A stretch of DNA of 25,182 nt, from IMG/VR virus record IMGVR_UViG_3300031954_001062, positions 1 to 25,182 of that record. One strand, given 5' to 3'. Both the position numbers and the translations under genes were made by a program. The DNA comes from a virus (taxonomy: Duplodnaviria > Caudoviricetes). This document shows positions 1-25,182 of the stretch, in pieces; within the stretch, counting starts at the first letter, position 1; the number at the start of each line of letters is the position of its first letter. The notes beneath the pieces are model-generated. The model made no database searches and was not told the origin of the DNA. It was given only the letters and a program-made list of their open reading frames with translations.

Positions 1-87
1 CCATGTTCCGAAACTCCAGCCGGCGCCGGCGAGAAACGCGTACACCAGCACCACTAGCGCTTGTAGGCCTGTGAAATGATCAGGCAT
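1..87 (-). CDS. Small membrane protein, partial (runs off window start)
   Basis: ATG at 87 after GGGGGTGGG; reads MPDHFTGLQALVVLVYAFLAGAGWSFGTW..., a hydrophobic helix. Not in the ORF track. Confidence 0.55.
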   Translation of the reverse strand, partial: MPDHFTGLQALVVLVYAFLAGAGWSFGTW

Positions 88-117
88 AACCCACCCCCGT
101 ACGAAATGTACGAAATG

Positions 118-1425
118 TCACCACCTGGCGAGGCGACCGTCTTTCAGATAGGCCTGGCCGTGTCCGAGGGTCATCGAGCCGAGCCACGCGGCTTTGTCCG
201 TGCGATTGAAGTCCACGTCCGCGGTTTTCGGCCGGCCGGCAACCGTGCGAGTTCCCGTTCGTCCGGTGCCGGCCGACGACGGCGATCGACGCCCCATGCC
301 TGGCGCCTGACCGCCGCCCAGGAGATTAAACTCGCGTACCAGTTTTTTCACCACGCCCGAGGCCTTGGCGCGCGCCGCGGTGACGATGAAGCGTACCGCG
401 CGATCGTGATTGCCGGCGTTCATCACCGACTTGTAGTTGTCGGCGTAGCCTTTCGCGGTGTTCACCTGGCTGGCGAGCTCCTCGTTGATGGCTTTCCGGA
501 GCCGGTTGCCCACGTTCACGCTGATCTTTTTGCCGGCCAGCTCAGAGCGCAGCAGCTGATTGATGTGCGCCATCATCTGGGTGTTGACGTCGTTGCGAAT
601 GCGCCCGTAGAACTCACGGGTGCGCTCGGTCTGTATCTCCTGGCGCTCGTTCTCGAGCTTGTCGCGTTCGCCCTTCAGTGGATCCGGCGCTTTGGCGCGC
701 GAGGCGAAGTTGCGCAGATCGAGCAGAAACTGCTTCAGCTCGCCAAAGTATTTGCCGATGTCTTCGAAGCGTTCGCCGGCGATCGCGGATTCGAGCGCGT
801 TGACGGTGGCCAGCACGCCGGTGCGATCGAGCGCCTTGTACATGGGCATGGCGAGCGCGCGATCGTGCGCCGCGAGATCGAGCGCTTCGAGCTTCTCGAG
901 TGCCGGCCCGACCAGCGCTTTGAAGCCGTCCGGATATTCTTTCGCCCAGGTTTCCACTAGCACCGGATCGCCTTGCTGGAAACCTTGCTCCATCATGCGG
1001 CTGGCTTCGACTTCTTCGGCCATCTCGGCGATGGCTTCCGGACCGCCATGGGTCTCGAGGAGCTCCGCGGCCGAGCGCAATTGCTGCAGGCCTCCGAGCT
1101 TGCCGAGCTGCGCCTGCTTGAACAGTGCGTCCGAGATTTGCCGCTCGAGTTGCGGATAGCGTTTCGCGAAGTCTGGATTGGCTTCGCTCAGCTCTCGGAT
1201 GGCTCTTCGGATTTGGGTGGGAAGAGCCCTGGCGGTTCGTTCGTCGCCTGGTCTTCGCTCACCTTCTCCTTCTTCGCCTTCGGAGCGCGCTTCACCGCTC
1301 TCCGAACCTTCCCCTTGGCCTTCGCCTTCGGTTTCTTCGCCACCTTCGCCACCTCCCAACTCTTCTTCTGCGGTGCCTGATCCACCGCCGTCATCTCCGA
1401 GCAGACCGAGTTCTTCGCCATCCAT
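118..1425 (-). CDS. Probable capsid scaffolding/assembly protein (435 aa)
   Basis: SD AGGAGG before ATG; acidic Gly/Glu-rich N-terminus, helical middle and basic C-terminal tail; directly downstream of the portal. Function inferred from synteny and composition. Confidence 0.55.
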   Translation of the reverse strand: MDGEELGLLGDDGGGSGTAEEELGGGEGGEETEGEGQGEGSESGEARSEGEEGEGERRPGDERTARALPTQIRRAIRELSEANPDFAKRYPQLERQISDALFKQAQLGKLGGLQQLRSAAELLETHGGPEAIAEMAEEVEASRMMEQGFQQGDPVLVETWAKEYPDGFKALVGPALEKLEALDLAAHDRALAMPMYKALDRTGVLATVNALESAIAGERFEDIGKYFGELKQFLLDLRNFASRAKAPDPLKGERDKLENERQEIQTERTREFYGRIRNDVNTQMMAHINQLLRSELAGKKISVNVGNRLRKAINEELASQVNTAKGYADNYKSVMNAGNHDRAVRFIVTAARAKASGVVKKLVREFNLLGGGQAPGMGRRSPSSAGTGRTGTRTVAGRPKTADVDFNRTDKAAWLGSMTLGHGQAYLKDGRLARW

Positions 1426-1457
1426 GTAGCCTCCTGATGTTCCTGATTACCTGATCT

Positions 1458-3947
1458 CTACTGCACCGGCGGTGCGCCGTTGGGCTTGGCCGGCGGCGCC
1501 GCAGCTCCTGGTGCTGCTGGCGGCGCGCCAGGCAGCATTGGTGGCGGCTCCGCGACGTCGCCGGGACCGAGGGTGATGCCGGCCTCTTTGGCCAGCTGGA
1601 TCTGGCCGGCCGGCGGCAGATCCTTGAAGTTCAGCGATTGCGACACCGGCTTCTGCGGTGTGGGCTGCGCTTGCGCTTGCTGCGCGGCGAGCGCGGCTTT
1701 GTGTTCCTGGTAATGCAGCTTCACATTCGCGAAGCCGTCTTTGTTCTGCTCCGCGGCTTTGATTCCCGCCGGCGTGTTGGCCCAGGTCTTGATCTCGGCC
1801 ATCTCATTGGCGTGGTCATCGAACTCTTCGTCGATCGGGATCGAGCTTACGAGCGGCGGAATCTTTGCCGCGGCCTCGGCGAGCTTCTGCTGCGCGAGGA
1901 GGATCTGTTCCGGCGGCGTGCCGGGCGGCGGCTGCAACTGGCTCATGCCCTGTTGCGCTTCTTGGATCTTCGGATTCGGCAGCGGTGCCGCCTCGAGCAG
2001 CAGCATGGTTTCGCCTTGCTGCTTGGCGGCCGCGGGAGCTCCAGGAATAATCAGTTCGGGCAGGCCGGTCTTGTCTTTGGCGATCGCCAGATTCCGCGGG
2101 ATGGCCAAGATCGCTTGCAGCACCGGATTGGTGGCCGCCGCGGTCATCAACTGCGTCCACACCGAGCGTTGCGCCACCCAACTCTCGGGGAAATTTTCGT
2201 CTGTGTCCGGATAGCAGCGGATGTTGCCCTTCAGATCTTCCGGATTGACGTTCAGCTTTTCTTTGACGCCGCCGGCGGCCGGCACTTCTCCGCTCATCGG
2301 CGAATTGCGGAACTTCGCAGCGCACTGCACCGCCTGGCGAATGATCTTGGCATAGCTGGCTTTGATATTGCGCCAGGTCAGGCCCACGCGGCCGAGCGCC
2401 TGGTCGCGTTGGATCTGCATGCCGCCCATGGTGTCCGGTTGGCCTTCTTGGCCTCCGAACAATGCCGGGAAGGCGCCGCACAGAAACTGCGAGAACTCTC
2501 CGAATAAGCTCTGGATATACAAGAGCAGGCCTTCGGCCAACTGGATCTGCGGCTCGACGAAGATATTGCCGGCGAGATCTTTGTCCGGCCGGCGTTTCAT
2601 TTTCACGTACTGATTCGGTTTGCTGTTCAGCTCCGAGAGCGCTTGCGCATCGATCGCTTCACTGTCCACCCACTTGATGGGGATCAGGTGCATGAAGCTC
2701 TCGTGCACCAGGTCCATGCAATCGTTCAGCTTTTCCTGTAGCGGGATCAGCGGCGATCCGAGTGCCGGGCGGTGCATGCCGTCGCCTGGCCGCGAATGCG
2801 TGAGCGTCAGGTGATCGTCCATTAGCTCGCGGCGCGCTTCGACGATGCAGTGCCCGACGATGCCGACGTAGCAGCCTTTCGGAAACGTGTCGTACAGCCA
2901 CTGGCGCTTCGGCTCATCCTCGATCTCGCGATAGAACGCCGGGCGGAACCAGCACAGCTGCTCGGTGCTCAAATAGGTCATCGCGTCGTTGGTCATGTTC
3001 GACGGACGCATGCCCATCATGATGGAGGTGCGCGCCAGGCGCGCGTATTCCATCTCCGCGGTGAGCGTTTGCATGGCTTTCAGCTCATCCGCTTTGCGCG
3101 GATACTTCGTCTTCATGCGCGTGAGATCGCGTTCGCGGCTGATGATTGCGAAGTCGCAGGCCTCGATGGAGTTCGCCTGCATGGAAAGTTTGCTCTCGAG
3201 CGACCCAAGCATCTCGATGACTTCCTGGCCGCGCGGTTTTCCGCGTGGAAAACTTTCCGTTTCTTCGCCGGCTTTTTCTCCCACCTGCGGCAGGTAGGCG
3301 AGCTCGTCGGAGATTTCCGATTGCGTTTCGTAGCCGAAGCGCTGCCCATCGATGACGTAGTGCGTGTATGCGAGGCAGCGGCCGTCGGTCCACAGGAAGC
3401 GGCACAGTTCTTCCTGCTGCACGATCATGTCGTTCTGCCGCTCGATCAGCTTGCGCGCGTTGTCGGAAGATTCCGACGCCGTGACGTCAGAGGGATTCGT
3501 CGGATCGTCAGGCTCAAATCGTACGGATGGTGTGCCGGCCGTCAGCGAAGCGACGATGGTATCGCCGAACGCCAAGTAGATATTGGTCTCTTGATTGTGA
3601 TCATCGTAAGACTGGCCGCCGACCAAGATAAGCTGCGGCAAGACCCACGCGCCGTTTTTTCCGGGCAGCAGATACTGATTGCCGCGCCAGAAGTAGCGCG
3701 CCTTCCACGCGTCACGAACTTCCATGCGATACGACGTGAGATCCCGCTGCGACGCTTTGTTCGCGAGCGTTTTGAGGATGCCCTCTTTGTCTTCGCGGCT
3801 GAAGCCGCTATCGTCTTCCTCATCGAGATCGACGCGATCCTCTTCGGTGACCGCATCAACTTCGCAAAGCTCGCCCGGTTCGAATTCCTCCTGTTCTTCC
3901 TCGTCGTCTTCCTCGCGCTCATCGCGATCGAGCGGTTCGTCAGCCAT
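1458..3947 (-). CDS. Probable phage portal protein (829 aa)
   Basis: Largest gene downstream of TerL; acidic N-terminus, helical core and Gln/Pro/Ala-rich C-terminal extension, as in long podovirus-type portals. Confidence 0.7.
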   Translation of the reverse strand: MADEPLDRDEREEDDEEEQEEFEPGELCEVDAVTEEDRVDLDEEDDSGFSREDKEGILKTLANKASQRDLTSYRMEVRDAWKARYFWRGNQYLLPGKNGAWVLPQLILVGGQSYDDHNQETNIYLAFGDTIVASLTAGTPSVRFEPDDPTNPSDVTASESSDNARKLIERQNDMIVQQEELCRFLWTDGRCLAYTHYVIDGQRFGYETQSEISDELAYLPQVGEKAGEETESFPRGKPRGQEVIEMLGSLESKLSMQANSIEACDFAIISRERDLTRMKTKYPRKADELKAMQTLTAEMEYARLARTSIMMGMRPSNMTNDAMTYLSTEQLCWFRPAFYREIEDEPKRQWLYDTFPKGCYVGIVGHCIVEARRELMDDHLTLTHSRPGDGMHRPALGSPLIPLQEKLNDCMDLVHESFMHLIPIKWVDSEAIDAQALSELNSKPNQYVKMKRRPDKDLAGNIFVEPQIQLAEGLLLYIQSLFGEFSQFLCGAFPALFGGQEGQPDTMGGMQIQRDQALGRVGLTWRNIKASYAKIIRQAVQCAAKFRNSPMSGEVPAAGGVKEKLNVNPEDLKGNIRCYPDTDENFPESWVAQRSVWTQLMTAAATNPVLQAILAIPRNLAIAKDKTGLPELIIPGAPAAAKQQGETMLLLEAAPLPNPKIQEAQQGMSQLQPPPGTPPEQILLAQQKLAEAAAKIPPLVSSIPIDEEFDDHANEMAEIKTWANTPAGIKAAEQNKDGFANVKLHYQEHKAALAAQQAQAQPTPQKPVSQSLNFKDLPPAGQIQLAKEAGITLGPGDVAEPPPMLPGAPPAAPGAAAPPAKPNGAPPVQ

Positions 3948-4131
3948 GCTTTGCGCTCATGAACGCCAGCGCCAGCCGTGCGCGGTGCCCAGTCTTTCCG
4001 GACGCATGCTTTTTCTTTTCCGCGTATGCACGTGTGGACATTCCTGCTCGTTGCGCCGCGGCTTTGAACACGCCCTTGGTGCCGCGGTGCGCGATGCCTT
4101 TGGAAACTTTTTGCATCCATCGTTCTGCCAC
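3940..4131 (-). CDS. Small basic phage protein (63 aa)
   Basis: SD AGGAGGTG then GTG at 4131 (MAERWMQK...GKTGHRARLALAFM); Lys/Arg/Ala-rich; overlaps the portal start by 8 nt. Confidence 0.7.
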   Translation of the reverse strand: MAERWMQKVSKGIAHRGTKGVFKAAAQRAGMSTRAYAEKKKHASGKTGHRARLALAFMSAKHG

Positions 4132-4148
4132 GGTAGGATTCACCTCCT

Positions 4149-4493
4149 ATGCGAGTGATCAGGGACTGGCATGGCAGGATTCTCCCCATCCACGGACACA
4201 CGCGAAAGCGCGTGATGTCTCCCACTTACCAAACTTGGCGCGGCATGATTCAACGCACGACGAATCCGAAGGCCGCGAACTTTCCGCGTTTCGGCGGCAA
4301 GGGCATCAAGGTTTGCGCTCGTTGGCGAAAATCTTTTCTTCACTTCCTCGAGGACATGGGCGATCGTCCACGCGGGATGACACTCGATCGCCGCGATACG
4401 CGTAAGAACTACTGCAAATCAAATTGCCGTTGGGCTACCCATCATCAGCAGATGCTCAATCGCAAGAATGTCGGGCGGCCGCGTAAGAGTTAG
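4149..4493 (+). CDS. HNH-family (homing) endonuclease, antisense to the late operon
   Basis: HGH..SPTYQTWRGMIQR..FGGKGIKVCARW..F..DMGDRPRGMTLDRRD..NY..SNCRWAT..QQ..N matches the common phage YGGRGIxVCxRW/TLDRIDN/NCRWAT HNH family. Confidence 0.85.
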   Translation: MRVIRDWHGRILPIHGHTRKRVMSPTYQTWRGMIQRTTNPKAANFPRFGGKGIKVCARWRKSFLHFLEDMGDRPRGMTLDRRDTRKNYCKSNCRWATHHQQMLNRKNVGRPRKS

Positions 4494-5118
4494 CCAGCCG
4501 GCCGCCGCTCTTGAAACTGCCGCGCCCGGCATACGCGCCGCCGAGGCCGGTGGGCAACGGAATCTTGCGATCGGGCACCACTGCTTCACCCTGGTGCAAT
4601 TGATATTCGCCGGCGCCAGCTGGTGCGCGAGTGGTGGTGGGCTCGGGCGCCTTCGATCGGTAGAAGCTCAACACGTGCGCGGGAATCACGGTCTCGCCGC
4701 CGTGCATCTTGTACACGCCGGTCTGCGGCACCAGTCCGCCCTCCTGGAATCCCTCGACGCGATGCAGCGGCGCATTCACGTTCGCTTGCATCGCAGCGAG
4801 ATACGGATTGTCACCGCCGCGGCCGCCGCCCAGGTGAATGCCTCCTTGCTTTGGCGCCTTCGGTGCTACCGTCGGCGTGAGGGCCGCGCCGACATCGCCG
4901 GCGGGAGACAAGCCGGGCGCTGCGCCTGCGGAAAATTCCGGCGCCGTCGATCCGCCTTCTTGCATCGAGCCTTTCGGATACGGAATGTGATGGCCTTCTT
5001 TGCGCGCCATGCCGATCTGGATAGCCGTAGCTTGCGCGGGATTTTTGACGATGGGACCGCCCGGTCCCGAGTGCAGTTTGTGTTCTCGGTACAGTTTCTG
5101 AACTTCAGATGCTGGCAT
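4456..5118 (-). CDS. Protein with a DUF6496-like N-terminus and repeated [MF]xxGG motifs (220 aa), probably virion-associated
   Basis: YREHKLHSGPGGPIVKNPAQATAIQIGMARK resembles the DUF6496 consensus; MQEGG, FQEGG and FKSGG motifs; two HxGExV[IV]P segments. Confidence 0.6.
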   Translation of the reverse strand: MPASEVQKLYREHKLHSGPGGPIVKNPAQATAIQIGMARKEGHHIPYPKGSMQEGGSTAPEFSAGAAPGLSPAGDVGAALTPTVAPKAPKQGGIHLGGGRGGDNPYLAAMQANVNAPLHRVEGFQEGGLVPQTGVYKMHGGETVIPAHVLSFYRSKAPEPTTTRAPAGAGEYQLHQGEAVVPDRKIPLPTGLGGAYAGRGSFKSGGRLANSYAAARHSCD

Positions 5119-5121
5119 TGT

Positions 5122-5583
5122 TTAGAGCAGTGCGTCCTTGATGCGGCGATCGCGCTGCCGCTTCACCTTGGCCTGATCGTTTTCGTTGTCGTCGAAATCG
5201 AGCGAGTCGTCCTGGGTCACGCTGGTCGGCGTGCCCACGCTCAGATTCACGATACGCCCGAGCACCGCGCCATCCGCTCCGGTAAACCACACCTCGTGCG
5301 CCGGCACGGCCGGATCATTTAACACCTGAAAAATCTGCGGCTGCAGGATGGTGTAGGGCACTAGCTGCGGATACAGGCGCGCATTCACGCGAGCGACAAA
5401 CGACTGCGGAAAGCGATTAAACCCGGCGCGAATCATGGCCTGGCTCAGCACCGCGCCGTTGGCGTTGATGTTTTCACCTGTGGACATGAATCGCTCCAGA
5501 CCGGAAAATTTCTCATCCGTTTCATCGCGCTGAATGTACAGCGTCAGCCCGCCATTGTGTTTGACGTATCTAGCGGTGCTCAT
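5122..5583 (-). CDS. Hypothetical protein (153 aa)
   Basis: ATG at 5583 overlaps the upstream stop (ATGA); reads MSTARYVKHNGG... Confidence 0.7.
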   Translation of the reverse strand: MSTARYVKHNGGLTLYIQRDETDEKFSGLERFMSTGENINANGAVLSQAMIRAGFNRFPQSFVARVNARLYPQLVPYTILQPQIFQVLNDPAVPAHEVWFTGADGAVLGRIVNLSVGTPTSVTQDDSLDFDDNENDQAKVKRQRDRRIKDALL

Positions 5584-5954
5584 CGTTCGAACTCGTTGCA
5601 GCAACCTTGCTGTTCGACCAGGCCTTCGACTTCTTCGCACGGCGACAGCGGATCGCGCGGATGGGCCATGTGTTTACAGCTCATGCAGTGGGTGTCGCCT
5701 TGGTCGGTGTAGCCGGCTTCGCCTTTGCTGATTTTGGTGATGCGCCAGGTATGCTCCAGACGAGTTGGATGCGGAACACCGTTGACGTACAGTCCACAGA
5801 CACCTCCAGCGGCGATGTCTCCAGTAACCTCCAAACACTCGCCCGTATTGCGAACGAATTTCCAGCACGCCCCGCAGCGTGCGCCGCCGGCGCGATGGAT
5901 CGATGCAGGTTTGAAGTAGAGAACCGCGGCTTTGGAATCTTTGTGCTCACTCAT
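5580..5954 (-). CDS. Tandem HiPIP-like (high-potential [4Fe-4S]) domain protein (124 aa)
   Basis: Two repeats of KxSKxxxxY...CxxC-x9/12-C-x6-[IV]-x3-G-x-C-x2-[YF]; ATG at 5954 overlaps the upstream stop (TGATG). Confidence 0.7.
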   Translation of the reverse strand: MSEHKDSKAAVLYFKPASIHRAGGARCGACWKFVRNTGECLEVTGDIAAGGVCGLYVNGVPHPTRLEHTWRITKISKGEAGYTDQGDTHCMSCKHMAHPRDPLSPCEEVEGLVEQQGCCNEFER

Positions 5955-6157
5955 CAGTGCCATTCGCAGGTGATCGTCGGCAAGATCAGCAGATGCCCGA
6001 CGACCAGGTGCTCGAAAACTTTCTGCAGCATCAACATGTGCTCCTCCGGAAGAACAAACACGGCCTCCCATCCGCATTCACACTTACTCGTCAGCACACC
6101 GGCCACGGCCGGCGAAAGCGTGATGCGGTGCAGGTTGGTCCACTCCGGAGGAGCCAA
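5954..6157 (-). CDS. Small putative Zn-binding protein (CxC...HxxxxH, 67 aa)
   Basis: SD GAGGTG then TTG; motif KCECGW...FEHLVVGH. Confidence 0.6.
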   Translation of the reverse strand: MAPPEWTNLHRITLSPAVAGVLTSKCECGWEAVFVLPEEHMLMLQKVFEHLVVGHLLILPTITCEWH

Positions 6158-6161
6158 AGGA

Positions 6162-6599
6162 TCACCTCATCAAGCCGATGTCTGATCCGCCCATCCCGCC
6201 GCGATCTTCGGCGCCACCGGCTTCGCCGGCGACTTCGTAATCGTCCTTGCCCATATCGCCGAGGTGCTCGGTGTCTTCCATGGCGTGCGCGCCGTGCGCG
6301 TGCGCTTCTTCGAGCGAACCGTGATCGGCGTGATGCACGTGGCCGTCCTCGTGGTGGGTCACGGAGTGATAGCCGTCGGGCGTCTTGTGCACGTGATGGC
6401 TGTGCGCCGGCCCGTGTTCCGCGACCACCTGCTTGATTTCGTCGTGGCCGCCCATCTCATGCACGCCGCCGGATTCGCCTCCGGTGGGCTTGGGTTTCTT
6501 CTGGCCTTTCGCCGGCTTCTTGCCTTTGGCCTCGTTGTAGCGATCGACCATCTGGCGATTGCCGCTCATTTTTCCGTCGAAGCTGTCAGCTCCCCGCAT
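6162..6599 (-). CDS. Histidine-rich protein (145 aa)
   Basis: SD GAGGAGG then ATG; 18 His in a ~67-aa central segment, flanked by Lys-rich and Gly/acidic regions. Confidence 0.8.
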   Translation of the reverse strand: MRGADSFDGKMSGNRQMVDRYNEAKGKKPAKGQKKPKPTGGESGGVHEMGGHDEIKQVVAEHGPAHSHHVHKTPDGYHSVTHHEDGHVHHADHGSLEEAHAHGAHAMEDTEHLGDMGKDDYEVAGEAGGAEDRGGMGGSDIGLMR

Positions 6600-6894
6600 T
6601 GGTGTCCTCCTCGAGATTGATGTTCAGCTGGCCGGCCTCCACCGCTTTCACCTGGTCGGCTTCGCTCAGGTTGGCCCACTTCCGTTGCACTTCGCGCCAC
6701 GGCAAACGTGTGCCGGTGGTCAGTTTCTCGAGCGCACCGCCAACGTTCGGACGCTGGTCCGTGCGCGTCACGTATTCGTGCTGCGCCGGCGCCTGCGCCT
6801 GGCTCATGATGGCGAGCTCGAGTCGCTCACACTTGCCTTGCAGGAATTCCAGATCCTTGCGCTGCTGTCCCACGATGCGCTCGAGAAGCCGCAA
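6586..6894 (-). CDS. Hypothetical coiled-coil protein (~102 aa; start uncertain)
   Basis: Protein-like C-terminal part of ORF 6586..7059; the first start codon after the TerL stop is TTG at 6894, with no clear SD. Confidence 0.55.
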   Translation of the reverse strand: MRLLERIVGQQRKDLEFLQGKCERLELAIMSQAQAPAQHEYVTRTDQRPNVGGALEKLTTGTRLPWREVQRKWANLSEADQVKAVEAGQLNINLEEDTNAGS

Positions 6895-6901
6895 CGCGCG
6901 T

Positions 6902-8398
6902 TCAACGCCGGCGCCGCCGATCGATGGTGAAGATCGCGTCCGAGTGCTGCGCTTTGGCCTGCAGCTCGAGGTAGCGGATGTACTTCTGGCTGTTCGAGGA
7001 GATTTTTTGAATCTCCCGCTGGTAGCGGACCTCGGCGGGAATTTCTTCGGCGTTGGCATAGCTCATCAGACCGTAGCGGAACGATTCGCAGACGTCGAGA
7101 TAAAGTTCGTTGCCTTCTTTCGCGGCGTCTTCGATGTTCTTCTCATCGCGCATTAACTTCGGGATGGAGTCGATCACATCCGGACAGTTGTCGAGTACCG
7201 CGACACCGTCAGTGTCCAGGAGGGTGTAGCAGAGGCGCCAGCCGTCCACACGACGGTTGTTGGCCCGCTCCGGACGAGGTAGCTGCTGTTCGACGAACAC
7301 ATCACCCATCTTGTCGGCGATGCTGTGGAACTGATCGATCTTGCTGAATCGGTCAGGGGAAAGATATATATAGCTGACATGATCCGGCTTTTCTCCGGTG
7401 TGATTCGCCCCGCAGATCTTTTCCGCCACGAGCTGTTCGTTCATTTGCCGCAGTACAAGCTGGCGATAGCAGAGGATCACCGTGCGTCGAGCTTCGCGAT
7501 CGAGTTCCGTCCGGAGTCGTACGCGGGTCCACCACAGCACCACCGTCGCGTGTTCAAAGCCCCAGTCAATCGACATCCACCGCGGCTGCCAATCCTCGAA
7601 GCAAACCTGCTCGAAGCGGACTACGTGGCGCGCGGGATCCCAGTTCTGAAAGAATTGCCCGGCGAGAATATCCCACGAGCCGGGGATCCAGGCCTGCCGC
7701 AGGATGGGATCGACGATGGACTCGAGCGTCGCGATGTAGTTCTTGTCATTGCGATAGACGAAATTGTCCGCGTAGGTCGAGTGCACCGCCTGATAGTCGC
7801 TTGGATCGTAATTGAGAGCCATCTCGCCGACTGGCTTTTTCGTGATCCACAGTGCTTTGACCCACCCGCTGCCTTTGCCGTTCGGGTTGGTGCCGCCAGC
7901 CATGCGCGGCCGCACCGCGTACTCGCGGTTTTCAAACCAATAGGTTTTAATCGGGCAGCGGTTCGACCCTTTGAGGAAGTCCCACTGGCGATATGTGAAC
8001 TGTGTGAGTTCTTCCCAACCGATGAACACGAACTCCGCGCCCTGGTACTGCAAGAGATCGGCATCGTTCTTGATGTGGCCGAAAAAGAGTTTCGAGCCGT
8101 TGTGGAACGTGACGATGTGGCGGCTGGCGTTGTAGCGCCAATAGAAGTGCCGCGGGACCGTCTTCGTGAAGAGATCCTCGATCCCGCCTTTCTCCATCGA
8201 TGTAAGCGTCCGCCGTACGAGTAGGCAGTTCGCGCCAGGGATCAGCAAACACTGCCCGATCGCTTCCCACAGCAAGCTCGTCGACTTGCCGCCGCCGCGG
8301 CCGCCTTCAAACAGCGGATACTTCGAGTCGCTTTCGTGGAACTCGCGCTGCTTCGGTTGCGGCGTGTAGTAGCGCGAGATGTCACTGAATTGGGACAT
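6902..8398 (-). CDS. terL: Phage terminase large subunit (498 aa)
   Basis: Adenine-binding PQPKQ, Walker A GGRGGGKS, Walker B FIGWEE, coupling motif GTNP, RNase H-like nuclease motif SIDWG. Confidence 0.95.
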   Translation of the reverse strand: MSQFSDISRYYTPQPKQREFHESDSKYPLFEGGRGGGKSTSLLWEAIGQCLLIPGANCLLVRRTLTSMEKGGIEDLFTKTVPRHFYWRYNASRHIVTFHNGSKLFFGHIKNDADLLQYQGAEFVFIGWEELTQFTYRQWDFLKGSNRCPIKTYWFENREYAVRPRMAGGTNPNGKGSGWVKALWITKKPVGEMALNYDPSDYQAVHSTYADNFVYRNDKNYIATLESIVDPILRQAWIPGSWDILAGQFFQNWDPARHVVRFEQVCFEDWQPRWMSIDWGFEHATVVLWWTRVRLRTELDREARRTVILCYRQLVLRQMNEQLVAEKICGANHTGEKPDHVSYIYLSPDRFSKIDQFHSIADKMGDVFVEQQLPRPERANNRRVDGWRLCYTLLDTDGVAVLDNCPDVIDSIPKLMRDEKNIEDAAKEGNELYLDVCESFRYGLMSYANAEEIPAEVRYQREIQKISSNSQKYIRYLELQAKAQHSDAIFTIDRRRRR

Positions 8399-8708
8399 GC
8401 CGCGTCACGATCTGGCGCATGTCGAATTCGGGCGCAGTGGTCGACTGCGCCTGATCCTCTGCGTTGATCGGACTCTTCGCCGGCCGGCCGAACATGTAGA
8501 AGCACGCCAGCTTGAAGGCGCTGAAGCGGATCTCGGAATTGCGGTGGTGCAGAAAAAACCGCCACTGCTTGATCATCTCGTCTTCCGGAAGATTGTTCTT
8601 CAGCAGCACGCGAATCGAGTACGTAGCCCAGTTCGGTTGTCCTGGCGCACGGCCCGAGCGCGGCACTTTGGCGTGTCCCGGTTTGAAACTGCCACCTGAT
8701 TTTCCCAC
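8382..8708 (-). CDS. terS: Probable terminase small subunit (108 aa)
   Basis: SD AGGAGG then GTG; FKPG...SGRAPGQPN N-terminal motif and YMFGRP motif seen in small terminases; overlaps the terL start. Confidence 0.7.
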   Translation of the reverse strand: MGKSGGSFKPGHAKVPRSGRAPGQPNWATYSIRVLLKNNLPEDEMIKQWRFFLHHRNSEIRFSAFKLACFYMFGRPAKSPINAEDQAQSTTAPEFDMRQIVTRHVPIQ

Positions 8709-9377
8709 TTACAATCCTCCTACGTTGGGCGACTGCAGCAGCTTGGCCCACATCGTTCCTGGTCCACCGGTAAACGCGGTGGTGTTCACGCGCGCGAAGC
8801 GTGCGTTCTGCGGCACCGTGCCGATGATCGATCCGGTCAGCGTGGTCTGCGAAGTGCCAACGATGGTGTACTGCGCGTCGACATCATCGACCGCGGTTTC
8901 CAGTTGCAGCGCGACCGTGGCCGCCGTGCAGGCCCACACCATACTGAGTAACTGTCCGCCGGCGGGATCGAGCGCGAACTGCAAACCTTTCCCGACTACG
9001 GTAGTTTCGCCGACGTCGGTCATGATCTGCACGACCTGGCCGCCGTCAGGCGTTTGCGTGAAGGTGGCGCCGCCGGTCGAGTAGCCGATGGTGCCGATGC
9101 CTTGCGCGTTGATGGTCACGGCAGTGAGTGCGACCGAAGCCACGTTCACGCCGGTCGCGGTGCCAGTGACATTCACGAGCGCGCCAACCGCGGGAATATT
9201 TCCTTCCACCATCTTGACGTTGAGCACCACGGCGCCGGCGGTGTCAGTGACGCCGGTGATGTACATGCGCGCCGGCTGCTGTCCAAGCGGAAAGCTGCCC
9301 CAGGAATACGACGGCAGTCCGATGGTGAAGCCGCGGCGCGGGGTGATACTGGGCGGAACGGTCACGAATGGCGGCAT
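8709..9377 (-). CDS. Probable virion structural protein (222 aa, Thr/Val/Gly-rich)
   Basis: SD AGGAGG then ATG at 9377 (MPPFVTVPP...); beta-strand-like composition with few charged residues. Confidence 0.6.
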   Translation of the reverse strand: MPPFVTVPPSITPRRGFTIGLPSYSWGSFPLGQQPARMYITGVTDTAGAVVLNVKMVEGNIPAVGALVNVTGTATGVNVASVALTAVTINAQGIGTIGYSTGGATFTQTPDGGQVVQIMTDVGETTVVGKGLQFALDPAGGQLLSMVWACTAATVALQLETAVDDVDAQYTIVGTSQTTLTGSIIGTVPQNARFARVNTTAFTGGPGTMWAKLLQSPNVGGL

Positions 9378-9378
9378 G

Positions 9379-9927
9379 TCATCCTCCTGGCCCTTGCGGA
9401 CCTGCCGGCCCACGCGGCCCAACCGATCCTGGCGCGCCTTGCGGACCGAGATCGCCCTTGGGACCAACGGCGCCGCGTTCGCCTGGCAAACCTTGCGGAC
9501 CGCGTTGCCCGGTTTGTCCTGGCGGCCCTTCCGGCCCACGATCGCCTTTTTCTCCCGAGGCTCCGGTGTGGCCAGTCGCGCCGGCGGGACCGGCGGGACC
9601 AACGGCACCTCGATCACCGCGCAAGCTCTTCCACTGGCCGCTCGGTGCCAGCATGCGCACATCGCGCCCGACGAACCACAGATCGCCCGGCTTGGCCTCG
9701 CGCGGCTCTTCTTCCTGCTCGAAGGTTTCCATCGGACCGCCTGGCAATCCGCGTTCACCTCGCGGACCAGGCGTGCCGGCGGTGCCTTCGCCAAGCTGCG
9801 CGCGAATTCCGTGTGTATCCACGGCGTAGATCTTTCCATCGAGTGCGCGATAGATACGCAGCGCGCCGTTCTCGGGCGCCGGCGGCGGCGGAATAGCTTT
9901 GAGGTCGATGCAATCTTGGAAGCTCAT
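9379..9927 (-). CDS. Collagen triple-helix repeat protein (182 aa), probable fibre/decoration
   Basis: About 5 plus 26 Gly-X-Y triplets separated by an [12 protein letters not shown] motif; ATG at 9927 overlaps the upstream stop (ATGA). Confidence 0.85.
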
Positions 9928-10187
9928 ACGGTCCACGTCAGCAGCGGCGGCGTTTGTGTCGACGGTGGCTGCAGCGCCTGCCACGCTGCGAGCAGCAGCG
10001 GCGTCATGGTGTTCTGGTAGAGAATCGCGGTGGGCTGGTTGATTACCTTGAACCAGGTGGTCACGACAACGGGCACACCGTCGACAGTGGCGTTCACGAC
10101 CACGGCCGGATCGGGATTGCCGGCCGTCGGTCCGGTGGTGCCTGGCGGCAGAATCTGCTGGCTGGTGATGACGTAGGTGTGCGCCAT
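9924..10187 (-). CDS. Hypothetical protein, possibly virion-associated (87 aa)
   Basis: Tightly packed in the operon; Thr/Val/Pro-rich. Confidence 0.7.
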
Positions 10188-10188
10188 T

Positions 10189-11310
10189 TTATTCTTCCGT
10201 TCCGCAACACGTGACGCGCACGTTTCCGGCAGTGAGCGCCGCGGACAAATTCACGTTCAGCACGTTGTTGATGGTCGACGAAAGAATGCCGTTGCCGAGA
10301 TCGGTCCAGCCGGAATCGTACCATCCGGCAAACACCGTGCCGGCGGTGGTGGGCACGAACAGGTCGTGCGCGATGTTGACGGCCACGGCGGCATCCTGAA
10401 ACGAAATGGTCAGCACCGCGCCGGCGCCGAGCGTGGCGTTTTCGGTGACCATCACGCGGTAACGCATCAGCCGGAATTTCTTTCCAGCCGTCGGCGTCCA
10501 CACCGCGGTATTGCCCGAGGCGGTGGCCTGCGCCGTCTTGAACGTATTCGGCGTGCGCAGCATGTTCATCACGTTCGTGCCGACGGATACGCCCAGGCCC
10601 ACGCCTAACCAGCCGGTCACGATGGCGCTTGCATTGTTCATGCCGATCGGCATGTAGCAGGTTTGCGCATCCGCGATGCCCGACCCGGACATCAAGGCGG
10701 TAGGCACGGGAGAAGTCGGAAAAGCACCGACAACCTGAATGCCGATCTGCGGCGGCTGGTTGCAGGCCGTGACCGCGAGTTCCACGGTCGGCGTGTTCGC
10801 CGTGTTGTTGGACATCTGGATCTTCCAGTAGCGCTGCCGGATGGCCAGAACGACCTGAAATTCGCCGGGGTTCAGGGTGTTGTTCGCAAAAATCGTGTTT
10901 TGCGTGTTCGTGTTGCTGGTATCGTCGGTGGCGAATACGACGAGCGCGCTACCCATGGAGATGGCGCCGCTGTTGTTGGATTGGGAGATCTCGAGGAACA
11001 CCGTACCGTCGAGCGTGGTGTCGTTCCATCCTGAATCGAAATACGGCGAGGTATTGCCGGGAATCGCCGCAGGCCCGAAAAGAATCGAGCCGGATTTGCG
11101 GATGCGTTCGTTCAACGCGTTCGAGGTGGTGCCGAGCGGATTGGTGCCATCAAACAGTTCCACAGGCAGAGCGGCCGCGGGAGTCGCGGCCACGGTGTTG
11201 CCCGCGACCTGCGTGACGTTGACCGCGCCACCGCCGCCGCCCGATCCGGTCGTGCGGATCTCTTCTGTGGCGTCGACGGTGATGCGCAGCGCGTTGGGAA
11301 TCGAAGCCAT
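10189..11310 (-). CDS. Probable virion structural/spike protein (373 aa)
   Basis: Thr/Asn/Ala/Gly-rich with beta-sandwich-like segments; TGATG coupling to the upstream gene. Confidence 0.6.
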   Translation of the reverse strand: MASIPNALRITVDATEEIRTTGSGGGGGAVNVTQVAGNTVAATPAAALPVELFDGTNPLGTTSNALNERIRKSGSILFGPAAIPGNTSPYFDSGWNDTTLDGTVFLEISQSNNSGAISMGSALVVFATDDTSNTNTQNTIFANNTLNPGEFQVVLAIRQRYWKIQMSNNTANTPTVELAVTACNQPPQIGIQVVGAFPTSPVPTALMSGSGIADAQTCYMPIGMNNASAIVTGWLGVGLGVSVGTNVMNMLRTPNTFKTAQATASGNTAVWTPTAGKKFRLMRYRVMVTENATLGAGAVLTISFQDAAVAVNIAHDLFVPTTAGTVFAGWYDSGWTDLGNGILSSTINNVLNVNLSAALTAGNVRVTCCGTEE

Positions 11311-11846
11311 CAGAGTGACGGTTCGACGGTGTAGTAGGCGGTGATGTGCAGCGTGCCGTTGCCGGTGGTGGGATTCGCAGTGGCTTTGCCGATGTTCAGC
11401 GGCGCATTGTCTTCGGTCGGCGGATTGCCGGCGGTTCCGGTGATGCCGGCGCCAGCCGCGGAGGCCAGGAAGTCCAGCATCTGCGTGCGACGATTCGGCG
11501 CGGTGGTCACCAGGATGATGTTGTTATTCGCGAGCGCGGCCGAGATGTTGGCGCCGACGGTGAACGAAATGGCGCCGCCGCCGCCGTCCACATACGCCGC
11601 CGCACCGGCGAGCATGCGCAGGATCAGCGTGCGCGGCACGATCATCCAGCCGGTGATGCCAGGCGCCGGCACGATGGTCACCGCGGTAGTGAACAGCGCG
11701 AGAATCTGCGCGGAGGTCAGCGTGACGTCGGCGACTTGCAAGCCAACCGATCCTTGCGGACCTACGGCAAAGTCAGGGCCAGCCTGGCCGCCTATAAAAT
11801 TCGGATTCAGCATCGGGGTCAATGCAGGTGCAAACGGTGGTGCCAT
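11310..11846 (-). CDS. Probable virion (head decoration-like) protein (178 aa)
   Basis: SD AAGGAG; the VTLTSAQILAL..TAVTIVPAPG motif recalls small phage structural proteins; beta-rich. Confidence 0.6.
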   Translation of the reverse strand: MAPPFAPALTPMLNPNFIGGQAGPDFAVGPQGSVGLQVADVTLTSAQILALFTTAVTIVPAPGITGWMIVPRTLILRMLAGAAAYVDGGGGAISFTVGANISAALANNNIILVTTAPNRRTQMLDFLASAAGAGITGTAGNPPTEDNAPLNIGKATANPTTGNGTLHITAYYTVEPSL

Positions 11847-11858
11847 TCTTTTTTCTCC

Positions 11859-12083
11859 TTATCGATCGGTGACCAGTTCGAGGACCACGTAGCCTCCGGA
11901 ATTGCGCGGCTCCCACCACTGCGTGACACGCGCATACAACTTCGCGGACGTGAAGTGCCGGCGCTTGCCGGTGCCGCGCGCGCGCAGCGTGAGATCCCGG
12001 CCGTGCATCGTCAAAGCCTTCTCGATGGGAATGCGGCCGATGAAGAATCCGTAAGCGTCGAATAGTGGAACGGTGGGAGACAC
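11859..12083 (-). CDS. Hypothetical basic protein (74 aa)
   Basis: GTG start with AGGA upstream; fills the gap in the operon. Confidence 0.6.
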   Translation of the reverse strand: MSPTVPLFDAYGFFIGRIPIEKALTMHGRDLTLRARGTGKRRHFTSAKLYARVTQWWEPRNSGGYVVLELVTDR

Positions 12084-12084
12084 T

Positions 12085-12158
12085 TCAGGCGTCCTGTTTT
12101 CTCCGCATGTTTCGCCCCGCGGAGGCCCATGTAGGGTAGGCGCCTGATGACCTGATGA
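12085..12158 (-). promoter_or_regulatory. Structured leader (three-way junction) upstream of the late gene block
   Basis: Pairings 12085-12095/12138-12147, 12101-12106/12119-12124 and 12126-12128/12134-12136; the outer stem includes the AGGA of the downstream RBS. Confidence 0.45.
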
Positions 12159-12167
12159 CTCGAGAGA

Positions 12168-12488
12168 TTAAGCGTTGTCTGGATCGCGCGTCAAGGTCGG
12201 CACGTACGAGACTTGCGTGTTCTTAAACCGCCGGCTCGGCACGGAGGCCTCCTGGATGAGCTTGGCGCCCTGGTGCGCGTCGCATAAACTCCCGCCGGCC
12301 TTGCGGATGCGATGCTTCGAGCACATTGGCAGAGTGCAGCCAGGGAACTGGCAGCGATGGATCCCAGGCATCGCGCACTTATAGCAGCTCGGATCGCCTA
12401 TCGGATGAAATATGCGCGGCTTCGACTGCTGCGCTTGCGGAATCCAGTTGCGCGTGGGTCGTTTCGTTTTACTGCCGCGGCGTTTCAT
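12168..12488 (-). CDS. Cys/His-rich double Zn-finger (B-box-like) protein (106 aa)
   Basis: CxxC-x7-C-x4-C-x4-CxxH-x9-CxxH; basic N-terminus; ATGA coupling at 12488. Confidence 0.7.
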   Translation of the reverse strand: MKRRGSKTKRPTRNWIPQAQQSKPRIFHPIGDPSCYKCAMPGIHRCQFPGCTLPMCSKHRIRKAGGSLCDAHQGAKLIQEASVPSRRFKNTQVSYVPTLTRDPDNA

Positions 12489-12685
12489 CGCCAGTACACC
12501 ACGGTTGAGTGATGCTGGCCTTCGTGGCCGTCGACGAGATCGCACTCGAGCTGCACGGGCACGCCATCGATTGTGGCTTCCCAACGTTCCGTGCACTTCA
12601 GCTGCGGATGCGGATCTTCTTTGGGCGTAGTCCAGCCGCGGCCGAGGCCCAAGCGATCGCGGATGATGCGCAGGATGTCACTCAT
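12485..12685 (-). CDS. Small protein with C...CxLxxGHxGxH motif (66 aa)
   Basis: KCTE...ECDLVDGHEGQH; ATGA coupling. Confidence 0.7.
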   Translation of the reverse strand: MSDILRIIRDRLGLGRGWTTPKEDPHPQLKCTERWEATIDGVPVQLECDLVDGHEGQHHSTVVYWR

Positions 12686-12891
12686 GGTCCACCCTCCACC
12701 CGGCGCACCGATTTGTAGTCACCGCTCTCGATCTGATCGGCGATGCGATCGATGTTCTGCTCGACCGAGAGCCGGCCGAAGCGGATGGCGTTAGCAATCT
12801 CGCGCGCGGTGATCGAGGCGCCCAGGATCCAGCCGAGCCCGAGAGCGCCGGCCAGCAGCAAGAAGGAAATAAAAAAGAGGAATGCGCTCAT
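12682..12891 (-). CDS. Small membrane protein (69 aa)
   Basis: N-terminal hydrophobic helix; ATGA coupling. Confidence 0.7.
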   Translation of the reverse strand: MSAFLFFISFLLLAGALGLGWILGASITAREIANAIRFGRLSVEQNIDRIADQIESGDYKSVRRVEGGP

Positions 12892-13082
12892 GGCTTGCTC
12901 TTGTTGCGATGCGTCGGCGTGCGGCCGATGTCGTAGACCTTGCGCAGCACCGCATCGCGCAGATCCTCGGCGAAGTCTTCGCAGGCCTGGCGATCGGCAG
13001 CGTCATCGAGCTTGTGACTGAAGATCAGCACCTGTGTGCGTACGAAGTCGGCGAGCTTGCGAGAAGCGACTTTGAATTCCAT
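12888..13082 (-). CDS. Hypothetical protein (64 aa)
   Basis: Helical, coupled to the downstream gene; weak SD. Confidence 0.55.
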   Translation of the reverse strand: MEFKVASRKLADFVRTQVLIFSHKLDDAADRQACEDFAEDLRDAVLRKVYDIGRTPTHRNKSKP

Positions 13083-13088
13083 GTGCTA

Positions 13089-13173
13089 TGGTGAAGACGG
13101 CCGTGGCGCAGCGACGAGTTACTTCGATGATCACGCCAAACGATCCTCGGCGCGAACGTTCCCGGCCGTCTCC
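13089..13173 (-). other. 85-nt intergenic structured element (11-bp closing stem plus 3' ACCA)
   Basis: GGAGACGGCCG pairs with CGGCCGTCTTC, followed by ACCA on the minus strand; internal hairpin CGCCGAG/TTTGGCG. Confidence 0.35.
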
Positions 13174-13179
13174 CTCCTC

Positions 13180-13536
13180 TCAGTTGGTCTTCGCAGTCAC
13201 TACCGGATCGGACGTAGCGTCATACGGTGACGGAAATGCGCCGCCACCTCCACCACCGCCTGGACCTGGTGCGCCGCACGGTCCACCGCCGCTCGAGCAC
13301 GGCTGGCCGGCCTGGCCGACGATGTAGTCGCCGGCCTTGGCGATCAGATAGCCGAGGATCCCTTCGCAGATCGGACCGCACGCTTTCGGTGACGCCGGCG
13401 CGATCGAGAATGCCGATCCGCCGCCGCCGCCGCCAGGCTCACTCGGAACGCCGTGCAGGCTGACGAGGATCCATACGATCGGAACCATCGACAGCATGAA
13501 CAGCAACGACATACCAACGATTGTCTTTCGGTTCAT
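13180..13536 (-). CDS. Secreted or membrane-anchored Gly/Pro/Cys-rich protein (118 aa)
   Basis: SD GAAAGGAG; MNRK plus a hydrophobic stretch; poly-Gly linkers around CGPICEGILGYLIAKAGDYIVG. Confidence 0.75.
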   Translation of the reverse strand: MNRKTIVGMSLLFMLSMVPIVWILVSLHGVPSEPGGGGGGSAFSIAPASPKACGPICEGILGYLIAKAGDYIVGQAGQPCSSGGGPCGAPGPGGGGGGGAFPSPYDATSDPVVTAKTN

Positions 13537-13573
13537 TGCGACTTCTCCTTTCGAACAGTTGACTGGGGAGCTT

Positions 13574-13828
13574 TCATCGCGGTACAGCCTTTAGCAAACG
13601 ATAGTAGCGGTGCGCCGTATTCAGATCGAAACCGTATTTCCGCGCAATCACGATGATCGCGCCGATGCGTCGCTCGAGTTCGTCGGCAAGCGCGGCCCCG
13701 ATGCGTTCTGCTTCACGATCCATTTCTTTCGACAAAGCAAAAGCGCGCCGTGGATAATGCCCGTCGTCAAGCAATTCCGCGAAGCGCCAGATCATGCGTT
13801 CGTAGCGGGTGATGCGCAGCTTATTCAC
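13574..13828 (-). CDS. Hypothetical protein (84 aa)
   Basis: SD GGAGG then GTG at 13828, overlapping the upstream stop (GTGA). Confidence 0.65.
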   Translation of the reverse strand: MNKLRITRYERMIWRFAELLDDGHYPRRAFALSKEMDREAERIGAALADELERRIGAIIVIARKYGFDLNTAHRYYRLLKAVPR

Positions 13829-14037
13829 GTCGTCCTCCGCTGCAGATTGTCCGCCTGGTTCCACCACTCGAAGTACGCACGCGCAGTCTGACACGAATGG
13901 TTGCCGTGGTGGCCAGGATCTTTCGTGCAGCGCACCTGGAAGATCCCGACGCGTTTGCGCTGCGCCGGCGTGAGCTCCTCGAGCTGCTCACGGCCAGGGC
14001 GCAGCATCAGCACGCCGCAGATGGGCCGCTTATCCAT
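13825..14037 (-). CDS. Small protein with C...CxxxxGHxGxH motif (70 aa)
   Basis: ICG...RCTKDPGHHGNH, the same motif type as 12485..12685. Confidence 0.65.
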   Translation of the reverse strand: MDKRPICGVLMLRPGREQLEELTPAQRKRVGIFQVRCTKDPGHHGNHSCQTARAYFEWWNQADNLQRRTT

Positions 14038-14299
14038 GCTGTTCGTCCCACGTTTTCGCCGGCGGTTGTTTGGCGATGAACTCGAGCAGCATCTTGATCA
14101 TGTCCTCGCGGTCGGCGTTCGATACATAGGTCATCTCGCCACGCTCGCCGAAGCTGAACAGAAACAGCGCGAAGCCCCACTTCTCGCCGGCGAATTTTTT
14201 ATTGTTCTGTGCGGTGGCGCGACCGAGCGCTGCGGCGATGTCGCGCGCAGTCTGTTCCATCAGGCGGATGCGTTCCGGATCGACGGGATATTCTTTCAC
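14030..14299 (-). CDS. Phage hypothetical protein (89 aa)
   Basis: GFALFLFSFG...TYVSNADREDMIKML pattern recalled from phage hypotheticals; SD AAAGGAAG. Confidence 0.7.
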   Translation of the reverse strand: MKEYPVDPERIRLMEQTARDIAAALGRATAQNNKKFAGEKWGFALFLFSFGERGEMTYVSNADREDMIKMLLEFIAKQPPAKTWDEQHG

Positions 14300-14302
14300 G
14301 GC

Positions 14303-14542
14303 TCACTTCCTTTCCCGCTGGAGCGCGGCGCGTGTACGCTCGCACAAATCACATCCACACGACCACATACCGCGACCTTCAGGACTGTGCCCACCGTCCA
14401 AATATTCTTTCAGCAAGTCCCGCAACTCCCCGGCTGGCTGCGTTGGTGCGGCTGCAGCCCACACCGGTTCTGCCGTGAACTCGATCTCCACAAGATTTTC
14501 TCCTTGTGTCGGCACGTCGTGGAAAAAGATGGTCGCTTTCAT
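14303..14542 (-). CDS. Hypothetical protein with H...CxCxxC motif (79 aa)
   Basis: SD AAGGAG; ATGA coupling. Confidence 0.65.
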   Translation of the reverse strand: MKATIFFHDVPTQGENLVEIEFTAEPVWAAAAPTQPAGELRDLLKEYLDGGHSPEGRGMWSCGCDLCERTRAALQRERK

Positions 14543-14874
14543 TTCGATCGCTCCTTCACTGCCAGCTCGAGCTTTTGAATCGCCTGGCGCATGAGCTCGA
14601 GCGCATCGAGCAGCTTGTCGCTACTCGCCGGCGCGCGTGGAATCTGCGCACGCGGCACGCCGTTGCTTTTCTCGGCCTGGCGCTTCTTGCAATTGTCGAA
14701 GTGCGCCTGAAAGCGATCGTTGCCGAGATCCTCCATCGGCATCGGTTTGTCGTTGTGCGTCTTCCACCACACGATCGGCGCGCCACAATGTTTGCATTCC
14801 GCCTCGGTCTCGCGGCGATAGCCGGCGGCCTCGAGTAGCTTCGCGAATTGTGGTAGTGCGGGATTGATGCTCAT
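14539..14874 (-). CDS. Zn-finger protein (CxxCGAxIxW...HFxxC, 111 aa)
   Basis: CKHCGAPIVWWKT..KPMP..AHFDNC, a common phage C2HC pattern; SD AAGGAG. Confidence 0.75.
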   Translation of the reverse strand: MSINPALPQFAKLLEAAGYRRETEAECKHCGAPIVWWKTHNDKPMPMEDLGNDRFQAHFDNCKKRQAEKSNGVPRAQIPRAPASSDKLLDALELMRQAIQKLELAVKERSK

Positions 14875-15047
14875 TTCGGTTTCTCCTTTTCGTCGGACAG
14901 ATGGAATAGATCGTTACACCTTTTTCGCGGGGAAATGGTGCGCACGCGCTGTCGTGGCCGCGGCGCCAGGCGGCAGTACTTGACGTGGCGTTTCAGCTCG
15001 TGGAGGGGCAAATCTCGTCGTCGGCACCAAGGGCAGAAGACGTCCAT
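14871..15047 (-). CDS. Small C2HC Zn-finger protein (58 aa)
   Basis: MDVFCPWC...HVKYC; ATG 1 nt after the upstream stop. Confidence 0.55.
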   Translation of the reverse strand: MDVFCPWCRRRDLPLHELKRHVKYCRLAPRPRQRVRTISPRKRCNDLFHLSDEKEKPK

Positions 15048-15048
15048 G

Positions 15049-15228
15049 TCAGCGTTCCGAAGCCGGCAGTTTGGGGCAGGTAAAGCGGATGTGCGCAAGG
15101 ATCTCTTTGGGAGGATCAGTAGGACGGGGTTTCTTGCCACACCAGGGGCACTGGGGCTCGGGTAATCGCCATCCGGAATCATTGGGGTAGTGCTGCCGAA
15201 ACCAGCCTTCTACGAGCTTGCTGTGCAT
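15049..15228 (-). CDS. Small C2HC Zn-finger protein (59 aa)
   Basis: SD AGGAGG then ATG at 15228; CPWC...HIRFTC. Confidence 0.65.
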   Translation of the reverse strand: MHSKLVEGWFRQHYPNDSGWRLPEPQCPWCGKKPRPTDPPKEILAHIRFTCPKLPASER

Positions 15229-15261
15229 GGATCCTCCTGATCGGACCAGGCCGCAACTTCT

Positions 15262-15306
15262 CTCGGAAAAGCCGCCGCTCATCGAGCGAGAGCGGCTTTT
15301 CCCGAG
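15262..15306. terminator. Strong inverted repeat, probably a terminator
   Basis: GGAAAAGCCGC...GCGGCTTTTCC with an inner hairpin, downstream of the primase-helicase. Confidence 0.55.
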
Positions 15307-15313
15307 CTCGAGG

Positions 15314-15408
15314 GGTGTGAGGCGCCTCTCTCATACCTTTTCTCTATAGGTGTGAGACCTGAGACCCCCCCCCTCTCACACCCGGGTGAGACCCCCGTGT
15401 GAGACCCC
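15314..15408. repeat. Iteron-like repeat cluster, putative replication origin
   Basis: Seven (GG)TGTGAGA(CC)-like copies, five direct and two inverted, around a T-rich core, immediately after the primase-helicase stop. Confidence 0.7.
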
Positions 15409-17202
15409 TTAAAGCCGGCGTGCCTGGGCGCGATAGCGTTGCATCGAGCTCTTGCCGATCCCTAGGCCGAATTCCGCTTGGAACCGCTCCATCATTTCCA
15501 TGCACGACATGTTGGCGTCGCGCTCGAAGAGTTTCTTCACTAGCACGACGCGATCGTCCTTCTGTGCGGCGCGATCTTCGTTTAATTGATTGGGCCGTTC
15601 TTCTTCCCATTTACCGCAGATCCCTGGCTCTTTGTGTAACGCGAAGTCGTGCTGCTCATCGATCGCTGGCCGGCCGCGCAATTGAAACGGACCGACCGGC
15701 TCGAAGTTGGCCGGCTTGAGATTCTGTACGTGTAAAATATTTTCGTGCTGCTCCATCTGGAAGACGCCGTGCGCGGTGCCCACGAGTGCGCCGAGGTCTG
15801 CGGATCCGCGCATCATGTTTTCGAGCGTCATCTCCTGCGCGCCGCGTAGGTTCTTTGGCGAGTGATGCGCGAAGACCACTAGTTTGGCGCCGGCGCCGAG
15901 TAGATTGAAGATGTCCGTGGCCAGGCCTTTCTGTACGTCCGCGGCACTGTTCTCGTCGCCTTCCAGGAAGCGGATGGCGGTATCGAGGAACACTGGACAA
16001 TTCTTGCAGCTCTCGAGCATGCGCGGATCCTCGAGCTTGACCATCGGACCTTTGGAAAGCGTGCGCACCAGTAAGCGGCCTGCGAGCGCGTAGTCGTAGA
16101 GTCCTAACAGAAGCAAACGATGCTTCAGCACTTCGATGGTCGCTTCCGGAATGAGGTAGACGACGTGCTCGAAGCGCTCCACCACATCGAAGATGCCCCA
16201 CAATTTTTCGCCCGGTCCCTCGAGAAGTTTCTTGGCCGTCGACAACATCACAAACGTTTTGCCGTGCCCGGCCAGGCCGGCGATCGCGTTGGCCATATTG
16301 TTCTGATAGAAGCGATCGATCGCAAAGGTCAGCGGCTTGGTGGTGTCCCACTCTGCGCGCGTGTGATAGATCTCGCGCGCCAGCAATTGATTCCAATCGA
16401 TGGCCTCTTTGTCGACGTACTCGAGGAACGCCTCGCGGCTGAATGGCCACTCGCTGACGTCTTTGATGCCTTCCGGTAACCGGCACATGCGCACACTCTT
16501 GCCGGTTTTCTTTACTCCCGAAGCGATGGTGTCGCCGTGTGGCAGGCCGGCTTTGTCGTTGTCCGGAATGATCACTACGTGCTTGCCGCGCAGCATCTCG
16601 TTGAACTCTTCGCGCCACTTGCCGGCGCCCATGGGATTGGTGGTGGCCACCAGGCTGAACTTGTCGCGCATGGTGAGCACATCTTTTTCGCCCTCGACGA
16701 CATACACCGTTTCGGCTTTACTCACCGCAGGAAGATTGAACAGCACCAGGCGCACACCCTGGAGATCCCACTCCCAGTCGCCGTTTGTGCCAGGCCGGCG
16801 CTGCCGGAAATCTTTCGGCTCGTAGCGCACCGACTCGAATAACTTTTTGCCGCGTTCGTCTTCGTAGCTGTAGGTGGCTACGATTTTCTTCGCCGGCATC
16901 TCGATCGGCGGTGGCGGCGGCGGCATCTTGTGCGGCTTGGCGTGCCCGTTCGGTCCGTGCGCCGGCTCATCGAAGAACAGTTCGCGCTCCTCGAGCGCGA
17001 GTGCACGGCAGAGCTCCGCGAGCGTACAACCGGCGTGACATTTCAAGAGCACGCGATCGTGCGTGGCTCGAGCACTGAAACTTTTATTGCGATCTCCGTG
17101 GGCGTGGGCGTTGTGATTCGGACACGAGCTAGTGAACTGGTCGGAACCTTTCCACTTCACGCGCTGACATCGATCGGCAATGACTGCCAGTAGACCTTGC
17201 AA
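15409..17202 (-). CDS. Bifunctional primase-helicase (Zn-binding + TOPRIM + RecA-like/AAA_25 helicase, 597 aa)
   Basis: CPxH...LLKCHAGC Zn domain; TOPRIM VVEGEKD and IIPDND; Walker A AGLAGHGKT, Walker B VFLDT, HHxxK and MRGS motifs; SD AAGGAGG then TTG. Confidence 0.9.
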   Translation of the reverse strand: MQGLLAVIADRCQRVKWKGSDQFTSSCPNHNAHAHGDRNKSFSARATHDRVLLKCHAGCTLAELCRALALEERELFFDEPAHGPNGHAKPHKMPPPPPPIEMPAKKIVATYSYEDERGKKLFESVRYEPKDFRQRRPGTNGDWEWDLQGVRLVLFNLPAVSKAETVYVVEGEKDVLTMRDKFSLVATTNPMGAGKWREEFNEMLRGKHVVIIPDNDKAGLPHGDTIASGVKKTGKSVRMCRLPEGIKDVSEWPFSREAFLEYVDKEAIDWNQLLAREIYHTRAEWDTTKPLTFAIDRFYQNNMANAIAGLAGHGKTFVMLSTAKKLLEGPGEKLWGIFDVVERFEHVVYLIPEATIEVLKHRLLLLGLYDYALAGRLLVRTLSKGPMVKLEDPRMLESCKNCPVFLDTAIRFLEGDENSAADVQKGLATDIFNLLGAGAKLVVFAHHSPKNLRGAQEMTLENMMRGSADLGALVGTAHGVFQMEQHENILHVQNLKPANFEPVGPFQLRGRPAIDEQHDFALHKEPGICGKWEEERPNQLNEDRAAQKDDRVVLVKKLFERDANMSCMEMMERFQAEFGLGIGKSSMQRYRAQARRL

Positions 17203-17346
17203 TGCCCCTCCTTACAAGGGAGCGAGGAGCGATGTGTAAGGCACCGCTCCCCACAAAACCTGGTGTCTTGAGTCACCAGGCGCCAGCTTGCCGAAGGCTC
17301 GGCAGGCCGAACTCTATGTCACCGGCCGTTCATGCGCCAGTGATAT
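17203..17346 (-). promoter_or_regulatory. Multi-hairpin leader of the primase-helicase with a predicted SD-sequestering pseudoknot
   Basis: Four consecutive stem-loops; loop CCTTACA (17235-17241) is complementary to TGTAAGG (17210-17216), which overlaps the SD. Confidence 0.6.
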
Positions 17347-17598
17347 TCACTTCAGGTTTTCCACAACGAAACGGTCGCCGTTGCGGATCACCAGGTAGCG
17401 CTGTCCGGTCTCCGGATCGTACAGCTTGCAAGCCAACATCTGCCAACTGTCGTCACGCACGCAGCCGTAGAAGTGCAGGCTCTTTTCGTCGGGTACTCCG
17501 ATCGGAACGTCCGCGCGCAGGTGCAATGCCAGAAATGTCGCCCAGGTCAGGAGCGCCAGGGTCACCAGGAACAGCAGCGCTAACCATTGTCGCTTCAT
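17347..17598 (-). CDS. Membrane-anchored protein (83 aa)
   Basis: MKRQ plus a hydrophobic helix; C-terminal YDPETGQRYLV; ATGA coupling. Confidence 0.7.
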   Translation of the reverse strand: MKRQWLALLFLVTLALLTWATFLALHLRADVPIGVPDEKSLHFYGCVRDDSWQMLACKLYDPETGQRYLVIRNGDRFVVENLK

Positions 17599-17789
17599 CG
17601 CACACGCTCCCGGCCGACGATCTGCGCACTGAAAGCCTTGCGGCACTCGTCGTTCGAACAGAAAAACACCTCGATGATCACGCCATCCGGAAAGTCCTGG
17701 CGCAATCGGTGCAATGTGAGCGGATCCTTCCCGCAGTAGGGACACACCGCGAAGATGATTTCCGGCTCAGGCTTGGGGGGTGTTGACAT
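17595..17789 (-). CDS. Zn-ribbon protein with Ogr/Delta-like spacing (64 aa)
   Basis: CPYC-x24-CSNDEC..AF. Confidence 0.6.
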   Translation of the reverse strand: MSTPPKPEPEIIFAVCPYCGKDPLTLHRLRQDFPDGVIIEVFFCSNDECRKAFSAQIVGRERVR

Positions 17790-18042
17790 CGATCTGCTCG
17801 ATTCTCGCACCACTGGCACCGATCAAGAGCATCGCGAAGTACCGAGCACGATCGTTCTCGATCTTGAACCAGCGCAGCGTTCGGCCGAAGTCCACCAGCA
17901 CGAACTTGCCATCGCCGCGGACCTTCAAGTCCTCGTCATTCGGCCAGGGCTTTTGCAGGTCCGCATACAGTTCGTTACGGAAATCGTCAGAGAGTGTCGT
18001 GATCAGCCGGCGGATCTCCTGAAGCGTCTCGAGGTCCGTCAT
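17767..18042 (-). CDS. Phage hypothetical protein (91 aa)
   Basis: ATGA coupling; VLVDFGRTLRWF..RARYFA pattern. Confidence 0.65.
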   Translation of the reverse strand: MTDLETLQEIRRLITTLSDDFRNELYADLQKPWPNDEDLKVRGDGKFVLVDFGRTLRWFKIENDRARYFAMLLIGASGARIEQIDVNTPQA

Positions 18043-18752
18043 GAGGCCACCGCCCGGCTGTGCTCTTTCTCTTCGCGGCGCACCACCACGCCGTCGATCG
18101 CGGCCTTGAATCCGAGCGCCTCGACCACCTTGCGGATCTTGGTCTCGTCGGGCGAGCACAGCTCGCGCGGCACAGCGTCCGGATCCACGATGTCGAACAC
18201 AAAGCGCTCGGTGATGTACATGCCTTCTTGCTTCGGCACCGCCGGCGCCGAGTTGAGGATCGGTGGCGGCACGCTGATGGCTTTCTCGCGGAAGAGCTGC
18301 GCAGTCTCGTGATCGCCGCTCTGCTCGGCCACCTTCGCCGCGGAGAGTAGCTCACGCTTGGACTGCTGCTGCAACGCACGCTGCGCAATGCGATCGCGCT
18401 CGGCTTGGGCAGCTTCCTGCTTTTGGCGGAACACCGCACGTAGGTTAAACAAGCGCTGTTTCTCGCTCTCGAGCGGCTCGAGTTGCGCCTTCTTGAACTT
18501 CACGCCGAGCTTGTGCAGCTTGTCGAGCGCCTGCACAAACGGCGTGGCCACCGCTTCGATCCACTTGGTCGCTTCATCGAGCCGCGGGATGATTGCGCCG
18601 GCGGCTAGAAAGTGATCCTCGCTCGTGATCGCCTTGATGCTGCGCGCCTGGTTCAACACCGGCGCACAACGCTTGGCGATGGTGGCCTCTTGCGGCGCGA
18701 TGGGCATCTCCCACCGCACCTTCTCAATGGCTTCGGGCTTCTTTTCTTTCAT
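18039..18752 (-). CDS. Coiled-coil protein of the recombination module (237 aa)
   Basis: SD AAAGGAG then ATG at 18752; long helical region and C-terminal FDIVDPDAVPRE..PDETKIRK..IDGV motif, as in proteins next to phage recombinases. Confidence 0.65.
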   Translation of the reverse strand: MKEKKPEAIEKVRWEMPIAPQEATIAKRCAPVLNQARSIKAITSEDHFLAAGAIIPRLDEATKWIEAVATPFVQALDKLHKLGVKFKKAQLEPLESEKQRLFNLRAVFRQKQEAAQAERDRIAQRALQQQSKRELLSAAKVAEQSGDHETAQLFREKAISVPPPILNSAPAVPKQEGMYITERFVFDIVDPDAVPRELCSPDETKIRKVVEALGFKAAIDGVVVRREEKEHSRAVAS

Positions 18753-19381
18753 GCGTTCTCCTTTGTGTACATGGCATCGAACTGCTTCTTCCAGGTGCTC
18801 ACGTACAGCAAGCTCGTGAATACGTAGAAGTCGGACTTCTCTTCGAACATACTGATCTTCGGCAGACCGCTCTCGCGCAACTGCAGCGCCACGCGCTTCC
18901 GCGCCATGAACCGCGCCAGCGGCGCCGCCCAACGTTTGTGCTCCAGGCCGGCGGCGTAGCCGGCCAGCTGCACGCCGTGATGCGGATAGATCGCACCGAT
19001 CTTCAGATCGAGCACCGTTTCGCTGCCATCGAGGATCCCGGCGCAATCGATCTGCATGCCGTACGGCATAGCATTGATGGTCGCCACGGTCTGGAACTCA
19101 GACAACTCCGGCGTGAAGTTCATTTTCTCTTTGAACAGGATCCAGCTGTGCAGGTAGGGCTTCACTCGTTTGTCGTAGCTGCCGAGCTTGCCGATGTTGT
19201 GGAGGTGGCAGGCGAGATGCACTTCGCGGCCGAGCTCCGAGCGCCGCTCGAGCACGTCCGCATTGACGCGCGCGAACGGCACCAGGCCTCCGGTCGCCAG
19301 CATCCAGGTGCACGCCGGCACCACCCGCGTGCCGACGCTGTATTCGTGTGCACCAGGATCGAAACTGAACGCCGAACTCAT
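18749..19381 (-). CDS. PD-(D/E)XK superfamily nuclease, probable exonuclease (210 aa)
   Basis: FDPGAHEY, GREVH, YGMQID, VLDLK and QLAGYA motifs. Confidence 0.8.
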   Translation of the reverse strand: MSSAFSFDPGAHEYSVGTRVVPACTWMLATGGLVPFARVNADVLERRSELGREVHLACHLHNIGKLGSYDKRVKPYLHSWILFKEKMNFTPELSEFQTVATINAMPYGMQIDCAGILDGSETVLDLKIGAIYPHHGVQLAGYAAGLEHKRWAAPLARFMARKRVALQLRESGLPKISMFEEKSDFYVFTSLLYVSTWKKQFDAMYTKENA

Positions 19382-19695
19382 AGCACGATCCCTTCGGGCA
19401 TCTCCGCATCGCGCAGCTGATGCACGTGGAAGCAGTTCGGATGGCTTTTACGCGGCAGCACGATCGCGCCGTTGAATTCGCTGCCGGCGCCGGGAACGAG
19501 ATCGTACCAAGCGGTGAAGATCTCATCCCAGGTCGGATAGCGATGCGGACAACTGACGCTGATGTGCCAGAGGCCAACTTCTTTCGCCACACACACGGTG
19601 GTGTCGCCCCACTTGTACCACTTGGCATTGTCACCAGTGCCCGGCAGGTGCGGCAAACGCACCTCCACCCATTCGGCTTTGCGCAGGCGAATCAC
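19378..19695 (-). CDS. Conserved-looking phage protein (105 aa)
   Basis: WHISVS..RYPTWDE...LP...HPNCFH pattern recalled from phage hypotheticals; coupled on both sides. Confidence 0.7.
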   Translation of the reverse strand: MIRLRKAEWVEVRLPHLPGTGDNAKWYKWGDTTVCVAKEVGLWHISVSCPHRYPTWDEIFTAWYDLVPGAGSEFNGAIVLPRKSHPNCFHVHQLRDAEMPEGIVL

Positions 19696-20771
19696 GGCTT
19701 CGCTTTCACCAGCTTCAGCACTTCAGCGTACTGCGATTCGCGGATGGCGCCGACGGTCGAGACCTTGAAGGCGGACTTCAATCGCGACTGCACCTGGTCG
19801 ATGGTCCAGCCGGCGCCCATGGCGATGTTGTAGATCTCCGTCTGTTGCTTGGTCGAGATCAGCTTGCCGATGTTCGGCGCCGGCGGGATCTTGGCCTTGG
19901 GCACTCCCGTGGCCGGTTCCTTCGGCGGCTTTTTCTTTTCGCGCGGCGGTTTGTCCTTGCTGCCGTCCTGCTCTTCCGCCTCGGTGGTCGGCTCGATCGG
20001 CGCCGGCCCGAGCGAGAAGGCCTCGGCCGCGGTCGAGGTGCCCTCGCGGATGGCGTTGTAGATTCCGCGCAGCGTCACCAGTTCGTCTGCGCCGATCTTG
20101 CTGACAGTCTTCACCCCAAGCACCTGAAGGATCGCTTCTTCGGGAACGTCCAGCTTGGTGAACGCGGCGAGCGCTTGCTTGCGCCGCTCCGCGATGTCCT
20201 TCTCGGCCGGCTTGGCATTCTCGAGCGCTTTCTCGTATAGCGGCAGCCAGAACATTTTCGGAATACCCTTCAGCACCGCGTTGCGGAAAGCAATTCCCGC
20301 CGCCGCGGCGCCGGTGGTGCCGATCATGTCGTCGTCATAGCGCGATCCGTCTTTGCGCGTGATGCGCCGTTTGATCTCAAAAGAGATCGCTACGTTGGTT
20401 TCCAGATCGTGGAACACGCCCTGGCTGACCACCTGCTTTTCTTCGGCGCCGAGTACGCGCGCGCCGATGCGGCAGTTGCGCCAGTTCTGTCCGATGATCT
20501 CCGCAAAGCGCACGCTCGGACCTTCAATGAGCTTTCCGCCGCGCGGCAGTTTGTAGAACATGGTTTCGGAAATTTCCTGCGAATAGGTGACCATCTGCGC
20601 AGCGCCTTGCTGGAACTGCACCATCGATCGCGGGAATTGTTTGGCGGTGGAGATCTGCAGATCGATCTCCGCCTTACTGATCGCCAGCAGATCCGTAGGT
20701 GCTACCACTTCGAGCATCGAGCTGCCGGCGCCGCCATCGATGACGGTGGCCACGGCTTTCTTTTCGGGCAT
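19692..20771 (-). CDS. Probable ssDNA-annealing/recombination protein (359 aa)
   Basis: SD GAAAGGAG then ATG at 20771; AKQFPR...YKLPRGGKLIEGPSVRFAE core, flexible linker, small helical C-domain; sits in the recombinase position upstream of the nuclease. Confidence 0.55.
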   Translation of the reverse strand: MPEKKAVATVIDGGAGSSMLEVVAPTDLLAISKAEIDLQISTAKQFPRSMVQFQQGAAQMVTYSQEISETMFYKLPRGGKLIEGPSVRFAEIIGQNWRNCRIGARVLGAEEKQVVSQGVFHDLETNVAISFEIKRRITRKDGSRYDDDMIGTTGAAAAGIAFRNAVLKGIPKMFWLPLYEKALENAKPAEKDIAERRKQALAAFTKLDVPEEAILQVLGVKTVSKIGADELVTLRGIYNAIREGTSTAAEAFSLGPAPIEPTTEAEEQDGSKDKPPREKKKPPKEPATGVPKAKIPPAPNIGKLISTKQQTEIYNIAMGAGWTIDQVQSRLKSAFKVSTVGAIRESQYAEVLKLVKAKP

Positions 20772-20782
20772 GAATTCTCCTT

Positions 20783-20893
20783 TCAAAAATCCATCGCCAG
20801 GAATAAGGGGAGCAGCAGCGCGGCGATATACGGCAGCAGCACCCAGACAACGTCACTGATTTGAGCGAAACATAGCGGCTTCTTTTTTCTCAA
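20783..20893 (-). CDS. Small membrane peptide (36 aa)
   Basis: GGGAG then TTG; MRKKKPLCFAQISDVVWVLLPYIAALLLPLFLAMDF; fills the gap up to the next RBS; below the ORF-track cutoff. Confidence 0.5.
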   Translation of the reverse strand: MRKKKPLCFAQISDVVWVLLPYIAALLLPLFLAMDF

Positions 20894-21041
20894 AGTACTC
20901 CCGCAGGATCTCGATCACCGTCGGCCCGAAGCCGCGGTCTCGAGCTGAGGCTTCCGCGCGCAGCAGCCGGTACATTCCGCGGGGAATGTACAAGGCTACC
21001 TGCCAGCGGTTGCGCACCTTATCCTTCTTAGCAATTCTCAA
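20853..21041 (-). CDS. Ribbon-helix-helix (Arc/CopG-like) regulator (62 aa)
   Basis: SD AGGAGG then TTG; beta strand QVALYIP, helix MYRLLRAEASAR, G turn, helix TVIEILREYF; first gene of the leftward operon. Confidence 0.7.
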   Translation of the reverse strand: MRIAKKDKVRNRWQVALYIPRGMYRLLRAEASARDRGFGPTVIEILREYFEKKEAAMFRSNQ

Positions 21042-21054
21042 GGCATCCTCCTGG

Positions 21055-21179
21055 CAGCCATCATATCAGAGGAATCCCAGAGCTTCCCAGAGTTATCTTC
21101 GCCTTACTTTCGGTATTGTATTCGTCTTAGATTTATCTGAGAATAGGAGGGTAGTCAGTCCGACAGGAAAGGAGCAGTC
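21055..21179. promoter_or_regulatory. Divergent promoter/operator region
   Basis: Leftward extended -10 TGATATGAT (21060-21068); rightward TTGTAT-N17-GAGAAT (21116-21144); direct repeat TCCCAGAG x2 (21075-21092); palindrome TCTTAGAT-TT-ATCTGAGA (21125-21142). Confidence 0.6.
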
Positions 21180-21326
21180 ATGACCCGTGAGCAGCAACTG
21201 GAGCTGGAGCGGGATCTCACAGAGATCGAATGCGAGCGCTGCGGCTATTGGCCGTGCGTTTGCGGCGATCCGGAATTCGAGACCGCACTCAGCCAGGATC
21301 TTTCGAAAGCCGAGGAGGTTGACTGA
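21180..21326 (+). CDS. Small Cys-motif protein (48 aa, CxxC-x4-CxC)
   Basis: SD GAAAGGAG then ATG; MTREQQLELERDLTEIECERCGYWPCVCGDPEF...; below the ORF-track cutoff. Confidence 0.7.
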   Translation: MTREQQLELERDLTEIECERCGYWPCVCGDPEFETALSQDLSKAEEVD

Positions 21327-21327
21327 A

Positions 21328-21561
21328 GTGGCTCTGATCGAAAAAGCTCTGAAGAATCCCATCGCCGGCGTCCGCACGTTCCACGTGGACTCCGAATCCA
21401 CCACCGACAAGTACATCGTCGTCGAAGTGAAGCGCGACGGCCGTACCACCTACTATTGCAACTGCGGCGACTTTTTCTACCGCAAGCTGCCGTTCGTGGG
21501 CACCAATTTGTTCTCGCTCTGCAAGCACGGGCAGGCGGTGAAAGACGCGGTGTCCAAGTGA
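21328..21561 (+). CDS. SWIM zinc-finger protein (77 aa)
   Basis: SD GAGGAGG then GTG; VDSEST..KYIV...YCNCGDF...CKH fits the SWIM CxC-xn-CxH pattern. Confidence 0.8.
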   Translation: MALIEKALKNPIAGVRTFHVDSESTTDKYIVVEVKRDGRTTYYCNCGDFFYRKLPFVGTNLFSLCKHGQAVKDAVSK

Positions 21562-21758
21562 AAGGCTCCGCACGCATCAACCTCAACCTGGACCGCGAGC
21601 GCTACCACACGAAGAAGGAAGAGCGTGAGCACTTCGCCGGCTTCGGCAAGCTCGTGGATCTCTGCCGCAACCTGAAGCGCAGCCAGCTTCGCTACTCTGT
21701 GGTGTTCGCGAACCAACCGCACGGTTGGGTGGCCACGGTGAACTGGAGCCGCCCGTGA
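21558..21758 (+). CDS. Hypothetical protein (66 aa)
   Basis: GTGA coupling on both sides. Confidence 0.6.
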   Translation: MKGSARINLNLDRERYHTKKEEREHFAGFGKLVDLCRNLKRSQLRYSVVFANQPHGWVATVNWSRP

Positions 21759-22060
21759 AACACGCCTTCGTGATCCAGAATCGCGAAGGCCGCATCGTGG
21801 GTCAGGCCGAACGTCTGACCCGCGGCGCGGCCACCCGCCGCAACAATTCCTTGCGCAAGGACGGTCAACCGTTCCGCTATGTGGAAGTGGCCAACCTGAA
21901 CAGCATCCATCCGAACTTCGGCGGCGTCTGCAAGGATTGCGGCGCCGGCACGTTGAACAACCGGGTCGCTCCCGCCTTCGTCCGTGATGAACAAGCGCAC
22001 GCTTTCAAGTGCCTGACGTGCGGCTCGTTCCACGTGGATCTTACTGGAGAGACACCATGA
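21755..22060 (+). CDS. Zn-ribbon protein (101 aa)
   Basis: CKDCG...FKCLTCGS; GTGA/ATGA coupling. Confidence 0.7.
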   Translation: MKHAFVIQNREGRIVGQAERLTRGAATRRNNSLRKDGQPFRYVEVANLNSIHPNFGGVCKDCGAGTLNNRVAPAFVRDEQAHAFKCLTCGSFHVDLTGETP

Positions 22061-22479
22061 GCTACACCATCGGAGATCGTTTGAAGTGGAAGTGGGATGC
22101 GCGCAGTCCGTTGTGCGCCGGCCGCAAGGCCAAGGTCACCGCTTCGCGCTACTGGGGCCTGCACGTCGACTTCGAAGATGGCCAGTTCCCGTTCGATCGC
22201 TGCTTGTTCTTTGAGCGCGATTGGGCGGCCGACCTGGAGTTCTACGTCGGCGCCGAGGTCGTTCAGGAATACAGCGGCCAGTGGCGCGCCGTTTACCACG
22301 GCGACGAAGAAGCCGGCGACCGCCACGGTTGGGGATCGAACGCCGAAGAAGCGCTGGCCGAGCTCGGCGAGAAACTCCTCGAGCGCGTGGATGACCGCCT
22401 GTACGACCTGGTCAACGCCGGCGAAGTCGACGACGACGTGTTCACGGAGATCGATGGCTTGGCCTATCTGCCGTTCTGA
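22057..22479 (+). CDS. Hypothetical acidic protein (140 aa)
   Basis: SD GGAG then ATG; SH3/KOW-like start YTIGDRLKW; GWGSNAEEALAEL segment. Confidence 0.7.
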   Translation: MSYTIGDRLKWKWDARSPLCAGRKAKVTASRYWGLHVDFEDGQFPFDRCLFFERDWAADLEFYVGAEVVQEYSGQWRAVYHGDEEAGDRHGWGSNAEEALAELGEKLLERVDDRLYDLVNAGEVDDDVFTEIDGLAYLPF

Positions 22480-22546
22480 CGTTGCCGTGCCGCCGCTTCC
22501 CTGGAAGCCGCGGCGAAGTAACGACAGTCCGAAAGGAGAAGTTGGG

Positions 22547-22729
22547 ATGAATATAGATCAGGTGAGGGAAATCCAGAAGCAAGCGCTCGCGAGTGCGGAA
22601 CTGAAGATCGGCAACGATCGTCTGCCATCGCTCACGATCGCGGTTCTCTGCGAGCTCGCCCTGCAACTGCGGGAGATCGATCACAGTCTGAACGCGATCT
22701 CTTCCGCGGTGGATGAGGTGGGCGCATGA
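22547..22729 (+). CDS. Hypothetical helical protein (60 aa)
   Basis: SD GAAAGGAG then ATG at 22547. Confidence 0.7.
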   Translation: MNIDQVREIQKQALASAELKIGNDRLPSLTIAVLCELALQLREIDHSLNAISSAVDEVGA

Positions 22730-22944
22730 GCTTCAACGTGGAAGTGATAGCCGATAGTTCCGGCCAGTGGGTGGGCAACGGCTTGTTCTTCGCGACCGAG
22801 CAGGAAGCGAACGACTACGCCAACGACCTGTTTTGCCGCTGGACCGCAGTCCGTGAAAAGCGCGTGGTGACGTCCGAAGAGCCGGCGAATTACTCGTTCG
22901 CCGGTTTCCGCCTCGCAGCCATCGAGAAGAAGAGAGGTGAGTGA
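22726..22944 (+). CDS. Phage early hypothetical protein (72 aa)
   Basis: SD GAGGTG; EVIADSSGQWVGNGL.FAT..EA..DL..RW pattern recalled from phage hypotheticals. Confidence 0.75.
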   Translation: MSFNVEVIADSSGQWVGNGLFFATEQEANDYANDLFCRWTAVREKRVVTSEEPANYSFAGFRLAAIEKKRGE

Positions 22945-22947
22945 AAC

Positions 22948-23337
22948 ATGGGGATTCGCATCGCGAAGTTCGAAGGCGAAGACAAGTGGATCGTGTTCCA
23001 GAGCGTGACCGAGTCATGCTATGAACCGATCTTCTTCGACGAGCTCTCCGCTTGGCTCTTTGCGCATCACTACGAACAGATCGGCCTGCAGCACCCCGAT
23101 CATCGTAGCGATCGCGAGTTCAAGGTGGGCGAGGAGATCATCAGCTTCGTCCGCGAAAGCTACGGCGGATCCGATGACTACGCCGAGACCGAGTTGTACC
23201 TCGACGAAGTCGCGGACGTCACGCAGCTTCTCAGCCGCGGCGACGAGATCCTGGCCGAGCTCTACACCGCGTTTCTCGAGCACCGCTTGACCGGCATTCC
23301 GCCGGCCGTGCGCACCGCACCGCAGGAGAGCGACTAA
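22948..23337 (+). CDS. Hypothetical acidic protein (129 aa)
   Basis: SD GAGGTG; typical codon usage. Confidence 0.7.
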   Translation: MGIRIAKFEGEDKWIVFQSVTESCYEPIFFDELSAWLFAHHYEQIGLQHPDHRSDREFKVGEEIISFVRESYGGSDDYAETELYLDEVADVTQLLSRGDEILAELYTAFLEHRLTGIPPAVRTAPQESD

Positions 23338-23435
23338 TGAACTGGGCGCTCTTTTTCCTGTTCGCCACACCGTTCGTGCTCTGGTATCTCGCCGATGCCA
23401 GAGCGCGATCGCGCAATCTGCGAGGTGGCAAATGA
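23337..23435 (+). CDS. Small membrane peptide (32 aa)
   Basis: SD AGGAG; TAATG and ATGA coupling; MNWALFFLFATPFVLWYLADARARSRNLRGGK. Confidence 0.65.
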   Translation: MNWALFFLFATPFVLWYLADARARSRNLRGGK

Positions 23436-23710
23436 ACACCGGCCCACGCAAATTCCGTCTGGTGCTCGAGCGCGAGGATGGCAGCTGGATCGACAAGATC
23501 GAATTCAGCTGGTCATCCGGCGGTCTCGGCCAACGCATGTTCGAAGCCGCGCTCCAGATTCTGGAGACCGACCGCATCTGCGAGGACCATGATTGGCACA
23601 CCCACCGCTGCATCCAATGCGACCGCGTGACCGACACCAAGTGCTGGTGCGATCACCCCAATCGCAATGGGACTTGCTCGAGCCGCTGCCAGGCCGCGGC
23701 CGATCTCTGA
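23432..23710 (+). CDS. Cys/His-rich protein (92 aa)
   Basis: SD GAGGTG; C-terminal CxxHxW...CxxC...CxC.H...CxxxC. Confidence 0.7.
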   Translation: MNTGPRKFRLVLEREDGSWIDKIEFSWSSGGLGQRMFEAALQILETDRICEDHDWHTHRCIQCDRVTDTKCWCDHPNRNGTCSSRCQAAADL

Positions 23711-23721
23711 AAGGAGGAACG

Positions 23722-23902
23722 ATGACTACGCAAAACGACCAAGGTCCACGTGTTCATCCTCGATCCACGCGCGATCGTCGGCGTGGCGCTGATGGTGAAA
23801 GACGCGGAGGGAAAGGAAGTGGTCGCGATGGCTTCGCCGATTCAACCGCTTCGTCCGATGCCGGGCGATCGGCTGACCATCGTGTTCCAGGCACCGAAGT
23901 AG
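23722..23902 (+). pseudogene. Frameshifted small gene (~59 aa if corrected)
   Basis: Strong SD AAGGAGG and ATG at 23722, but the protein-like frame (TTKVHVFILDPRAIVGV...QAPK*) is +1 after the CAAAA run. Confidence 0.5.
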
Positions 23903-23916
23903 AAGTCTACTTAAAT

Positions 23917-23963
23917 AGAAAAAGCCGCGGATACCTCGAGCGAGGTCCGCGGCTTTTCTTTTT
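23917..23963. terminator. Intrinsic terminator, probably bidirectional
   Basis: AAAAAGCCGCGGA...TCCGCGGCTTTTCTTTTT between convergent genes. Confidence 0.85.
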
Positions 23964-23984
23964 GGCGCGTGCGGAGCGAGAAAC

Positions 23985-24275
23985 TTATTTGTGCTTGGTC
24001 GGCGACGGCGCTGGCGTGGTCGGCTCTAGCGTCGTCGGCTCGTGTGCCGCGGCAGCGGCGGCGGCCGCCGGCGGCGGTGGCGCTGCGGCGCTGAGCGTGC
24101 CCGGCGTCGCGCCGGCTACGATCGTGGAATCCGTTTGCACGTAATCCTCGCTAGCCCAGTATTCCTTGGGCACCGGCTGCGGCGAATCCGGCACCGCGAG
24201 CTCTAGCAGCACGCTGCCCTTCACGATGTCTTTCACCGTGCCGGTCAGCTTCACCACATCTCCGATTGCGAACAT
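23985..24275 (-). CDS. Small SH3/KOW-like domain with a Pro/Ala/Thr tail (96 aa)
   Basis: SD GAGGAGG then ATG at 24275; FAIGDVVKLTGTV. Confidence 0.7.
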   Translation of the reverse strand: MFAIGDVVKLTGTVKDIVKGSVLLELAVPDSPQPVPKEYWASEDYVQTDSTIVAGATPGTLSAAAPPPPAAAAAAAAHEPTTLEPTTPAPSPTKHK

Positions 24276-24288
24276 AGGTTCCTCCTCG

Positions 24289-24327
24289 AAAAAAATCGGG
24301 AGCAGAAGGTCCGACACCCCTGCTCCC
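24289..24327 (-). terminator. Intrinsic terminator
   Basis: GGGAGCAGGGGT-loop-ACCTTCTGCTCCC followed by GATTTTTTT on the minus strand. Confidence 0.7.
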
Positions 24328-24365
24328 TGTCAGCTCACGCCATGTGTCTGAAAGGAGAAAGACAC
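24289..24365 (-). ncRNA. Candidate ~77-nt sRNA with an anti-SD loop
   Basis: Extended -10 TGGTACGCT (24372-24380), then hairpin GTGTCT-[TTCTCCTTTC]-AGACAC, then the terminator. Confidence 0.45.
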
Positions 24366-24439
24366 GACGAAAGCGTACCACGAAACCCTGGCGGCTCCGA
24401 TCGCGCGGTATGATAGAATCTAAGACGAAAGGAGCAGCC

Positions 24440-24592
24440 ATGACCAAGGTCAACATCAAGGGACTGGCGCCGCCGGATCACCCGATCTACAAGGAAGGGT
24501 GGTCCATCTCGGTCGGCCCTGGCGCGGTGACGGTGAAGCCGCCGAAGGCGCCGAAGCCAGCTCCTCCGAAGAAGAACTCTGGACGGCGCTAA
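24440..24592 (+). CDS. Small Pro/Lys-rich protein (50 aa)
   Basis: Own -10 (TATGAT or TGATAGAAT, 24409-24419), SD GAAAGGAG then ATG; APPDHPIYKEG motif. Confidence 0.7.
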   Translation: MTKVNIKGLAPPDHPIYKEGWSISVGPGAVTVKPPKAPKPAPPKKNSGRR

Positions 24593-25182
24593 GGCGCCGT
24601 TCGGAGTCTCCCGCGAATCCTCCCGAAGTACTTCTCCATGATCTCGGCGATCGCCGGCCGGTACACGTCGCGCACGCGATGCAACGTGCCCGGCGCGCCC
24701 GACTGTTGCAGCCGCGCCAGGTATTCCTGGCCGCGCGGATTTTTCGCCCAGTCGTTGCCGAGGAAGTGCACCTCTGCGCCGCCGTGCCATAAGTCCACTT
24801 CCGGAATGCCCACCGCTTCGCCGGCGAGCTTCGCGGCGTTCGCCGCGCGCGTGAGCTGTGCCGGATCCGCGAGCCCCAGGTGCCCGCCGACCTTCAGAAC
24901 GCGAATGCCTACGCCGCCGTTTGGATAACGCACCGGCTGGAAGCCTTCGGCCTCCGGAAAGGCAGTACGGAACGTGTTCCAAAATTTTTCGATTACCCCG
25001 CGATCGAGCATGCGATTCGAACCGACTTCGTTGATCTGCAGCCAATGATCTGGTCCCGAATACAACGGCCTCGAGAGCACCACCGCGTCTTGCTGCAGCA
25101 GATAGCCGATGGCGTTCGCAGCACGCGCCGCGGCCGCCGGCGAGCCGAGCACGTCGACCACCCCGGCCGGCGTCACGTTGCC
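24589..25182 (-). CDS. C-terminal part of a larger protein (partial), possibly an internal virion/ejection protein
   Basis: Frame is open to the window edge with protein-like composition; position at the end of a leftward unit. Confidence 0.6.
   Translation of the reverse strand, partial: GNVTPAGVVDVLGSPAAAARAANAIGYLLQQDAVVLSRPLYSGPDHWLQINEVGSNRMLDRGVIEKFWNTFRTAFPEAEGFQPVRYPNGGVGIRVLKVGGHLGLADPAQLTRAANAAKLAGEAVGIPEVDLWHGGAEVHFLGNDWAKNPRGQEYLARLQQSGAPGTLHRVRDVYRPAIAEIMEKYFGRIRGRLRTAP

Follow-up and report, generated by a model that had tools for sequence, protein, structure and literature searches.

How is a phage primase-helicase gene translated when its start codon is UUG and its Shine-Dalgarno (SD) sequence overlaps a stretch that is perfectly complementary to the loop of a hairpin just upstream? 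The question arises from a 25,182-nucleotide stretch of DNA (here called the window), part of the genome of an uncultured soil phage; over the 4.9 kb compared, it is 99.96% identical to an IMG/VR record of 43.7 kb. The likely genes of the window, by our choice of open reading frames (ORFs), are all on the minus strand, as is the leader in question. Contigs of four other soil sequencing runs (DNA) cover this leader with 0 differing letters, and it is therefore not an assembly error.

The primase-helicase of 597 amino acids has an N-terminal zinc-binding region followed by Toprim and AAA_25 helicase domains (matches to Pfam Toprim_2 and AAA_25 and to a PHROG primase/helicase family), and a CHC2 zinc finger was matched in its homologue at locus L203. 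An earlier note on this DNA had placed the start of the gene at the UUG codon. This assignment is borne out, as UUG is the first start codon after the in-frame stop and the homologues P0002, P0056, P0058, and P0070 begin at the same residue as the UUG-initiated protein. Because the named homologues come from Candidatus Acidiferrum and Acidoferrales, we infer an acidobacterial host for the phage.

Two further observations concern the surrounding sequence. A sigma70-like promoter site lies at 21143-21115 (minus strand), upstream of a 62-amino-acid ORF and of the run of genes from exonuclease to primase, and could give rise to a read-through transcript across the leader. CCTGAT occurs four times at 1376-1455; three copies at a spacing of 8 to 9 bases stand just before the start of a 435-amino-acid gene (118-1425, minus strand), and the fourth lies inside a GCGGTG/CACCGC hairpin in the first codons of that gene.

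Architecture of the primase-helicase leader

The earlier note had described an array of hairpins in which one loop, CCUUACA, pairs perfectly with UGUAAGG, overlapping the SD of the UUG start. All of the hairpins it named, the loop, its complement, the SD, and a second CGCUCCC are present on the minus strand where it had placed them, and the complementarity is perfect. The features are as follows (all minus strand).

17343-17336 with 17326-17319: inverted repeat UCACUGGC/GCCGGUGA (sequence), outside the conserved core
17316-17311: candidate −10 hexamer TAGAGT, 7 nt before GCCG
17304-17299 with 17294-17289: accessory 5' hairpin UGCCGA/UCGGCA (sequence)
17280-17274 with 17265-17259: accessory 5' hairpin CCUGGUG/CACCAGG (sequence and fold)
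17258-17255: UUUU after the CCUGGUG/CACCAGG hairpin (sequence)
17222-17254: hairpin 1, predicted 13-bp stem (8-bp family core plus distal extension) and 7-nt loop (minimum free energy [MFE] fold)
17254-17242 with 17234-17222: stem strands of hairpin 1, 13 bp in the MFE fold
17241-17235: loop 1, CCUUACA, putative anti-SD kissing loop (sequence)
17224-17218: second CGCUCCC, in the distal stem of hairpin 1 and the 5' strand of hairpin 2
17221-17217 with 17209-17205: hairpin 2, UCCCU/AGGGG, −4.6 kcal/mol, its 3' strand being part of the SD
17216-17210: loop 2, UGUAAGG, putative pairing partner of loop 1; includes the 5' half of the SD (sequence)
17214-17207: SD UAAGGAGG (sequence)
17202-17200: UUG start codon, 7 nt behind loop 2
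15409-17202: primase-helicase gene, 597 amino acids, UUG start
6902-8398: terminase gene (ORF)

The 161-nt leader region folds at −74.9 kcal/mol (z = −4.16), and none of 200 shuffles was as stable. A stem of at least 8 bp with a 7-nt loop and the full complement of that loop close behind occurs once in the window and occurred once in total across 60 Markov-resampled windows. Loop 2 is exactly the whole loop of the second hairpin and the exact complement of loop 1, and the two-hairpin fold has a predicted energy of −27.0 kcal/mol, to which hairpin 2 contributes −4.6. The main stem, proposed to have 11 bp, is present as described and extends to 13 bp in the MFE fold. The predicted loop-SD pairing stands, but the architecture is one of two hairpins with complementary loops rather than an H-type pseudoknot alone; the alternative pairing offered by the second CGCUCCC can be set aside, as its predicted energy (−12.2 kcal/mol) is about 10 kcal/mol worse than that of the main stem (−22.4 kcal/mol). 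A covariance model of the element (see below) detected no second copy in the window: the next matches were partial, with E values of 0.006 and worse, and the one at 1370-1388 lacks a complement on the same strand.

The three hairpins upstream of hairpin 1 are present, but they lie outside the conserved core. The UCACUGGC/GCCGGUGA repeat directly follows the upstream stop codon and covers the candidate −35 element and the spacer. The hexamer TAGAGT has a counterpart, TAGACT, at the same spacing before GCCG in the related leaders L122 and L201, and it may mark a promoter, whose −35 element is weak and which is absent from the list of consensus sites returned by our scan. The UGCCGA/UCGGCA hairpin, which begins with GCCG as in L122 and L201, would then be the 5' end of the leader transcript. 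Where the window has CCUGGUG/CACCAGG, L122 and L201 also have a hairpin, lacking the U run; the run is not kept in L203 either. An intrinsic terminator at 17280-17255 was rejected, as it is absent from the scan list and its U run is not conserved. Also rejected were a frameshift signal, because the primase gene is not entered by any reading frame with a slippery site, and a hepatitis delta virus (HDV)-like ribozyme, because the strand order has no P3/L3 element. At L201, a type II hammerhead ribozyme (945-1004, plus strand; Rfam RF02276, 42 bits) lies just upstream of the primase leader, at the position where the window has its first inverted repeat.

A family of covarying leaders

Loci with the closest homologues of the N-terminal domain (L122, L201/L202, and L203) have the same leader layout in other letters: the loop pairs are CCUCAC/GUGAGG in L122 and L203 and CCCAU/AUGGG in L201, and hairpin 2 is poor in L203. 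A covariance model run on 200 of the 229 primase-homologue loci (L321 to L349 were left out) found the motif only in the four closest, three of which were in its training set; most such primases thus do without the module. The zinc-finger and Toprim N terminus (16350-17202 of the window, minus strand) is joined to differing C-terminal domains in L122, L201/L202, and L203, so that the leader travels with the N-terminal module. At L374, the C-terminal domain of the L202 protein stands alone behind the same motif.

For a wider view, we scanned IMG/VR with three patterns that fixed stem and SD letters only and never required the loops to pair. The loops were complementary throughout in 9 of 16 loci, in 11 of 40 (two of the 11 being seeds), and in at least 94 of 124 (a scan covering 46 of the 64 IMG/VR parts, with loci not de-duplicated). 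The distribution over the 124 loci was bimodal: 94 had all five free loop positions paired, one had four, three had three, and 26 had two or fewer. By arithmetic, a full match is expected at about 1 locus in 500, and the remaining loci scatter at chance level. With the covariation of the closest homologues, these counts indicate that the complementarity first noted in a single leader is conserved, the opposite of the outcome that would have spoken against the earlier note. De-duplication left 84 instances; L388, a palindromic self-match, was dropped from all counts and L201 was added, giving an alignment of 84 rows.

In this alignment, stem 1 is paired at 95.8%, and five of its eight pairs show compensatory changes. 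For the third pair of hairpin 2, the patterns left the 5' letter open, and the pair is kept in 77 of the 84 members with 33 compensatory changes. (The corresponding figure for the loop helix, 98%, is a product of selection and is not evidence.) The covariation score was 0.526, against 0.153 for shuffled and at most 0.137 for slid alignments. Since oppositions in stem 1 comprise 35 G-U and only two A-C, an RNA on this strand is indicated. Loop pairing is not part of the covariance model, yet the loops are complementary in all three new matches that it alone found, and L114, which was found without any demand on the stem, still has GGUG/CACC.

The loops themselves vary freely, with 43 distinct sequences among 83 members; their sole fixed letters are the CC facing the GG of the SD, and this CC was demanded by the patterns. 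GGUG-CC and CAYC are nearly constant while all else varies. GGUG-CC was likewise largely demanded by the patterns, yet it appears unasked in L114 and the primase leaders, and it varies in L553 and L554. The search patterns themselves partly fixed the range of gaps and the CU and GGAG letters. Between the 4-bp core and loop 2, gaps of 13 to 14 nt are the most frequent (37 of 83 members). The linker between the extended hairpin 1 and hairpin 2 has a median of 1 nt (83 members), and the start codon most often lies 7 to 8 nt behind loop 2 (46 of the 75 retained members with an ORF; 6 to 10 nt in most). About 80 distinct phage leaders thus keep, by covariation, the two stems, the loop complementarity, and a fixed place 7 to 8 nt before the start codon.

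The exact loop-plus-SD pattern of the window, by comparison, was met at 119 loci, about the chance level, and only 2 of its 133 matches, in the window's own genome and at L114, have a stem of at least 7 bp. A scan of GTDB genomes with a strict, narrow stem pattern gave full Watson-Crick loop matches in none of seven hits, a result that does not imply absence from prophages, and BLAST searches of GenBank phages with the window leader and the L421 motif, which are short and variable and so hard for BLAST, returned nothing meaningful. Rfam 15, its riboswitch and C4 families included, gave no match to the window leader at the gathering threshold and three chance matches below threshold at E values up to 10. 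On 12 loci at gathering, it gave only the L201 hammerhead, elsewhere in that locus, and on 20 member loci at E values up to 0.5 it gave tRNAs only. The int-alpA motif (RF02996) matched neither the window leader (E up to 10) nor the 20 member loci (E up to 0.5), and the main text of PMC5737381 does not mention it. The suggestion that the RNA is uncharacterized therefore holds for Rfam, and a search of titles and abstract openings found no description of the motif. In a table of PMC10690425, candidate RNAs without names precede Toprim/AAA_25 and endonuclease VII genes (DNAVirus_3468, 4129, 4810, 8579, and 7989, all five from aquatic samples); judged by that table of downstream domains, our motif may be among these anonymous candidates. 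On sequence comparison, then, the leader element is real, conserved, and uncatalogued, and it comes from uncultured phages: a large, strongly covarying family of cis-regulatory RNAs absent from Rfam.

The module often heads its own transcript, to judge from the enrichment of sigma70-type sites within 150 nt upstream (24 of 83 members, against 4.4 expected). These 24 consensus sites end 23 to 108 nt upstream of the module core and are usually followed by one or two hairpins, a pattern that the upstream hairpins of the window fit. A transcription start inside hairpin 1, which TAGAGT or TAGACT just upstream of many members might have suggested, was rejected because these letters pair as the distal stem and the consensus promoters lie further up. 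No antisense (plus-strand) consensus promoter was found near the window leader in a scan for sigma70 types. Two members have pairs of tRNA genes directly upstream of the motif-led ORFs (L493, 370-537; L524, 120-274).

The earlier note had taken the element for part of a replication-gene leader. It does covary and does lie over the primase SD, but it is not primase specific, as most members precede nuclease genes. The 75 downstream ORFs comprise 42 homing-type nucleases (matching endonuclease VII, GIY-YIG, HNH, NUMOD3, T5orf172, and Vsr-like families), 10 replication proteins, and 23 unassigned ORFs, some of them cut by the locus end. Nine of the 10 replication ORFs match primase, helicase, or initiator families and one matches the C-terminal part of the L202 primase; their products include Toprim primase-helicases, a D5-type helicase, and initiators. 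All 42 nuclease ORFs start with AUG, compared with 7 of 15 replication or initiator-like ORFs, a set whose members are not independent and four of which we assigned by presumed resemblance. The other eight start with UUG, GUG, or ACG (in L381 and L446 by position and homology).

Several individual ORFs deserve mention. Those behind the motif at L381 (1496-897, minus strand), L446 (1495-899, minus strand), and L530 are 40 to 57% identical and match no family; their N termini may be initiator-like. The first two have an apparent ACG start 8 nt after loop 2, and L530 has UUG. At L444, a two-codon mini-ORF, AUG-CCG-UGA (1556-1564, plus strand), sits at the usual start distance and overlaps the GUG of an O-like initiator, which suggests translational coupling. 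A Mom-like DNA modification gene (phrog_1384) lies behind the motif at L435 (1539-2315, plus strand); its frame has no usual start at the expected distance, and a nearby AUG opens only eight codons.

Each of five replication-gene records checked has one strong copy of the module, located at the replication gene, which makes it a likely point of control over phage DNA replication. In three nuclease-rich records, there are three copies each, with differing loops. The module connects two gene classes whose output phages have to limit: mobile nucleases on the one hand, replication proteins on the other.

Possible modes of action

On balance, we favor a reading in which the two loops form a ligand-free lock in cis that would bury the SD and probably damp translation. 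Hairpin 1 would fold first. Hairpin 2 alone would cover only half of the SD and would leak. Unzipping of the distal 3 to 5 bp of hairpin 1 would free a linker and allow loop 1 to pair with loop 2 over 7 bp, giving a kissing pseudoknot or, if hairpin 2 opens, an H-type pseudoknot, with the whole SD paired. The equilibrium between these folds would hold primase-helicase output at a low and constant level with no need of a ligand, and the weak UUG start would lower it still further. Across the family, the module would serve as a mobile expression cassette for genes that are risky in excess, namely homing-type nucleases and replication proteins.

Geometry and energy bear on this cis lock in several ways. 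In a crude helix model, stems of 8 bp and 5 bp need a linker of 3 to 5 nt, and the window offers 5 nt when stem 1 is held at the modal 8 bp; both whole stems would need 5 to 7 nt, and the window linker is then 0 nt. Unzipping stem 1 to 8 bp would cost 11 kcal/mol (from −27.0 to −16.0), about what the loop helix returns, so that the locked state may be in the minority. The narrow peak of the core-to-loop 2 gap at 13 to 14 nt points to a distance rule in cis, whereas the median linker of only 1 nt, which sets the extended hairpin 1 against hairpin 2 in most members, would suit pairing in trans as well. The near invariance of GGUG-CC is not fully explained by base pairing alone, and this counts against the cis lock.

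The loops may instead pair between two mRNAs, with loop 1 on one molecule and loop 2 on the other, and repression would then tighten with the number of transcripts. Such a dose sensor would exert negative feedback on replication and require no separate antisense RNA; we consider it possible but unlikely. Pairing of this kind needs no melting and leaves both stems intact, which matters because the crude helix model does not allow the loops of the window to kiss in cis while both stems are intact. Loop codes differ between the copies of one genome (in all three genomes with three copies each), although drift could explain this too and L421 and L422, which lie on the same contig, have identical codes. 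In 17 of 83 members, where 6.3 would be expected, the hairpin that precedes hairpin 1 has a 6-nt palindrome in its loop (carriers include L358, L420, L421, L428, L434, L464, and L482, at 10 to 60 nt upstream of hairpin 1), but none was found in the clade of the window. Head-to-tail multimers through complementary, nonpalindromic loops are described for phi29 pRNA and bicoid mRNA (PMC7357161). Against pairing in trans stand the narrow gap of 13 to 14 nt, which points to a constraint in cis, and the far higher local concentration of a tethered loop. Carried further, and with the same small likelihood, leaders of the same phage would kiss head to tail, each code with its own kind only, and would shut down primase-helicase translation as transcripts and genomes accumulate. 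Such a self-counting switch would amount to copy number control by mRNA oligomers, with neither an antisense gene nor a repressor protein, and would have been reused by homing nucleases as a portable limiter.

A true regulated switch, in which the module is bound by a protein of host or phage origin, or with lower likelihood by a small ligand, that stabilizes one fold, strikes us as rather doubtful. The near constancy of GGUG-CC and CAYC amid general variation and the near balance of the two folds are what such a binding site would lead one to expect, but L553 and L554 have a different core, the kissing letters take many forms (43 loops), and we saw no unpaired conserved pocket beyond the SD letters. 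The downstream genes are unrelated and hence provide no shared autoregulatory product, and no Rfam riboswitch matches.

Activation is a further reading that we think improbable: loop pairing would open hairpin 2, leaving the start codon and the 3' half of the SD accessible, as in the IncI and IncB rep leaders. The H-type fold does exclude hairpin 2, the window has a replication gene with a weak start codon, as does ColIb-P9 (PMC4705826), and loop 2 contains a stop codon in the window, L122, and L203, though not in L201. What makes activation less likely is that the pairing covers the SD itself, including its first GG; pairing with the anti-SD would drop from −12.4 to −5.2 kcal/mol. Hairpin 2 is, moreover, too weak to need an opener, no conserved SD-led leader peptide is evident and the sigma70-type scan found no antisense promoter, and most members precede nucleases.

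A DNA-level inverted repeat (an operator, an origin, or the end of a mobile element) or a chance fold is nearly excluded. CCTTACA/TGTAAGG does form an inverted repeat in DNA and adjoins a replication gene, but the two complementary arms covary freely in sequence, they stand 8 to 26 nt apart, only one strand tolerates G-U (35 to 2), and the element keeps a constant position relative to the SD and start codon.

At about 50 nt and with dozens of natural, mutually exclusive loop codes, the module could provide a ready-made collection of orthogonal translation locks.

Comparison with known systems

In the preQ1-I, SAM-II, and SAM-V riboswitches, a small pseudoknot has a last helix that includes SD letters, and in this the module resembles them. 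It differs in its C-rich rather than A-rich linker, its second hairpin, its nonmetabolic genes, and its want of a conserved ligand pocket. With 43 loops among 83 members, there are no conserved loop nucleotides to contact a ligand, and the 75 downstream ORFs, with their 42 nucleases and 10 replication proteins, are not genes for ligand synthesis or import. The riboswitch analogy of the earlier note is therefore weak, there being no Rfam match either, and a metabolite riboswitch is unlikely.

The loops of ColE1 RNA I and RNA II form a fully paired kissing complex. TAR-TAR* also has fully paired loops, with 0-nt junctions and an angle of about 120 degrees (PMC6795135). The module shares with both its loops of 6 to 7 nt, complementary over their full length with no spare junction nucleotides, but each of those complexes joins two separate RNAs, whereas the hairpins of the module are adjacent in one leader and one of them carries the SD.

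The IncI-alpha, IncB, and IncL/M leaders are closer in layout. As described in PMC4705826, the repZ leader of ColIb-P9 combines a replication gene with a weak start, a hairpin that masks the SD, and an upstream loop whose pairing partner adjoins the SD. The window, with its UUG start and a hairpin 2 predicted to lie over half of the SD, shares the weak start, the masked gene, and the upstream loop partner. In the IncI rep leaders, however, the pairing is long range, upstream of the SD, and activating; it needs a leader peptide and competes with the antisense Inc RNA. In the module, the pairing is local, spans 7 bp, and overlaps the SD (17216-17210 against 17214-17207) rather than leaving it free. 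No leader peptide or antisense promoter is evident, nor is an SD-led start evident for a frame ending at the stop codon in loop 2.

Closest in likely function are the ribosome-binding-site (RBS)-masking structures that repress the T-even homing endonucleases I-TevI, I-TevII, I-TevIII, and segB and Aeh1 mobE (PMC2988022). There, as here by prediction and covariation, a local RNA structure lies over the SD of phage nuclease genes, and most members of our family likewise precede GIY-YIG, HNH, or endonuclease VII genes (homing-type nucleases in 42 of 75 members, although the window itself has a primase-helicase). The T-even structure is a single hairpin, bypassed by a late promoter placed inside it (PMC2988022). 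The module has two hairpins with complementary loops, serves replication genes too, and has promoter-like sites 23 to 108 nt upstream; none of the 24 consensus sigma70-type sites would remove the 5' strand of a hairpin in the way of a late promoter.

The module lacks defining features of the T-even hairpins, of the IncI rep leaders, and of the named riboswitches. As modeled here, it would be a new form of RBS-masking translational control, one that probably works like the T-even RBS hairpins and is laid out like an IncI rep leader.

Follow-up and report, generated by a model that had tools for sequence, protein, structure and literature searches.

A conserved two-hairpin RNA element in a phage clade and a proposed two-loop repression of early genes

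The locus and its neighbour genes

The window analysed here is the whole 25,182-nt stretch of phage DNA. A 43.7-kb record, G001, represents the same phage: the two are identical over 9,797 nt, and the window spans the ends of G001. The genome carries terminase, primase and exonuclease genes; an HNH endonuclease gene lies at 4149–4493 (plus strand), on the strand opposite the late genes. Because homologs of the terminase and of the 96-aa protein described below are labelled Acidobacteria by their sources, the phage host is likely acidobacterial. A 62-aa gene at the early divergence point (20853–21041, minus strand) looks ribbon-helix-helix-like by eye and has no PHROG or Pfam match. On the late strand, after the last large virion-type gene and at the far end of the late module, we find a predicted RNA element with the following layout:

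24372–24380, minus: predicted extended −10, TGGTACGCT (TG-n-TACGCT), from sequence
24365, minus: predicted +1 at the start of hairpin 1, with a 6-nt spacing from the −10
24344–24365, minus: hairpin 1 with the anti-Shine-Dalgarno (anti-SD) loop UUCUCCUUUC (loop 24359–24350), from fold and sequence
24335–24343, minus: AUG-GCG-UGA mini-ORF, probably incidental; its AUG is missing in L020 and G002
24298–24327, minus: hairpin 2, terminator-like, with UCGGAC at its apex (24314–24309), the predicted specificity loop
24289–24295, minus: U7 tract, beginning 2 nt past the hairpin 2 stem, from sequence
23985–24287, minus: RBS (24287–24281) and gene of a 96-aa protein (ORF 24275–23985)
24411–24592, plus: divergent extended −10 (24411–24419), RBS (24427–24434) and gene of a 50-aa protein (24440–24592)

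The extended −10, hairpin 1, the U7 tract and the two-codon ORF all lie on the minus strand where the original prediction had placed them, as does the RBS that follows the terminator. The 77-nt RNA folds with −30 kcal/mol (z −2.5), and 5 of 200 shuffles fold equally well. In seven of seven element sequences the minus strand gives the better fold; a sponge RNA read from the plus strand was rejected on this ground. The predicted promoter and that of the divergent 50-aa gene face away from each other. Its −10 match is weak by itself: a consensus promoter scan of the window did not list it, and the pattern TGnTAnnnT occurs eight times in the window, so support for the promoter comes from conservation.

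With a G+C stem followed by a U-tract, hairpin 2 of the window resembles an intrinsic terminator, and termination at the U7 tract is likely. The tail varies within the family and is lacking in G018; termination is probably leaky across the family. Terminator-like sites show no excess in the window (4 vs 4.8 expected). Between the early operon and the 96-aa gene, another hairpin (23919–23963), preceded by an A-run and followed by a T-run, is likely a bidirectional terminator.

The 96-aa gene follows the RNA in six of seven cases, with 15–22 nt between hairpin 2 and its ATG. Its product is predicted to form a small SH3/KOW/Tudor-like barrel (residues 1–50) with a Pro/Ala tail (model pLDDT 76). 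The best fold matches are of Tudor and KOW type and weak (Z 5.0 or less, rmsd 2.4 over 43 residues), and Foldseek gave nothing at E 0.001. One of six members of the downstream protein family matched Pfam KOW2_Spt5 at E 0.098; PHROG and Pfam gave no match for the neighbour genes of the element, the ESM Atlas no usable match for either neighbour, and the PDB sequence search 0 hits. That the 96-aa protein might act as a helper of the RNA is speculation. The 50-aa protein is basic and Pro-rich, not hydrophobic. Only the window, G002 and L020 (three of six) have its gene next to the RNA; it was not found in G011, G018 and G019.

Conservation of the element in relatives

Conservation in relatives, which the original prediction had proposed as a check, is present: the element has homologs in four related phages (G002, G011, G018 and G019) and on a 1.4-kb host-like contig (L020). 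It is real and conserved. The G002 copy was found by a DNA pattern and the L020 copy by a search with the 50-aa family, whereas the diverged copies of G011, G018 and G019 were found by a hairpin descriptor together with the downstream gene. A model built on three sequences (R1) gave weak matches to G018 (E 0.6), G025 (E 0.09) and, as a third, G034, and missed G011 and G019. Of 283 terminase relatives, 80 were among the matches listed; the model was run on 49 records (11 near-complete), and the full analysis covered 13. Loose DNA patterns were discarded as yielding chance matches: one returned 48 loci with one self match, another at least 119 loci with one self match and one unrelated flagged match, and single-mismatch matches appeared in 4 of 26 records. 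Rfam, C4 model included, gave no match at the locus (E up to 5 for the window, up to 10 for four homolog loci); INPHARED phages had no match for the RNA or the 96-aa protein, and scans of GTDB genomes found no such locus.

TGnTAnnCT and its 6-nt distance from hairpin 1 are kept in G002 and L020, as are the loop, the linker word and hairpin 2. In G011, G018 and G025 there are −10-like hexamers at the same spacing, picked by eye; the pick in G019 is the least certain. The predicted RNA measures 75–83 nt in the seven sequences measured. Within it, UCGGAC at the hairpin 2 apex is the only invariant word (seven of seven aligned sequences), while the surrounding stem changes. The stem of hairpin 1 is replaced in sequence in G011, G018 and G019, and hairpin 2 has A-U/G-C swaps in the per-sequence folds; stem covariation in an alignment of the three closest sequences was not above shuffles (330/500). 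The anti-SD loop is predicted to be unpaired at 0.96–0.99 in the window, G002, L020 and G018, at about 0.7 in G011 and G019, and at only 0.07 in G025. After hairpin 2 come offset U-tracts in G002 and L020, pyrimidine-rich tails in G011 and G019, and no such tail in G018. The YUNR word is typical of antisense recognition loops; it is found at the hairpin 2 apex in five of seven sequences, not in the window, where the AC of UCGGAC is predicted to be paired at the top of the stem, which counts against the two-loop model presented below.

The five carriers (G001, G002, G011, G018 and G019) form one terminase clade (support 97/96). Two further phages have related elements: in G025 it stands ahead of a different gene, and sister phage G023 has a variant with a CCGGAC loop. 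In both (G025 ~29460–29570, G023 ~32180–32280) a promoter and two-hairpin element directly follow a lysozyme-like gene and precede a different small gene. On L020 (1–85, minus strand) the RNA and the 50-aa gene lie near the contig end, and the SH3-like gene stops after 24 codons; this copy is possibly a captured phage module.

Sites complementary to the two loops

Loop 1 has abundant potential partners. The original prediction built on its exact complementarity to GAAAGGAGAA, and this word is indeed the RBS of the genes at 13536, 20771 and 22547; the near-matching RBSs (8–9 nt) at 14874, 18752, 21180, 23722 and 24440 were confirmed as well. The word GAAAGGAG occurs seven times in the window against 0.76 expected, and none of 100 shuffles reached seven. 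G001 holds the same seven copies, one being the loop itself; G002 also has seven, G018 two counting the loop, and in G011 the loop is the sole copy. An unpaired C/U-rich loop complementary to the SD, a trait of LhrC-type RNAs, is predicted in the window (0.99 unpaired), and six of seven sequences show values of 0.68–0.99.

This abundance says little about specificity. AAAGGAGAA is a family-wide strong RBS, found in 13/191 predicted start regions of the five carriers and in 15/257 of seven comparison genomes. Since such starts are equally common without the RNA, we rejected anti-SD complementarity as evidence of specificity, which leaves the loop–RBS match, the key argument of the original prediction, weak. 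Specificity appears to come instead from the loop of the "terminator" hairpin, which had been overlooked.

The complement of loop 2, GTCCGA, was first spotted in start regions of G002 and then tested. It is present in 12/191 start regions of carriers vs 1/257 of comparison genomes, ranking first among hexamers seen at least five times; with a second start definition the counts are 16/156 vs 0/167. G023 was counted as a non-carrier in these tests and in the flank test described below; after its variant element was found, the main contrast was recomputed without it, giving 16/156 (five carriers) vs 0/147 (six non-carriers; P 1.6e-5), or 16/178 with G025 added to the carriers (P 5e-5). As the carriers belong to a single clade, this comes close to one evolutionary contrast. 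The reverse orientation occurs in 4/156 carrier regions, all four being the element itself. Tags, as we call GTCCGA in start regions, mark mostly early and middle genes (14/83), less often late ones (2/73). By blastp, the 16 tagged genes represent 14 families, the one homologous set being the first early gene of G001, G011 and G019. The position varies: some tags precede the SD, some stand between it and the start, and others are within the first codons. Their placement is non-random.

Bases around the tags follow the RNA of the same phage. Agreement between these flanks and those of the phage's own loop is 15/30 positions, compared with 48/244 around other GTCCGA sites, and only 2/120 RNA–genome permutations do as well; the 22547 site, not included in this test, agrees at neither flank and brings the count to 15/32. 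Loop 1, too, finds longer matches in tagged regions (8.6 vs 6.1 nt, P 4e-4; own vs other, 2/120): the altered loop 1 of G019 matches its own tagged RBS over 9 nt, and that of G002 matches over 13–15 nt. An unbiased ranking of hairpin-loop hexamers puts loop 2 at 1/152 in G001, 2/137 in G002, 3/132 in G011 and 3/91 in G019; in G018 it falls outside the top three of 103.

Other counts are less favourable. With starts defined loosely, an excess remains in G001 and G002 (7 vs 2.0 each), with none in G011 (2 vs 2.2), G018 (2 vs 1.3) or G019 (1 vs 1.4). G025 keeps UCGGAC, yet 0/22 of its start regions are tagged; G023 has no tags matching its variant loop, and GTCCGG shows no excess. Carrier genomes contain 17–36 copies of GTCCGA in total, mostly outside start regions. 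Host-like contigs, a stand-in host control, have 0/38 tagged start regions with only 0.3 expected, a comparison too small to be informative. Greater accessibility of tags was rejected as a distinguishing property (0.42 vs 0.39 at other GTCCGA sites, P 0.18). At several tags the UCC is predicted to pair with the GGA of the SD, which leaves the sign of the regulation uncertain. One further GTCCGA lies outside the counting window at 15262 (plus strand) in G018, where a long hairpin, 46 nt ahead of an early gene, displays it in its loop in a kissing-loop-like arrangement.

Each genome has only two to five predicted targets, a low number that speaks against the two-loop model. Those in the window, the last of them a weaker candidate, are:

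21158–21174, plus: GTCCGA (8-nt match to loop 2) and GAAAGGAG, predicted target, gene at 21180, which opens the rightward early operon
22527–22540, plus: GTCCGA overlapping GAAAGGAGAA, predicted target, gene at 22547
14881–14898, minus: GTCCGA and AAAGGAGAA, predicted target, gene at 14874
15232–15247, minus: GTCCGA and AGGAGG, predicted target, gene at 15228, absent from the list of the original prediction
13543–13556, minus: GTTCGA (wobble) overlapping GAAAGGAGAA, possible weaker target, gene at 13536

At all four GTCCGA targets the tag lies upstream of the SD, and the order of the loops is antiparallel to that of the sites. We ranked summed pairing energies over 46 hand-picked starts, disregarding three wrong codons and including the 16S tail motif for comparison only. 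The five best values belong to the genes at 21180, 22547, 14874, 15228 and 23722. The gene at 21180 comes first, and homologous genes in G011 and G019 also bear the tag; the window primase and the gene at 20771 do not, a further point against the model. At 23722–23902 (plus strand), a plausible protein that ends at the stop at 23902 is read in a different frame from the ATG at 23722 and its strong RBS. The frame of this ATG crosses the terminator into the opposite gene, and G001 has the same letters; the region is a candidate pseudogene or frameshifted gene.

A two-loop model and its alternatives

We now propose that the element encodes a trans-acting RNA of ~77 nt that would repress several early and middle genes of its own phage through two loops, a reading drawn from sequence to which we give a probability of about 0.6. 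Loop 2 (UCGGAC) would pair with the GUCCGA tag near the start codon and select the targets; loop 1, which alone fits most strong RBSs of the phage family, would pair with the SD and block the ribosome. Most likely, loop 2 nucleates on the tag, after which loop 1 covers the SD. Made from its own predicted promoter, the RNA would accumulate during infection and damp the early genes, acting as a timing switch, and read-through beyond hairpin 2 would express the small SH3-like gene. Of the original proposal of a trans-acting RNA aimed at early and middle genes, the core gains support from conservation and from the placement of GTCCGA, while the shared-RBS argument is weak. Timing is more likely than the immunity role also proposed there, since searches for tyrosine and serine integrases found none in five of five carriers. 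The attenuator in the form of a leader peptide on the mini-ORF was rejected: its AUG is lost in both closest homologs.

If true, this RNA-only timing switch would silence a group of early genes in its own phage and show how a generic anti-SD loop gains specificity from a second loop. The two-loop model specifies exact six-base compensatory mutations, which makes it testable in a laboratory strain without the uncultured host.

Several known RNAs share parts of this design. C4 RNA uses two separate pairing sites, and the CI RNA of P4 is a comparable phage system; both are processed from a precursor by RNase P. The element has two simple hairpins, no Rfam match and carriers in which no integrase was found, in all of which it differs from C4. 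A check for a C4-type operon showed neighbours without PHROG or Pfam match and predicted targets in other operons. The C4 antisense RNA of P1/P7 (Rfam RF01695; the motif is also listed in PMC2864571) is, as described in PMC8198154, required for full repression of ant and encoded in the c4-icd-ant operon; ours is likewise a phage-encoded small RNA predicted to repress phage genes by pairing, with predicted targets spread over several operons instead of one antirepressor operon.

Bacterial sRNAs are also among the close known systems. LhrC1-5 of Listeria are two-hairpin RNAs whose C/U-rich loop binds the SD and whose terminator loop joins in binding (PMC4132741); regulatory terminator loops are also treated in PMC11979758. 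The anti-SD loop here is of the same C/U-rich kind as in LhrC1-5 and the UCCC-motif sRNAs RsaE, RNAIII, SprD and FsrA (PMC4132741). LhrC, as presented there, has three copies of one UCCC motif that act on a single G-rich target, whereas the two loops here differ, loop 2 is not anti-SD, and the RNA is phage-encoded with predicted targets among the phage's own genes. The two predicted contacts are like those of S. aureus RNAIII with coa mRNA, where SD masking is combined with a separate loop–loop contact (PMC2837412); RNAIII is large and chromosomal, while our element has its second site within 40 nt of the start. Phage sRNAs controlling development that are described in a 2025 review (PMC12197685) include the antisense sar, OOP and aQ, each acting on one phage gene, and the trans-acting PreS, VpdS and DicF, which act on host mRNAs or via host Hfq; none of these is a tag-addressed repressor of many own early genes. 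A literature search of open-access papers found no description of the element among the matches listed.

The alternative that survives best, although we regard it as unlikely, is a cis-acting leader of the SH3-like gene, in which the partner of the C/U loop is the 5′ arm of hairpin 2 or the SD of the gene itself, possibly switched when early mRNAs bind. The downstream gene is constant in six of seven copies, and the U-tract is not conserved. Pairing of nascent loop 1 with the arm is predicted in four of seven sequences (window, G018, G019 and L020), and its pairing with the SD of the gene is strong in G018 (0.98) and partial in the window, becoming almost complete if a longer fragment of the window is folded. 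However, loop 1–SD pairing is 0.08 or less in five of seven, a C/U tract will pair with any G-rich arm, and the mini-ORF lacks conservation; the GTCCGA tags elsewhere would also be left unexplained by a cis role alone. Some cis role on the 96-aa gene is possible.

Quite unlikely, too, is a real RNA whose conserved loop is directed at something else (a protein, a host mRNA or a co-infecting phage), the tags being partly incidental, for example UCC/GGA hairpins tuning the SD. Such hairpins are predicted at several tags, G025 and G023 keep the CGGAC loop without tags in their own genomes, and one copy lies in a host-like contig, L020. Yet tags are missing from non-carriers, GTCCGG is without excess, and the flanks track each phage's own loop.

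A pair resembling type I toxin–antitoxin systems, with an RNA that exists only to silence the divergent 50-aa gene, seems improbable. The back-to-back layout in the window, G002 and L020 fits it, and the gene's start region has both target sites in G002 (a 15-nt loop 1 match and a tag), while L020 has a long match. The window, however, has only an 8-nt loop 1 match there, the gene was not found in three carriers, its product is no hydrophobic peptide, and tags stand at 13 other gene families.

More improbable still, GTCCGA could be the DNA target of a phage protein, in the manner of an operator or stoperator, the hairpin merely holding an inverted copy. One-orientation sites near gene starts are known in mycobacteriophages, both stoperators and the start-associated sequences (SAS) of Cluster K; the latter repeats stand where non-structural genes start and include bases outside the 16S pairing, and their binding partner, RNA or protein, is left open in the source (PMC3203893). 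Against a DNA site stand a common core of just 6 bp, the many copies elsewhere in carrier genomes, flanks that follow the RNA loop, and the position of the element's copy at a hairpin apex. SAS is a fixed 13-bp RBS-like repeat, whereas the tag is a 6-nt word at variable distance with a candidate complementary RNA present; the two-loop model, if true, would offer a concrete candidate for the binder of start-associated repeats at non-structural phage genes (PMC3203893). Finally, an ordinary terminator with chance matches and no regulatory RNA, a reading that the generic anti-SD matches favour, is hardly credible given the invariant loop, the kept spacing and length, and the strand-specific tags.

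An extension of the two-loop model that we think rather unlikely is a self-contained regulon: the two-key RNA would read six-base tags at many unrelated early genes, an SH3/KOW RNA-binding helper would be switched by the same RNA when its loops are occupied by early mRNAs, and copies on the host chromosome or in sister phages without targets of their own would act against tag-bearing phages.

The 50-aa family (PPDHPIY; L007–L056) is widespread: its genes overlap the ends of large phage genes and occur on many host-like contigs, where they have a GAAAGGAG RBS and a common upstream palindrome. In several copies, a C/U-rich stretch runs along the opposite strand and could pair with the RBS of the same gene.
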